In this document: positions 1 to 64,000 of the stretch, in pieces
Layout of the letters: every line of letters begins with the position of its first letter
Numbering within the stretch: position 1 is the stretch's first letter
Assembly (NCBI GenBank): GCA_019704295.1
Contig: AP024596.1
Coordinates: 1,984,001-2,048,000 of the forward strand
From: Sulfolobales archaeon HS-7
GTDB lineage: Archaea; Thermoproteota; Thermoprotei_A; Sulfolobales; Sulfolobaceae
Direction of reading: 5' to 3'
Length of the DNA: 64,000 nt
Position numbers and translations under genes: made by a program
Notes under the pieces: generated by a model
What the model saw: the letters and a program-made list of their open reading frames with translations, nothing else
Database searches by the model: none
What the model was told of the DNA's origin: nothing

Positions 1-33
1 CGTTAACTATCAGCAAAGGCCATTTACTTATGC

Positions 34-408
34 GTGATCGTTATGCCAGCTTATCGAGAGTTCTGGGATCCTGAAATTGAAATAAGATTGCTACTGCACA
101 GAATGGAGGAAATGAGAAAATTAGCTGAGAGATTAAGGAATAACATGTTATATATCGAGGGAGAGGAACCACTCTACTCGTTTCATGAGACCGAAAAAGC
201 CTACGTATTCATAGTGGATGCACCATATTCGAATACGTGTGATATTAGGGCTAAAATTGAGGATAGAAAACTTCTAATCAGTATAACCAAGGGAAATAAC
301 GTTTTATATAGGTTGATCTTATCTTTATCCTCCGATGCCGACACCTCTAAAATTGAGATTGATCGCGTAAAGTGGCTCATACGAATTGTAATTCCCAAAA
401 TTGAATAA
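34..408 (+). CDS. Small heat-shock (Hsp20/alpha-crystallin-like) protein
   Basis: EPLYSFHETEKAYVFIVDAP...LSLSSDADTSKIEIDRVKWLIRIVIPK resembles the alpha-crystallin domain; true start may be ATG at 43. Confidence 0.65.
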   Translation: MIVMPAYREFWDPEIEIRLLLHRMEEMRKLAERLRNNMLYIEGEEPLYSFHETEKAYVFIVDAPYSNTCDIRAKIEDRKLLISITKGNNVLYRLILSLSSDADTSKIEIDRVKWLIRIVIPKIE

Positions 409-502
409 TCCTTATATATCGACTTTCAATAAGACTTCTTCAGAATATAAATACCTTTATAAACAGCGTTAAAGATAATATAAGCTAGATAAGGGAGCTA
501 TT

Positions 503-1489
503 TTGAGGAGTTCAGAACAGACCAAGGAACAGAGGGATATTGAGGCTAGAAAGGTTCAAAAATTGGGTTCATCTTCACTATTTGTTACATTACCGAAGAA
601 ATGGATTAACAAGTGGAATATTAAGCCTGGAGACAAAGTTATTGTTGAGGTCGATTCTAACGGGGTACTAAAACTTGTAGCGGAAAAAATAAAGACCGGC
701 AGTGGCAAAAGAGCTGTTATTATAGACATTGACTCCTCAAAGCAAGACGTGGAAAATATTTTGTTATGCATGTATTCCTTAGGATATGATGAAATAATTC
801 TAGAATCAAAAAAGCCACTATCGCAGGAAGAACTTGAAGAAATAATGGAGGCGATAAAACAGATTAGTGGATTAGAAATTACGGAAATGTTTGGAACCAA
901 AATTAAAATCGAATGTTTACTTGACAGCGATAAAATCGGAGAAGATTCCCTCTTAAGGAGGATGTTAAATATTGTTGCTAAGCAAATAGAAGACGCGTTT
1001 AACTCTAAACAGGATGAAGTTTTATCTCTTGCAGAGGAAATGCATCGTATATACCTTATTTTTTCCCGAAGAATACTAGGGAAATCTAACTATACTGAGT
1101 CACAAAAAGTTAGAGATACGATACTCTACTCAACAGCCTCCTTACTATATCAGTTGTCTAACACTTCAATTCAAATAATTAATTATCTTGATGAACTAAA
1201 AGGACAAGACAAAGAGAGTATAAATCAACTAGTATCAAAGATTAATAATACATTAGATGAAATTGTAATGAGTCTAATATTTCCTAGCGTTAAGCGAATA
1301 AATAACGCAATAGAATTAGTTAGAGAAATCAAGGAAATAGCCAAAGAATATGTATCGAATAAACCATTCTATATTTTCCTCACAAATTTAACTTCTCTAT
1401 TCGAGTTTCACGTGAGAAACTCCTCATGCGTCATGTACTTGGAGGAGTTCCCATGGATGGAGAAACTCATAACCTCAAATAGCTCCTAA
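503..1489 (+). CDS. phoU: Phosphate uptake regulator, AbrB/MazE N-terminal domain plus PhoU domains
   Basis: N-terminal RKVQKLGSSSLFVTLPKKW is typical of archaeal AbrB-PhoU fusions. Confidence 0.8.
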   Translation: MRSSEQTKEQRDIEARKVQKLGSSSLFVTLPKKWINKWNIKPGDKVIVEVDSNGVLKLVAEKIKTGSGKRAVIIDIDSSKQDVENILLCMYSLGYDEIILESKKPLSQEELEEIMEAIKQISGLEITEMFGTKIKIECLLDSDKIGEDSLLRRMLNIVAKQIEDAFNSKQDEVLSLAEEMHRIYLIFSRRILGKSNYTESQKVRDTILYSTASLLYQLSNTSIQIINYLDELKGQDKESINQLVSKINNTLDEIVMSLIFPSVKRINNAIELVREIKEIAKEYVSNKPFYIFLTNLTSLFEFHVRNSSCVMYLEEFPWMEKLITSNSS

Positions 1490-1503
1490 GAGTGTGATAA
1501 GAA

Positions 1504-2244
1504 ATGTCCGAGTTAAAAATAGAAAATTTAACAGTTGAAGTTGAAGGAAAGGTAATTTTGCGTAATGTGAACCTATCTGTAAAGCAGGGTGAGATACACG
1601 CGCTTATGGGTCCTAACGGTTCTGGGAAAACCAGTCTCTCATTAGCCATAATGGGACATCAGAAGTACAAGATAAGAGAGGGCAGAATCCTACTAGACGG
1701 TGAGGATATAACAAACCTTGAGCCGAATGAAAAAGTGAAGAGGGGACTATTTTTGGCTTTTCAAAACCCCGTTGAGATTGATAGCATAAAGCTTTCTACC
1801 CTACTAGTAGCGGAGTACAATGCTTTTTATGGAGAACGAACGACACCACTAGAGGTTCTAAATTACGTGAAATCCTCGGTAAAAAACGTAGGATTAACCG
1901 AATCTATATTAAACCGAGGAGTATTCCAAGGATTTAGCGGCGGGGAAAAGAAGCGGATTGAAATGGCACAGATGCTTCTTCTTAAACCCAAGATATCCAT
2001 CCTTGATGAACCGGATTCTGGAGTAGATGTTGATGGCTTAAAAATTATAGCGGATGCGATAAACAAGCTAAAAGTTGAAAATAATACCGGATATATTATA
2101 ATTACCCACTATAGAAGAATTCTGGATTACGTTAATCCAGACTTAGTTCACGTTTTAAATAAAGGAACGGTTGTAGCGTCTGGAGGAAAAGAGCTTGCCA
2201 GACTAATAGATGAGAAAGGATACGAAGCAGTAATAAAGAACTAA
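1504..2244 (+). CDS. sufC: Fe-S cluster assembly ATPase SufC
   Basis: Walker A GPNGSGKT, FSGGEKKR signature, LDEPDSGVD; upstream of sufB/sufD. Confidence 0.95.
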   Translation: MSELKIENLTVEVEGKVILRNVNLSVKQGEIHALMGPNGSGKTSLSLAIMGHQKYKIREGRILLDGEDITNLEPNEKVKRGLFLAFQNPVEIDSIKLSTLLVAEYNAFYGERTTPLEVLNYVKSSVKNVGLTESILNRGVFQGFSGGEKKRIEMAQMLLLKPKISILDEPDSGVDVDGLKIIADAINKLKVENNTGYIIITHYRRILDYVNPDLVHVLNKGTVVASGGKELARLIDEKGYEAVIKN

Positions 2245-2311
2245 AGTATAATGTTTTTATAATCAACATGCTTAAAAGTTATCTTTAACATAGTTAAAGT
2301 AGTGATGCAGT

Positions 2312-3751
2312 GTGGAAGAGAAGCAGCTAGGCCTTGATCTCAAGGAAATAATTGAGGCGTCGTTAGACGCTAGAGATGAGAGAATTTCGTTACAGGAGTT
2401 CCATAGTAGAGTTGTTAATGCAGGTCTAAGAAGGGACGTAATAGAGGAGATATCGAGAACGAAAAGAGAACCTGAGTGGATGCTTAAGTTAAGGCTTAAA
2501 GGACTTGAACTTTTTGAAAAACTTCCTACCCCTAATTGGCTTCCTGACGTATTAGCCGGACTAGATATTTCATCGATGAACTTATACGTAAAGCCTAATA
2601 CGGGAACAGCCAGGAACTGGGATGAGGTTCCTAACGAAATAAGAAACTACTATGATGAGTTAGGGATAATAAAGTCTGAACAGGATTATCTAGCTGGATT
2701 AGTAGCTCAATTTGAATCAGAACCAATATATGAGAATGTCAAGAAGGAACTAGAGAAAAAGGGAGTAATAATGCTATCAATGGAAAGCGCAGTTCAAAAA
2801 TATCCAGATTTAGTTAAGGAGTATTACATGAGAATTTTCCCTCCATCGGATCATAAATTCGCCGCGTTGCACGCGGCTCTATCTAGTGGCGGAGTCTTTG
2901 TATATGTTCCTAAGAATGTGAGATTAGTAACGCCCATAGAGGGCTTCTTCGTAATAGGAACGCCTCAAGAAGCACAATTTGAACACACGTTAATAGTGGC
3001 AGATGAAAATTCTTCGATTCACTTTATAGAAGGTTGCAGTGCCCCTCGATTATCTAAGGATTCATTCCATGACGGGATGGTAGAGTTATATGCGAAAAGA
3101 AATGCTAGAATAAAGTTCACTACAATACAAAATTGGAGTAAAAACGTAATAAACTTTAATAACAAGAGGGCATGGGCTGACGAAAACGCGACAATTGAGT
3201 GGGTAGAAGGATCCTTAGGCGCGAAAGTAAGTTTAGTTTATCCATCTACAATTCTCAGAGGTGAAGGTGCAACCTCTACCAGTCTGGTTGTAACTATGGC
3301 AGGGAGTCCTGGAGATTGGAAAGATAGCGGTTCTAAGATGATCCATTCAGCGCCTAACACCAAATCTAAAGTAGTTAACAAGAATATAGGATTTAATGGA
3401 GGAGTTAACGTGTATAGAGGTCTAATAAGAGTGAATAAAGGGGCAACAGCAGCTAGGGCTTACGTTAAGTGTGACTCGTTAATGCTTGATGATATAACTA
3501 AGGCTTATACTTTTCCCCATAACGAGGTTATGGAGGAGGACGCAGACGTTGCGCACGAAGCACACACTTTAAGGATGAATGAAGAACAACTTTTCTATCT
3601 TAAGGTAAGAGGAATTGATGAAAAGGAAGCCACGTCTATGTTAGTACTAGGCTTTATTGATGATATCATGCGCGAGCTTCCGTTTGAGTACGCTACTATG
3701 TTAAATCAAGTGATAAAATTGGAACTAGAAAAATTAGGCGCTGTGGCTTAA
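2312..3751 (+). CDS. sufB: Fe-S cluster assembly protein SufB
   Basis: EPEWMLKLRLK, QFEHTLIVADE, FIEGCSAP, CDSLMLD, AHEA motifs. Confidence 0.95.
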   Translation: MEEKQLGLDLKEIIEASLDARDERISLQEFHSRVVNAGLRRDVIEEISRTKREPEWMLKLRLKGLELFEKLPTPNWLPDVLAGLDISSMNLYVKPNTGTARNWDEVPNEIRNYYDELGIIKSEQDYLAGLVAQFESEPIYENVKKELEKKGVIMLSMESAVQKYPDLVKEYYMRIFPPSDHKFAALHAALSSGGVFVYVPKNVRLVTPIEGFFVIGTPQEAQFEHTLIVADENSSIHFIEGCSAPRLSKDSFHDGMVELYAKRNARIKFTTIQNWSKNVINFNNKRAWADENATIEWVEGSLGAKVSLVYPSTILRGEGATSTSLVVTMAGSPGDWKDSGSKMIHSAPNTKSKVVNKNIGFNGGVNVYRGLIRVNKGATAARAYVKCDSLMLDDITKAYTFPHNEVMEEDADVAHEAHTLRMNEEQLFYLKVRGIDEKEATSMLVLGFIDDIMRELPFEYATMLNQVIKLELEKLGAVA

Positions 3752-3762
3752 AGGGGTTTTTT

Positions 3763-4902
3763 TTGGGAGTAATAGGAAAGGATTACTTTCTAGAAGGGGT
3801 AAAGAGATTCAAAACTAAAGACCAGCGATTTAAGCTATATGAGCTCTTTGAAAGAGTTCCATACCAGCTAATAAACGATAGTCCGACGACTAAACATTAC
3901 ACCGACTGGACACTATATGATAAGGCAGATCTTCACTTATTACCTTCTAGTGCAGAGGAGGTTAAGATAGGATACGAGAACGCTTACAGCAATGTTATAC
4001 GTATAGTAAATGGCAGTGTAAGTGGGAATATACCTTATTTTGACGAACCTGATAATGCTTTTTTAAATGAACCATCTAAATTGGATTACTTAACACTGGC
4101 GTCGGCATATAAGATTAGAGTAACTAAACCAGGTATATACGCTATTTATAACATAAATAAAGAGAATAAGCTCTTATCCCCAATTAATGTAGAGCTTTCG
4201 CTGGAAAGTGGAAAAGCCGAAATAGTTTATATTAGTGATAGTGCTGGAGGCATGAATTCGGCTATAATAGGGGGAGAAGTAGGAAAAGGTGCAGAACTTG
4301 ATGTAAGGATAGTTATCTCGGGAAACAACGGATTAGACTATCTAAGAAATAACCTGTTAATATATGGAAAATCGAATTTCAATATTTTTTCTACTGGAAC
4401 AAGGATGTCACATGTAAAATGTTCGTTCTTTCTATACGATTGGGGAACTTCAAATTTTAGCGCTAGGGCTTTTAGTATAGAGGATAATAAGATTGACATA
4501 AGTATTGATACCACACATCTGGGGATCAACAGTCAAAGTAACGGCCTACTGAAGGGTGCGTCTGCGGAAAGAGGCTATACTTCAATAAGAGGAATTGCAT
4601 CAATAACAGAGAAGGCCTTTGACTCCTCGACTTCAATTATAGGTCGTTCACTAATTCTCCATAACTCGGCAAAAGCCGTGGTAACCCCTATGCTTGAGGT
4701 GAAAACAGGGCGAGTAAGAGAAGCTAGACACTCCGCCTCAATATCTAGAGTAAATGACGAATACATCTTTTATCTTCAGAATAGGGGCTTCGCAAAGCAT
4801 TATGCTGAAAGTCTTATAATTAGAGGATTCCTGATCGAGGATGCTGACATTGAAGAAGTGAAGCAGATAATTATGGAATCACTTACTAAAATAGGTTATT
4901 AA
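3763..4902 (+). CDS. sufD: Fe-S cluster assembly protein SufD
   Basis: C-terminal PMLEV..ARHSAS..FYLQNRG; third gene of the suf operon. Confidence 0.85.
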   Translation: MGVIGKDYFLEGVKRFKTKDQRFKLYELFERVPYQLINDSPTTKHYTDWTLYDKADLHLLPSSAEEVKIGYENAYSNVIRIVNGSVSGNIPYFDEPDNAFLNEPSKLDYLTLASAYKIRVTKPGIYAIYNINKENKLLSPINVELSLESGKAEIVYISDSAGGMNSAIIGGEVGKGAELDVRIVISGNNGLDYLRNNLLIYGKSNFNIFSTGTRMSHVKCSFFLYDWGTSNFSARAFSIEDNKIDISIDTTHLGINSQSNGLLKGASAERGYTSIRGIASITEKAFDSSTSIIGRSLILHNSAKAVVTPMLEVKTGRVREARHSASISRVNDEYIFYLQNRGFAKHYAESLIIRGFLIEDADIEEVKQIIMESLTKIGY

Positions 4903-4980
4903 TAATAAGTCCATTTATTTATACGTATATGTGAAAAATATTAGTAAAATCTTAAAAGGATGATCAACAAAATAATTCTC

Positions 4981-5054
4981 GCCGCTGTAGCTCAGCTCGG
5001 TAGAGCGCCGGCCTTGTAAGCCGGTGGTCGTGGGTTCAAACCCCACCGGCGGCT
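4981..5054 (+). tRNA. tRNA-Thr(TGT), intronless
   Basis: Acceptor GCCGCTG/CCGGCGGC, anticodon arm CCGGC-CT-TGT-AA-GCCGG, T-loop GGTTCAAA; TATA-like CTTAAAA about 30 nt upstream. Confidence 0.95.
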
Positions 5055-5105
5055 TATAATTATGTATGACAAAACATAATTATTACTCAAGCAACAACTT
5101 TAGCC

Positions 5106-5867
5106 ATGGAGTCCATAATACTCTTCTCATTAATAGTAGTTATATTACTTATATTGCCTGTTGCGATAATAGTGTTTTACGGGTTCGCCGTATATCATTC
5201 TGTGTCAGCCTTTAGTAAAATGGTATATCGTTCTATCTCGCTTACTCTGGCTAGTTCGTTTTTAACCGGCGTTATAACTGTGGTTTTATTCACGCCACTG
5301 GCCTATTTCCTCTCAAGAACAAAAAGCTTCGCGTTGGATACTTTAGTAGACTTACCAGTATCTGTTCCTCATCCGATAATAGGTATAGGACTCCTTTTAC
5401 TCGACAGTCCAGTGACGCCTATTGGTAGATTTTTGCTTTCAATAGGTATCAATTTCTTTGACACATTGACTGGTCTTATCGCTGCACTAATACTCGTCTC
5501 TGCTCCAATATACATAAGGAGTATCCAGACGTATTTTGAAGGCATTAACATAGATAGAGAAATATACGCGATGGGTTTAGGTCTTTCTAAATTTAAAATA
5601 CTTTGGAAAATTATAGTACCAACTTCAATTCGTCAAATAGTTAGTTCGTGCTTAATATCGGTTGGAAGGGCCATGAGCGAGTTTGGATCTATTGCTATTG
5701 TTGCGTTTTACATAATTTCACCACCATTTAAAGGTACCGAACCTGCTTCAATATTAATCTATGAAGATTACGGGTATTATGGTCCTGAAATAGCGGTAAC
5801 GATCTCCGCATTACTTATCATCGTAGCAATTCCGATAATGATTACAGCGAGAATAATAACCAGGTGA
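5106..5867 (+). CDS. ABC transporter permease, molybdate/tungstate/sulfate type
   Basis: Multiple TM helices, DLPVSVPHPIIGIGLL and GRAMSEFGS motifs of the ModB/WtpB/CysT class. Confidence 0.8.
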   Translation: MESIILFSLIVVILLILPVAIIVFYGFAVYHSVSAFSKMVYRSISLTLASSFLTGVITVVLFTPLAYFLSRTKSFALDTLVDLPVSVPHPIIGIGLLLLDSPVTPIGRFLLSIGINFFDTLTGLIAALILVSAPIYIRSIQTYFEGINIDREIYAMGLGLSKFKILWKIIVPTSIRQIVSSCLISVGRAMSEFGSIAIVAFYIISPPFKGTEPASILIYEDYGYYGPEIAVTISALLIIVAIPIMITARIITR

Positions 5868-6118
5868 CTTACTTCTTCATATCTAAGCAGATATTCAAGC
5901 TTAGAACCTTTATAATCATGTCTGTATTCTATAAGAGTCTTAAGTGTAGTGCAAGGATGGGAGATTTAGGCTAGCTAAGCGAAAAGGACTTCTATGTGAA
6001 AAGCGTTTCGTTAGGAATACCTTAAGCTTAAATCCGACTCTTCCTCTTCATACTTTGGTATCCCCCACGCAATTAGTGGGCTTAGTTTTTTTATATTTTT
6101 ACCCAACTAGTAATTAGG

Positions 6119-6212
<94 letters not shown>

Positions 6213-6319
6213 TTAAATATTAATTGATTCGAGGTTAGCTAATTATAAATCAGGGTATACTCTTCTCTAGCGTTTATTTACGATTTAATTTAAATATTTC
6301 CCTTGTCTCATTCTACATT

Positions 6320-7030
6320 ATGCGATTTACGGTCGTCATTTCAATAATTCTAGTAATAATTGCTACATTAGGTGGATTATTCTTAGCTGAAGATTTAAGT
6401 ATAAAAGTAACGATATCGCCGATAGGCTACTTATACTACTTTACTCAACCGCCATATCTTATTTTTAACGTTAGTATTGTAAACGGTTTATTACCTTTCG
6501 GTGGTACCATAAATATATGCTCCTTTCAGTTTTACAAGGTAGTAAATACTACTACGTTTCATATATCATCTTATTCAAAATATCATACCATAGTATGGAT
6601 AAAGTATCCTAAGTTTGTGTACTCATATATTACAACTCTTATAAAGGCGAGAGGTACAGGGATGTATAGTTGGTCTTATAATAGCGTTCCAATAACTGTA
6701 TCATACGGTCCTATACCTACGTTTTCAGTAATTTCCTCTCCGTCTAACCCTGCTGTTTCTCCAATCTTACAACAATTAGGAATAATGAATAAATCGTCTC
6801 TAATTACGTTAATAGTCTCACTTCAAATCAATAATTATACGTATTATGCAACTCATAATTATCGAATGGCGGTTTATGTAAAAACTCCTGAATTAACTCA
6901 AGTTTTCTCATCATCAGTCAGTAATATGAAAAGTAACAGCGTGTTATTTTTACCGAATAGTTCAGTAGTAATAGTATCTTTGATAGGAAGCAATACGTTT
7001 AATTCTACGTATTACATTTCTTTCGTTTAA
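6320..7030 (+). CDS. Hypothetical membrane-anchored/secreted protein
   Basis: N-terminal hydrophobic helix, S/T/Y/N-rich, several N-x-S/T sequons. Confidence 0.65.
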   Translation: MRFTVVISIILVIIATLGGLFLAEDLSIKVTISPIGYLYYFTQPPYLIFNVSIVNGLLPFGGTINICSFQFYKVVNTTTFHISSYSKYHTIVWIKYPKFVYSYITTLIKARGTGMYSWSYNSVPITVSYGPIPTFSVISSPSNPAVSPILQQLGIMNKSSLITLIVSLQINNYTYYATHNYRMAVYVKTPELTQVFSSSVSNMKSNSVLFLPNSSVVIVSLIGSNTFNSTYYISFV

Positions 7031-7092
7031 CTGTCTCTCTATGGATCAAAAGTATAGTTTCATATATATTTTTCAAATGGTAAGTCTTACTT

Positions 7093-7224
7093 ATGCGAAC
7101 ATTAAGCGTTAAGTTGTCAGAAGAATTAGCTGAAAAGCTAGACGTATACGTTATGAATAAAGGTATAAGTAGGAGTTCTGCAATAAGAGATGCTATACTT
7201 CAATATATTAAGGAGGGCAGTTAA
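7093..7224 (+). CDS. Ribbon-helix-helix (CopG/MetJ/Arc) DNA-binding protein, 43 aa; not in ORF track
   Basis: Hand translation MRTLSVKLSEELAEKLDVYVMNKGISRSSAIRDAILQYIKEGS; alternating beta strand plus SRS..IR helix. Confidence 0.85.
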   Translation: MRTLSVKLSEELAEKLDVYVMNKGISRSSAIRDAILQYIKEGS

Positions 7225-7232
7225 GAGTTTCT

Positions 7233-7574
7233 ATGAGACTCTCCGATATCATAAAGGATCAAAAGTATAAGACTATACTATATTACGCGGAGACTGAGGC
7301 TGAACTTCTTGGGAGTAAATTTGTAATAATCGGTGCGTTAGATACTGAGTTTATCGTTAGGCTCAATCCGTACACCTCGGAAATAGAGAAAGTATACGAG
7401 AGGCGGCCTTTATCTGATAATCAAAAAGCTAGTAAGGGGAAGATAATAACTACAATAGTTAATGGAAACGAGATGTGGGCTATATATGAACTCGACACTT
7501 TGCCAGATATACCTGGAGAACTCATTAAGTACGTAATGGTGGATAAGGGTGAGCTTGAGGAAATTCTCGATTAA
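7233..7574 (+). CDS. Hypothetical protein
   Basis: 113-aa ORF 8 nt after the RHH gene with GGAGG upstream; overlaps the helicase start. Confidence 0.65.
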   Translation: MRLSDIIKDQKYKTILYYAETEAELLGSKFVIIGALDTEFIVRLNPYTSEIEKVYERRPLSDNQKASKGKIITTIVNGNEMWAIYELDTLPDIPGELIKYVMVDKGELEEILD

Positions 7575-9162
7575 TGATCGAGTTTCTGACGCTCTTATTA
7601 GCGATATCATGAAATTTTCCAGGTATTTAGGGAGAGAACTGAGGAAGAAAATCTTCGTCATAGATACTGCGAAAGCAAAACAAAATCAAGTAAGCGCAGA
7701 ACATATCAAGGGTATACTAGCAAGGGTCGGCATTACAATACCAGAGAAAGTTTTTAATGAAATGAAAGATGAGATTGAGGGGAATTTTAATGCATTAGTA
7801 TGGAGCAAGGGAAATCACATTATCATAAAACCATATGCAGATCTATCTGCTGTCATATACACACTAAACGAATTATGTAAACATAACATGTTATTAGATA
7901 TATATATATGTGATAATTTCAGATATAGTGATTTAATCGAGTTATTTAAACAAAAAAATATACATATAAGTAACAAAATTCGATTACGTTTACATACGTT
8001 AGATGCTCATTTTTTAGGAAACTTAAGAGAATATCAAATTCAAGCCTTAGAACGCTGGAAGGCTAACGGTTCAAGGGGCGTAATATCTTTGCCAACGGGA
8101 ACGGGTAAAACCATAATAGGGGCTGCAGCTATTAGCGAACTGAATATACCTACTGTTATTATTGGTTATACTTTAGAGCAACTTAGACAATGGGAGAATT
8201 TGCTCAGGCAACATCTAGGAGGTCAGTATGTTTTCGGATATCTTTACGGGAGAAGCAAAACCTTAGGCGATATTGTTTTAGCGACATATCAAAGCGCATT
8301 TAGGAACTTTATGCTTCTAAAAGATTATCCCTTTCTTATCGTTGACGAAGTTCATCATTTGCCGGCGGAGAAGTTTCGATTCATAGCCACAAACGCCCTT
8401 GCTCCATTTAGATTAGGACTGTCTGCAACGCCCTTCAGAGATGATGGAATGCATACATTTCTTTTTGAGATAATGGGTGGTTTAGTATATTATAAAGATC
8501 CAGAAGAACTTAAGGATTATTTAGCTCATTACGAGAGTAAAACAATCAAGATTTCACTAACCGAAGAAGAACGTATTCGTTATCTAGCCCTTCTAAAGGA
8601 GATTAGAGAAGCAAGTAAGGGCAGGACTCTGGGAAAATTACTTCAAGATGCAAGGAAAAAAGACCCTTCTGCCATTTACGCTTTAAAAATTAGTACAGAA
8701 ATCAGGGAATTCGTAGGTTTGGTTAGAAAAAAACAGGACCTATGCAAGCTCATACTTCAGGAGGAATTGGAAAGAGGTAGTAAAGTAATCATATTTACTC
8801 AATACGTTGACCATGCAAGAAGATTATCCGAACTTTTAAACGTGGATTATATAACTGGCAAAACGTCACGAAAAGAAAGGGAAAAAAGGCTAGAGAAGTT
8901 CAGACAGGCTAAGAGCGCAGGAATTATACTTACAACTATTGGAGATGAAGGACTTGATATACCTGACGTAAATGTAGGAATAATTGTTTCAGGAACTAGT
9001 TCTAAGAGGCAGTATGTTCAGCGACTTGGACGAGTAATCAGGAAAAATGGAGATAAAAGAGCGATATTATACGAACTTATAGCTAAAGGGACGTTCGAAG
9101 AATATCAGGCTAAAAAAAGAAAAAGGGTCTCTCTAGACGAAATGTTTTACTTCGGAGATTAA
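7549..9162 (+). CDS. XPB/Rad25-like superfamily 2 helicase
   Basis: LREYQ, PTGTGKT, DEVHH, LGLSATPFRDD, EGLDIPD, QRLGRVIR. Confidence 0.88.
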   Translation: MSLRKFSINDRVSDALISDIMKFSRYLGRELRKKIFVIDTAKAKQNQVSAEHIKGILARVGITIPEKVFNEMKDEIEGNFNALVWSKGNHIIIKPYADLSAVIYTLNELCKHNMLLDIYICDNFRYSDLIELFKQKNIHISNKIRLRLHTLDAHFLGNLREYQIQALERWKANGSRGVISLPTGTGKTIIGAAAISELNIPTVIIGYTLEQLRQWENLLRQHLGGQYVFGYLYGRSKTLGDIVLATYQSAFRNFMLLKDYPFLIVDEVHHLPAEKFRFIATNALAPFRLGLSATPFRDDGMHTFLFEIMGGLVYYKDPEELKDYLAHYESKTIKISLTEEERIRYLALLKEIREASKGRTLGKLLQDARKKDPSAIYALKISTEIREFVGLVRKKQDLCKLILQEELERGSKVIIFTQYVDHARRLSELLNVDYITGKTSRKEREKRLEKFRQAKSAGIILTTIGDEGLDIPDVNVGIIVSGTSSKRQYVQRLGRVIRKNGDKRAILYELIAKGTFEEYQAKKRKRVSLDEMFYFGD

Positions 9163-9254
9163 GTATGTATTAATATCATAACAGTATCCGTTAAATATCG
9201 ATTCGAAAGTTTTTTATAGAAGTGTTCCTAGATGTTTTTAGACGGTGATTTGGA

Positions 9255-10940
9255 ATGTCGGCTGGTGGAATACCTGTTCTCCTTCTTAAAGAGGGTACAT
9301 CAAGAAACACAGGAAGGGATGCAATAAAGAATAACATAGTAGCTGCATCTACATTAGCTGAAATGTTAAGAACAAGTCTAGGTCCAAAAGGATTAGACAA
9401 GATGTTAATTGATAGTTTTGGAGATGTAACAATTACTAATGACGGTGCAACAATAGTAAAAGAGATGGAAATCCAACATCCTGCAGCTAAGCTCCTGGTG
9501 GAAACAGCCAAGGCTACAGACGCAGAAGTTGGAGACGGTACTACAACTTCCGTAGTATTAGCGGGGTTACTTCTTCAGAAAGCAGAGTCTTTATTGGATC
9601 AGAATATACACCCAACAATAATTATAGAAGGCTACAAGAAAGCTCAAGCTAAATCCCTAGAGCTTTTAAGGCAAATAGCAACAAAAGTTGATATATCTGA
9701 TCTAAATTCGCCAACTACTAGGGTAGAGTTAAAGAAGGTACTTTACACTACAATGGCAAGTAAGTTTATGGCAGGGGAAGGAGTATCGTTTGATAAGTTA
9801 ATGGACATTATGGTTGATGCTGTAGTTACTGTCGCAGATCCTATGCCAACTGGAGGATTTAATGTAAGTCTGGATAATGTAAAGATTGACAAGAAAAAAG
9901 GCGGTACAATAGAAGATTCCATGCTAATTCATGGGTTGGTATTAGATAAGGAAGTAGTTCATCCTGGAATGCCGAGGAGAGTGGAAAAAGCTAAAATAGC
10001 GGTTTTGGACGCTGCTTTAGAGGTCGAAAAGCCCGAAATCAGTGCAAAAATCAGTATAACAAGTCCTGAGCAAATAAAGGCGTTCCTGGATGAGGAGGCT
10101 AACTACCTCAAGAAGATGGTAGATAAATTAGCCTCAATAGGGGCAAATGTTGTTGTTTGCCAGAAGGGAATCGACGATGTCGCGCAACACTTTCTCGCAA
10201 AGAAGGGGATTCTTGCCGTTAGAAGAGTTAAGAGAAGCGATATCGAGAAACTAGAAAGAGCATTAGGCGCTAAGATAATAAGCAGCATTGAAAACGCTAC
10301 TGCTGAGGATCTAGGTTATGCAGAATTGGTCGAGGAAAGAAAGGTGGGCAATGACAAGATGGTGTTTATCGAAGGAGCAAAGAATCCGAAGGCAGTTAAC
10401 ATTTTAATTAGGGGATCTAACGACATGGCACTTGATGAGGCTGAGAGGAGTATAAATGACGGACTCCACTCACTGAGAAACATATTAAGAGATCCATATA
10501 CATTGCCTGGAGGAGGTGCGACTGAGGTCGAACTTGCCACCAGATTAAGAGAGTACGCGAAATCCGTTGGCGGAAAGGAACAACTTGCTATAGAGGCCTA
10601 TGCAGACGCTCTGGAGGAGATAGCGAACGTTCTTATCGAAACTGCAGGTCTCGACTCTATCTCAACTTTGATGGAGCTTAGGAGCAAGCATGCTTCAGGT
10701 CACGTTAATGCAGGTGTAGATGTGATAAACGGGAAGATAATGGACGATATGTATAAGATAAATGTTGTCGATGCGATAAGGGTTAAGGAACAAGTAATAA
10801 AGGGTGCTACAGAAGCGGCTACTGCTATAATGAAAATTGACGATATAATTGCAGCGGCTCCTCCAAAAGCAGGCGAAAAGAAAGGAGGTAGCGAAGGTCC
10901 TGAAGGAATGCCCGGCGCAGGAATGGGAGGACTAGACTAA
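9255..10940 (+). CDS. thsA: Thermosome (group II chaperonin) subunit alpha
   Basis: [44 protein letters not shown]; alpha-type N-terminus; T-rich terminator follows. Confidence 0.93.
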
Positions 10941-10959
10941 TAATATACTTTTTTACTTT

Positions 10960-11313
10960 TTATTGTATTAATATTCTACTATTTCCCATAGTTTCGTTAT
11001 ATTCGTCAAATCCTTTAAGTTCCTCTTTCAATTTCCTTGCAGTGGAAACTATTTCAGGATCGGAATAAGATTCTTCAATAGCGTCTAATAGTTTTGTAGC
11101 AGTGTCCGTACCTATTACTAATACTAATTCTATGAAGTCAGGACTATTCAGGTACTCTATTAAATTTTTTGGATTACCACCAAAAGAGGAAAATTTATAC
11201 TTACTTTCAGCTTTGCTTAATAGCTTCCTTGCCTCATCTATTTTCTTTTGATCAAGTGCACTAGGTTTGAGGACTCTAGTTACTATATGACGGAGGAAAT
11301 CCAGTTGTGACAA
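10960..11313 (-). CDS. Hypothetical protein
   Basis: 117-aa ORF with natural composition, TATA-like box upstream, convergent with thsA. Confidence 0.7.
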   Translation of the reverse strand: MSQLDFLRHIVTRVLKPSALDQKKIDEARKLLSKAESKYKFSSFGGNPKNLIEYLNSPDFIELVLVIGTDTATKLLDAIEESYSDPEIVSTARKLKEELKGFDEYNETMGNSRILIQ

Positions 11314-11427
11314 TTTTACTCCTAATTAAGGATAACAGGAACGGAGTTATTTAAGCAGATCGCTAAATTAGACATGTTATACTATTATGAGGAAAACGGC
11401 TCTTTCATAAACATACGCCCATTGCTT

Positions 11428-12280
11428 GGGGGGTTTTGAAATAGTCCTAATGAAAATGAAATTTTTCTAATTGTTTTACCGCGGTGAGGCTTCAGATAAT
11501 GAAGGGTGGTTGTTCACATGTCCATTGTGAATTCACTTTATTTTATTAGTTTGAAATCAACCAATTCATTATGAACTCGATAATACTGAATTATGGACGA
11601 GTAGAGATATAATACTATGGAACAAATTGAGGTAACAACCCTTACGGAATATGATATTACGTTCCAGCTTGCGCCACCTTCTAGAGGAGGCATTGTTAAA
11701 CAACTCATTCGAGGAGAGAGGAAAGCTCTTGAGGAGATGATTCAAAGGAGTGGGAAGAAGGTTAAGAGGAAAGGGTACTCCGGGTACCGCATTTCTTAAG
11801 GCCTTCATGATCTTGATGAAGGGTGGGAGAAAGGTCTATGGGCTCTTCTACGTCAACATGAAACTACTTGTCTTGTATAAGGAGGGTAAGAGGGTTAAAA
11901 TGCGTATAGAGTCGCTATATACTTCGCCTCTAATATAGCTATGGGAACAGTGGGTCCAGAAACACACATAAACGTAGCAATCCTTGACGTTCTTACCCTT
12001 GGACAACTTGGACCTCTTCACGACTAAACTCTGGTAGGGACTCACTATCCTCACCTCCTCTGCTTCATGTTTCCCCCGTCGAAGAAGTACCATCAAAGGA
12101 AACTTTCCTTAATTTTACGCAATTAGCGTTAACTGGTGCAAAACGGTATAATTTGAATTGAAAGCTTCAATTGCTTGCTACTTAATATTCTAGAGCTCCC
12201 AGATTTCACGAAATTTATATCATAAGAAGTGAAGAAAGTATGTGAAAACTTTTTAGAACTAAATTAATTTCAAAATTCTA
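11428..12280. mobile_element. Probable degenerate IS remnant with frameshifted basic ORF fragments
   Basis: Weak terminal IR (GGGTTTTGAAAT / ATTTCAAAATTC); GC-richer interior with overlapping frame-shifted fragments 11617-11799 and 11750-11938 and an opposite-strand fragment to 12096. Confidence 0.4.
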
Positions 12281-12301
12281 ACTTAACTCTAATTAGTAAC
12301 T

Positions 12302-12598
12302 CTAACTGTCATCTTTTAGGGAATCTATTTTTCTTGCGAGTTCTACATCGAGGTCTGAAAGAGCATTAATATCATGAGTAAAAAGTGAAATAACGACTTT
12401 ACTATAGTAAACGCATATGTCTGGATGATGATCCATTGCATTGGCTATAGGAACTATTTTACTCACAAATTGTATTGCCTGAGTAAAATCACTGAAGTTA
12501 TATTCCTTCGTTAATGTTCCACTTTTAAAACTCCATCCCTTTGATTGATTTACAAAAGCCTGAACTTCTCCCTCTGTTAACTTCTTCAAGAATATCAC
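12302..12598 (-). CDS. Pterin-4-alpha-carbinolamine dehydratase
   Basis: DHHPD motif, LFTHD..LSDLDVELARKID. Confidence 0.92.
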   Translation of the reverse strand: MIFLKKLTEGEVQAFVNQSKGWSFKSGTLTKEYNFSDFTQAIQFVSKIVPIANAMDHHPDICVYYSKVVISLFTHDINALSDLDVELARKIDSLKDDS

Positions 12599-12647
12599 CA
12601 GTAATTTTTATCTTAAATTTCTTGATATTTATAACTGGTGTTTGTTT

Positions 12648-13424
12648 TCAGGAACGTGATTGCCATTTAGTTAACATATTATATGTATAACTAAGTGCGT
12701 TAAAATAGCTGTCTGGATCACCGACGTTAAGCCACTTTTCATCTTCAAGCAATAAACCTAGAATTTCGCCCCCGTTATCTATAATACCTTTTATACCGTA
12801 AGTTAACTCGAGTTCTCCAGAGTACTCTACATTCCTCAAGGCATTAAATATTTTACTTGAGAAAATATAAACTGCTGATATTGCGATATCGCTCTTTGGA
12901 TTCATCGGTTTTTCTTCTGCTTCTATTACTTGAACAAATCTATGATTCATGAATATCCCTCTATCTTTAACTGATACAATTCCGTATCTTTGCGGATTAT
13001 TCACTTTTCTTAACAGTAAGACGCCATCTGGAGAGTTCTGTTCAAACACTTCTTTTGCCTCATTATATCCTCCGGTTAGAATTCCATCATCCGCGTGAAC
13101 GAAAAAAGGCTCATTATTTGTAAAATCCTCGGCTCTCATTATTGCATCTCCAAAACCTCTAGGAACGCTTTGGACCACGAATTGGAAATTCCTCTCGAAA
13201 AGGTAGTCCATTAAAAGTCTGCCATGAGAACCCACTACCAGGCAAAACTTCTTTACGCCAATATCTATTAACGCGTTTGATATAAGATCTATTATTGGAC
13301 GCATTACTTTTTTGCCTTCCTCATTTCTAAATAACGGCAAAAGCGCTTTTGGCATAACGGAAGATATATACTTCATTCTACTACCCTTTCCAGCGGCTGT
13401 TATTACAGCCCTTTCTATCTTCAC
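12648..13424 (-). CDS. Sugar-phosphate nucleotidyltransferase
   Basis: AVITAAGKGSRM..PKALLP, PRGFGDA, EEKP, WLNVGDP. Confidence 0.88.
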   Translation of the reverse strand: MKIERAVITAAGKGSRMKYISSVMPKALLPLFRNEEGKKVMRPIIDLISNALIDIGVKKFCLVVGSHGRLLMDYLFERNFQFVVQSVPRGFGDAIMRAEDFTNNEPFFVHADDGILTGGYNEAKEVFEQNSPDGVLLLRKVNNPQRYGIVSVKDRGIFMNHRFVQVIEAEEKPMNPKSDIAISAVYIFSSKIFNALRNVEYSGELELTYGIKGIIDNGGEILGLLLEDEKWLNVGDPDSYFNALSYTYNMLTKWQSRS

Positions 13425-13470
13425 GACATATCGAGAAGACTTTTAGTTTAATCCCTTTAAACATTATTAT

Positions 13471-13881
13471 CAATGATGCTACAGTAATTTTACTAATAAT
13501 GAGATAATCTCCAAAAGATGGTAAAATCTCGTTAGCGAGAGTAAAAATTAGCTAAGTTTCCAACTTAGTGGGAAGAGGATGAAACTATCCTCTTAAGAGA
13601 AAAGGACTAAACGAGTTTTCCATATGTCGTAATATCCTCCATGTTATCGAGTGAGAAGAAATGATGACATTAAAGTTTAACTGAGGGATTTTTAATTTGA
13701 TGTGACGCTTATAGTAAAGGCGGGTGAGTCCTCGCTAATAAACTAATACTGGAGGCGTTCAAGTTTACTCCTGATCCAAGGACGGTGTACAATGTAGAAT
13801 AAATGTTATTTACTTTATTAACTAAGCATTAGTATATAGGAATAATTCATTTTGCAACGCATAATTAGGACGATAGCACAG
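13471..13881 (+). mobile_element. Old internally deleted derivative of the IS at 18834-20236
   Basis: CAATGATGCTACAGTAATTTTACTAATAATGA aligns to the IS left end; shared blocks AAAATCTCGTT, AATTAGCTAA, TTAAAGTTTAA.GAGGGA, CCTCGCTAAT; right boundary approximate. Confidence 0.75.
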
Positions 13882-14214
13882 GGAAATTACGAGAACTAAA
13901 ATTCCACTATTAACTTCCTAAGCTTAAAAATATTCGGTTCTTCTCGTGCTAACTTTTGACTTATCACGCTTAAAACCTCTTTTTACCCTAGATTCTTGAG
14001 AAGTCTTTGATTACTTGTGAGCGGGCTCAATAAACTTACCTTACATCAACTCTCTACTCGTAATTAAGCGGATTTAATTCTAGGCACACGCGTTTTATAA
14101 CTTTTTTAGATTATTTAGTTATTCTATTAATTACGCATTGGATATTGTGTCATGCTTGAAGCGTATGGAAACGCCGGATTGAATAACCTTTATACTCTTA
14201 ATACTGTAAAATAA

Positions 14215-15714
14215 ATGAGAAATATGGACCAAATTACAACTGAGGAAATGCGTATCTTAGAGATAAATTCTGAAGCACTTGGAATTTCTACCATTCAACT
14301 TATGGAAAATGCAGGTAAAGCTGTCGCTAATAAAATATTAGAAAAAGTACGCACTGGAAAGGCTTACATATTTGTGGGGCATGGCGGAAAAGGAGGGGAC
14401 GGTTTGGCAGCTGCGCGACACTTAGATTCTTATGGATTTGACGTTACTATTCTGCTTTTTGGGGAAATTAAACACCCCGCGGCTACTGTTAACCTGAATA
14501 TAATTAGGGAACTTGATACAGTAAGGCTGGTTGAAGTTAAGGACGTTTCGGAACTTTCTCCAGTTCATGGGGACGTAATAGTAGACGCTCTATTAGGTAC
14601 AGGATTTTCAGGAAAGCCTAGAGAGCCATTCAGAACTGGAATAGACATATTCAATAAATCGAAAGGATATAAAGTGTCAATAGATATTCCTTCAGGTGTT
14701 AATCCAGATACTGGGGAAAATTACGGCGATCACGTCATTCCAGACCTAGTAGTTACTTTTCATAAGATGAAAAGAGGGCTTATCGGAATTAGTAATGTTA
14801 TAGTTGAAAGTATCGGCATACCAAAAGAAGCAGAATTGTTCACAGGTCCTGGCGAGTTAATGGTTAGAATGAAACCACGACCTATGTTAACAAAAAAAGG
14901 CGATTGGGGAAGATTACTTATAATTGGAGGAAGTGAAACCTTCTCTGGAGCTCCAACCCTGGCAGCACTCGGTGCTCTAAGGACAGGAATCGATTTAGTT
15001 TACGTGGCAGCTCCCGAGGAAACAGCAAAGATAATTGCAGGCTATTCACCAGATCTTATTACGATAAAGTTAAGCGGATCCCATTTAAACGAAGACAATA
15101 TAGAACAATTATTAGATTTTATAAAAAAATCAAATGTAATAATATTGGGGCCAGGCCTAGGAACGCATGAGGAAACGGCTAAGGCAGTACACAACTTGAT
15201 CGAAATATTAAAGGATGAGAATAAAAGGGCAATTATTGATGCAGACGCTCTTAAGCTCTACGCCAGAAATAAGTTGTATTCTCAGGTCGTTATAACTCCT
15301 CATTCAAGGGAATTCGAAATCTTCTTCGGAACAGTCCTTCCTAGTGAGATAAAAGAGAGAGTAAATGCTGTAACTAACTGCGCTAAACAATGTGAATGCA
15401 CAGTTGTCGCCAAAGGGTATTATGATGTGATAAGCGACGGTAGCAGAGTAAAGCTTAACAAAACTGGACAACCAGGAATGGCAGTAGGCGGTACAGGTGA
15501 TATATTAACAGGTATAATTGGCGCGTTACTAACTAGGCATCTCCCATTTGAAGCTTCAACAATGGGGACATTCATTAACGGTTTAGCTGGAAGTCTAGCT
15601 TATGAAGAATTAAGGGAAAGAATATCAGCTACAGATGTAATTGCGAGGATCCCTAAAGTTTTAATCGATCCGCTTGATGCCTATAAGAAACGAGTATACA
15701 GAAGAGTGATATGA
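14215..15714 (+). CDS. nnr: Bifunctional NAD(P)H-hydrate epimerase/dehydratase
   Basis: LMENAG, GGDGL, DALLGTG, DIPSG (YjeF-N); GGS..FSGAP, DADAL, TPHSREF, GGTGD (YjeF-C). Confidence 0.93.
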   Translation: MRNMDQITTEEMRILEINSEALGISTIQLMENAGKAVANKILEKVRTGKAYIFVGHGGKGGDGLAAARHLDSYGFDVTILLFGEIKHPAATVNLNIIRELDTVRLVEVKDVSELSPVHGDVIVDALLGTGFSGKPREPFRTGIDIFNKSKGYKVSIDIPSGVNPDTGENYGDHVIPDLVVTFHKMKRGLIGISNVIVESIGIPKEAELFTGPGELMVRMKPRPMLTKKGDWGRLLIIGGSETFSGAPTLAALGALRTGIDLVYVAAPEETAKIIAGYSPDLITIKLSGSHLNEDNIEQLLDFIKKSNVIILGPGLGTHEETAKAVHNLIEILKDENKRAIIDADALKLYARNKLYSQVVITPHSREFEIFFGTVLPSEIKERVNAVTNCAKQCECTVVAKGYYDVISDGSRVKLNKTGQPGMAVGGTGDILTGIIGALLTRHLPFEASTMGTFINGLAGSLAYEELRERISATDVIARIPKVLIDPLDAYKKRVYRRVI

Positions 15715-15802
15715 AGTCTAGCCTATAGCATTAGGCTATCTTTAACCTGAAAACGTAACTTGTTGGTTAATCATTCTTAATCGTATTTATAGGGGATTCT
15801 AT

Positions 15803-15925
15803 AGGGATGACGGCTCAATCCCTGCTTCATGCAGATCTCTCACAGCGACACTTTATCTTGTTCGGTGATTCAAAGGGAGCGGAAGACCCGCAGGGATGGA
15901 CAGTCCTTTATAGAAACGTTTTTGT
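15803..15925 (+). mobile_element. Probable tnpB-element 3' end remnant (second family)
   Basis: GC-rich noncoding GTGATTCAAAGGGAGCGGAAGACCCGCAGGGATGGACAG; partial second copy near 32080-32110; family assignment from recall only. Confidence 0.4.
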
Positions 15926-15939
15926 TTTTATATCAAAAT

Positions 15940-16161
15940 TTTCTTACACCTGGGCCGCAAGAGCGGGGTCAGTACCATCGGGACTGGAGGATTTAAGCCT
16001 GTGGAGAGAAAACCCTCCGTAACCCCTCTTCCGGGCGGCATTACAGAACGGTTCCGCTCGGTGGAACCTTCGCTAACGATGAAGGGGTAACGAGGTCTCT
16101 CTGAGAGACGGACATCTCCATCGTAAGACAGAGAGGCTCCGATCGCAAGCGAGTAGTTGAT
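15940..16161 (+). mobile_element. IS200/IS605 right end / omegaRNA-like remnant without tnpB
   Basis: GCCTGTGGAG motif, GC-rich hairpins, ends TAGTTGAT; clearly homologous (inverted) to 35962-36190. Confidence 0.65.
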
Positions 16162-16293
16162 TGCGTTCTTCACCGCTTTCAGCATTAGTTTTCGAGGAAC
16201 GATCCTTAAAGAAGAGAGAATTCAACCCTATTGTCTGAGGTAATTAGGAATTATAATAAGAGTAGAAAAACTTCTATATATTAACGCAGAACT

Positions 16294-16575
16294 CTATACG
16301 ATGTATGGAATAATATAAATGATAACGAGTATAATAGTAATAGCTAGTGCTATTGCTAACATAATTTTTGTAATATTCTTTGATGAACCGAATATTATTG
16401 GAATAGGGCCGATGAAGATTATTCCTCCCGCTTCAGTTTTTCTTTCAGTCTCTTCTTGTCTGTCCACACTTTTTTTCGAAGCATGAAAGAACTCGTAAAA
16501 TGTGCCCACTAGGATCACGAGAAAACCTACTATAAACAGGAGAATCCCTATTCCGATTAGTAAATCCCCTATCAT
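16294..16575 (-). CDS. DUF131/TIGR00304 family membrane protein
   Basis: GGIIFIGPIPIIFGS motif between two TM helices. Confidence 0.88.
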   Translation of the reverse strand: MIGDLLIGIGILLFIVGFLVILVGTFYEFFHASKKSVDRQEETERKTEAGGIIFIGPIPIIFGSSKNITKIMLAIALAITIILVIIYIIPYIV

Positions 16576-16608
16576 AAGTTAAGTTCTATCCTTAAACGAA
16601 ATAAATAC

Positions 16609-17688
16609 TTAAGTAAACCTTCTAGGATCACCTCCTATTAATTCCCTGAGCACTACTGTTGCATACATTCCTCTTTCCAACCAAAACGTCAGAACGTTAT
16701 TTGTGATGTTTATTTCATTAATTCTCATTAATAATTTTCTCTCAACTTTATTGACTCTAACCTTTATTTCAGATATATTAAAAGAATTTTTCTCTATTCC
16801 TTCGTCAATATAGATTTGTTTACATAAATCGTCACAGTCGTAAAAATTTGTAGGGAGTGTTAATACGGTATTCAGATCCTCTACTTTACGTTCTTGTAGA
16901 TGATAAGAAATAAGTCTGTTCATAAGGTAAGATTGATAGGCCTCAACGTAAAACTTAAGCGGAATTATACTACTCTTTATTGCACTATAGCAAGAATATG
17001 TATGAATGAAGTTTTTCAATATCACCCTTTCTTGATTTAAATATGCAGGACAGTTAATAAGTGCTTCCTCGTATTTCCCTCGATCTATTAAATTTCTGAA
17101 TCTTATTGACTCTTTACTCTCTCCTACAAAAGGTCTTCCTAATATAGCATACATCGCGTCGCACCAGTCTCTCTTTATTAAGAAATAACCTATTATATGG
17201 GTATTAGGTCTCCTTGAACCAAACCGCTGATATCCATAGAACGCAGGCAAATATGGATCTAGCCTAACCTCTTTTACTCTTAGGGCTATGTCCTCCCCAA
17301 CTAATGTTATTCTAAATAGGTTACCTGTATGATTAAGCCTAGCGTTAGTAAACCCCTTAAGCTCCAACTCAGTTTTTTCGTTACTCAAAATTATGGGTTT
17401 TTTAGTTTCAATTAAACTCGCATCAGTGTAAACCAGTTGATATGTTTCAGCATTAGCGTCCTTCATTCCTAAGTAATTTAACCTAATTTTCAGACTAGAC
17501 TGTATACTCCTTATCACTGAAAAGTGGTCTATTCCTCTTTTTTTAAGTAGAAAAACCGCATATTTTCCTTCACTCTCTCCTAACCATCTGGAAACAGGTA
17601 CATTGTCAACTATTTCCTCCACAATAAATCCTTCGGGCCTCGGTATTGATACATCAGCAGGCTTCCAGTCATATTTTTTATACTCCAT
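16609..17688 (-). CDS. truD: tRNA pseudouridine(13) synthase TruD/Pus7; may start at ATT 17721
   Basis: FIVEE, GMKDANAETYQ, GNLFRI, FYGYQRFG, AYQSYL.N, LERGMYAT..LRE. Confidence 0.92.
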   Translation of the reverse strand: MEYKKYDWKPADVSIPRPEGFIVEEIVDNVPVSRWLGESEGKYAVFLLKKRGIDHFSVIRSIQSSLKIRLNYLGMKDANAETYQLVYTDASLIETKKPIILSNEKTELELKGFTNARLNHTGNLFRITLVGEDIALRVKEVRLDPYLPAFYGYQRFGSRRPNTHIIGYFLIKRDWCDAMYAILGRPFVGESKESIRFRNLIDRGKYEEALINCPAYLNQERVILKNFIHTYSCYSAIKSSIIPLKFYVEAYQSYLMNRLISYHLQERKVEDLNTVLTLPTNFYDCDDLCKQIYIDEGIEKNSFNISEIKVRVNKVERKLLMRINEINITNNVLTFWLERGMYATVVLRELIGGDPRRFT

Positions 17689-17711
17689 ACCGACTACAAG
17701 GTCTACGGGGT

Positions 17712-18071
17712 CTATAGTAATTTCAAATCACCTGTTACCTTATCTATGAGGAAATCTGGAGAAGGACCGAATGATACGCAGGTTATTGTACCTGGAGTTA
17801 TCTGCGTTTTACCTGCGTCTTCCACAACCGAGTATGGTATTCTCTCATTTTTAGCGATATCTACCCTGGACAACAGTTCATTTAGATCTGGAACTTTTAC
17901 CACAATTTTTGGTTGTCCCTCATTTAACCATACATTGAGCCACTCCTTCCACTCCTTATTACTTGAATTTATTATTTTTAAAACATTCATAACTGCTCCA
18001 TGTGCAACTTGCGCTGCTATTTTACCCTTACCTATCTTTAGATCAGTCCTAACAGCAATAGCCATCTTCAT
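17712..18071 (-). CDS. pth2: Peptidyl-tRNA hydrolase Pth2
   Basis: VRTDL..GKGKIAAQVAH, GQPKIVVK, DAGKTQ, DKVTGDLKLL. Confidence 0.96.
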   Translation of the reverse strand: MKMAIAVRTDLKIGKGKIAAQVAHGAVMNVLKIINSSNKEWKEWLNVWLNEGQPKIVVKVPDLNELLSRVDIAKNERIPYSVVEDAGKTQITPGTITCVSFGPSPDFLIDKVTGDLKLL

Positions 18072-18106
18072 TATTCTATGGTTAAGTTTTATATACCTAA
18101 AAATAC

Positions 18107-18325
18107 ATGGTTACGATGATTGTGATGAGCTCAGTAAGACTGAGTATAAAAGAGGAAGCGGAGGTACCAATTTGCTCGAGCTGTAGTAAGCCAATACATC
18201 CCAAGGAAAAAGGGGTCTTATTCTACTGCCCTAACTGCGGAGAAGTACAGATATGGCGGTGTAACATGTGTAGGAAACAAGGAGTAGTGTATAAATGCCC
18301 TAACTGCGGTTTTGAAGGCGTATAA
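18107..18325 (+). CDS. Zn-ribbon protein (DUF1610 type)
   Basis: Four CxxC pairs (CSSC, CPNC, CNMC, CPNC); conserved position before EF-1beta. Confidence 0.88.
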
Positions 18326-18327
18326 AA

Positions 18328-18603
18328 ATGGCAAATGTACTAGTAACGATAAGAATAGCACCCGAAAGCGATAAGGTCGATCTCGACGACGTGCTAAATG
18401 AAATAAGGGGGAAATTGCCAAAAGAGTACTCTATAGTAAGCTCGGAAAAACAACCAATAGCCTTCGGTATTGAGGCGTTAGTTGTAAATGTGGTCATGCC
18501 AGAGAATACGGAAGGAGGAACAGACGTTCTAGAGGAACTATTAATGGGAGTTCAGGGTGTAGGCGGCGTAGAGGTAGAGAATGTAAGCAGGCTCGGGTTC
18601 TAA
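18328..18603 (+). CDS. ef1b: Elongation factor 1-beta
   Basis: PIAFGIEAL motif, 91 aa. Confidence 0.93.
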   Translation: MANVLVTIRIAPESDKVDLDDVLNEIRGKLPKEYSIVSSEKQPIAFGIEALVVNVVMPENTEGGTDVLEELLMGVQGVGGVEVENVSRLGF

Positions 18604-18672
18604 AAAGGTTAATAGAGAACAATTGAAAAGCAAACTTATTTATACTCGGAGCTATATCGGTTTTATTGATAT

Positions 18673-18761
18673 GCCGCGGTAGTATAGCCCGGTCAAGTAT
18701 GCGGGCCTTTCGAGCACTGCGGGGATAGCCCGTGACCCGGGTTCAAATCCCGGCCGCGGCA
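18673..18761 (+). tRNA. tRNA-Glu(TTC) with 14-nt intron at 37/38 (18713-18726)
   Basis: CGGGC-CT-TTC-G[AGCACTGCGGGGAT]A-GCCCG; GGTTCAAATCC; GCCGCGG/CCGCGGC acceptor. Confidence 0.93.
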
Positions 18762-18833
18762 TTATACTTCCATGAGTAGTTTTTCAGAAGTGCAGTGCTG
18801 TTTCGCCAATTTTACTAAAAATGAGATATTTTC

Positions 18834-20236
18834 CAGTCTTGTTTCGCCAATTTTACTAAAAATGATACAATTTCTAAAACAAGGGAAAATCTCGTTCTGA
18901 AGAGTCGAAATTAGCTAAATTTCCGTAAAAGTTGAGAAAAGATCGACTTTTATCTCAGTAGAAGGTGTGTAACCTAGTTTTTACACGTATAGTAATACCT
19001 TGTGTATAGTATTATCAAGTGGGTAGAAATGAGGACGTTAAAGTTTAAGCGAGGGACTTCCCAGATTTTGATATGCGGAAACCAAAGCCAAGGTATAAGT
19101 CCCTCGCTAATGAATTAGTAGAGGAAGCGTTTAAGAAGATTTCCTCTAATCCCCGCGACGTTATCAAGAGGAGTAAATCTCTCCTCTTGGGGAATAGAGG
19201 AAAGGATTACATTTCCCTTGTAAGACAAGGGAAAAAGCTAGGGGAACTCTTGGGTAAAACCTTCGAGTTCTGGGAGCTGTGTACAATTTTCGCGAATGAG
19301 AACATCGTGCTGGGATTTGACGAGACCTTCCTGAGGGTGGGAGAGAAGGAAGCAGAGAGAGTGGGGGACAAACTCTTCTCGGGAAAGGCCAAGGTTAGAT
19401 CCGCAGATCTCTTGTCTCCCGTGAGATGTAACGTGGTTACCCAATTCGCGGTTAAAGGGGATCAAAAGCCCTCCGAGTTCCTTGAAGAGTTCGTCAACAA
19501 GGCTGTACAGCGCGACAGCTTGAGTTACGTTGTTGCCGACGCTGGATTCCTCAACCTCGAGATCCTCAAGGAGTTACCCGCAAAGGCCGTGATCAGAGGG
19601 AAAACTAACTTAAAGGGAGTCAAGGAACTCTTTGCTCAGTCCCTTACCGTGAAGTACTACACGGTTGAGGACAGAACTTACGTTGCCCACAGAAAGTTAG
19701 AGTACAAGGGACTCTACTATTACGACGTGATTTACGTGAAGCACAAGGGGAAACCAACGCACTTCGTTTTCGTCTCAAACGTTGAGGGAGATCCCTACGA
19801 GTTGGCCGAGACCTACAGGTTGAGGTATAGAGGAGGGGTTCAAGACGAGGAAAGCGAGGATAGAACTCATAAGGAGGTTGCGCAACAAGCTCTACCTCTA
19901 CCTGATCTACGCGCTCCTCGACACTTCCTGGAACTTGTACCTCTTCCTCTCGTTTAACTTCAAAGCACCGGGAGAGAAGCCCCTCGCGTTTGACCAGTTC
20001 GTCAATCTCCTCTAGGCGTTTTCAAGCTAGAGGGTGGACTATGTACCTCGTTTTGAACACGTAAAATAAATTCAGAACTTCTTGTGTTTGTTACTATTAA
20101 CTTGCAAAATATACCAGATTTTGACTAAACATATGATATTGTTACGCCTCTTGAGTTAACTTAATCCTATATTTTTATACACTAATTACTCTAATAATAT
20201 CTTACAATCATGAGATTTTTTGGCGAAACAAGACTG
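18834..20236 (+). mobile_element. Insertion sequence, 1403 bp, ISH3/IS4-type DDE (ISC1439-like)
   Basis: Perfect 17-bp TIR CAGTCTTGTTTCGCCAA/TTGGCGAAACAAGACTG; 9-bp TSD GATATTTTC at 18825-18833 and 20237-20245. Confidence 0.92.
19073..20015 (+). pseudogene. DDE transposase frameshifted at the Y-x2-R-x3-E motif
   Basis: GFDETF and VVADAGF acidic motifs; YRLR then the frame switches near 19825 to IEEGFKTRKARIELIRRLRNKLYLYL...NLL* ending at 20015. Confidence 0.85.
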
Positions 20237-20362
20237 GATATTTTCTAAAATATGGGAAAATCTCGCTCAAGAGAGTAGAAGTTAGCAAAATTTCCGTTAA
20301 AGTGGAGAAAGGATCGACTTTTATCTCAGTAGAAGGTATGTAATCAAGTTTTTACACGTATA

Positions 20363-20470
20363 GGGGGCCGTTCATATATCCGTTACGAATTCAGTTTATT
20401 TAAGAAAATCAAATAAATTTAATTGAGTGTTATTGTTTAGACTAGGTAGGAATTCTCACTCAACAATTTG
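20363..20470 (+). mobile_element. Truncated SM4-like MITE
   Basis: GGGCCGTTCAT..CGAATTCAGTTTATTTA..AATTTAATTGA..GACTAGGTAG matches the copies at 30506 and 31777. Confidence 0.8.
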
Positions 20471-20768
20471 GAAGTGTTCTCAATGCAGTCATCTTATTCG
20501 ATAAGTTGTATGAAATTATTACTTGATTAGGTATGCCATCTTTAAACGGTAATTAACCTCGTTAACCAATTTAGTGTGGAAGGTATAGGGTTATAGGGTG
20601 GTTAAGTAGTGGCTTACTGAACATTGCTTACAAGGTGATTTACTGGGTGCATAGCGGTGTTAAACGAGGCATATTTTAGGTAAGTACAGTATATCGCATT
20701 TATGATATAATTTTACATATACATATCGAATAAGACGACTGGATGAGAACACTCCCGATAAGATTAAT

Positions 20769-20826
20769 GTGTCAGCGTAACTCTGATTCATCATTTATCA
20801 TTTCAGTTCAGATTCATCATCATTTG
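20769..20826 (-). ncRNA. C/D box sRNA candidate; D guide probably targets 23S rRNA helix 69
   Basis: ATGATGA-tgaatctgaa-CTGA-aatgataa-ATGATGA-atcagagttacg-CTGA: four consensus boxes, 10- and 12-nt guides, intergenic. Confidence 0.8.
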
Positions 20827-20924
20827 AATTTTTTCCATATAGTAGATATTAAATGGAATATTAGTTAACCTTAACATAATGTCTCTTGATCAAAGTATTA
20901 AGTTTAATCATCTAAAACTTAATT

Positions 20925-22073
20925 ATGGATAGCTATAACGCAGTTATTTTACCCACTGAAATAAAGAGAGGTGAAGGTCCTCTATCGCATCTTACCTTTG
21001 CAGTAAAGGACGTTATACATATTAAAGGACTTAAGACCACAGCATGTTCGAGGATTTTATCAAATTATATAGCAAATTCAGATTCATACATTGTAGATTT
21101 AATTTTAAATAAAGGAGGAGAAATAATAGGCAAAACTAATACCCATGAATTTGCCATCGGAGCCACTAATACCTCATCAACTTTTGGCCCAGTTAAGAAC
21201 CCTAATGATGTGGAGAGAATCTCCGGAGGTTCGAGTGGTGGATCTGCAGTAGCTGTCAAAGCGAAAATCGCTGATGTAGGAATAGGGACAGATACTGGGG
21301 GTTCAGTGAGAATACCTTCAGCATTATGCGGAACAATAGGATTTAAGCCAACAACCGGTATTATACCTATACACGATATAATACCATTCAGTAGAACTCT
21401 TGATACTATAGGTTTCATCTCACGAGTATCTAGTGATATAAAAGTTGTTATTAGTAATATCGTTAAAGAAAACGTAAATTTCAGGAAGAAAAAAAGCGAG
21501 ACATTAAGGAAGTTAACAGTACTTCCAATGATGTTTGATTCCTCGAAAACTTCAGAAATTGTTCTCAAAAGGGCAAGTGAAATATTTAACATTATTGAAG
21601 AAAAAGTTATTCAAGAGGATATTCTAGTCTCATTAAGGAGAATAAGAAGGATTATTGCGTCATACGAAGGGGCGAAATTTCATGAGAGATGGCTAAAGAC
21701 TATGAGCGACAAATATTTCCCCGATGTAAGAGATGCTCTCCTAGATGGCCTGAATATAACACAGGAAGAGTACAATGCGACTTTTAGAGAGCTAGTTTAC
21801 TACAAGAAGATATTCGAAGGCGTTATGTCCAGTGTTGACTATATAATAAGTCCTACAGTTCCTATAACTGCTCCTAAAATAAGTGATGTTATAGGCCATG
21901 AAAAAGAATATAGACGCATTTTAGTTTCTAACACAGAAATAGCTAATATACTAGGTCTCCCGTCTATTTCTGTCCCGGTAGGTATACTCGACGGTTTACC
22001 AGTAGGATTAATGATTACAGGAAAGCAATTCAGCGACTTGGAGATCTTAGATATTGCTGTATTCTTAGAATAG
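20925..22073 (+). CDS. Amidase signature family protein
   Basis: FAVKD, GKTNTHEFA, GGSSGGS, GTDTGGSVRIP. Confidence 0.92.
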   Translation: MDSYNAVILPTEIKRGEGPLSHLTFAVKDVIHIKGLKTTACSRILSNYIANSDSYIVDLILNKGGEIIGKTNTHEFAIGATNTSSTFGPVKNPNDVERISGGSSGGSAVAVKAKIADVGIGTDTGGSVRIPSALCGTIGFKPTTGIIPIHDIIPFSRTLDTIGFISRVSSDIKVVISNIVKENVNFRKKKSETLRKLTVLPMMFDSSKTSEIVLKRASEIFNIIEEKVIQEDILVSLRRIRRIIASYEGAKFHERWLKTMSDKYFPDVRDALLDGLNITQEEYNATFRELVYYKKIFEGVMSSVDYIISPTVPITAPKISDVIGHEKEYRRILVSNTEIANILGLPSISVPVGILDGLPVGLMITGKQFSDLEILDIAVFLE

Positions 22074-22109
22074 AATAGTTATTTTATCTTTGCACCAGTA
22101 TAACTACCC

Positions 22110-22721
22110 ATGGCAGAATCGAACAGGATAAAATATCTTAAAGGGACAACAACAGTAGGTTTAAAGGTTAAAAAGGCGGTAATATTAGCAGCTGATAGAA
22201 GGGCGAGTGCAGGGAATTACGTAGCACATAAGTACGTAAGAAAAGTAGTATATATTACGGACAAAATAGGTATGACGACAGCAGGAGGAGTTGCAGATAT
22301 ACAGTTTCTCTATGATTATATGAAAAACATCTATCATTTCAACCAGATCTCTGGCATGCCTATAACAGTACGATCAATAGCAACCTACTTGGCTAACGTT
22401 CTTTCATTTTCAAAATATTTTCCTTATCTAGTTCAATTACTTATTGGGGGCTATGACCAGGAGGGACCCCATCTTTTTAACTTAGACTATCTCGGCGATT
22501 TTACGGAAGAGAAGTACGTGGCCACCGGTTCTGGCTCGCCAGTAGCTATGGGCGTTCTTGAGGATAATTACTCAGAAGAGTTAGAACCTGAGCAAGCTAT
22601 ACATGTTGCAAGAAGGGCAATAACGTCAGCAATAAAACGTGATTCGTATACAGGTACATCGGTCATTGTTGCAAGATTTAATGAAAACGGACACGAAGAG
22701 TTCGAGTTCCCAGTTAAGTAA
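22110..22721 (+). CDS. psmB: Proteasome subunit beta
   Basis: Propeptide then [26 protein letters not shown]. Confidence 0.96.
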
Positions 22722-22761
22722 GAGATAGCTATTTTTAACGTAATCAAACAAAGATATAAGC

Positions 22762-23211
22762 ATGAAAGTAGTACTGGACTCGTTTAAGGAAGGAGAGAGT
22801 ATACCTGTAAAATTTACTTGCGACGGTGAAAATCTATCTCCATCGATTAGATGGGAGACCATAAACGGAGCAAAAAGTTATGCTATTATAATGGAAGATC
22901 CTGATGCGCCAAGGAGGACGTTCGTACATTGGGTAATATATAATATAACTTCGAACAGTCTCCCAGAGGGAGTACCAAAAAGGGAAAAAACAGATTACGG
23001 ACTTCAGGGGGTTAACGACTTTAATGAGATAGGTTACGGTGGTCCATGTCCTCCTAGAACTCATCCTTATCATCGATATTACTTTAATGTATATGCGATC
23101 AATTCTATTTTCAATGAAAAAAGTGGTTTAACAGCGGAGGAGCTTAGGGAAATGATTATCAGTAAAATTATAGATTCTGGAAAATATATGGGAAAATATA
23201 AGAGGCTATAA
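22762..23211 (+). CDS. YbhB/YbcL (PEBP/Raf kinase inhibitor-like) protein
   Basis: DPDAP, FVHWVIYN, GYGGPCPP, HRYYF. Confidence 0.93.
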   Translation: MKVVLDSFKEGESIPVKFTCDGENLSPSIRWETINGAKSYAIIMEDPDAPRRTFVHWVIYNITSNSLPEGVPKREKTDYGLQGVNDFNEIGYGGPCPPRTHPYHRYYFNVYAINSIFNEKSGLTAEELREMIISKIIDSGKYMGKYKRL

Positions 23212-23213
23212 AA

Positions 23214-24188
23214 TTGGCCGAGGCACTCTGGGCCGAAAAGTACCGCCCTAGGACTCTTTCAGAAATAGTGAATCAGAAAGATATAGTAAATAGATTAATG
23301 AAATTCGTTGAAGAAAAAAACATGCCTCACCTGTTGTTCGCAGGTTCTCCCGGCACTGGCAAGACAACTGCTGCTCTAGCTTTAGTTAGAGATCTTTACG
23401 GTGATAATTACGAGCAGTTCTTTTTGGAATTAAACGCAAGTGATGAGAGAGGAATCGATGTAATTAGGAACAAGGTAAAGGAGTTCGCTAGAATCTCAGT
23501 ACAGGGTGACGTTAAGTTTAAGGTAATTTTACTTGATGAAGCAGATAATATGACTTCTGACGCACAACAGGCTTTAAGGCGAATTATGGAAGTATACACA
23601 TCTGCAACTAGATTTATATTAGCGTGTAATTATCTAAGTAAGATAATTGAGCCAATTCAGTCTAGGACAGCATTATTCAGATTTTATCCATTAAAAAAGG
23701 AGGACGTAATTACTAGACTTAAATATATTGCAGAGGAAGAAGGGGTTTCCTATGACGAGAAAGGTCTTGATACAATATATGAAGTGGTCTCGGGGGATAT
23801 GCGAAGGGCAATAAACCTTTTACAGGCTTCCTCCTCGTACGGAAAAGTTACCCAAGAATCCGTATTTAAAGTTCTTGGTATGACGAAACCAAAGGAAGTA
23901 CAAGATATGGTGAAATCGGCACTAAAAGGAGATTTCGCCAAGGCTAGGGAGTCGTTAAGAGTTTTATTAGTAAATGAAGGTCTTAGTGGCGAGGATATAA
24001 TAAAGCAGATGCACCGAATAATATTCTCAAATGATATGGATATGCCTGAAGAGCTAAGGGTTATAATTGCCGATTATCTCGGAGAGGCCGAGTTTAGACT
24101 AACTGAAGGCGCAGATGATGAGATTCAACTATCCGCGATCTTGGCACGAATTGTTCTTCTTGGGGAGAAATATATAGGGAATAAGTAA
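23214..24188 (+). CDS. rfcS: Replication factor C small subunit
   Basis: WAEKYRP, GSPGTGKT, ELNASDERG, LDEAD. Confidence 0.96.
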   Translation: MAEALWAEKYRPRTLSEIVNQKDIVNRLMKFVEEKNMPHLLFAGSPGTGKTTAALALVRDLYGDNYEQFFLELNASDERGIDVIRNKVKEFARISVQGDVKFKVILLDEADNMTSDAQQALRRIMEVYTSATRFILACNYLSKIIEPIQSRTALFRFYPLKKEDVITRLKYIAEEEGVSYDEKGLDTIYEVVSGDMRRAINLLQASSSYGKVTQESVFKVLGMTKPKEVQDMVKSALKGDFAKARESLRVLLVNEGLSGEDIIKQMHRIIFSNDMDMPEELRVIIADYLGEAEFRLTEGADDEIQLSAILARIVLLGEKYIGNK

Positions 24189-25348
24189 TGAGTTGGTTTA
24201 TAAAATACAGACCTAAGAGCTTAAGTGAAGTTGAAAATCAGGATCAAGTTAAGGAGGAACTTAAACGATGGATAGATTCATGGTTAAAAGGAAAACCGAC
24301 TAATAAGGCTGTTCTACTTTATGGGAGACCAGGAAGCGGAAAAACTACACTAGCCTATGCTATTGCAAGGGATAATAACTTCGAAATATTAGAAACTAAT
24401 GCGAGTGACACGAGGAATTTAGGTAATATAAGGAGAATAGTTGAGGTAGGAATGCAACAGAGCTCCCTCTTCGGAAAATCTAAACTGATTCTGCTTGATG
24501 AGGTTGATGGTATAAATAGAAAGAGTGACGAAGGGGCAATTCAAGGCATCTTAGATATTATTTCGGAAACGAAATACCCTATAATAATGACAGCTAACGA
24601 CCCATGGGATCCTAAGTTAAAAGAACTTAGAGAAAGCGCAAAATTAATTGAAGTTCCCAAGCTTGGAAAAATAGCAATGAGAAAAATATTGAAAAAAATC
24701 TGTGAGAAGGAAAAAATCAAATGTCATGACGACGCAATTAACATTATAGTAGATATAGCAGATGGAGATGCAAGATTTGCCATTAATTCTTTAGAATCTG
24801 TAGCGACGACCTATTCTGAAGTAGCTGTAAATCTAGTAGAAGGCATACTACGGCGAAAAGAGGCACAATACGATCCTTTTGAAACCCTTAGAAAAACTTT
24901 TTGGGCAAAGTACGGATGGCAGGCAAAAGACGCTGTAACAAATTCAGAAGTTGATTATGAACTTCTTATGCGTTGGTTTGATGAAAATATACCAATACAG
25001 TATGAGGATACTAAGAGTATGACACTTGCTTTTGAAAGCTTAAGTAGGGCGTCGATATTCTTAAGTAGGGCTAAAAAGGGTAATTGGGATCAATTATCTT
25101 ATCTGTTCGATATGATGGGTCCGGGAGTAAGTATGGCCGATAGAACTAAGGCATTACCTACATGGAAGGCAAAGTGGAAGACATTTAAGTTTCCATCTTA
25201 CATTCAGATGCTAGCCAGAAGTAAACAGATAAGAAGGGAAAAGCAGGAGTATGTGGAGGAAATCGCAAAAGCCTCTCATTGTTCTTATGATAAGGCGTTG
25301 TCTGAGATTTACCCTTTCATAGAAGTAATAGATAAAAAGAAGAAATAG
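24188..25348 (+). CDS. rfcL: Replication factor C large subunit
   Basis: WFIKYRP, GRPGSGKT, ETNASD, DEVDG; 1-nt overlap with rfcS. Confidence 0.94.
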   Translation: MSWFIKYRPKSLSEVENQDQVKEELKRWIDSWLKGKPTNKAVLLYGRPGSGKTTLAYAIARDNNFEILETNASDTRNLGNIRRIVEVGMQQSSLFGKSKLILLDEVDGINRKSDEGAIQGILDIISETKYPIIMTANDPWDPKLKELRESAKLIEVPKLGKIAMRKILKKICEKEKIKCHDDAINIIVDIADGDARFAINSLESVATTYSEVAVNLVEGILRRKEAQYDPFETLRKTFWAKYGWQAKDAVTNSEVDYELLMRWFDENIPIQYEDTKSMTLAFESLSRASIFLSRAKKGNWDQLSYLFDMMGPGVSMADRTKALPTWKAKWKTFKFPSYIQMLARSKQIRREKQEYVEEIAKASHCSYDKALSEIYPFIEVIDKKKK

Positions 25349-25789
25349 CTAACCTTTTGTTTTACGTAAAACTTTAATCTCTTTAATACATGTGTTAGGA
25401 TATTGACCTTCTTCGTCCTTCTCATATTTTTTCACCATATCCCATATCGTAAGTAGCGCAGAGGCTGCTGCAACAAGGGCTTCCATTTCGACCCCAGTTT
25501 TATAGTTTGCCTTAACATGAGTTTTCACTACTATTTCATCACCATTGACTTCAATATCCACCTTAACGTTTTCCAATGGAATTTGATGACACATAGGAAT
25601 TATGTTGGCAGTCTGTTTTGCTGCAATTATTGCAGAGGTTTTAGCAACGGTTATAACATCACCCTTTTCTATTTGTCCCTTATTGATAAGATCTATTGTA
25701 GCTCGGTTAAGTTTGATTCTTCCCTCGGCTTCGGCTTCCCTAGTATTTACCTCTTTATTAGATATGTCTACCATGTTTACTTCGCTCAT
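25349..25789 (-). CDS. moaC: Cyclic pyranopterin monophosphate synthase MoaC
   Basis: MVDIS.K, IPMCHQI, TGVEMEAL, WDMVK. Confidence 0.96.
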   Translation of the reverse strand: MSEVNMVDISNKEVNTREAEAEGRIKLNRATIDLINKGQIEKGDVITVAKTSAIIAAKQTANIIPMCHQIPLENVKVDIEVNGDEIVVKTHVKANYKTGVEMEALVAAASALLTIWDMVKKYEKDEEGQYPNTCIKEIKVLRKTKG

Positions 25790-25995
25790 ATCTCATCTAA
25801 TAAGTCGAGTAAGTTCTTAAGAATAATAATCTTTTCAGAAGTATAATTAACTCGTACTACTATAACTTTACCAAGGACGTCAATTTCTACATATCCCTTA
25901 TTGGAAAGCTCCTCAACTTCCTTTTTGACTATGCTATATCTTATTCCTGACAACTTGGCTAACTTGGTAATATTCATATCGCCATACTTAAACAA
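25786..25995 (-). CDS. Small winged-HTH protein (start uncertain)
   Basis: MNITKLAKLSGIRYSIVKKEVEELSNKGYVE wHTH pattern, between cdc6 and moaC. Confidence 0.7.
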   Translation of the reverse strand: MFKYGDMNITKLAKLSGIRYSIVKKEVEELSNKGYVEIDVLGKVIVVRVNYTSEKIIILKNLLDLLDEI

Positions 25996-26036
25996 AATCG
26001 ATAATATTTGTATTTTACGTTGACTGTTAACAGTTT

Positions 26037-27281
26037 TTAGGATAATAATCTCACCTTGATCTGATGATCTATCATTTCCTCGAACTCTACTGAGGAAGGT
26101 ACTTTGAGTGCTATAAGAGTAGTCCTTCCCCGCATACCCTTTCCGCTTTGAGATGTATCAATTACGCCCATAAGTTTAAGTCGTCGTATATTCTCATATA
26201 CCTGTGTATGCCTCCTGTTTTCTTCTCCTACTTCTTTGCATATCTCGGCATACTTATCCTCGACCGATCCCATAGTTAAGTAACCACTGCCACCCTCTTT
26301 ATAGAGGACAAGAATAGCTTTCAAGAGAAGTAGCTGATGAAGTTCGAGATTCTCCATATCTTCAAGAATATACGTCATATCTGGACTCACTCGCGCATTT
26401 GCTTCCTTAATATACTCTACCGTAACTACGTCACTTTGATTTTTATCCGCCATTTCACCAGCCGCCTCTAAAACCTCGATCGCTATTCTGGCGTTTCCAC
26501 TTCCACCCTTATCTATCCCATGATAGTCGCTCACAAATCTCACTCCCTCATCTAGTACAGTTCCAGGGTAGAAGGCATCCTTAATCCTCTCGCTAAGTAT
26601 GTCTAGTAACTGGTATGATGTGTACGGCTTAAATTCTATACTAGTTCTTACTATGTGGGAATATACGGATTTGTCAAGTAGGTTAAGACTATTTTTATCT
26701 CTAATAATGAAGATATAATTTATTCTCTTCTTGACTACGTTAAGTTCGTCATAGATTCTCGCGAGAAAGTATATTTCTTCCTGAGACGCCGTATTTATAA
26801 AGTAGTCAAATTCGTCAAGACCTATAACAGCATACACGTCTCTTTTATCAAAAAACGAATGAATAGAGTGAAGAAGTTCTTGCGATGAGAAACCCCTGCT
26901 TGGAAGTGGCAGATGTAATTGGTTCGCCATCTCATTAACTAAGAGATATAACGTTCTATATTTATGACAATTAAGGTGTAAATATTCAACTCTTATTCCC
27001 TTTTCTCTTGCTAACTCCTTAAAATCTTTTCCAAAGGCACGTGAGGTTGCAGTTTTACCAACGCCCCCAGGTCCAACTATAACTGTTCTTATTGACGCCT
27101 CTCCAGGAGAAGTTATTAAGGATCTGAAGGATACGCCAAGCTCTCTTATTTTTTCCTCTCTATGAGGAAGGGATTGCGGTATAAACTCTGGTGAAAGGAC
27201 GCCCCTATTTTTAAATACAGATTTTCCGCCTATCACAGAATTCAAAAGATCCCTTGAATTCACTTTCACTCTAAGTATCAT
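26037..27281 (-). CDS. cdc6: Orc1/Cdc6 replication initiator (Cdc6-2/Orc1-2 type by context)
   Basis: LPHREE, GPGGVGKT, LDEFD, GNAR, C-terminal wH G.RGRT; rfc-moaC-cdc6-gins-mcm synteny. Confidence 0.93.
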   Translation of the reverse strand: MILRVKVNSRDLLNSVIGGKSVFKNRGVLSPEFIPQSLPHREEKIRELGVSFRSLITSPGEASIRTVIVGPGGVGKTATSRAFGKDFKELAREKGIRVEYLHLNCHKYRTLYLLVNEMANQLHLPLPSRGFSSQELLHSIHSFFDKRDVYAVIGLDEFDYFINTASQEEIYFLARIYDELNVVKKRINYIFIIRDKNSLNLLDKSVYSHIVRTSIEFKPYTSYQLLDILSERIKDAFYPGTVLDEGVRFVSDYHGIDKGGSGNARIAIEVLEAAGEMADKNQSDVVTVEYIKEANARVSPDMTYILEDMENLELHQLLLLKAILVLYKEGGSGYLTMGSVEDKYAEICKEVGEENRRHTQVYENIRRLKLMGVIDTSQSGKGMRGRTTLIALKVPSSVEFEEMIDHQIKVRLLS

Positions 27282-27293
27282 AGTGAATAAAAA

Positions 27294-27800
27294 CTATATA
27301 TGTGGTTTGGTAGGGTAGGCCGAAACTTTTTCTCTATCCCTAGGAAGAAGTGATAATACGGCGTAATTATTTACGAGATTAATATGAAGTATAGCATCTG
27401 GATCTTTAAACTCTACAGTAACTTTTCCCTGCATTCTAATTCCAATCGAAATCTCTATCTCTCTACAGTTATACGGCGAACCCCTATTTTGGCAGTTCAC
27501 AAAAAAAGATCTTATTCGTTTTGAAAGAATAATTGATTCCGCAATATCGACTATCTGTTCTTTGTTTAAGTCACATACCACGTGAGCAGGGAATACTTTT
27601 ATTATGTAAGTTGGAGGATATGTTAAGAGTAATGAGAAAACTGCGTTACTTTCTAACTTAGAGAATACTGCGACTACATTTTTTTTGATTTCGAATGCGG
27701 TTGCAGAAGGGTCCCTAATTTTCAGTAAATTCTCAACATCTTCTGCACATCTGCTTCCTCTATTATTTTTTGTAGTCAAAATGGCTCTAAGGGATTCCAC
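27294..27800 (-). CDS. THUMP domain protein
   Basis: SFFVNCQNRG..EIEISIG..V.FKDPD..LHIN pattern. Confidence 0.75.
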   Translation of the reverse strand: MESLRAILTTKNNRGSRCAEDVENLLKIRDPSATAFEIKKNVVAVFSKLESNAVFSLLLTYPPTYIIKVFPAHVVCDLNKEQIVDIAESIILSKRIRSFFVNCQNRGSPYNCREIEISIGIRMQGKVTVEFKDPDAILHINLVNNYAVLSLLPRDREKVSAYPTKPHI

Positions 27801-27834
27801 GTTTTTAACTATTTACTTCTAAGATAATAATAAT

Positions 27835-28323
27835 GTGGTGCCAAGGAAGGTTTATGAATCAATTTCAAGGATAAAGAGAGTTAAAGTTAAGGCTATAGCT
27901 GAAGCAAGAATAGGTAATATTATAAAGTTTAACAAAGATGACGAAATAGAACTGCCTTTTTGGATGGCTGAGGAACTTGAGAGGAATGGACTTGTAAAAA
28001 TAAAGGATATAGATATAGATGAACTAGGAAAAATATTATTTCAGGAAAGACAATCAATGAATAGGCCAGCTGAACTTTACCCATTACCGAAAAATTTTTA
28101 CCTTGAGATACATAAAATGATTGATAATAGAGTAAATAGCGCAGATAAAGATAAAAAAAAGCTTGACATAATGAAACAAATAGTAGATATACGGAAACGA
28201 AAACTAACGCAACTCGCCTCACTAAACCCGCTAGATCAAAGGATAATTAACAATATAACAGAAGAAGAGTACTATGTAGTAACAAGATTGTCAGAAATTC
28301 TACAATTAATGTGGTTGCCATGA
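27835..28323 (+). CDS. gins23: GINS23 subunit
   Basis: ELPFWMAEEL B-domain, LPKNFY, R.RKL; directly upstream of mcm. Confidence 0.88.
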   Translation: MVPRKVYESISRIKRVKVKAIAEARIGNIIKFNKDDEIELPFWMAEELERNGLVKIKDIDIDELGKILFQERQSMNRPAELYPLPKNFYLEIHKMIDNRVNSADKDKKKLDIMKQIVDIRKRKLTQLASLNPLDQRIINNITEEEYYVVTRLSEILQLMWLP

Positions 28324-30365
28324 TTTCGCTTGACATAGGGAGTTTATTCCTCTCGTTTATAAATGATTTCAACGATGAAAAGGGACGGAATAAGTACAAT
28401 GATTACGTTGAGGAAATGCTCATTCTTAGGAAGAAAAGTTTCTATTTAGATTTTAAGGATGTGATAACATTCAGTATAGATTTGGCTGATGAAATAATTA
28501 AGGAACCCTTAAAGGTATTACCAATAATGGAAAACTCGCTTTATAATCTGTTAAGAGAGAAAGATCCAGACTACGAGAAGGAAATCAAAAGAGTTCACAT
28601 AAGGGTCATAAACCTACCAAGGTCATACAGCTTAAGGGAAATAAGAAGTGAATTAGTCGGAAAATTAATCACCATTGAGGGAATACTCGTTAAATCTACG
28701 CCGTTAAAAGAGCGTGTAGTAAAGGCGTGGTTTAAACATGAAGAGTGCGGTGCTGAATTCTCGTATCCTGAATCAGAAGAAATGGGGGAAATAATAGAAA
28801 TACCGCAACAGTGTCCACGATGTAGAAAAGGGGGAAGAATGAAACTAATTGAGGAAAAGACTATATTGGTTGACTGGCAAAAGGCTATTTTGCAGGAAAG
28901 ACCTGAAGAGATTCCAGCAGGTCAATTGCCTAGACAACTTGAAATAATATTCGAAGATGATCTTATTGATACAACAAGGCCAGGAGATAGAGTGAAAATT
29001 GTAGGAGTATTACAGGTGAGATATGACAACCTTTTCAGAAGAGGTACACGAAGCGTTTTTGATCTATACCTTACGGTGAACTCGATTGAGGTCTCGCAGA
29101 AGGTTTTAGATGAGGTTACTCTTTCGGAGGAAGACGAAAGAGAAATCCTTAGAATAGGTAGAGATCCGTGGATTCACGAAAGAATAATTACTTCTATTGC
29201 GCCTTCAATTTTCGGTCATTATGAAATAAAAGAGGCAATAGCATTAGCCCTATTTGGTGGCGAACCTAAAAAGTTACCAGATGACACAAGAATTAGAGGA
29301 GATATTCATATACTAATTATTGGGGATCCTGGTACTGCTAAATCGCAAATGCTTCAATTCGCTTCACGAATAGCACCTAGATCTGTTTATACTACTGGTA
29401 AAGGCTCTACTGCAGCCGGTTTAACAGCAGCTGTAGTAAGGGAGAAAAATTCGGGAGATTTTTACCTAGAGGCGGGAGCTATGGTATTAGCAGACGGGGG
29501 GGTAGCAGTAATAGACGAAATAGATAAAATGAGGGAGGAGGATAGAGTTGCAATTCATGAAGCGATGGAACAACAGACTGTATCCATAGCTAAGGCAGGA
29601 ATAGTAGCTAAATTAAATGCAAGGGCTTCAGTTATAGCTGCAGGAAATCCAAAATTCGGGCGATATATAAAAGAAAGGGGAATTGCAGATAACATCAATT
29701 TACCAATAACTATTCTTTCGCGATTTGATCTAATATTTATTTTGAAAGATACACCAGGTCCAGAAGATGCGAGACTTGCATCACATATTTTAGACATACA
29801 CTCTGAAACGAAGGTTCCTGGAACTATACCTCCAGAATTTCTTAAGAAATATATAGCCTATGCAAAGAAGAATGTCCATCCAAAGCTTACCGCGGAATCT
29901 ATTAGGATCTTAAGGGATTTCTTCGTCGAAATGAGGGATAAAGGAGGAAAAAGTCAGGACTCTCCAATAGCAATAACTGCAAGACAACTTGAGGCACTGA
30001 TTAGAATATCTGAGGCTTATGCAAGAATGTCATTAAGAAATCAAATAACTGAGGATGACGTAGAAAGAGCTATAAATATCTTTAGGATATTTCTGGAAAA
30101 CGTTGGAGTGGACTTTGAATCGAGAAAAATAGATATAGATGTTATAATGACAGGAAGACCGAAATCTACCGTCGATAAAATGGTAAAAATCTTGGAAGTT
30201 ATCGAGGGGTTATCTGGACAAGAGGGATGCGCAAAGATTAAAGACATAGAGGAAGAGGCAAAAAATTTTGGGATAGACAAGAATTCGACGAATAGAGTTA
30301 TTTCAGAACTGAAAAAAAGTGGGGAAATATTCGAAAAAAGTAGCGACTGCTTTAGGAAAGCCTAA
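28311..30365 (+). CDS. mcm: Replicative helicase MCM (likely ATG at 28320)
   Basis: H..C/CPRC Zn finger, GDPGTAKSQ, IDEIDKM, SRFD; no intein. Confidence 0.97.
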   Translation: MVAMISLDIGSLFLSFINDFNDEKGRNKYNDYVEEMLILRKKSFYLDFKDVITFSIDLADEIIKEPLKVLPIMENSLYNLLREKDPDYEKEIKRVHIRVINLPRSYSLREIRSELVGKLITIEGILVKSTPLKERVVKAWFKHEECGAEFSYPESEEMGEIIEIPQQCPRCRKGGRMKLIEEKTILVDWQKAILQERPEEIPAGQLPRQLEIIFEDDLIDTTRPGDRVKIVGVLQVRYDNLFRRGTRSVFDLYLTVNSIEVSQKVLDEVTLSEEDEREILRIGRDPWIHERIITSIAPSIFGHYEIKEAIALALFGGEPKKLPDDTRIRGDIHILIIGDPGTAKSQMLQFASRIAPRSVYTTGKGSTAAGLTAAVVREKNSGDFYLEAGAMVLADGGVAVIDEIDKMREEDRVAIHEAMEQQTVSIAKAGIVAKLNARASVIAAGNPKFGRYIKERGIADNINLPITILSRFDLIFILKDTPGPEDARLASHILDIHSETKVPGTIPPEFLKKYIAYAKKNVHPKLTAESIRILRDFFVEMRDKGGKSQDSPIAITARQLEALIRISEAYARMSLRNQITEDDVERAINIFRIFLENVGVDFESRKIDIDVIMTGRPKSTVDKMVKILEVIEGLSGQEGCAKIKDIEEEAKNFGIDKNSTNRVISELKKSGEIFEKSSDCFRKA

Positions 30366-30505
30366 TCGAAATTTTATTCAATTTGCATTACACATAAGAG
30401 AGCAATGCTCACGGTTACTCACTACCACTGAGTTATTTATACTACTATGAGAGATTAATACTATATAGAAGATCATAGAGATTTATGAGATAATATGTAC
30501 CAAAT

Positions 30506-30668
30506 GGGCCGTTCATGCTTTTATTGCGAATTTAGTTTATTTAGCAAAATCAACTGAATTTAATTGAATACCATCGTATGGACTAGGTAGGGATTTATAC
30601 TTAGCAGTTTCCTGTATTTAATCTATCTTTGCTATAATTTCAATTCACAATGGAAACCTGAATCACCC
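30506..30668 (+). mobile_element. SM4-like MITE, 163 bp
   Basis: Imperfect TIR GGGCCGTTCA/TGAATCACCC; flanks TACCAAAT/CACCGAAT (decayed 8-bp TSD). Confidence 0.82.
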
Positions 30669-30778
30669 CACCGAATTTAGTTTAAATTCTATCATGATTA
30701 TAAGAATTTTATACAGTTAATAGACCAAATACACGACTAGCTTAATTATCCCAATATAGATGAAAACAAGGGCTAACC

Positions 30779-31315
30779 ATTAAATTATATTGTCTCTCAG
30801 GGATGCCTGGATCAGGAAAGACTCTAGTTGCTAAAACATTCAGAGCTGAAGGATTCTACGTAATATCTATGGGAGACATACTTAGACAAGATTTCGAAAA
30901 GAATAAAATGCCTAATGAATCACTGATGGAATATGCAATAAGGATACGGAAAGAAAAAGGCGACGAAATAATAGCTAAACTCACTTCTATCGAAATTGAA
31001 AAGGTAAATCAAATGAAGGTCCTTATTGACGGGGTGAGAAGTATGAAAGAAGTTAATGTATTTCAACAAGCCGGTTCGGTTGAAATTATCGCGGTGCATT
31101 CTCCTCCACGTTTAAGATACCAAAGAATTCTACAAAGAGCAAGAGAGGATGATACTCTTTCCGAAATATGGCTAAGAGAAAGGGATCTAGCTGAGCTTTC
31201 TCTAGGAATAGGGGAAGTTATTGCACTAGCGGACTACATGATACTAAATGATAGTGACATGGAAACTTTAAAACAAAATGTGCTTAGACTCGTTATGGCG
31301 TTAAAAAGTGACTAA
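30779..31315 (+). CDS. Archaeal P-loop kinase (dephospho-CoA kinase-like, UPF0200); probable ATT start, track start 30803 cuts the Walker A
   Basis: (I)KLYCLSGMPGSGKT, SMGD, IDGVRS, R.R.DD, GIGEVIALAD. Confidence 0.85.
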   Translation: MKLYCLSGMPGSGKTLVAKTFRAEGFYVISMGDILRQDFEKNKMPNESLMEYAIRIRKEKGDEIIAKLTSIEIEKVNQMKVLIDGVRSMKEVNVFQQAGSVEIIAVHSPPRLRYQRILQRAREDDTLSEIWLRERDLAELSLGIGEVIALADYMILNDSDMETLKQNVLRLVMALKSD

Positions 31316-31742
31316 TGTTACAGCGAGAACTGAAATAAGGCCTTCCGAGATGGAAGAGAAGGTAATTTTAGCAATTAATAACGTATTTATTTATAAAAGT
31401 ATTAAGAAAACGAAAGATGAATTAGGATACATAATAGATGCGAAATCAGATAGTTTAGCTTCATTGACTAAAATACACAAAATGCTTAGAGAACAAAGAA
31501 TCCTCGATTCAGCCAGAAAGCATCTTTTTAGGGGAGTTGGTGAAGGAAAGCTAAAATTTATGATAAATAAACAAGCAGCATATAAGGGTATCTTAGTTTT
31601 CGCGGACGATCCAAATGAATCCCCTTTAGGTCCTATTACATTTATTGTTGAATACGTCGAACCTAAGAGTGTTATTGATTGGTTAGCACCGAAGACCTCG
31701 AACGGTAAACCGTTATGGGATAGACCTATTCCAGAATCTTGA
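31308..31742 (+). CDS. UPF0201/DUF54 RNA-binding-domain protein
   Basis: RPSE..EKV, LREQRILDSAR, NKQAA, SPLGPI, WLAPKT..GKP. Confidence 0.88.
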   Translation: MTNVTARTEIRPSEMEEKVILAINNVFIYKSIKKTKDELGYIIDAKSDSLASLTKIHKMLREQRILDSARKHLFRGVGEGKLKFMINKQAAYKGILVFADDPNESPLGPITFIVEYVEPKSVIDWLAPKTSNGKPLWDRPIPES

Positions 31743-31776
31743 TAACAAGCTAAGGTTTTCTAATAGCCTATAATTT

Positions 31777-31940
31777 GGGGCAGTTCATGGGTTCTTTGCA
31801 AATTCAGTTTAGTTAGAAAAATAGAATGAATTTAATTGAACGAACCTAGTTGACTAGGTAGACACCCACGGTCTATAGCTTCCTTTATTTGACCTATCTT
31901 AGCCATAATTACAATTCGCAATTGACACACGAATCGTCCC
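31777..31940 (+). mobile_element. SM4-like MITE, 164 bp
   Basis: Imperfect TIR; TATAATTT directly flanks both sides (31769-31776, 31941-31948). Confidence 0.87.
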
Positions 31941-32165
31941 TATAATTTGACATTCTGTTCTTCAATACTATTTAATATATATCTTGATATATAGAAAATT
32001 TATTCATAAATTTTGATTTTTCAGATAAGATTAGGAAAAAGCTATATCAGGATTTTTGATATACTATCTTAATTGGAGTTAAGGAGGGCCCGCAAGGGTA
32101 TGGACGGATAACTTTCTGATGTTTAAATAAGAGTTTGGATGTGATATATCGGTAACAATTAGCTA

Positions 32166-32328
32166 GCAGGATTCAGGTTTCCATTGCAAATTGTAATTAT
32201 TGTAAATAGTGATTAAATAAAGTAAATTGTTAAGAGCAAATCTATACCTAGTCCACTCGATAGGACTCAATTAAATTCACTCCATTTTTCTAAACAAACA
32301 GGATTCACAATGAACGTGTGCACGGTCC
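32166..32328 (-). mobile_element. SM4-like MITE, 163 bp, inverted orientation
   Basis: Reverse complement of the 30506/31777 copies; flanks ATTAGCTA/ATCAGCTA. Confidence 0.85.
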
Positions 32329-32336
32329 ATCAGCTA

Positions 32337-32527
32337 CGGAGTCACCGAGAAGTCTAAGCAGGGACTATGTGGTAGACCTCTGCACCATTTAGTAGTTCAA
32401 TATGGGGGTGCCATATGTTTACATTAGTGCTTGGTGTTGGAACAGTCCTTAATGCCTGTAGAGTCCTCTACCCCTTGGACAAGTAGATAATTAAGGACAC
32501 AAGTTCGTGGGTGATAGAGTAGTTTAC
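32337..32527 (+). mobile_element. Non-autonomous IS200/IS605-derived remnant (right end)
   Basis: CTAAGCAGGGACTATGTGGTAGACCTCT shared with about 50285; TGCCTGTAGAG; ends TAGTTTAC overlapping the rnz stop. Confidence 0.6.
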
Positions 32528-33393
32528 TTGAAGACTAGCTTTGAAAGATCTTCTGGTAAAATGGTTCTAGGAAATATTCTCTTAGCCTCGGTTAAGAGAG
32601 GGGTAGTATCGTGATACCTCGAACTGATATGGATTAAGGCTAACATTCCCACTGATGCATTTAACGCAGCCTTGGCTGCGTCTCTACTCGTCGAGTGACC
32701 AAACTCAGCGGCTGTTTCCTCGTCTAAGAACGTCGAGTCGTGAATAAGTAGATTTACCCCCTTAACGTTTTGTAACACTTCGCTACAGTATCTAGTATCC
32801 CCTGTATAGGCTATTGATATACCCTTAATTTTGTACGTTATGTATTCGACAGTAGAGGGACTAATATCCGCATGATAGCCAGTTTTAATTTTTCGGAATA
32901 AATTCCAGTCCGATATTCCAAGTTCCTTTGCCTTATTTATATCTATTTTTATTTTATCCCTTGTTCTAATTATATATCCTTGTGATTCTATAGTATGACA
33001 AGTGGGAAAGGGCGTTATTGAGAATTCCTTTGTCTCGAGAGAAGATTGAAATCTTATGTCAAATTGAGGCTTAAAAAAAGTCCCTGAGGATGAAGACTCG
33101 ATAAAATCCTGTATAGTACGAGGACCAATTATTACTAATTCCTTTTTCCTACCTAATAGTCCCATGGTTTCTAAAAGACCTGTAACGCCCAATACGTGAT
33201 CTCCATGCATGTGTGATATAGCCAATACATCTATATCCATTGGGCTTATTGATGCCTCTGAAAGCCTCTCTTGAACACCTTCACCTGCATCCAAAAGGAT
33301 CCCCACTCCTTCAACCCTTACGAATACTGCTGGCAACTTTCTATATTTAGAGGGTGCACCTCCTCCCGTTCCTAGAAAGATGATCGAAATCAA
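32524..33393 (-). CDS. rnz: Ribonuclease Z
   Basis: FLGTGGGAP, DAGEG, SHMHGDH, YTGDT, HDST, GHST, HISSRY. Confidence 0.95.
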   Translation of the reverse strand: MISIIFLGTGGGAPSKYRKLPAVFVRVEGVGILLDAGEGVQERLSEASISPMDIDVLAISHMHGDHVLGVTGLLETMGLLGRKKELVIIGPRTIQDFIESSSSGTFFKPQFDIRFQSSLETKEFSITPFPTCHTIESQGYIIRTRDKIKIDINKAKELGISDWNLFRKIKTGYHADISPSTVEYITYKIKGISIAYTGDTRYCSEVLQNVKGVNLLIHDSTFLDEETAAEFGHSTSRDAAKAALNASVGMLALIHISSRYHDTTPLLTEAKRIFPRTILPEDLSKLVFK

Positions 33394-34310
33394 GGTTTTT
33401 TCACCACATATAGGACACGTGTCATACTCTTATGCGTATAAAGATAGTGAGTTCTTAATAAAGTAAGACCGTATTCCCTTATGTCGTCTCCCCAAAAATA
33501 TTTGGAGTCGCTAAGGAAAACCAAATATCCATTTGGAGGTAATACTTCTGCAGAATAACTAAAGAGCGAGTGGAATACGTCCCTTAACAAACCTTCAATT
33601 TTTGTCGACCTAGCATAGGGCGGATCTGTTCCAATACCGTCTATTCTGAAAACGTTAGAAGTTTGTATAGTACCGAGAAATACATCACAATTACATTTAA
33701 AATGTCTTAAGTTTTCTACGGATTTCGTTAATATCTCTCGGTTAAAGTCGCTTCCAATGCACCATATTCCTTTCCAGGAAGCCTCAATCAGCGTGGAACC
33801 TAAACCTGAAAAAGGATCGTAAAATGTTTTTTTGGCACGTGATACATTCACTAAAATTCTTGCTAAGAATGAATTTAATGAGCCAGACTGAGAAAATGGT
33901 TTCTTACTATGACTTAACAAACTTCTCGTATCTCTAGAATCTCTTCTCTTTCCTACTATAGTTAAACCATCTGTAAAGAAAATATCATATGAGGGGCATG
34001 ATGTATTTTGAGATACTGTTGTAAATAAATCTATATACTTCTTTTTAGCATCTTCTTTCTTATCGTTAATGTTATGAACCGAGATATTAGCACATAGCCC
34101 TTTAATGGCTTCTATTGCATCTTTTTCATCGTTGGTTAGCAAAATAACATCACCACTGTACTTTATTGATGCGGATTTATGTGCGATATACTCGTTACCC
34201 TCGTAAAGTATTACACTGGAAAGAAGAGTGAATTCTTGCACTTCTGAGAGCGCCATAAATTCCTCTACGCTTACTGAGGGGTAGTCCATCTTTACATGAG
34301 CATATTTCAT
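33390..34310 (-). CDS. tRNA m2G10 methyltransferase (Trm11/TrmG10-like)
   Basis: DPFSGLGS SAM motif, TDPPY, THKSMTR. Confidence 0.85.
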   Translation of the reverse strand: MKYAHVKMDYPSVSVEEFMALSEVQEFTLLSSVILYEGNEYIAHKSASIKYSGDVILLTNDEKDAIEAIKGLCANISVHNINDKKEDAKKKYIDLFTTVSQNTSCPSYDIFFTDGLTIVGKRRDSRDTRSLLSHSKKPFSQSGSLNSFLARILVNVSRAKKTFYDPFSGLGSTLIEASWKGIWCIGSDFNREILTKSVENLRHFKCNCDVFLGTIQTSNVFRIDGIGTDPPYARSTKIEGLLRDVFHSLFSYSAEVLPPNGYLVFLSDSKYFWGDDIREYGLTLLRTHYLYTHKSMTRVLYVVKKP

Positions 34311-35164
34311 AGCTGTTGTACTATTAATGGGGAGATATCTATTACTTTGCCATATACAGTTGGGATTGTGTTAGTTACTATAACCTCTGATATACCGCTT
34401 TGCAAAAGTTTATTATAGTTTACTTCATTTAACAGAGAATGAACAGCTACCGCTATTACTTTCTTTGCTCCCATCATATTTTTCGCAACATTCGCTATTG
34501 TGGTCCCGGTACTTATTATATCGTCTACTATAATTACTTCTCTTTCCTTAAAGTCGAACTGAGGTATGTTAGTGATTTTAACCTCTCCTGTCACTCTATC
34601 CCGTTCTTTTTGTACTTCGATAACTTCTGCACCAATCTTACTTGCAAACCTTAGAGCCCGGCTTTTAGCTCCCCTATCTGGTGCCACAACTAATGGATCA
34701 TTAAGGGATAACTGTTCTGCCAAATACGGAAAGGGATCAATTATTTTAACAGTACCACCGAAAAAAGTCATCTCGTCATAAGAATGAGGTTCAACTACTA
34801 CAATCGATTTAGCCCCTAGAGCATACATTAACTTTAAAACTGTTTTTATGCTTATGGCTTCACCCTCTCTAAATCGTTTATTTTGTCTAGAATACGCCAA
34901 ATAGGGAATAACCGCAGTAATGTTTTGGATACCCAACTCCACTAAAGTGTCTAGTAATAATTCTAATTCTACGAGATGTTTATTCTGGGGCGGATAAAGG
35001 GATTGAATTATAAGAACGTCTTTATCATAAATAAATTCGGGTACTCGAATATAGGACTCCCCGTCTGGAAATACCCTATGTTCAACCTTAACTAGTTTAA
35101 GTTGTATTGCCTTCGCTATATTCTCGTCTATTCCATTTGTAGCAGTTCCTCCTACTATAATCAC
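34307..35164 (-). CDS. prs: Ribose-phosphate pyrophosphokinase
   Basis: FPDGE, PYLAYSRQ, APDRGA, VDDIISTGTT. Confidence 0.96.
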   Translation of the reverse strand: MIIVGGTATNGIDENIAKAIQLKLVKVEHRVFPDGESYIRVPEFIYDKDVLIIQSLYPPQNKHLVELELLLDTLVELGIQNITAVIPYLAYSRQNKRFREGEAISIKTVLKLMYALGAKSIVVVEPHSYDEMTFFGGTVKIIDPFPYLAEQLSLNDPLVVAPDRGAKSRALRFASKIGAEVIEVQKERDRVTGEVKITNIPQFDFKEREVIIVDDIISTGTTIANVAKNMMGAKKVIAVAVHSLLNEVNYNKLLQSGISEVIVTNTIPTVYGKVIDISPLIVQQL

Positions 35165-35200
35165 GCTTCATTTAAACTCACTTAAAAATAAAAACGTTAA

Positions 35201-35965
35201 GTGAGATACTGTTATGTGTACTACGTAGCGGTTACTGGGACTGCTGGTGCTGGAAAAACTACTTTCGTTGACGCTTTCTCACGATTTTTAGAAGGAAGTA
35301 ACCTGTCATCATACATAATGAACTTAGATCCCGCGGTTGAGAACCTTCCATATGTACCGGATTTCGATATAAGACAGATAGTTGATGCCAGATCCCTTTC
35401 CACCAAATATTTACTAGGTCCTAACGCTAGTCTTATCGCTTCTTACGATATGTTAGTTATTAAGGCAAAGGAGATCAAGGAGAATTTAGAATACGTAGAT
35501 GAAGATATAGTTCTTATAGACACGCCGGGGCAAATCGAACTTTTCGCATTTAGAAATAGTGGTCGCGGACTGCTTAATCTAATTGCTGAGAACACTCCTA
35601 TTATCAACTTATTTCTGATCGACGCTTCTCTAGCTGTACAGCCTTCCTCATTCATTTCCCTCTTTCTATTAGCTAACTCAATTAAATTTAAGTTACAATT
35701 ACCACAGATAAACGTGATCTCCAAGTCCGATTTATTAACTTTAGATGAAATTAGAAAAATTGAAGCGTGGATAAAGGGTGAGGAAATTTTAACTGAGTTA
35801 GGAACTCTTGATGAATATTCGTTAGAATTAGCAGAGACTGTAGTTCAAAATTTGGAGGGACGAGTTATCTTTATATCATCCACGAAAGAGTCAGGTTTTG
35901 CTGAACTTTATGGAGCATTAGAGAACTCCCTCGCAAGAGACATGTGGGATAAAGATGATGAATGA
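35201..35965 (+). CDS. GPN-loop GTPase (start perhaps GTG near 35216)
   Basis: GTAGAGKTT, NLDP, LGPN, DTPGQIE, SKSD. Confidence 0.93.
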   Translation: MRYCYVYYVAVTGTAGAGKTTFVDAFSRFLEGSNLSSYIMNLDPAVENLPYVPDFDIRQIVDARSLSTKYLLGPNASLIASYDMLVIKAKEIKENLEYVDEDIVLIDTPGQIELFAFRNSGRGLLNLIAENTPIINLFLIDASLAVQPSSFISLFLLANSIKFKLQLPQINVISKSDLLTLDEIRKIEAWIKGEEILTELGTLDEYSLELAETVVQNLEGRVIFISSTKESGFAELYGALENSLARDMWDKDDE

Positions 35966-36190
35966 ACTAATGCGCCACCCTTACGATCAGAGCCTCCCCT
36001 TTATGATGGAGATTTTCGTTTCTCAGAGAGACCTGGTTACCCCTTCATCCACAGCGGAGGTTCCATCAAACTGAACCGTTCAGTAATGCCCCGCGCGGAA
36101 GAAGGGTTTCGAAGGATTTTTCTCTGCAGAAGTGCTAGTTCCCCAGCCTCAAGGGTACTGACTAGGCTCTTACAGCCTAGGTATAAGGGA
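35962..36190 (-). mobile_element. IS200/IS605 right end / omegaRNA-like remnant without tnpB
   Basis: Inverted homolog of 15940-16161 (shared TCTCAGAGAGACCT, GAACCGTTC.GTAATGCC, GGTACTGAC); ends TAGTTCAT over the GTPase stop. Confidence 0.65.
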
Positions 36191-36891
36191 TATTATGGGA
36201 TTCGGGCTTCATTAGTTTTTCATTGAATTTAATATTCAATGCTCAGCCCTCGGACTTAGCCGAAATCACGAAACAGTGCCCAATGCATAATAAATATAAT
36301 CTACTTTATTAACTAGATTTCTACAGAAAAAATAAGTTCGAAGAATCCAACTAATGTGATAATACTTAACGAGAATTACGCCTACGTTATACCATTGTCA
36401 CAATTTACCGAGACGTAATCCCCCCAGACACAGTGTCAAATGTGTAATACACGTCATTTACTTAAAAATTTCAGGATACAGGAATAACTTACCCTACACT
36501 GCTCGATCAGGGCGATAATACAGGGAATTCCTGAATGATTAAACTCCTTTGCTAACTTCCTAAGGTTGAAATATCCCGCAATATCCTCAGTAAACTTTGA
36601 ACTTATTATGTTGAAAACTTCATTTTTAGTTCTGTTCATTAAAAGATATATAGTTACTTGTGGTTAGTTACAATTAACTAATTTTATATTATTTCTTTTT
36701 ATATAATTAAATAAATTTAATTCCATAGAGACATATTTTATAACTTTTTAGTTTATTTAGTAATTTTATTAATTATATATTGGACATTATGGCGTGGCGA
36801 TGTTAATTGACACTATGCTTAAAGTTTACCGTAATATTTATTACTGAACGCCCCCATTAAGTTAAAAATAGGATTAAGCTAGATTTAAGAT

Positions 36892-37629
36892 ATGGAGTTT
36901 AAAGTGTCCGATGCACAATCGTTAAACGCCATAATTAAGACTCTTGGGAATTTTATCCCCGAGGCAAATTTTATTGCTGAAAAAGATGGGATTAAATTCT
37001 ACGGCATAGATCCAGCAAAGGTTTGTTATCTCAGGCTCTTACTTTCATCATCATTTTTCGATGAATATAGAATAGATTCGGATAGGGAAGAATTCGGATT
37101 TAAGTTAGAGGACCTCTCTAAAATTCTCTCAAGGACAGAAAAGGAAGATAAAGTTAGTCTGAAAGTTCAGTCTGGGATAGCTACAGTAACGTTTGATGGC
37201 TTCGCTGAAAGGACGTTTAATTTAAATAGTATAGCCCTTTCATCCTCTGAGAATAAGCTTAATATTAGCTACCAGTTTTCAGCTAGACTTCGGAGTGGAC
37301 TTTTCGGAGATATCATAAGTGAAGTCAGTAATGTAGGCGAGGTAATAACTTTTACCGGCTCTGAAAACGAACTTGTAATTTCTGCTAAAGGTGATTTAGG
37401 AGAGACGGAGATTACTCTTGATAATCGAGTAAATGGATTTTTAGGTATTGAACAAGGAGGTTTAGGGAAATCCTCACATTCTGTAGAGTATCTAGAAAAG
37501 CTAAGTGGTTTAGAAAAGGCATCTGACGTATTGATAATAAGTCTTAGTGATAATATGCCTCTTCGACTCAAATACGAATTACCACAAAGTGGATATTATG
37601 AGATATACATCGCCCCAAGAATGGATTAA
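36892..37629 (+). CDS. pcn: DNA polymerase sliding clamp PCNA
   Basis: GIDPAKV, NMPLRLKY, YIAPR; upstream of priS. Confidence 0.93.
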   Translation: MEFKVSDAQSLNAIIKTLGNFIPEANFIAEKDGIKFYGIDPAKVCYLRLLLSSSFFDEYRIDSDREEFGFKLEDLSKILSRTEKEDKVSLKVQSGIATVTFDGFAERTFNLNSIALSSSENKLNISYQFSARLRSGLFGDIISEVSNVGEVITFTGSENELVISAKGDLGETEITLDNRVNGFLGIEQGGLGKSSHSVEYLEKLSGLEKASDVLIISLSDNMPLRLKYELPQSGYYEIYIAPRMD

Positions 37630-38467
37630 CATAACTAGGCAAATATTTAGAGAATATTATTCGAGTGCGAATTTTCAACTTCCTGACGATATGAGTCTTA
37701 GAGAGTTTGCCTTTCAACTTATGGATAGAGAGGGATATGTACGAAATCTTCAGTTCTTAACTCAAGAACAATTCAAGAACTTCGTTAGAGAGAACATTCC
37801 TTTTCACATGTTTTACTCCGTCGGTAAATATAGAAATCCAGCCTCTAAGGAATTCGAAGATATGAACTGGCTAGGTTCTGACCTACTTTTCGATTTAGAT
37901 GCAGACGAAATTTGTGAAGGTAATCAAATTTCTTTAAATAACGCTCAAATGAGTTTACAATACGTCGATTTGACGGTAGAATGCCTTAACAAGGTTTACG
38001 CTCAGGCAAAACAGTTGAGGGATATAATAGAGAACGATTTTGGGTTGAATTATACAATACATTTTTCTGGAAATAGAGGATTTCACGTCGTAGTTTACTG
38101 TGATCTCTATTGTTCTCAATTAACGAATAAGGAAAGAAAGGAGATAGCATATTATGTCAAAACTAAGGGAATAGCTATCGATGAACAAGTTACCATTGAT
38201 ATCAGGAGGCTTATAAGAATACCAGGTTCACTTAATGGGAAAGCAGGTCTTTTAGTAACAATTGTTGAAGATAATTTCATCCCCTCGTTTAATACCCTAA
38301 GTCCGTTTACAGAATTTATCGCAACTTTCCTTCCATATTTCCCTTTAAAAATCTCTCCATTAGGATTTAAAGTAGAAATGATAGCGAACCAAAGGATTAA
38401 AATTCCTCTTTCTGTGGCATTATATCTACATCTTAAAGGACTTGGTGAGATCATTGCCTACACTTGA
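37547..38467 (+). CDS. priS: DNA primase small subunit (likely ATG near 37598)
   Basis: LREFA, FDLDAD, FSGNRGFH, DEQVT.D..RLIRIPGSL. Confidence 0.94.
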   Translation: MIICLFDSNTNYHKVDIMRYTSPQEWINITRQIFREYYSSANFQLPDDMSLREFAFQLMDREGYVRNLQFLTQEQFKNFVRENIPFHMFYSVGKYRNPASKEFEDMNWLGSDLLFDLDADEICEGNQISLNNAQMSLQYVDLTVECLNKVYAQAKQLRDIIENDFGLNYTIHFSGNRGFHVVVYCDLYCSQLTNKERKEIAYYVKTKGIAIDEQVTIDIRRLIRIPGSLNGKAGLLVTIVEDNFIPSFNTLSPFTEFIATFLPYFPLKISPLGFKVEMIANQRIKIPLSVALYLHLKGLGEIIAYT

Positions 38468-38930
38468 TGAACTACTCCAAAAGGAAATAGCAACTAAAAC
38501 GCTTGTAACCCTTAATGAGGAATCTTTTTTGAAAACAATAATGGAAAGTAAAAACTACATAAACGCACTCAGCGAATTACACTCTTCCGTAGAAAATACC
38601 CTTGAAGAGTTTGCACTATCGCTTTTTGAGTTGAGGTTGTCAAAGTTCCTTGAGAATGCTACAATGGAGAGCTTTGACAACATATTCTTCAATATAATAA
38701 GGAATGTGGAGAGTTTTTATATAAAATTGATCTCTGGTAATATGATTACGGTACAAGGTAAAGTACTTTCGAAAGTAGTATCTAATATTATGATTGGTAA
38801 AATCGTGCTTAATAAGGATGAACTTGTCGTATTACCAATAGGTGATGCGGTTAGGCTCACAATAGCAGGATATATAAAGCCGTGTACATTAAATGATAAT
38901 GATTCCAATGAAAGTTCCAAAGAGTGTTAA
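38442..38930 (+). CDS. gins15: GINS15 subunit
   Basis: ELRLSK and C-terminal B-domain; conserved position between priS and rpl44e. Confidence 0.75.
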   Translation: MVRSLPTLDELLQKEIATKTLVTLNEESFLKTIMESKNYINALSELHSSVENTLEEFALSLFELRLSKFLENATMESFDNIFFNIIRNVESFYIKLISGNMITVQGKVLSKVVSNIMIGKIVLNKDELVVLPIGDAVRLTIAGYIKPCTLNDNDSNESSKEC

Positions 38931-39195
38931 TACATACTGCCCTAAGTGTAGGGAGTATACAGAACATGAGATAAGGCTCTATAGAGGAGGCAAGAGGAGA
39001 AATTTAGCAGAGGGGCAAAGGAGATATGATAGGAAGAATGAAGGGTATGGAAGTACGCGGAAGCCGATACCAAAGAGGTTCGCTAAAGTCACTAAAAAAC
39101 AGTTGCTTTTATATAGGTGCAAAAAATGCGGATATACTATAACTAAAAGAAGAGGAATGCGATTAAAGAAGCTTGAAATAAGCGAGGTAGGATAA
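38893..39195 (+). CDS. rpl44e: 50S ribosomal protein L44e (likely ATG at 38908)
   Basis: MKVPK..TYCPKC..TEH, GQRRY.RK..GYG, CKKCG. Confidence 0.96.
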   Translation: MIMIPMKVPKSVNTYCPKCREYTEHEIRLYRGGKRRNLAEGQRRYDRKNEGYGSTRKPIPKRFAKVTKKQLLLYRCKKCGYTITKRRGMRLKKLEISEVG

Positions 39196-39392
39196 TGAAA
39201 AAGAGTCGAATTCCCATTCCAGAACCAAAAAGTAAATTCCTAAGAATAAAGTGTCCTAACTGTTCGAATGAACAGGTAGTTTTCAGTCACTCCTCTTTTC
39301 AAGCAAGGTGTACTGCATGCGGGACTATTTTAATCGAATCTCGTGGTGGACAGGCAAAAATTTTAGGTGAAATAGTGAAAGTGATGGCATGA
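39195..39392 (+). CDS. rps27e: 30S ribosomal protein S27e
   Basis: PKSKFLRIKCPNC..EQVVFSH..C..CG. Confidence 0.96.
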   Translation: MKKSRIPIPEPKSKFLRIKCPNCSNEQVVFSHSSFQARCTACGTILIESRGGQAKILGEIVKVMA

Positions 39393-40180
39393 TACTAAGA
39401 AGAGCTTCTTTACCGACGGAAGGGGAATTAGTAGTTGGTACTGTAACTAAGGTGTTTGACTACGGTAGTTACTTAGTTTTAGATGAGTATAATAACTTAC
39501 AAGCTTACCTACCTTGGAGTGAAGTAGCAAGTAAATGGGTTACTAACATAAAGTCGGTGATAAAGGAAAAGCAAAAAATTATAGTTAAAGTAATTAGAGT
39601 AGACCAAAGGAAAAATAGTGTTGACGTCTCCCTAAAGAAGGTCAACGACGACGAGAGGAAAAAGAAACTGTTAGCATGGAAAAAGGCTCAAAAGGCTGAT
39701 AAGATCCTTGAAATAGTTGCAAAGAAGCTGGGAAAAACTGAAAAGCAAGCATATGAGGAGGTCGGTTGGAAACTAGAGGATAAATTTGGTGATATAATGA
39801 AAGGTCTAGAAAACGCAATTAAAGACAATGGGAAAACATTGGAGGAGCTTCAGGTTCCTGAAGTGTGGGTAAAACCTTTGCTAGAAGAGGTATCTAAACA
39901 CATAGAGGAAAAGAAGTTTAAGGTCACTAAGACTGTTGTCTTTAGGGCTTTTGGTGAGAAAGGAATAGATGATATAAAGAATGCCTTTATTAAATCGATT
40001 GAGGAAGTCCCCAAGGAATATCAAGTTAAGATATATACAATTGGAGCACCTAGATATAGAATAGATGTTTTAGGAGAGGATGTTAAAAAGGCAGAAGTTG
40101 AAGCTGAAAGGATAATAAAAAATTTAAAAACGATTACCTATAATAATGAACATTTTGAATTTAAAGTATTAATCAAATAG
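39389..40180 (+). CDS. eif2a: Translation initiation factor 2 alpha subunit
   Basis: S1 domain LP.EGELVVGTV, VDVSLK, IGAPRY. Confidence 0.96.
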   Translation: MILRRASLPTEGELVVGTVTKVFDYGSYLVLDEYNNLQAYLPWSEVASKWVTNIKSVIKEKQKIIVKVIRVDQRKNSVDVSLKKVNDDERKKKLLAWKKAQKADKILEIVAKKLGKTEKQAYEEVGWKLEDKFGDIMKGLENAIKDNGKTLEELQVPEVWVKPLLEEVSKHIEEKKFKVTKTVVFRAFGEKGIDDIKNAFIKSIEEVPKEYQVKIYTIGAPRYRIDVLGEDVKKAEVEAERIIKNLKTITYNNEHFEFKVLIK

Positions 40181-40190
40181 TGGTTAACTA

Positions 40191-40361
40191 ATGAAATGGA
40201 AAATAAGATTTTGTAAGAAGGATAGGATATATACTTTAGAAGAGACGTGTACAAAGTGCGGTGGAAGAACAGCTATACCGCATCCTACTCGTTTTTCTCC
40301 TATAGATAAGTATGTAAGATATAGAATAGAAAATAAGTTAGGGAAAAAAATAGATTGTTAG
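40191..40361 (+). CDS. nop10: Nop10, 56 aa; not in ORF track
   Basis: Hand translation [45 protein letters not shown]... Confidence 0.95.
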
Positions 40362-42598
40362 CTAGCTAAAAGAACTCCTGGTTGAACGAACTGGTATATA
40401 ACTACTACTATATATGTGGTATAATCAGGTCCTGGTATCCACGGATATTCAGAAATATGAACCGGCTGGAAGTACTCTAGGTTAACTGGAGGGAAAAAGG
40501 CTGGAGAACCGCCTGTAGTGGAGAAGTAGCCGTAGGTAAATGGTTCAACAACCTGATAACCCTGTGATTGGACAGCTTGCACAAATAGATTAATAATAAG
40601 GGAGTTATATGCTCTTGATGTCCAAGCAAATGTATACGAAGAGCTAAGTAGGTTCGCTAACTGAACAGCTTCAGTAGGACTCTGATTGTAAATCGCGTCT
40701 ATCTCCGAACTTGTTTCGTTTACTATAGAAGTATTTATAAACTCATTCTGAGGATAGCCAGCAATTATTGACATAGCACCTATAGCCTTGTTTATGTCGC
40801 CGAAAGAGGTAGTTAGGCCTATAAAGGTTCCTCCTATATCAGTAGGGTATCCTAAAAACGCCACCGTCAAGCCCGAACGGTTATACACTGTTATCGCATC
40901 ATATGCCACGAAGTAAACAGGCCTTGTATAGTTAGGATTTCCATAGGGATAAAGGTGATAGTAGTTCTCGAGAACATGTGCTGCAAAACTCTCGTTATTA
41001 AGAAACATCTCAGCCATTAGCTTTATCTGCGTACCATTCAACGTATTATTTTCGTCTATTACAGTCCTATTTCCTATCACTTCTATCCAATATCCATAAT
41101 CCCACCATGAAAAGATAACTGAATTAGTAGGAGTTTCGTGATTAATCCAGTTTAAGGCGTCTACCCATGCGTAGTTCGGAATACTATACGGAGATGCCGC
41201 CGTAATAATCGCGTTAGGAGTGTTAGATTCAGCAATTGCTATTGCCCCGTCTGAAGCTATGGACGCTAAAATTAGTGCCATAAATATTGCTATTCCTGTT
41301 ATCTTTAACTTATTCTCAATACCAGTTATGGAAGACAGTTTTGATATTATAAATCCAGCTCCAATTCCAGCAACAGCAGCAACCATGTATGCAGTGTAAT
41401 TAAAGAGATATGGCTGAGCGCTCGTTCCATAAAGCGCTATTACGCCTAATGCCGCTAACCAGAGCTGCGCCAGTTTCCCCTTCTGAATAAGTACGTATAT
41501 TCCAGGAATGAATAGTAACAACGCGCTACCGAATTCTCCTAATAGTGAAGTAACTGGTTGAGGTATGTATTCTGCCACAGTCTTATCTATAGGTACAGTC
41601 ACTTGATAGAAGGGATTTATTATCGCAAAATATCGACTAGGAATAAAATTAGTCTTTCCTATAGAAAATAGTCCTGCGATTCCCAATCCTAAAATTGCCA
41701 CTGCGATAGCTGTTATGAGAATCGGTCTCGCCTCTTGAATATCTGCTGGTAGCATTTTCCTTGTATATATATCAATATAGAGAATTGCGCTTATTAGTAT
41801 AAGACTTAAACCATGCGCCAACCCTGACATGAAACCTATGGAGTTCGGTGCAAAGGAAGTAATTAATGCAGAAGTAATAGCAGTTATAGCAAAAGTCTTA
41901 GCAGTGATCTCATCATTTCTATTTAAGAAAACTAATAGCAATGCTGCAGCCCCGAGGGTAAGATCTATGTAAATATTTCCTCCCCACGTTATATCAGCGA
42001 GAAATATCAAGAAACCGGTGGGTATACCTAAAATTGGTTTTTTATCTTCTATAGCCTTATAAAGTAGGAATATAGATAAAAGTATAAACATGCCCCCCCA
42101 CGAAGTCTTCGGTAGTCCTCCGATTATGTTTTTACCAGTTAATGCAGGTGATACAGCAATTAATATAGCTGCGATATAGCCTCCAAACCTATTAATGAGT
42201 TTAGATACTACGAGATATGCTGCGAGTACGCTAAATCCCGCTAACGCTATATCAAGGAATATAGTAACTGTGTAGTTGGCGTTAGCACCAAATGTAGAAT
42301 AGAAAGGTAGTGACAATAGGGATACTAAAAAAGGTAAACCTATAGTGTCGCCTAACTCGATAAAGTATCCGTAAGGATACCATCCGTGTACGTCTGGTGG
42401 AACTGCATACCAATTCCCTCCGGCATGGGATATCAAAACGCTATTATAAAAGAGATACCACGAGTCAAATCCGTTAATTGTAAGAGTGTATTGGGCACTT
42501 AACGTTCTTATTAGCATAGCTATTATTGCTATACTTGTAACGATTAATGCATCAGTGTAATTTAATCCTGTTAAAATTCCTTTTTTTACCTCTTGCAT
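40358..42598 (-). CDS. aglB: Oligosaccharyltransferase AglB (STT3)
   Basis: Many TM helices, GFDSWY, TVAEY, WWDYGYW, DENN. Confidence 0.95.
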
Positions 42599-43014
42599 TA
42601 AAGCTTTTTCCTCAGGATTTGAATAAAAGCTTATTCCAATATCATCGGGCAGTATCCCCCTTTTATGTCTTTAAATGGCTGGGAAAGTCCTTGCTTTAAC
42701 ACTGTATAACATCCTCTATACTAAATTATACTAAATAAATCGAAACTATCTATAACTAGAATTGGGTCGTTAGCCTCAATCAGCACCTTCCTAAGTTTTA
42801 GGAGATTTCTACATATTTTCCATAAAGTAGTCTAAATAGATTAATTCTAATAATTATTCTAATAAGCGTTGACGTTAGTTAAAGGAAAGCGTCACCAGAG
42901 AATTAAATACCTAGAATTAAATAGTTATATTACTTTTATTTATATACTATTACAATATTTAAGATTAGTATTATTTTCCTCTTTAAAGTGATCGAGAACT
43001 AGTGTTATACAGGT

Positions 43015-43177
43015 GAGTAATTCAGGGTTCTTTGCGAATCGTAATTTATAACAAATATGCATAAAGCGCAGTAAATTGTTTAGCGTAAATCGCCTACTAC
43101 TCATTGCGGTTATATTGAATTAAATTTGTTACAGTTATTAAAATGAACTAAATTCGCAAAAGGAAAGTAAATCGTCC
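43015..43177. mobile_element. SM4-like MITE, second subfamily, 163 bp
   Basis: TIR GAGTAATTCAGGGTTCTTTGCGAAT / ATTCGCAAAAGGAAAGTAAATCGTCC; flanks ATACAGGT/ATACAGTT; homologous to 46985-47140. Confidence 0.85.
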
Positions 43178-43275
43178 ATACAGTTCACATATCCCTGAAT
43201 GAGAGATTACGTCTAATAATTTCCACATATATCAAATATGTTGAATTCTAACTGAGATATGAAAATTAGGAAAAG

Positions 43276-43827
43276 TCATTTTAATTCGTAAGTAGTAGCT
43301 CTAAACGCTATTCTATATGCGGCCCTTGCATCCCTATCCTTTATATTTACCTCTTTTGTATTAGAACTCGTTCTATCCTCTTTCACTGGGGTAATAGGAA
43401 AGTGTTTAGATATTATTTTATAAACCTCATATGCTTGTGAATTTCCTATACCGATTCCTATACTTTGAAGTTTGTGGGGATATGTTGTCAAGAATTTCTT
43501 CAACTCCTCTACTACTAAATCACTAGTTACTACCTTAGATACTAGTAATTCTCCATCTCCGATCACTGCTATGGTACTATTGTAGCCATTAACATCAATA
43601 CCTATAAGTAGTTCATTAAAATACTTTTTATTACGATAATAACATAGAATTTTACCCAATTCGTAGTCAATCTCCTGTTCATTACTGATAATAATATCGC
43701 CGGACAAGTCAGACACTAACAAGCCGCTACCCTCACATATCTTTATATTTGATGCTCTTAACCTATCTAACACCCTCTTAAGCAGTTTACCATTGTGAAA
43801 TTTTAGCGTAATGCAATTGCCTTCCAA
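43276..43827 (-). CDS. Hypothetical protein with RNase H-like (YqgF/resolvase-like) C-terminal domain
   Basis: LIGIDV, VKEDRTS, DRDARAA acidic motifs. Confidence 0.6.
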   Translation of the reverse strand: MEGNCITLKFHNGKLLKRVLDRLRASNIKICEGSGLLVSDLSGDIIISNEQEIDYELGKILCYYRNKKYFNELLIGIDVNGYNSTIAVIGDGELLVSKVVTSDLVVEELKKFLTTYPHKLQSIGIGIGNSQAYEVYKIISKHFPITPVKEDRTSSNTKEVNIKDRDARAAYRIAFRATTYELK

Positions 43828-44402
43828 TGTTTATAAACATTCATTCCTACTTAATAACTATTATACAAATGATTAGTTTTGATTATAGAGGGGAAATCAT
43901 TTCAATATATGGCGAATCAGGTAGTGGAAAGACTATACTTATGCTCGACTCGGCAACTAAGTATAAGAATAGTTTGTATATTTCTACCGAAGGGAAGGAA
44001 TATCAGGCTAGGGTAGTTTCAATACCTAAGATAAATTCTACTTTTTCCGAAAGTAGTTCCTATTCAGAACTTGCAAAAGAGATTGTTACGGCAAGTTTAG
44101 TAGGATACGAGTTGATAATAATAGATACAATAAATCATCTTTATCGAATTAATAGAAATTATAGAGAATTTTCCCATATTTTACAAATAATTAAGTCGTT
44201 CTCCATATCATACGGTATTAATTTCTTACTTGGCTGGCAAGTATCGATGAATTATAAAGTGTCGGGAGGAAAAATCATGTTATTTTATTCTGATAAAATC
44301 TTTAAAATAGAAAAAAAGTTTAAAAATAGAAGATATATCGTTACAGAAGATGGGAATAAATATTGCTTTGAAATAAAAGTATCCACGATAACGGGTTGCT
44401 GA
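43827..44402 (+). CDS. RecA-superfamily ATPase (RadB-like; likely ATG near 43869)
   Basis: IYGESGSGKT, YISTEG, IIIDTI. Confidence 0.78.
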   Translation: MFINIHSYLITIIQMISFDYRGEIISIYGESGSGKTILMLDSATKYKNSLYISTEGKEYQARVVSIPKINSTFSESSSYSELAKEIVTASLVGYELIIIDTINHLYRINRNYREFSHILQIIKSFSISYGINFLLGWQVSMNYKVSGGKIMLFYSDKIFKIEKKFKNRRYIVTEDGNKYCFEIKVSTITGC

Positions 44403-44890
44403 ACGAATTAGCGGTAGGTATATTATACTATTTGCCGGCCTTTATTGCGAACGGTGGGGCTACATTCGTCAGAAAGGGTAAACCTATTGATTTCGGAAAA
44501 TTCTTTATCGACTCAAACCGAATTCTAGGTGACGGGAAAACGCTTGAGGGAACCCTTGTTGGAACAACGTTTGGAATTTTCTTCAGTATAGGCGAAGTGC
44601 GTATTTTTGGGCTTTACTGGATCGCAATCGGTGCTGGAGTGTCCATGTTTGCCCTCTTAGGAGATATAGCAGGGGCATTCATTAAGAGAAGACTCAAAAT
44701 TGAGAGGGGAGGAAGAGCCCCCATCCTTGACCAGCTCGACTTTGTCTTAGGGGCAACAGTGTTCCTCTTACTTTCACGCGTAAATCTTACGATATATCAA
44801 ATTGGGTTAGTATGTGTTCTAGCGCTTATTCTACATGTATTAACTAACAGAGTAGCTTATAGGTTAAAAATAAAATCCGTCCCGTGGTAA
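44396..44890 (+). CDS. carS: CDP-archaeol synthase
   Basis: PAFIAN, PIDFG, GDGKT.EG, GD..GAFIKRR, LDQLDF. Confidence 0.94.
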   Translation: MLNELAVGILYYLPAFIANGGATFVRKGKPIDFGKFFIDSNRILGDGKTLEGTLVGTTFGIFFSIGEVRIFGLYWIAIGAGVSMFALLGDIAGAFIKRRLKIERGGRAPILDQLDFVLGATVFLLLSRVNLTIYQIGLVCVLALILHVLTNRVAYRLKIKSVPW

Positions 44891-44900
44891 AGTAGTTCTT

Positions 44901-45230
44901 ATGAGTAAGAAACAGCAAAAGGACTTCTATCAGATCGTTTCGTCCTATCCTGTCGTTATTGTTATGCTTATACTTGCAATAGGTTTCATAGCTATTCTTG
45001 CTATTCCGTATTACGTGTCGCCGCTTACTTATGAAAACGGAGGACATCCCTCAGGTATAAACTACTTAGTGCTATTAGCAATGATCTTTGTGTTAATTGT
45101 TTCTGGAATTTATCTAATGGACCACGGGAACGCTACATGGGGATTTTCAATGATAATAGTAGGGTTACTATTTGGGGTTATGCTGATCTGGTTGATATAT
45201 GGTGCAAGCGCTCTTCATGCACTAGGATGA
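44901..45230 (+). CDS. Hypothetical membrane protein
   Basis: Three hydrophobic helices, co-oriented 10 nt after carS. Confidence 0.7.
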   Translation: MSKKQQKDFYQIVSSYPVVIVMLILAIGFIAILAIPYYVSPLTYENGGHPSGINYLVLLAMIFVLIVSGIYLMDHGNATWGFSMIIVGLLFGVMLIWLIYGASALHALG

Positions 45231-45281
45231 GGTAACGAATTTAACAGCAATTTTTAAGCGTAAAATAAGGAGAGTAAATTT

Positions 45282-45683
45282 ATGTCGAAGCTGACTATAT
45301 TGTTAGCAAATAGCTCGATGGAAAATTTCTATCATGCCTTAGTATTAGCAACTGATGCTCGAGCTATGAGATGGGAGGTGTTTGTATTCGTAACTTCAGA
45401 GGCGGTTATTCTCTTTACAAAGAAAAGAAACGGTAAAACTAAGTCTTCTCTAGGTTATCTTGCAGGGTTTTTCGTAAAATTTCGATTAAGAAAATTAGGT
45501 GTAAGTAAAACTGAAGAAATGTTAAGGAAAGCTGTTGAAATGGGGGTGAAGTTTTTTGTAGATGAAATAGGACTTAAGCTTGCAGGATACACTCCTGATG
45601 ACATAATCGACAAAGTAGAGCTAAGCGGGGGTGTGTCATTTTTACAAGAAGCAAGAGAGTCGGATGTGGTGGTAAGTCTATGA
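45282..45683 (+). CDS. DsrE/DsrF-like protein (no cysteine)
   Basis: ALVLAT..RAM.WEVFVFVT, A.EMGVKFFVDE, GVSFL.EA.ESDVVVSL. Confidence 0.78.
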   Translation: MSKLTILLANSSMENFYHALVLATDARAMRWEVFVFVTSEAVILFTKKRNGKTKSSLGYLAGFFVKFRLRKLGVSKTEEMLRKAVEMGVKFFVDEIGLKLAGYTPDDIIDKVELSGGVSFLQEARESDVVVSL

Positions 45684-45922
45684 GTAATGCGAAAACCTTT
45701 ATAATTGATTCTAACGACGTCTGTTCAGTTACGTTATCTAATATAGTAAAAATATGGTCTAATGCCTCAATAAATGACGTAATAGTCGTCAAAACCTCTT
45801 GGAAGGCCTCAGTTAAGGAACTTGAGAGGTGGTGTCAAGAAACCAATAATGTTATGGAAAACGTTTCTACTGAAAACGGAAAATATGTGATCAGAATAAG
45901 ATTAACTACGCCTTTCGGATAG
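45680..45922 (+). CDS. TusA/SirA-like protein
   Basis: 80 aa, D..DVCSV, WCQETNN, YVIRI; ATGA overlap with the DsrE-like gene. Confidence 0.72.
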   Translation: MSNAKTFIIDSNDVCSVTLSNIVKIWSNASINDVIVVKTSWKASVKELERWCQETNNVMENVSTENGKYVIRIRLTTPFG

Positions 45923-45933
45923 GTTTTACTTCA

Positions 45934-46845
45934 TCACTTACCAAAGTTTCTCTTTCTTTTTTGATACGACCTTATTGCCCTCCATAAGTCTATATCCCTG
46001 AAATCGGGCCAATTTACATCACAAAAGTAAAGTTCTGAGTAAGCTATATGCCACAACAAAAAGTTACTTATCCTAATTTCCCCCGCCGTTCTTATAACCA
46101 AATCTATATCGTCGACTTCATTCAAATATAGATGTTTTCTAATAATCTCTTCATTTATCTGATCTAAGGTAATTTTACCTTCCTTATACTCTACGGCTAA
46201 ATGCTTAACAACGTCTATTATTTCTTGTCTGCCCCCATAACATATTGCTAATGTAAGAAGTCGCTCTTTATAATGTTCTGTCTTATTCGTTATATCGTTA
46301 ATGGTAGAAACTAAGTTTTCTGGTAAGACGGTTATATCCCCAATAACTTTTACTTTAATATTATTTTTATATATTATTTGATCATTAATGAGGTCCTCGA
46401 GACCTCTCTTAACATACCCAAGAATAATACGTAATTCCTCAGCGCTCCTCTTAGTGCAGTTTTCTGAGGAGAGAGTAAATATCGTAACATTCCTTATGCC
46501 TAAGTCGAGCAACCAATACATAACTTGTTTCACCTTGAGATATCCTATTTCATACGCTTCATCTAAACTCGCATCATTATTTCTAGCCCATCGTCTATTT
46601 CCGTCAGGTATAATTCCCACGTGCTTAGGCATAGGTCCGTTGGAAATCTCGTCCCACAACCTCTTTTTATATACCTTGTACGCAATACCATTCATAGCAT
46701 CTAATATGGAACCTCTTTGCATGCCCCTGCCTACGTTAGTACTAATTATTGAGTTTAAATATATCATCCTAATTTGTTCAGGAGATTTCCCCGAATTTCG
46801 GTATACGACCCTCTTGTAAATGTAATCACAGGACAAGTCGTACAT
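45934..46845 (-). CDS. uppS: cis-prenyl (undecaprenyl-type) diphosphate synthase; real start probably downstream of 46845
   Basis: [37 protein letters not shown]. Confidence 0.94.
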
Positions 46846-46984
46846 TACTGATTTACAGCACTTTCATGAGTTTCAGGAGGTTCAGACATATTATACATGC
46901 AGCAATTAACGGTTTTCTATTCCAATAAGACAATTCTAATAAGTATTGACGCTAATTACGTATAATTCAAAAGTATTATAACTA

Positions 46985-47140
46985 GAGAGATTCAGGGTTC
47001 TTTACAAATTGTAATTTATAACAAAGTATGGACAAAATGCAGTAAATTGTTTAGCGTAAATCTTCTACTAGTCGTTGCAATATTAAATTTGTTACAGCCA
47101 TCGAAATAAACTAAATTCACGAAAGGGACGTAAATTACCC
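46985..47140. mobile_element. SM4-like MITE, second subfamily, 156 bp
   Basis: Shares ATTCAGGGTTCTTT, GCAGTAAATTGTTTAGCGTAAATC and TTAAATTTGTTACAG with 43015-43177. Confidence 0.85.
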
Positions 47141-47285
47141 TGCACCTATCTTATAAGTATATTGTCCTTTTTCACTCATTATTGAACCCCTTATTGAGTT
47201 CTAAAATTTCTGTTTTTTACTTTTAGCCGAAAAAAATACGCTTTATGAAATACGTTTTTTAGCCTTCAAAGCATACTGTTTATTT

Positions 47286-48149
47286 ATGAGTGATAATCCT
47301 TTCAGAATTCAAAGACAGCCAAGGGATCTGAGAAAGCAGCCAGCTGCTATTCAGGCCGTTGATACAAAGATTCAAGTAAATATGAGTAAAATTAGACATA
47401 AAATTGCCGTATTAAGTGGAAAAGGAGGCGTAGGAAAATCTTTTGTCTCATCTAATATCGCTTTAGCCATAGCAAGCACGGGTAAAAGAGTAGGCGTAGT
47501 AGATGTTGATTTTCATGGGCCTTCAATACCTAAAATGATGGGTATAAGGGGTAAGTCGTTATACGCAGATGAACAAGGAATTATCCCAGTTGACGGACCT
47601 TTCGGAGTAAAAGTAGTCTCTATGGATTTCCTTTTACCTAAGGACGATACTCCTGTAGTTTGGAGGGGAGCAATAAAGCATACAGCGATAAAGCAGTTTC
47701 TAGGAGATGTAAAGTGGGGGGAGTTAGATTACCTTTTCGTAGATATGCCTCCCGGTACAGGCGACGAGGCTCTTTCAATAATGCAATTACTGTCAAATCC
47801 AACGGGTTTCATAATCGTCACCATACCAAGCGAGGTATCCACATTAGCAGTGAAAAAATCGATATCATTCGCGAAAACTACTAATACGAAAATATTAGGA
47901 ATTATCGAAAACATGAGCTATTATGAGTGCGGTAATGAGAGACATTATATTTTTGGGAAAGAAAAAGGAAGGAAAATGGCTGAGGAAATGGGAGTCCCGT
48001 TATTAGGTGAAGTTCCAATTGACGAAAGGATAGCCGAGTCCAACGATCTTGGGGAACCATTTTTCCTAAGATATCCCGACTCAGAAACTGCTAAAGCTTT
48101 TCTCAAAATTGCTGAAAGCGTATTAAATATAGTAGAAAAGGGAGGATGA
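47286..48149 (+). CDS. Mrp/NBP35 Fe-S cluster carrier ATPase
   Basis: SGKGGVGKS, DVDFHGPS, VVWRG, DMPPGTGD, ENMS. Confidence 0.94.
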   Translation: MSDNPFRIQRQPRDLRKQPAAIQAVDTKIQVNMSKIRHKIAVLSGKGGVGKSFVSSNIALAIASTGKRVGVVDVDFHGPSIPKMMGIRGKSLYADEQGIIPVDGPFGVKVVSMDFLLPKDDTPVVWRGAIKHTAIKQFLGDVKWGELDYLFVDMPPGTGDEALSIMQLLSNPTGFIIVTIPSEVSTLAVKKSISFAKTTNTKILGIIENMSYYECGNERHYIFGKEKGRKMAEEMGVPLLGEVPIDERIAESNDLGEPFFLRYPDSETAKAFLKIAESVLNIVEKGG

Positions 48150-49444
48150 TGGATACTTTAACCCCTTTAACGTTATTATTCTTGATCTTATCAGCATTAG
48201 TATCACCAATAGCCCTTTCCTCTTACTATCAAATTGGTTCAAATTATCCGATGGGGATAACTGCCTATTCGCTTTTTAGCGATATATATACGAATTTCGT
48301 AGAAGGCGAGATCAACATCTCTCGCCTATTCATAGGGAATGACATCTTACCAGGTTATGGATACTTTGGAACGGGCAACGCATCATTACAACTAAATGCC
48401 ATGATCGATGGACTATTTTGGTCGCAAAACGTATTCCTAGTTCAGCAAATTTCAAACCACTCCTATAAGATAACGCCAATTGTAAATTTCTGGAACTTGA
48501 GCGGACCTATCTACTTAAATGGAAATAAAACTGTATATGACGGACTTGGTGTCTTGTGTTATCAAGGTAAATCTTTCTATGTGAGTATGCCTGCCTCCTT
48601 AAGTCTCTTTATGAATATTTCTACGACGCTTCAGTTCGGATATAGATATAATAATATTACGAGAATCTATTATAGTATTCCGATTAGAGGAACTTTTCAA
48701 ATAGGTGGAATATCATTAGCTGGAATTCCTAATGACTTAGAATTTGTCTGGGGAGGTCCAGGAGGAGGAAGTTGTGCTCAACTCTCGTTAAATGCAACAA
48801 GTAATCTTTATTACAATAACCACGGTAAAACATCTCTATTTCCAGAAACGTTATCGATTGGTTTTGATACCGCAGAGACCGTTTCCGGTGTACATGTAAG
48901 TGCAAATCTAAAGAACTTGTTATCTCCTTATGCCTTGGAAAACAATGGAAAGGATAATCCAGAGGTACTATGGCCAGTCCCCCCGAACATTACCCTTATC
49001 ACTAACGCGACAAGGCTTAAGGTTATGATGAAATTCGACGGAATGCCCTTAAACTTTCAACAGGTTTACCTAGAGAGAATAGGGTTGGGCGTTGAGAGAG
49101 TTGGATCAAACTATACAGTTAATGGTACTACCTATTTTAACCTATCAGTATCATCGAGTTATTTCGTATACTACCCAGGCAACTTTACCCTATCTTCTGA
49201 ATACCAGTTCGCATCCCCAATTTTAGATTCCCTCTATTCTAATATCGAAAGTACTTTTCATGATGCATATACCGGATTAACCCATTTCCTATCGAGTTAT
49301 AACCATAATAAAGCGCTCAAGTCGGACTTCCATGTGAAATATAAAGGAAGGCTGACTATATCTGACGCAGTTATTTATTTAGTAGCGTTTGTTTTTGGCA
49401 TTTTAATAGCTGTTGTCGCTTCAAAATATAAAAAAGATTTATGA
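48146..49444 (+). CDS. Thermopsin-like membrane-anchored protein
   Basis: Signal peptide, PMGI, ASLQLN, WSQNV, NFWN, EFVWGGPGGGS, DTAET; C-terminal TM. Confidence 0.85.
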   Translation: MMDTLTPLTLLFLILSALVSPIALSSYYQIGSNYPMGITAYSLFSDIYTNFVEGEINISRLFIGNDILPGYGYFGTGNASLQLNAMIDGLFWSQNVFLVQQISNHSYKITPIVNFWNLSGPIYLNGNKTVYDGLGVLCYQGKSFYVSMPASLSLFMNISTTLQFGYRYNNITRIYYSIPIRGTFQIGGISLAGIPNDLEFVWGGPGGGSCAQLSLNATSNLYYNNHGKTSLFPETLSIGFDTAETVSGVHVSANLKNLLSPYALENNGKDNPEVLWPVPPNITLITNATRLKVMMKFDGMPLNFQQVYLERIGLGVERVGSNYTVNGTTYFNLSVSSSYFVYYPGNFTLSSEYQFASPILDSLYSNIESTFHDAYTGLTHFLSSYNHNKALKSDFHVKYKGRLTISDAVIYLVAFVFGILIAVVASKYKKDL

Positions 49445-49488
49445 ATTAGAATGGATCAAAAATAGAGATTAGTGAAGTAGGAATAAAT

Positions 49489-50082
49489 ATGGAACTACGA
49501 AATAAATGTATAGAGTCTACTTACGCAAAGTTAGACGTAAAAGACTACTTACCTAAGTCTTCTCACAAGTATATAAACCAGCCCGAGTTTTTTGAGAAAC
49601 CTATACCGATTACGAACGAGATTAATATGACGGCCCTTTCACTTGGCCTATATATGTTGGATCAACTCGAAATAACTAATGATTCAAAGGTCCTCGAAAT
49701 AGGAACTGGTGCAGGATTCTATACAGATATAATAGCGGGATGTACAAACTCCCAAGTTTTCTCTATGGAAATAGACAAAGATGTTTACAGCAAAGCTAAG
49801 AACGTTATAAAAAGCAAAAATGTTAGTCTCATACATGGTGACGGAGGTCAAGGATTTCAGGAAGGTAGCCCATTTGATAGAATAATTGCCTGGGCATTAT
49901 TTCCCGCAATTCCTTGCATTCCATTCACTCAATTAAAACGCGGAGGAATAATAATAGCTCCAATACAGGTAAGGGAAAAACAGATATTATTTAAGATTAT
50001 AAAGGGCGAAACCGTCGGAATGATCAAGTTAGGAGAAGTTATCTTTACTAAAGCTAAGGGGATTTGTGGTTTTCTAGAATAA
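49489..50082 (+). CDS. pcm: Protein-L-isoaspartate O-methyltransferase
   Basis: VLEIGTGAGF, GDG..G..E.SPFDRII. Confidence 0.85.
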   Translation: MELRNKCIESTYAKLDVKDYLPKSSHKYINQPEFFEKPIPITNEINMTALSLGLYMLDQLEITNDSKVLEIGTGAGFYTDIIAGCTNSQVFSMEIDKDVYSKAKNVIKSKNVSLIHGDGGQGFQEGSPFDRIIAWALFPAIPCIPFTQLKRGGIIIAPIQVREKQILFKIIKGETVGMIKLGEVIFTKAKGICGFLE

Positions 50083-50269
50083 TGTTTACACTTCTTGAAT
50101 GTTAAGTATCTAGTGTTAATACCTTTCATAAGGATTTTATAGGAATTGAAAGACTTCATTACTTTCTCGTAATACGAAGCGAACGAGCAATGAGCGAGTA
50201 ATGAGGATAATCCTTCTCACTAAAAATCATTTTACAGATAATACATTAATCATAGTATTAACAGTCTAA

Positions 50270-50441
50270 GCGTTACCACTACACCTAAGCAGGGTCCATG
50301 TGGTACCCCTCTATTCCAAATCATCAGCCCTATATGGATTCCCCTGATATAAAGCTCAATGCTGGGGCTCTTAATGTTTGTGGAACTCTTTACCGCTGGC
50401 GGGGAACAGGAAGCCTCGCCCCTAACATCAGGGTAATTTAC
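50270..50441 (+). mobile_element. Non-autonomous IS200/IS605-derived remnant (right end)
   Basis: CTAAGCAGGGTCCATGTGGTACCCCTCT shared with about 32354; TGTGGAACTC, CAGGAAGCCTCGCCCC, ends GGGTAATTTAC. Confidence 0.62.
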
Positions 50442-50542
50442 ATTTTTAGTTAGCATTTTTTCTTCTAGGTGTCTCAGGACGTCGAGATAAAGCGTTCTCG
50501 ACCTTCATGTCCCTTAGCGTTAGAGATCTGAAGGAGTAAAAA

Positions 50543-52264
50543 TCAATTATCATTTAACAATCTCTGTTTCACTATATCTATGTTATTCTCAGCATTGAAG
50601 AAAACTGGAACGTCATGTGGCAGAGCAGCCTTAAAGCTTACAAGAAGCCACTGACCAACATCTAAGTCTAAAGTCATATCTAGAAGCATGTCACTAATTG
50701 CAAACGTTTCAGCTACAAGCTGCCTGTCGTACGGTCTAGGCATAATACTGATGAAATAACTATGTAGTTGTTGGATTACATTAGTGTTTAAGTATGCCAA
50801 CCTTTGCGTACTTATAAGTCCGTGTAGTCTATACTTTCTTCCTTGTCTTAACAACTTTTCAATGGCTTCACTTGACTGGTAGGTGTTATCCTTACTTCTC
50901 GTATCGTAAGGTATGAACTCCTGGGCTTCGTCAATGACGAAGGCTATTGGGGGTTTCGTAGTATATGATCTTCTCCTTTTATCTATGATCGAGTTAATCA
51001 CTTGAGAGGCTATAGTACGGATATCGGATGAATTAGGACTCTCTATTACGAATAATTTCTCCTTTCCATCCAAGATATCAAGGACAAGCGACTCTACGTC
51101 GTATACCTTATTGTCTTCTTCATGTTCTATGTTAATATATCCCCTTATCCCGGAAATAAAGGTAAATAGGGACGAGTTTTCCCTAAGTTTACTTTCTTGT
51201 GCGATCTCCTCCACCTCATCGAGCAGGCTCCTCAGTTCACTATCAATTAAATCCTCCTTAGAGAGATTCCTATCCCTCATGTACCTATCAAGCTTACTTA
51301 ACATAAGCTTGAATAAAGGCTTCTGAGCTATTGCTGTGTACTTATCCTCTAACTGTTCATTAACTAGTCTAATCAATTCACCATACGTTAAATAACCGAT
51401 CCCCTCAGGTTTGATATATATATGCTTTATCTTCTCTTTAGTATATAATATCCTGAACTTATTTTCAATTTTCTCTGTAATATCCTCCAACTCCTCTGGA
51501 ATCACGTGACTCCTCACCAATCTTTTAGAAGAATTTGAAGCTTCTGGTGGAAGTCGTTCGGTAGTTACAATTTTAGAGGGATAATTTGACAGTACGTCAA
51601 GTAATAATATTGCATATTCCATAGATAAATCAAAAATTACTATTTTGTAGTCGGAACTCTCGATAACTTTTCTAATTAATGTAGCTATAAGATTCGATTT
51701 TCCAGTACCAGTAAATGCAAAAATTCCAGTATGGTATTTAATTAATCGGTCTAGATCTATTCGAAGTTCGCTTCCAGTTGTTAATAGGTTACCAATTTTG
51801 ACCCCCTTACTACTAGAAACGAAACTGTCATACGATTCTTTTGTGAATATTCTAACTTCAGAGCCTATGAGGGGAGGAGAATATCCCCTTTTTATCACGC
51901 TTAGCTTTTCATCAATTAGATAGCCTGCAGGCGACGCATATATTTCTAGCCAAACATTTCTCGGAATAGGAGAATCCCAACTCTCACTAACCCTTTTCAT
52001 TATTTCTTGTCGTAACTCAACCGGTAGCGAATTGTCAACACCTATCATAGAGTAATGCATGGGTATGTAGTCAACTATTTCCATCACTAAGTAAAGTCCC
52101 GATACCGACTTAACCCCCAGTAATTGACCTATAGCTATTTTATCCCTTAAGGAAAAGGGCATTTCTATTACGAAGTTGCGGAAAGTAATTGTACTCCTGT
52201 TATCAGACGTAGGCCTTGTATAGACCCTTACCTCCCTAAGCCTCCCAGTTTCGCGCTCGAACAA
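50543..52264 (-). CDS. HerA-like (DUF87) FtsK/HerA ATPase, paralog
   Basis: HAS-barrel-like N-terminus, HTGIFAFTGTGKS, IFD..EY, IDEAQEF, RQGRKY, STQR. Confidence 0.88.
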   Translation of the reverse strand: MFERETGRLREVRVYTRPTSDNRSTITFRNFVIEMPFSLRDKIAIGQLLGVKSVSGLYLVMEIVDYIPMHYSMIGVDNSLPVELRQEIMKRVSESWDSPIPRNVWLEIYASPAGYLIDEKLSVIKRGYSPPLIGSEVRIFTKESYDSFVSSSKGVKIGNLLTTGSELRIDLDRLIKYHTGIFAFTGTGKSNLIATLIRKVIESSDYKIVIFDLSMEYAILLLDVLSNYPSKIVTTERLPPEASNSSKRLVRSHVIPEELEDITEKIENKFRILYTKEKIKHIYIKPEGIGYLTYGELIRLVNEQLEDKYTAIAQKPLFKLMLSKLDRYMRDRNLSKEDLIDSELRSLLDEVEEIAQESKLRENSSLFTFISGIRGYINIEHEEDNKVYDVESLVLDILDGKEKLFVIESPNSSDIRTIASQVINSIIDKRRRSYTTKPPIAFVIDEAQEFIPYDTRSKDNTYQSSEAIEKLLRQGRKYRLHGLISTQRLAYLNTNVIQQLHSYFISIMPRPYDRQLVAETFAISDMLLDMTLDLDVGQWLLVSFKAALPHDVPVFFNAENNIDIVKQRLLNDN

Positions 52265-52982
52265 GGCGTTGTACCTCCACTGCGCTTCTGAAATCCCTAT
52301 ATCTAATCTTATCGTTTTCTCTTTTTAATATAGCCTTTCCCTCCTTTAGATAGTATTTAGCTATTTTATCAGCGAGAAAAAGAGGGTAGTTATATCCCAA
52401 CGCTTCAGGAACAGGTTCATTCCCTAACACTGATAAGAGGTACAGTAGTTGAGAGGGCTCTAAGTCTGTCATATTTTGATACATAAATACCCATGTAATA
52501 TCGGTTAAACGGAAAAACCCAGTTTTAATCCCTTCATAAGTTGTTTGTGAAGTTATCCAAGGGGCGTTGGCTATATTCGATAAGTAAATTCTATCATTTT
52601 GAAAAAAAACGCTTGTCCTAAAGTCCTTGACTATACCTACGACTTTATTGCTAGGTACTATTCCCCTTTTTATATCAAAGGATAACTTCCTGTCCATGAA
52701 TATAATATCTGACGTTTCATTCGTCATTTGCTTATATTCCATCTTTGTCATTTCCTCATCTTCAGAGGAACACTCCATCACGTTTACGTCATATGCCACT
52801 TTATTTATTTCAAATGTATTCTCAACTACTCTTCCTCTAACTATACCTACTGTTATGTAACAGATTCTACTGTCAATGTACTCTTCAGTTAGAAAAGAAC
52901 CATCAATCGCACTAAAGGAGAGAGAATTAATGGTTTTCCTGTCCCTTATAAACTTTATTACGTCAGTGTTCTTTTCTGACAT
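52236..52982 (-). CDS. NurA-domain nuclease-like protein
   Basis: AIDGS, IFMD, GIVKD, GYNYPLFLADK; overlaps the herA-like start. Confidence 0.8.
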   Translation of the reverse strand: MSEKNTDVIKFIRDRKTINSLSFSAIDGSFLTEEYIDSRICYITVGIVRGRVVENTFEINKVAYDVNVMECSSEDEEMTKMEYKQMTNETSDIIFMDRKLSFDIKRGIVPSNKVVGIVKDFRTSVFFQNDRIYLSNIANAPWITSQTTYEGIKTGFFRLTDITWVFMYQNMTDLEPSQLLYLLSVLGNEPVPEALGYNYPLFLADKIAKYYLKEGKAILKRENDKIRYRDFRSAVEVQRLVRARNWEA

Positions 52983-52984
52983 AA

Positions 52985-53902
52985 ATGACAGATACTCCTT
53001 TAATGCTTATATCTGACTATGTTATCCCTGAATTAAGGATACTAGAGGCTAACGAGCTAAGAAAGAGAGGGATCAGTCAGACAAAAATAGCGTATGTGTT
53101 AGGAGTATCTCAACCCGCAGTAAAAAAGTATCTTGAAAGCGATATTATTAAAGCTGAGAAGAATTTAGTTAAGGTTGGAATTGATGAGCCAAGTATTCAC
53201 GAGTTCCTTGACAGTGTTATACCGATATTACTAGAAGGTGAAAAGGAGAAGGCGATGCTTTTTACTACACTTTGGTCTCTAAAAAATTTGTCCTTGCTAA
53301 AATTATGTGACTTTCACAAAACGATCCAAAGAATTTCTCCGTCGTGCAATATATGCAAAGGAATATACGTTGAAAATGAGGAGAAGGAATTAGAGGTTGC
53401 CCTCTCCTTAATAAAGTATAAGGGCGTGGCTTGTCTTATCCCAGAGGTTATGAGTAATTTAGCTTACGCGAAGCATAATCCAAAATCAATAAGCGATATA
53501 ATGGCTATACCTGGAAGAATTATTAAGGTTAAGGACACCATTATAGTCCCCAATGGTCCAGAATGGGGGGGCAGTAAACATTTAGCTACAATCTTGCTTT
53601 CCTTAGCGCGTAAAAAGGAAGGAGATAGAAGTATAAGAGCTGTGATGAACATTAAGTACTCTAAAGATCTAGATGATGTATTAGACAAACTTAACTTTAA
53701 ATACGCCAAGGTCTCAGGGGGAAGTACAGACGAAGAGATTGCAGAAATAGTAAGCGAAAGTTGTAATAACTGTGACGTTGTAATTCACACAGGAGGAATA
53801 GGAATCGAACCTATAACCTACGTATTTGGCCAGGATCCAATAACTACAGTAACAAAAGTCATTAAAATAGCGGATTTATACTGCGGTAAGAAAAGTAATT
53901 GA
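52985..53902 (+). CDS. HTH plus ThiN-domain protein (ThiR-like regulator)
   Basis: SQTKIA..LGVSQPAV.KY HTH; LIPEV.SN, A.PGRI, GGSKH, G.GIEP. Confidence 0.85.
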   Translation: MTDTPLMLISDYVIPELRILEANELRKRGISQTKIAYVLGVSQPAVKKYLESDIIKAEKNLVKVGIDEPSIHEFLDSVIPILLEGEKEKAMLFTTLWSLKNLSLLKLCDFHKTIQRISPSCNICKGIYVENEEKELEVALSLIKYKGVACLIPEVMSNLAYAKHNPKSISDIMAIPGRIIKVKDTIIVPNGPEWGGSKHLATILLSLARKKEGDRSIRAVMNIKYSKDLDDVLDKLNFKYAKVSGGSTDEEIAEIVSESCNNCDVVIHTGGIGIEPITYVFGQDPITTVTKVIKIADLYCGKKSN

Positions 53903-53916
53903 AAGTTGAACTAAGA

Positions 53917-53974
53917 AGGCTCAGTCCTCAAGACCTAATTCATTATATCGCCTTAGTCCCGATTCATCATAGCA
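53917..53974 (-). ncRNA. C/D box sRNA candidate; D guide probably targets C34 of tRNA-Leu(CAA)
   Basis: ATGATGA-atcgggactaag-GCGA-tata-ATGAATT-aggtcttgagga-CTGA; two 12-nt guides, intergenic. Confidence 0.8.
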
Positions 53975-54024
53975 AGTACTATGTGTCCAAAAGTGATTTT
54001 AAACTAAGTTGAATAAGTTGATTA

Positions 54025-55122
54025 ATGAAGATAGCCGTAATTGGGGGAGGAATCGTTGGCACGTTAGCGGCATTTCTCCTTAAGCGAAATGGATTTGATG
54101 TAAAAGTGTTTGAGAGAAAGGAACTCGGTTACGGTTCGATTCACGCTGCAGGTCTTATCGAACCATATAGATTTGACAAGATCAATTCCACATCGATGGT
54201 AATCAGAATGGCTTCATATATGATAAGAGGTTCTACAGCCATTTCAAAGTTCGATAATGAATGGGTACTTAGTTTAATGAAAATTATTAATGAAAACCCA
54301 CCTGCCTATGTATGGGACGAATTAAAGGAAATGGGTAGGTATTCATTAAACTTCTATAGGGAGCTAGCGCAGGAAAAAAATGATTTTAGTTTCTCGGATA
54401 AAGGGGTTGCAGAAGTGTATATCTCAGAAGAAAGTTTCGAAAATGCTATTGAAGAGGAAAAGCTAAATCCCCTTAATCCTAAATACGAAGTTATAGACCA
54501 TTATAGATTTTCGGGTGGAATTCTATATCCTGAACTAGAAAGTTTATCAACTGAGAAATTTATAGAACATATTGGGCAGGAGTTGAATCAGAACTTAGTG
54601 ATAAGAGATGTTCATAGTTTTTCTCCAACAGAGATAGATAATGAGAAATTTGACATGGTTATAATTTCAACTGGTTTTGAAACTAGAAAATTAGGTATTC
54701 CAGTTACTGGGTTCAGTGGTTACGGTTTTTTAGTTAAGGGGGAGAAGGTTAACTGCCCCATAGTAATAGCAGATCTCGGGGTAGCCTATAATTCCTACGA
54801 AGAAGTTTCTAAGCTAACTGCCGGTTTTGACATGGGATGGCAGATAAACGAAAAAAGACGAGAGAGGCTATTAGTCTTAGCTGGAAAGTATCTAGATATA
54901 AAGGATACGATCTCATCGAAATTCGGCATTAGACCATGTACTCCCGATGGATTCCCTGTCGTCTGCTGGAAAGATGGATATCTGTTTCTAACAGGAAATT
55001 GTAGACTGGGATGGAGCTATGCCCCCGCAATGGCAAAACTTGCTATAGAGGCGGCAAAGGGCAGAAAAGACTTTGGCTTTTTTTCCAGATTTTGCAGTCA
55101 TTCTGGAGGAATTTCCTTGTAG
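54025..55122 (+). CDS. FAD-dependent oxidoreductase, D-amino acid dehydrogenase/oxidase family
   Basis: GGGIVG, S..AAG, GIRPCTPDG.P, G...LGW. Confidence 0.88.
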   Translation: MKIAVIGGGIVGTLAAFLLKRNGFDVKVFERKELGYGSIHAAGLIEPYRFDKINSTSMVIRMASYMIRGSTAISKFDNEWVLSLMKIINENPPAYVWDELKEMGRYSLNFYRELAQEKNDFSFSDKGVAEVYISEESFENAIEEEKLNPLNPKYEVIDHYRFSGGILYPELESLSTEKFIEHIGQELNQNLVIRDVHSFSPTEIDNEKFDMVIISTGFETRKLGIPVTGFSGYGFLVKGEKVNCPIVIADLGVAYNSYEEVSKLTAGFDMGWQINEKRRERLLVLAGKYLDIKDTISSKFGIRPCTPDGFPVVCWKDGYLFLTGNCRLGWSYAPAMAKLAIEAAKGRKDFGFFSRFCSHSGGISL

Positions 55123-56603
55123 ACTACGTTAAGATCTAAGCCTACTCTCTTATGCTTAATGTAAGATGCTAAATACACTAATCCTGATATTAGTATTGTT
55201 CCAATTACGAAAATCAAGGTAATGGTATTTGGCGCACCTGAGGAAGTGGCGAATCCGAAATCAGGATTAACTGCAGATTCATATGTTAAGTAACTAAATA
55301 CAGAGACTGAGAGTATTGAAGCTAGCAGCAGCTTCATACTGTTCTGCCTTATGCTAAATACTATTCCTGCTATGCTTACAACCGCAAAGTAAAGCATTCC
55401 TAGGATTGTTGCGCCATACAGTGCAGTTGCGGAACTGGAAATTACCGGCAACGCTAGAAACCCTAACGTTATTACTAAATCAAGTAAGTGTGTATAAACG
55501 GGAGAACCTGCTTTATTAAGCCTAGAGAAGATCTCTGGTAACACTCTATCAAACGACATTGCAAATATATACCTAGAGAAAACTATTACACCGTAGGCCA
55601 GAATATAGATTTGCCATACAAATATGCCGATACCAATTATCCATTCAAGAATGGGATTTCCAGCCATTGCTATAGCAGCTGTCCAGAAATTATATGCTCC
55701 TCCGTTTGCCGATAGCAAGTAATTAGCTGTACCAAAACCGGTTCCTACATACATTAAGAAAAAGCCTATTGTAACTAATCCCCCAGTGAGAAATAACGCT
55801 ACCGGAAGATTATATTTAGCTACCTTATTTCCCCTGAATTCAGACGCTACAGAAGGTCCAGCTTGCATCCATGGATACGTGAAAAGGGCGAAGAAGGGAA
55901 ACATAAACAAAGTGTCACCCCAGCTAAACTTTGATACTATCGTTGAAGGAAGCGTAATTCCCTCCCCAGATAAAAACTTAGATAAACCTGAATTAGTTAA
56001 GAAGTGACCATAGTTTGCTGCTAATACACCTATTGCAATCATTATAGCCAGCAAACTGAATATACCGAGGACACTCACTAGGCCATATCCGTATCGCGGT
56101 TTCAGTATATTAAATGCTATTATGATTCCAAATATTAAAGCAGCTACTCCATAATCAATTAGCGGATTATTAAATATCGTTGCTGCTGATACTAAATAAC
56201 TGTTACTATTCACAATACCTACAGTTTGCATAACAGTCTGAATTGCTGAAGCCGAAAAGAATGCAGTCAGGGCGAAAAATGCAAGAGATTCAATCATGAG
56301 AGTGAGAGCAAAAGTTACGCCGACAGCACCTCCTAATGTTCTGCTTACCCATACGTAGTCACCTCCCGTTCGGGGGATTCTGTTGGTAAGGTATGTATAC
56401 ATGTATAGTTGGGGCAGGACCAGTATCAAGCCCAAAAGAGATGCTACCCAAAGCGAACTGCCAGGAAGAACATAGGGACTAATTCCTATGAACAGAGCGG
56501 CTCCCGCAGCCATATTGCCTATATTGAGCATAGCTGCGTCAATTAATCCGACTTCTTTCCTAAGTCCAGAAGACTCCCTTACAAAAACTTGTTTACTCGT
56601 CAT
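55098..56603 (-). CDS. APC family amino acid permease
   Basis: FVRESSGL, PRTGGDYVW, about 12 TM helices, FAMSFDRVLP. Confidence 0.92.
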   Translation of the reverse strand: MTSKQVFVRESSGLRKEVGLIDAAMLNIGNMAAGAALFIGISPYVLPGSSLWVASLLGLILVLPQLYMYTYLTNRIPRTGGDYVWVSRTLGGAVGVTFALTLMIESLAFFALTAFFSASAIQTVMQTVGIVNSNSYLVSAATIFNNPLIDYGVAALIFGIIIAFNILKPRYGYGLVSVLGIFSLLAIMIAIGVLAANYGHFLTNSGLSKFLSGEGITLPSTIVSKFSWGDTLFMFPFFALFTYPWMQAGPSVASEFRGNKVAKYNLPVALFLTGGLVTIGFFLMYVGTGFGTANYLLSANGGAYNFWTAAIAMAGNPILEWIIGIGIFVWQIYILAYGVIVFSRYIFAMSFDRVLPEIFSRLNKAGSPVYTHLLDLVITLGFLALPVISSSATALYGATILGMLYFAVVSIAGIVFSIRQNSMKLLLASILSVSVFSYLTYESAVNPDFGFATSSGAPNTITLIFVIGTILISGLVYLASYIKHKRVGLDLNVVYKEIPPE

Positions 56604-56837
56604 AAAAAATTCTTCTCGTAACTCTTTTTAAATCTATATTTTATAATTACGAATCTACGTAATATGTCTTACATAATTATGTAAATTATCTGTAGTAGCT
56701 ATTTAGTCATCAATGAACTGATTTTACTTGGATATGTAATTTTTCCTTCAACAATAGCTTAGAGTGTATATTAAGCGTAAGCATTCTAACGGGTAAAAAG
56801 AAAATGTTTAAAGCTTATTTGTGGAAGAAATAATGAT

Positions 56838-56910
56838 AGCCGGGTAGTCTAGCGGTCAAGGATCCAGGGCTTTGGCCCCTGGGACCAGGGTTCGAATCCC
56901 TGCCCGGCTA
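56838..56910 (+). tRNA. tRNA-Gln(TTG), intronless
   Basis: AGCCGGG/CCCGGCT acceptor, CAGGG-CT-TTG-GC-CCCTG, GGTTCGAATCC; TTTAAA about 30 nt upstream. Confidence 0.95.
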
Positions 56911-57304
56911 CTGCCTGATGCTTATGAACCGCTTTACGATATTAAACTCTACAAATTTACCTATACGGCTACTACTACTGCTAAGGGTATAGTTCAGTTA
57001 AAGGCAAGGAGTTATTCCTCCTAATTAGTTCTGATTTTTCTTCCTGAAACTCTTCTGCAGCAGTTTTTGCCCTTTCTATTACACCATAATAGCAGTCTTA
57101 AGCTCATTGAAATTGCTCTTGACGCTATTTACGTAAAATTCGGGGAAATAGACAAAGGTATTATTTGTCTTTCCAGCATTATTAAGAAAAGTTTTTGTTT
57201 GTTTTCTTAATATATTATGCTTATTAACTAATAAGATCTGTAAAACCAGCATTACTAACATATTAATATATAGAACTTATTTTTAAAATCTAGAGAAGTA
57301 TAAA

Positions 57305-58516
57305 TTAGAAGAGAGATGTCTTGTCCTCAAGTATGAGTTCAGTTATTTTTCTGAAATCGGAAATTACCTCATCGGCAATTCCCCTAGCTTCGTTCTTCAT
57401 TTCGTCAGTGATACGGCCATTGGACGATTTCATTTCGATGTTGAGAACTAAGGGATCATCGATAGGTCTGCCGATCTGACCTAAAACCTCTACTTGTACA
57501 TTTGATATATCCTTTACAGTAGTTGCGACTTTATTAGCAATAATCCCCGCAATTACGTTGTACAATTTCCCTACATGATTAACTGGATTTTTGCCTGCAG
57601 TGGCCTCAAGCGACATAGGTCTCATAGGAGTGATTAAACCAGTAGCTCTATTACCCCTCCCTGTCATACCATCATCACCATGCTCTGCTGACGTGCCTGT
57701 TACTGTAAGATAGAAAATTCCCTTGTCCGGTTTGTCACCAGTGTTTATATGTATCCTTATCTCGTTTTCACCTATCTTCTTCTCAGTCATCCTTAATATC
57801 TCTTCCTTGACCTCAGACTTAACTTCAACATAATGGGAGGCGTCCTCAATAAGTGGAGATATAGTAGCCATCGCGATAGTTAGATCTATTTCCTTTCCTT
57901 TCCTAAGTCCCATTACTTTTACATCTTCACCAACTTCAGGGTGCTTTCTTTTAAATTCTGGTGAATTCAAGAGCCTCTCTGTACTCAAAACCAGTTCTTC
58001 CAGTCTGGAGAGAGGGGCAAAACCTACACCGAAGCTAGTATCATTGGAGAGCGGAACCTTCTTTCCCTCGTCGAAAATCCCTATTAGATCTGTTGAACCC
58101 TTACCTATTTTATAATCAATAACTAGATGTTTTTCCGGATCTAGGTATCTGAAATTATCCTTAATCCATTCCTTTACAGTTTCAATAATTATAGTCCCCA
58201 CAGGTATTGATTCAGAACCTTTATCGCGTACTTCAGTAGTAGCTCTTCCAGACACTATTATATATATGGGATGTATTACCTCTCCTCCTTTAAACATAGG
58301 CGTGGCTTGTCCGCCCACAACTAGCGTCTTATCTAGGTTATGATGAAGTATTACTCCATACCTTTTTAGATAGTACTTTGATAAACCTCTGCTTGCGACT
58401 TCTGAAGCACTGTCCGCAATATAGTCTGGATGTCCTGTACCTTTTCTCTCGACAAGCTCGACTTCAAGTTGGTTAACGTCCTTCCAATTAGCCTCTTGTA
58501 CTACTATATTTTTCAT
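57305..58516 (-). CDS. mat: Archaeal S-adenosylmethionine synthetase
   Basis: [31 protein letters not shown]. Confidence 0.97.
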
Positions 58517-58549
58517 TACAGATCACTACCCTACCTACTATGGTATATT

Positions 58550-58825
58550 TTATATTTTCTTACCCTCACTATTCATAATATTTTCGTAATCTAGACTAAC
58601 AAATAGTATATTGCTCCCTCTTATCAATACCTCACCATATTTTGTTACAGGTTCATCAGTACCTTCTCTTAATTCAGCACAATCTTTTAGTACAAGATTC
58701 ATAGTCCCGTCACTCTGTTCTAATCTTCCTATTAAGGCCGTTCCGTCCTTTAATCTTACCATTACTATTTTGTTCACTGCCATTCTTATGTTTTTCAGGG
58801 GATTATCAGCTCTAGCTTGCAACAC
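58550..58825 (-). CDS. Sm-like archaeal protein (SmAP/Lsm)
   Basis: Sm1 G.L...D.TMNLVL, Sm2 IRGSNI. Confidence 0.93.
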
Positions 58826-58892
58826 AAAACCCTCCTTATTACGGAATTATAAATGAATACATATATTAAGCTAATGTTGTTACCTCAGCCCT

Positions 58893-59700
58893 GTTAACTA
58901 TCTCCTCACGGTTGAGGCTTTCCGCTTTCGATACGCCTTAAAGGGCTCCACAGGCACTGCTAGCCGTCCCAATTTGATCTCCTCAAATTAAGGAAAGCGT
59001 TGTAGTTCCTGTCTCTCGTACGCCTAAGTCTGGGCACTTACTTTCCTTTAGCGAGAGGAGGAGTATCTCTGTATCGATGTCTATGACAACAACTTCCCCT
59101 GCTACGGGCATTGAGGGAACCGCGATTTTCCACAGGGGCGATGCACATAGGTAAGGTATCAACTTGACGATTACCCTCTTCACTTTATCTAGTGGAAAAT
59201 CACTAACCATGATAACGCTGGAAATCACTAGCTTCGATAGTTCAAGCGTTCCGCTCTCTTCTCACTCCCTTTTGTCCAACTTCCCCCACTATTTTCCAAT
59301 CTAACTAAGACGAGGGTACCACTTGAGTACCTTTCCTTGGGGAAAGTGATAACCATTTTGGGAACCTCTGCCTAGCTTGCGAAGAGGTCTCCATCTGTCG
59401 CAGAGTTTAGGAATAAAGTTATCAATATTCCCTATCCCCCTTCCCAGTTCTATGGGAGTTGCCTTAATTAAGTCTTGTTTTTCCTCATTGCTTTCGTGAA
59501 GGCAAATTTCCCCAGTGTAAGGTGTTACATAACTTGCACCATAACTTCAACTTTGCTTTTAACCACACAACCTCAGTTAGTTAATGTAGGGCCGAAAGTG
59601 GAATCTTACGTAAGGCATTACCAGTAAACCTGGGAATAGAAGTGTTTAAACGAGGGGCTATCCATTCTTAGAGGTTTCCCGTCCCCTTTACCCAGTTAAG
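58893..59700 (-). mobile_element. Decayed IS200/IS605 element with internally deleted tnpB and retained right end
   Basis: Minus strand ends GTGCCTGTGGAG..GAAAGCCTCAACCGTGAGG..TAGTTAAC; left boundary approximate. Confidence 0.75.
58983..59618 (-). pseudogene. tnpB: tnpB pseudogene
   Basis: Fragments MPYVRFHFRPY, LKAKLKL.C...NTL.W, FPLDKVKRVIVKL, GEVVVIDI (decayed RuvC-I); many stops and frameshifts. Confidence 0.72.
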
Positions 59701-59767
59701 ATAAAGAGCCGTAGTAGCAGTTACTTAAAATCTAAGTAATTTTAAATCAAGTTATGATGAAAAGCTT

Positions 59768-60202
59768 CTACAACCAATTATTATCAGTTATACCCCTAAA
59801 TATTGAGGAAACATCGATCACAACGAAAGTTAGTGACGGATATTCCCTAATTAGATAACTAACCTGAGATTCGTTTAATATGTCTGAGTATTGGTGAAAA
59901 ATAGCATTTATAACCTCATTGACATACAAAAATTTTCTAATAGTATATTGACCCGGCTCAGCGGTCTTAATTACGATCAACGGAAGCTCCACTATGCTAT
60001 GCAGATATCTAGGTACGACTTCAGCCAGTTTCTTAACATCATCCTCCTTGAGCTCTTGAGTTTCGCCATTGTTCAGTGTAACTCTCCTAGCTCCCCTTAA
60101 TGCGTCAGTTAGTGTTACAAAGGAAATAGGCATAGTATTTATAACATCTTTCATACCTAAATCGAGTATACCCCTATATAGAACGTTGTCTTTCTCCGAC
60201 AT
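59768..60202 (-). CDS. DUF61 family protein
   Basis: IN.MP...VTL, V.L.NG, LPL pattern; co-oriented after fibrillarin. Confidence 0.7.
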   Translation of the reverse strand: MSEKDNVLYRGILDLGMKDVINTMPISFVTLTDALRGARRVTLNNGETQELKEDDVKKLAEVVPRYLHSIVELPLIVIKTAEPGQYTIRKFLYVNEVINAIFHQYSDILNESQVSYLIREYPSLTFVVIDVSSIFRGITDNNWL

Positions 60203-60204
60203 AT

Positions 60205-60897
60205 CTACTCATACTTACTGACAATCATTGCGTGATCTTTATCGTATGGATCAAGGTCGATCACACGCCTCACATTTAGTCCTCCTTCCTTTAATTTATT
60301 TGATTCCTCCTCGAAAACCCTTTGCGGATCTTTAGTAACATCTATACTCCTTGATTTAACGGCTAACAATAACTCTCCTCCTTTCTCAAGGAAATACTTC
60401 GCATTGTTTAAGGCTATTTCGGCCTGATTTGGCTGAGCCACATCAATATATATAACGTCCACTTCTTCAACCATAGTTCTATATCTATTTGGAAACCTAG
60501 CGTCCTCTAGTATGGGTATCAAATTTTGTCTGTGTTGCGAAACAAGTAAAAACTCCCTCATAACCCTAGGAGAGAATTCGACACTGTAAATTCGACCCTC
60601 CTTTCCCACTATATCTGAAAGGTGACTAGCAGTTGTTCCCGACGCAACACCAAGATAGAGAACCACACTGCCCCTTCTAAATGGGGAATAATCAAGTCCG
60701 TTCATTATCGCCCCGGCGAATTTGCTTCTAAAGGCATTCCACTCCCTATATTCTACGCCATCGTAGTTTATGAGGCGTTCTCCATAGACTCTATGCCCTG
60801 GGGCAAAATTCTTAGTACATAATTTGTAAGTTCCGTCATTATAAGAGCACTTAAAGATTCCTTCCATAACTTGTTGTACGTTTACGACTTCTGACAC
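60205..60897 (-). CDS. flpA: Fibrillarin-like rRNA/tRNA 2'-O-methyltransferase
   Basis: VYGE, YREWN..RSK, LYLG.ASGTT.SH, VEFSPR, DVAQPNQA. Confidence 0.97.
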   Translation of the reverse strand: MSEVVNVQQVMEGIFKCSYNDGTYKLCTKNFAPGHRVYGERLINYDGVEYREWNAFRSKFAGAIMNGLDYSPFRRGSVVLYLGVASGTTASHLSDIVGKEGRIYSVEFSPRVMREFLLVSQHRQNLIPILEDARFPNRYRTMVEEVDVIYIDVAQPNQAEIALNNAKYFLEKGGELLLAVKSRSIDVTKDPQRVFEEESNKLKEGGLNVRRVIDLDPYDKDHAMIVSKYE

Positions 60898-60899
60898 TG

Positions 60900-62114
60900 T
60901 TATCTACCTCTTCCCCTTTTCCTCCTTTTCTCCTTACGTTCTTTTCTTTCCTCCTTAATCTCTTTTTTGGGAGGTGGATTCGGATATTTGTCTCTGATTT
61001 CTTGTATTCTTTTCTCCAACTGCTGACGTAATATACCTCCCACATATTTTCCAGAATATGCGTCTATTTTAGCAGCAGTTGCTAGTTTGGTTGCTAGCGC
61101 ACGCGCCATTTTACCTCTTTGCCAACGCGGCGCATTATGAATTGCAGGATATTGGAATATTATGCCATGTTTCGGAGGGCGCGTACCTGACCTTAGTGAA
61201 CGAAATAAAGCCTTCTCAGCACCTAATACTTGTATAGTACTTGCAGGCATTTTTGCAAGTTCCTTAAGACTTCCGGCAAGACTTAAAAGCCTTGCAGCAA
61301 GGGAGGAACCCACGAGGGACGTAACGTTGGGAGCTATTTCTTTCATTATAGATTCCGCATATTCTGTAAGTTCGTCTCTTAAGGAGAACAGCGAGAGTAT
61401 ATTTTCCGCCATAACCTTTAATGAACTCAAATCGTCTTCCGATAAATTAGCTCCGAGGCTTCGTTTAGCGGCTTCTGCTATCTTCTTCGCTTTTGCGTCG
61501 GGAATACCTAGCTTAGCAATTTTTTCTTCGCTTATGTTATCCCTCTCTCCAAAATCTCGTATTATTTGACTATATAGCTTATGATCCTCTATGAGCTTAT
61601 CGAGTTCTGGGAAATGAATACTGTACCATTCCCTCAACCTCTCTGAGAAGAGGTTTATGGTCTTATCTATGTCGTCTATGGCCCTGATTGCCTGTACTGC
61701 TAGTTGGTCCCTATTCTCGGCCGCCTGTCTAAGTTTCCTCCTTGTAAGCTCTGTTGCTACGTTATTTATAAATTCAAAGAGCTTTTCTTCAGATTCCGCA
61801 AAGCCAGTTTTCAGGGCAATTTGTACTAATTCTCCTCTAAACGTCTGAGCACCTATGCTGTTCGGTTCATATAATATTTTAACGCCTAACTTACTTAGCC
61901 CTGATGAAACTTCCTCGTTTTCTAAGACGTATTCATCTACCTTAATTTTACTTATGAGTTCGACTGTTGAAGGTAACGGTTCGCCTTTTAATTCATTGAG
62001 GAGTGCTTCAACTACTTTTCCAACATCTTCTGTATTTTTTACATAATCTATTAGCTCTCCTTGTTCATTAAAGGCGAATGACCCTATTGCGTGTTCGGCA
62101 ATGTAAACTCGCAT
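60900..62114 (-). CDS. nop5: C/D box RNP core protein Nop5 (Nop56/58)
   Basis: [39 protein letters not shown]. Confidence 0.97.
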
Positions 62115-62174
62115 TATTTTACATCCTCTGAAAACGTTTATTAATCAAAACTATAACATTATCTATGTAATAAC

Positions 62175-62321
62175 ATGCCGTCTCATGGATCCTTAACAAA
62201 GGCAGGAAAGGTAAGAAGTCAGACACCAAAGATTCAACCTAAAGAGAAGAAAAAAGAAAATCCTCGATTAAGAAATAGAATAGAATATAAGAAAAGGATG
62301 GAGGAAAAAAAGGCTAGGTAA
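62175..62321 (+). CDS. rps30e: 30S ribosomal protein S30e, 48 aa; not in ORF track
   Basis: Hand translation [20 protein letters not shown]... Confidence 0.96.
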
Positions 62322-62336
62322 ATATATTTTTTTATA

Positions 62337-63680
62337 TTGTGTTTCTACCCTATGCAATTAACCTCTTATCAAGGAAGAGCGCTCTCTATTTTAGATAACA
62401 TAGGTGCAAGCATTGGAGACCTGATTGAGATTAAGAAAGGCAAGTACTCATTTACTGGCATACTTATGCCTACCTATTCAGCTGATGATTCAATTGTAGT
62501 TTTAAAATTAGAAAATGGATATAATATAGGCATATCAGTAGAAAACAGTGATAGTATAAGGATTTTAAAGAAAAGTCAAAGCGAGCTGGCTACTAAAGAG
62601 CTTGTTAGAGAAGAAGGGATGAGTGAGATAAAGATCATTAGTACAGGAGGCACTATTGTTAGTAAGATAGAATATGAGACGGGTGCAGTAAGGCCTGCCC
62701 TGTCAACAAAGGAGATACTTAACTTCATACCAGAAATTAAGAACGTTGCTAAGATATCATCAGAAGTAGTATTTTCAATACTCAGTGAAGACATGAAACC
62801 CGAATATTGGATAAAAATAGCTGATGCCGTAAAAAGAGGATTTGATCAAGGGAATAAAGGAATTGTAGTAGCACATGGAACTGATACTATGACCTATACA
62901 GCAGCCGCTTTAGCATTTTCACTTAAAAAAATTCAAGGACCGGTAGTTCTGGTTGGTTCTCAGAGAAGTAGTGATAGACCAAGTAGCGACGCTACGATAA
63001 ATCTCTACTCTGCTGTTTACGTTGCAAAGAATTTTCAAATAGGGGAGGTTGTAATTAATATGCATTCAACATCATCTGACACCTATACATACATTCACAG
63101 AGGGGTAAAGACAAGAAAAATGCACACGAGTAGAAGAGATGCCTTTCAATCGATTAACGACATTCCAATAGCTAAATTTGACTGGGCCAAAAAAGAAATA
63201 GTTATAATTAATAAAAATTATAAAATTCCGGACGACGAAACGTTAGTTGATGCTAAGTTCTCAAGTAAGGCTTTCCTACTTAAGGCGTTTCCAGGTCTTA
63301 ATGGAGAGGTAATTGATGCGATTGTTGGCTCCGGAATAAAAGGAATGATCATTGAGGGCACAGGTCTCGGGCATATATCATCTGAATTGATAGACGTTCT
63401 AAAGAAGGCCATAAAGGATGGCGTATTTATCGGTATGACCTCGCAATGTCTTTTCGGAAGAGTTAACATGAATGTTTACACCACGGGCAGAACTCTTCAA
63501 AAGGTAGGAGTAACGCCTTTAGACGACATGTTACCAGAGGTTGCCCTTGTAAAACTTATGTGGACGTTAGCACATTATGAAGAGCTGGAAGATATAAAGA
63601 AAGTGATGAGAAGCAATTTAGCTGGAGAGTTATCTCCAAGGCACGTAATAAATGAGTTTCCGAGATGGGAATATGAGTGA
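62337..63680 (+). CDS. gatD: Glu-tRNA(Gln) amidotransferase subunit D (likely ATG at 62352)
   Basis: [42 protein letters not shown]. Confidence 0.96.
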
Positions 63681-64000
63681 ATGCGATAAGCTGAGACTTA
63701 AAGTTGGTCTAGAGGTTCACCAACAACTAAATACTAAAAGTAAACTTTTCTGTAATTGTCCTACTTTACTTTCTGAAGATAGCCGAACAGCCATTATAAG
63801 GGAATTACGTCCCTCACTAAGTGAGCTGGGGGAGGTAGATCCAGCAGCCCTATTTGAATGGGAGAAAGGCAAGAGGTATAAATATTTTCTTAATGACAAA
63901 TCAACTTGTTTAGTTGAATGCGACGAGGAACCTCCTCATCCAATGAACCTTGATGCAATATTAATTGGGCTGGGTGTAACTAACGCATTGAATGGTATTC
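63673..64000 (+). CDS. gatE: Glu-tRNA(Gln) amidotransferase subunit E, truncated by window end
   Basis: [43 protein letters not shown]. Confidence 0.95.

Follow-up and report, generated by a model that had tools for sequence, protein, structure and literature searches.

Right ends of decayed IS200/IS605-type elements at the stop codons of convergent core genes in Sulfolobales archaeon HS-7

In the genome of Sulfolobales archaeon HS-7 (here G000; the relatives named below are G004, G015, G018, G022, and G024), two core genes end inside short repeats that resemble the right ends (REs) of transposable elements, which raises the question how a mobile element can come to carry the stop codon of a host gene and whether its arrival there follows a rule. 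Both genes lie in the window, i.e., the stretch of 64,000 nucleotides that was analyzed. By its match to NCBIfam NF000801 (265 bits; cut-off 252), the left open reading frame encodes RNase Z; the right one, with 181 bits for Pfam PF03029, encodes a GPN-loop/ATP_bind_1 GTPase. The features are as follows:

32063–32067, + strand: pentanucleotide ACTAT, left flank of element A (position by analogy with left ends starting CTTAAT...)
32068–32165, + strand: degenerate left end (LE) of the non-autonomous IS200/IS605 element A, first bases CTTAATTGGAGTTAAGGAGGG (profile and alignment)
about 32166–32328, + strand: unrelated MITE (miniature non-coding transposon), about 165 nt long and bounded by terminal inverted repeats, nested in element A (boundaries ± about 3 nt)
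32329–32527, + strand: internal and RE part of element A, last bases TAGTTTAC
32524–33393, − strand: RNase Z gene (rnz), 289 aa, ends AAG TAA
35201–35965, + strand: GPN-loop GTPase gene, 254 aa, ends GAA TGA
35962–36190, − strand: RE part of element B, second subfamily, last bases TAGTTCAT (family alignment)
36267–36428, strand not given: copy of a second short repeat family, adjoining element B

At the tip of element A, the final four bases hold the rnz stop TAA (32524–32526) and the wobble base of the codon before it (32527); those of element B hold the stop TGA of the GPN gene (35963–35965) and its last wobble base (35962). An initial annotation had placed both stops there, and the sequence reads as claimed, the element ends being fixed by family alignment. 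On the + strand, 32520–32527 reads TAGTTTAC; in the remA-family alignment (12 rows) 8 copies end AGTTCAC, and the AGTTTAC of the window copy aligns there at 32527. The reverse complement of 35962–35969 is TAGTTCAT, and the similarity among the 17 copies of the remB-family alignment ends at ...GGGCGGGGTAGTTCAC, the final base of the window copy being 35962. Of these 17 copies, 8 end AGTTCAC and three more are one base off.

Judged by the homology of their REs to that of a tnpA-tnpB element, both window features appear to be non-autonomous IS200/IS605 (orfB/TnpB-type) derivatives. The family RE motif also closes the sole intact tnpA-tnpB element of the genome (1659164–1660887), which is the best nhmmer match of the RE profile (E = 1.8e-14) and whose tnpB stop TAG lies within TAGTTCAC; this shared motif bears out the initial assignment of both pieces as IS200/IS605 REs. 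The ORF list contains no tnpA or tnpB in 32063–32527 or 35962–36190, and when three intact G000 TnpB proteins were compared with both regions by tblastn, the best E was only 1.5; tnpB and tnpA, the marks of an autonomous IS605 or IS1341 element, are absent from the window copies. Blastn of both remnants against the 3′ flanks of 15 G000 tnpB matches returned nothing, and the homology was detected solely by profiles and by family copies in other genomes. An Rfam search of the window features yielded no relevant family, the only hit at E ≤ 1 being a chance match to snoU83D. A look-up of sequencing runs for the stretch listed none, which speaks neither for nor against a transcribed guide RNA. The seed of the RE covariance model comprised both window copies and 13 further copies from G000; with this model, the window copies score 30 and 32.5 bits. 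The family RE carries a subterminal hairpin, visibly degraded in both window copies. Its 8-bp helix lies before TAGTTCAC; 82% of cells are paired, compared with 45–57% when the helix is slid, and covariation within the helix falls short of significance, its level being reached in 63 of 500 shuffles.

Element A had been described as a bare remnant, a description that does not hold: a degenerate LE is present from 32068 onward and the MITE is nested inside the element. The LE matches the LE profile weakly (E = 0.68, G000 2016065–2016113), it could be aligned (MAFFT) with left-end sequence from six copies of the family (L005 in G022, L006–L008, L011, and L012 in G024), and the LE at G000 84009 is similar to it. 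The nested MITE has 42 copies in the genome, its own copy counted. To its right, family homology runs from about 32329–32341 onward, and this internal and RE part is homologous to the tnpB-3′/guide-RNA scaffold region of the family; by BLAST, element A has 16 copies in 3 other genomes with E down to 1e-18. Element B has six paralogous copies in G000 and matches in 7 other genomes with E down to 7e-42. An LE profile search found none near element B, which leaves no left flank from which to rebuild the empty site. Its left part may have been displaced by the adjoining second short repeat, a family that also adjoins the RE at G000 1910702.

The insertion site of the family lies 3′ of TTTAA or TTTAT, and the element tip reads TTCAC. 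LE starts are preceded by TTTAT (9) or TTTAA (5) in 14 of 19 parsed G000 junctions, and TTTAA precedes the LE in 10 of 12 remB-family copies read by eye. The rule initially put forward, that such elements insert 3′ of TTTAA and end in TCAC, agrees with these junctions and with the TTCAC tip, and has to be widened by TTTAT as a further target. The window tips are one-base variants of TTCAC, namely TTTAC at 32527 and TTCAT at 35962. Both had been taken to have drifted; TTTAC, however, recurs at 4 G000 ends and 11 G004/G018 ends and is a recurring native RE variant that does not require drift. The ACTAT left of element A is two bases off TTTAT/TTTAA, and by analogy with the other junctions we regard it with moderate confidence as a decayed counterpart of the family target.

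According to the accessible text on the SisTnpB elements of Saccharolobus/Sulfolobus islandicus REY15A, TTTAA is both insertion site and TAM, TTCAC is the fully conserved RE end and is directly followed by the guide, and the reRNA overlaps the tnpB 3′ end (PMC11043419). The intact G000 element is laid out likewise, with tnpA, tnpB, and a tnpB stop inside TAGTTCAC. Unlike the SisTnpB elements, the window copies lack tnpA and tnpB and have tips one base off (TTTAC, TTCAT), and a second subfamily uses TTTAT. Replacement of stop codons does not feature in the accessible part of the SisTnpB account (PMC11043419). Short, multi-copy, MITE-like repeats derived from orfB, one end of which equals the downstream end of orfB/tnpB, are described for Acidianus hospitalis W1 and several Sulfolobales genomes, and copies of 230–340 nt in G015, G024, and G000 fit that description as far as its accessible text goes, which reports no target motif, evidence of mobility, or relation to host stops (PMC3119797). 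A literature search of openly accessible main texts found no statement that IS200/IS605 REs replace stop codons.

The geometry is simple. Read on the opposite strand, the target TTTAA/TTTAT is W-TAA-A and the tip TTCAC is G-TGA. The bacterial IS608 of Helicobacter pylori has a tetranucleotide target, TTAC, 3′ of which it inserts, and its terminal bases are TCAA. On the opposite strand these read G-TAA and T-TGA, hence the same geometry would apply. Joining the LE flank directly to the RE flank rebuilds a putative empty site, and at element A this joins ACTAT to the right flank and gives A-TAG-T on the rnz strand. Four such rejoinings gave an in-frame stop at the same codon with the last residue unchanged:

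rnz, flanks of element A: AAA TAG rejoined, AAG TAA at present
G000 1744608: ACT TAA A rejoined, ACG TGA at present
G004 (L143): GAA TAA A rejoined, GAG TGA at present
G024 (L012; LE split by an IS110-like element): CAA TAA A rejoined, CAG TGA at present

The earlier proposal that insertion rebuilds the stop in frame and alters only the last wobble base is upheld by these four rejoinings, for one of which (G004) element-free congeners end in TAA A.

The nearest genomes available for comparison at the window genes belong to other genera, and the best rnz and GPN orthologues share 45–52% protein identity. The stop of the rnz orthologues in the nearest genomes is TAG or TGA in 5 of 5. For rnz and a HAD hydrolase, the proteins end within 0–6 residues of 5 orthologues each. 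The G000 GPN protein is 5 residues short of a tail that is conserved in 28 of 29 orthologues; it may have been shortened by the insertion or by an earlier change. The idea that the insertions are harmless is therefore unsupported for GPN. In the G004 case, element-free congeners end TTA TAA A and TTG TAA A, and the G004 protein is one residue longer than theirs. In the G024 case, three congeners end CAA TGA G rather than TAA, with GCTTTTA... following the TGA. For a further relative case (L147), no orthologue was found in its two congeners at E ≤ 1e-30.

How often REs sit on stops was counted for G000 from the covariance-model matches (51 rows, from which the partial match 683056–683078, which falls short of the model end, was dropped); this list replaces an earlier tally of 4/22. 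An RE was counted if a convergent ORF with 100 or more codons had its stop at the exact offset from the RE tip, and shorter ORFs at the same offset (G000 118036, L089, L134, L155, L160, and L161) were left out. In G000, 8 of 50 ends supply the stop of such a gene, and 0.9 are expected. The availability of TTTAW sites gives an expected share of 1.77% and P = 2.7e-6, a null that rests on crude ORF-based gene calls, with G000 site counts applied to all genomes. With the two index cases removed, 6 of 48 remain (P = 2e-4), and all 8 cases have family homology upstream by profile or BLAST. Where an ORF of this length extends as far as the junction, it lies in the stop-giving frame in 8 cases and in another frame in 1 (P = 1e-3 against 1/3). 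Of the REs that have a gene end in front of them at a distance of up to 30, 60, or 90 nt, 50, 40, and 36% are on the stop compared with 25, 15, and 11% expected (P = 0.027 to 0.002).

In the relatives, 4 of 105 ends sit on stops, which is not significant and near the availability of about 1.8%; the genome-wide enrichment that had been predicted is seen in G000 and falls short of significance in its relatives. G004 and G018 together contribute 3 of 67 (P = 0.12), and the top-scoring copies of other genomes 1 of 38 (P = 0.49; 47 rows less 4 from G004, 3 from G018, and 2 duplicate L096 rows). A fourth relative candidate, L180 in G018, was dropped: its ORF is a multi-copy IS transposase with 28 matches in G018, and ORF context alone can therefore mislead. 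A hand tally by E-value with L180 included places 4 of 70 high-scoring and 9 of 84 lower-scoring copies on stops, from which no age effect is claimed. Of 23 LE junctions, none lies directly at the stop of a co-directional ORF with 100 or more codons.

We consider it probable that non-autonomous elements landed on convergent TAA stops and that the excess is a by-product of the target motif and of selection. A single-strand “peel and paste” transposase would insert the element 3′ of a TTTAA or TTTAT that overlaps the TAA of a gene on the opposite strand, the gene strand having read xxW TAA A before insertion; rnz and the GPN gene would both have been in such a state. The target would be kept on the LE side, and the gene would lose its W-TAA and read into the reverse complement of the RE tip, where TTCAC (G-TGA) or its variant TTTAC (G-TAA) would provide the new stop. 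The frame would then end at the same codon, with the change limited to the last wobble base: at TTTAT sites an A-to-G change that is almost always silent, at TTTAA sites a T-to-G change that can alter the residue. Insertions landing on stops would leave coding region and promoter intact and persist while the element decays, so that many such cases would be expected in the old, relic-rich G000; selection rather than targeting would thus lie behind the excess. No new mechanism is involved: what is known of the family's target and end chemistry accounts for every step.

The initial annotation went further and saw a built-in rule of harmless insertion, i.e., target and RE tip themselves shaped by selection for landing on convergent stops. 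The target (TAA) and the tip (TGA) are indeed both reverse complements of stops in the same phase, the excess in G000 is 9-fold, and the on-stop share exceeds expectation among REs facing gene ends within 30, 60, or 90 nt. We nevertheless judge an evolved rule unlikely. By the accessible SisTnpB text, TTCAC is the transposase cleavage site and comprises the last bases of the guide-RNA scaffold, and TTTAA is the TAM, so both are constrained otherwise (PMC11043419). Transposase cleavage and the guide RNA fix both TTCAC and TTTAW. In the relatives, the top-scoring copies (taken as youngest), at 1/38, and all copies, at 4/105, are close to the share of about 1.8% that site availability predicts, and no matching excess exists at LEs (0/23). 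In its fullest form, which we hold to be similarly improbable, the rule would be a selected safe-harbour strategy: co-adapted target and tip would give the element a scarless seat on convergent, often essential genes, its guide RNA would be antisense to their last codons, and loss of the element would expose the gene end to TnpB cleavage. If true, this would explain the 16% share in G000.

The elements could also have landed inside gene ends or a few bases downstream of them, with a later deletion or truncation bringing the element's TGA or TAA into frame, so that the present stops would not be ancestral. The GPN protein without the last 5 residues of its conserved tail, the G024 congeners with TGA and GCTTTTA... 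where the landing model predicts TAA A, and the additional residue of the G004 protein all fit such a capture. We nevertheless regard it as quite improbable: each of the 12 cases would call for one more event at an exact position, simple rejoining yields an in-frame TAA at the present codon in three cases whose LE flanks are canonical (TTTAA/TTTAT), and the frame bias is 8 to 1. That decayed repeats merely happen to lie next to gene ends is suggested by the degeneracy of both window copies and by their modest RE scores from a model seeded with them; the model-independent BLAST homology of each (E = 1e-18 and 7e-42) and the exact offset in 8 G000 cases against 0.9 expected make chance extremely unlikely.

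Landing on convergent TAA stops followed by selective persistence, the reading that we prefer, means that an abundant transposon family can sit in the last codon of core genes without breaking them, among them the genes for RNase Z, GPN GTPase, a peroxiredoxin, a metal-dependent repressor, and others. It is also a warning for annotators: the stops of about eight G000 genes are transposon-derived, and the 3′ ends of such genes are antisense to potential TnpB guides. Finally, an RE tip on a stop is a countable signature with which it can be asked whether the places where insertion does no harm have shaped the target motifs of IS200/IS605 elements.

The right ends of two IS200/IS605-type pieces (elements A and B) each meet a gene on the opposite strand that runs into them. 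The host, Sulfolobales archaeon HS-7, has a Sulfolobaceae-type genome of 2.15 Mb and 39.6% G+C, and the features are (window coordinates; the window covers genome positions 1984001-2048000):

32068-32165: left end (LE) of element A
~32166-32328: MITE within element A, ~165 nt, terminal inverted repeats; 42 copies found in HS-7, itself included
32527: right end (RE) of element A, on the + strand
32524..33393, - strand: RNase Z gene (rnz), ending AAG TAA; NCBIfam NF000801, 265 bits vs cut-off 252
35201..35965, + strand: GPN-loop GTPase gene, ending GAA TGA; Pfam ATP_bind_1, 181 bits
35962-36190, - strand: element B
~36267-36428: second short repeat family, adjoining element B; also at HS-7 1910817-1910974

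All scores of the GPN reading frame against NCBIfam GTPase models fell under those models' cut-offs. The window reads TAGTTTAC at 32520-32527, and the reverse complement of 35962-35969 is TAGTTCAT, confirming the tip sequences that the initial annotation had placed at the rnz and GPN stops.

Both pieces are IS200/IS605 right ends, because they share the family end motif, a right-end profile matching an intact tnpA-tnpB element, and a hairpin. Family membership of the window copies was taken from BLAST matches to copies in other genomes. Family alignments stop abruptly at ...GGGCGGGGTAGTTCAC in 8 of 17 rows for element B (three more are one base off) and in 8 of 12 for element A, and the window copies align to this motif with their last bases at 35962 and 32527, respectively. 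A profile built on the final 60 bases matched best the end of the only intact tnpA-tnpB element of HS-7 (E=1.8e-14; its tnpB stop is the TAG within TAGTTCAC); further matches fell on the ends of other tnpB genes and of tnpB fragments. An 8-bp hairpin just ahead of the motif is 82% paired in 27 copies vs 45-57% in slid controls; covariation in these 27 copies was not significant, and the hairpin is degraded in both window copies. Within HS-7, element B has six paralogues (71-76% identity) and the right piece of element A has none, while the 80 bases to its left are part of a different repeat, present 41 more times. Similar DNA occurs in 3 of 60 other genomes for element A (13 copies in G024, two in G022, one in G004, all Sulfolobaceae) and in 7 of 60 for element B. 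In the 13 copies inspected from other genomes, no tnpB-sized reading frame lies ahead of the element; these copies are short non-autonomous elements (~276-340 nt in G024), and both window elements are of the MITE-like, orfB-derived type reported from Acidianus hospitalis (PMC3119797).

Element A is not the bare remnant that had been described, as 32068-32165 aligns to the family left end; the LE-profile match is weak (E=0.68) and is backed by alignment to family left ends, one at HS-7 84009 being closely similar. The MITE inside it has the ends GGGCGATTCAGGTTTCC... and ...GAACGCGTGAACGGCCC, and further copies at ~31700-31860 (-) and ~30440-30600 (-) bring the number to three within 2 kb. A tandem or nested layout resembling that of the window is found at HS-7 945455-945560, where an element B-family right end (…TAGTTCAC) is immediately followed by an element A-like internal start (AATGGCAGCGACTGATGGAGTCACCGAG...), with an inverted-repeat MITE copy nearby. 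An LE-profile search detected no left end of element B near the right copy. Of the eight stop-supplying right ends of HS-7, two directly adjoin this second repeat family (at least 14 copies, 72-78% identity), which may integrate within IS605-derived elements or next to them.

Family left ends start with CTT(N)A(T/C)GGGG...TTAAGGGGGCGAAAG or ...TTCAAAGGGGGCGGAAG. Among 39 LE-profile matches in HS-7 at E <=0.01 the pattern located the start in 19, of which 14 are preceded by the target TTTAT (9) or TTTAA (5); element B-family copies read by eye gave TTTAA in 10 of 12, ATTAA in one and CTTAA in one. In S. islandicus, TTTAA is both insertion site and TAM, and the right end TTCAC is fully conserved with the guide beginning immediately after it (PMC11043419). 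Read on the opposite strand, TTTA(A/T) becomes (T/A)-TAA-A and TTCAC becomes G-TGA-A. Since target and tip both read as stops on that strand, W-TAA is swapped for G-TGA at the same codon when the target of an insertion overlaps a convergent gene's TAA. At TTTAT sites the wobble base changes from A to G, a change that alters the amino acid in almost no codon box. The mechanism is that inferred in the initial annotation, with TTTAT sites added.

Filled sites can be compared with rebuilt or empty ones. At locus L143 of G004 the gene ends GAG|TGA inside the element, and the LE flank TTTAT rebuilds GAA TAA A; its two congeners lack the element, one having the gene end TTG TAA A and the other TTA TAA A, and both are one residue shorter. 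At L012 of G024 (gene end CAG|TGA) an IS110-like element interrupts the left end, and on its far side the flank TTTAT rebuilds CAA TAA A with ...EDRQ unchanged; three congeners likewise end in ...DRQ, with CAA TGA G. At HS-7 1744608 a TTTAA flank rebuilds ACT TAA A, where the gene now ends ACG TGA. In both L008 and L012 of G024, two separate MITE copies, an IS110-like element whose reading frames carry a GISKKGNKYLR-type motif interrupts the left end at the same point, CAAGGGG^TTCAAAGG, which suggests sequence-specific insertion into the left end; L190 is also relevant here.

For rnz, the five bases ahead of the left end are ACTAT, two off TTTAT. Rejoined to the right flank they read GTC TTC AAA TAG on the rnz strand, with the stop in frame at the same codon and an unchanged protein (...VFK); judged from the bases, ACTAT would fit a TTTAT that decayed after loss of function. 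Where the alignment extends that far, five rnz orthologues, each of a different genus, terminate within 0 to 3 residues of the HS-7 end. Their stops are TAG or TGA, and at 45-52% identity the comparison is little informative. Among 29 GPN orthologues, 28 share the tail ...AGGEDY.TEE...L, which extends 5 residues (4 in L036) beyond the HS-7 end, so the HS-7 protein is shorter than its relatives; CTT TAA A is the gene end in 7 of the 29. As the protein is without the last five residues of the conserved tail, harmless insertion at GPN cannot be claimed on present evidence.

A covariance model of the right end (27 seed sequences, including both window copies and 13 HS-7 copies) gave 51 matches in HS-7 at E <=1, and 50 reached the model end. 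Eight of these 50 are stop-supplying, i.e., they face a convergent reading frame of >=100 codons whose stop begins one base inside the element (genome positions 271638, 1910702, 2019962 [GPN], 2016527 [rnz], 1744608, 1591912, 147063 and 43665). The six frames outside the window encode a HAD hydrolase, a metallophosphoesterase, a 104-aa protein without family, a polysaccharide-biosynthesis membrane protein, a DtxR/FeoA-type repressor and a peroxiredoxin; at these six right ends family homology is seen far upstream of the tip (profile E 5e-74 to 4e-4). With our own crude gene calls (2021 reading frames), the null is 1.77%, from 115 free xxW-TAA-A stops (genes >=100 codons) and 6831 TTTAW sites lying wholly between genes; against it, 8/50 is in excess (P=2.7e-6), as is 6/48 with the index cases rnz and GPN removed (P=2e-4). 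Where a gene end lies within 30, 60 or 90 bases, the right end is on the stop in 8/16, 8/20 and 8/22, with 25, 15 and 11% expected (P=0.027, 0.006 and 0.002), a distance-conditional null that counts too many free downstream sites where genes lie close together. Fourteen more right ends face frames of >=100 codons ending 3 to 75 bases short of the junction, and a single long frame, antisense to the intact tnpB, crosses it in another phase. None of 23 left-end junctions in HS-7, located with a pattern that presupposed TTTAW, adjoins the stop of a long frame running in the same direction. The TAA of a ThyX gene (HS-7 777596-778379) directly abuts a right end (TAA|GTGAAC), three bases off the stop-supplying phase.

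The model matched at E <=0.01 in 18 of 40 other family genomes. In G004 and G018, all 67 matches at E <=0.1 were examined: three supply the stop of a frame of >=100 codons (L136, L143, L147), 11 others face frames ending 3-51 bases short of the junction, and one frame extends 20 bases into the element. L180 of G018 was dropped as a fourth case, its frame belonging to a multi-copy IS inserted into the right end. Among the top-scoring copies of the remaining genomes one of 38 is stop-supplying (L012), 38 being 47 rows minus four from G004, three from G018 and two duplicates. The relatives show no excess over the HS-7 null (3/67, P=0.12; 1/38, P=0.49; 4/105, P=0.12); pooling all genomes gives 12/155 (P=2.4e-5), and the stop-supplying share differs between HS-7 and relatives (Fisher P=0.019). 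The effect occurs across genera, but the excess is shown only in HS-7; the enrichment expected genome-wide by the initial annotation is seen there (8/50) and is not significant in the relatives (4/105). In G004, eight right ends (e.g., L146-L148, L150) form a subfamily with identical ends GGGCGGGGTAGTTTAC matching only the last 28 model positions, and TTTAC looks like a native variant of the tip that reads TAA, not TGA, on the opposite strand. At L017/L180 (G018 1455131), L002, L016 and L020 the right end is cut within the terminal hairpin and continues ...GGTAGACCCAAAATCAC; beside the right end at G018 1455131 lies an IS (383-aa transposase frame, 28 matches in G018), possibly a second IS targeting the hairpin.

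The family target and tip (PMC11043419) and orfB-derived mini-elements (PMC3119797) were already published; in the literature searched, supplements aside, no paper states that IS200/IS605 right ends replace stop codons. A 'built-in rule' of harmless insertion is not shown, as 4/105 in the relatives is not above the null. The stop-supplying observation itself is real and recurrent, and its simplest reading is target-motif geometry, with harmless insertions surviving in a genome rich in old relics.
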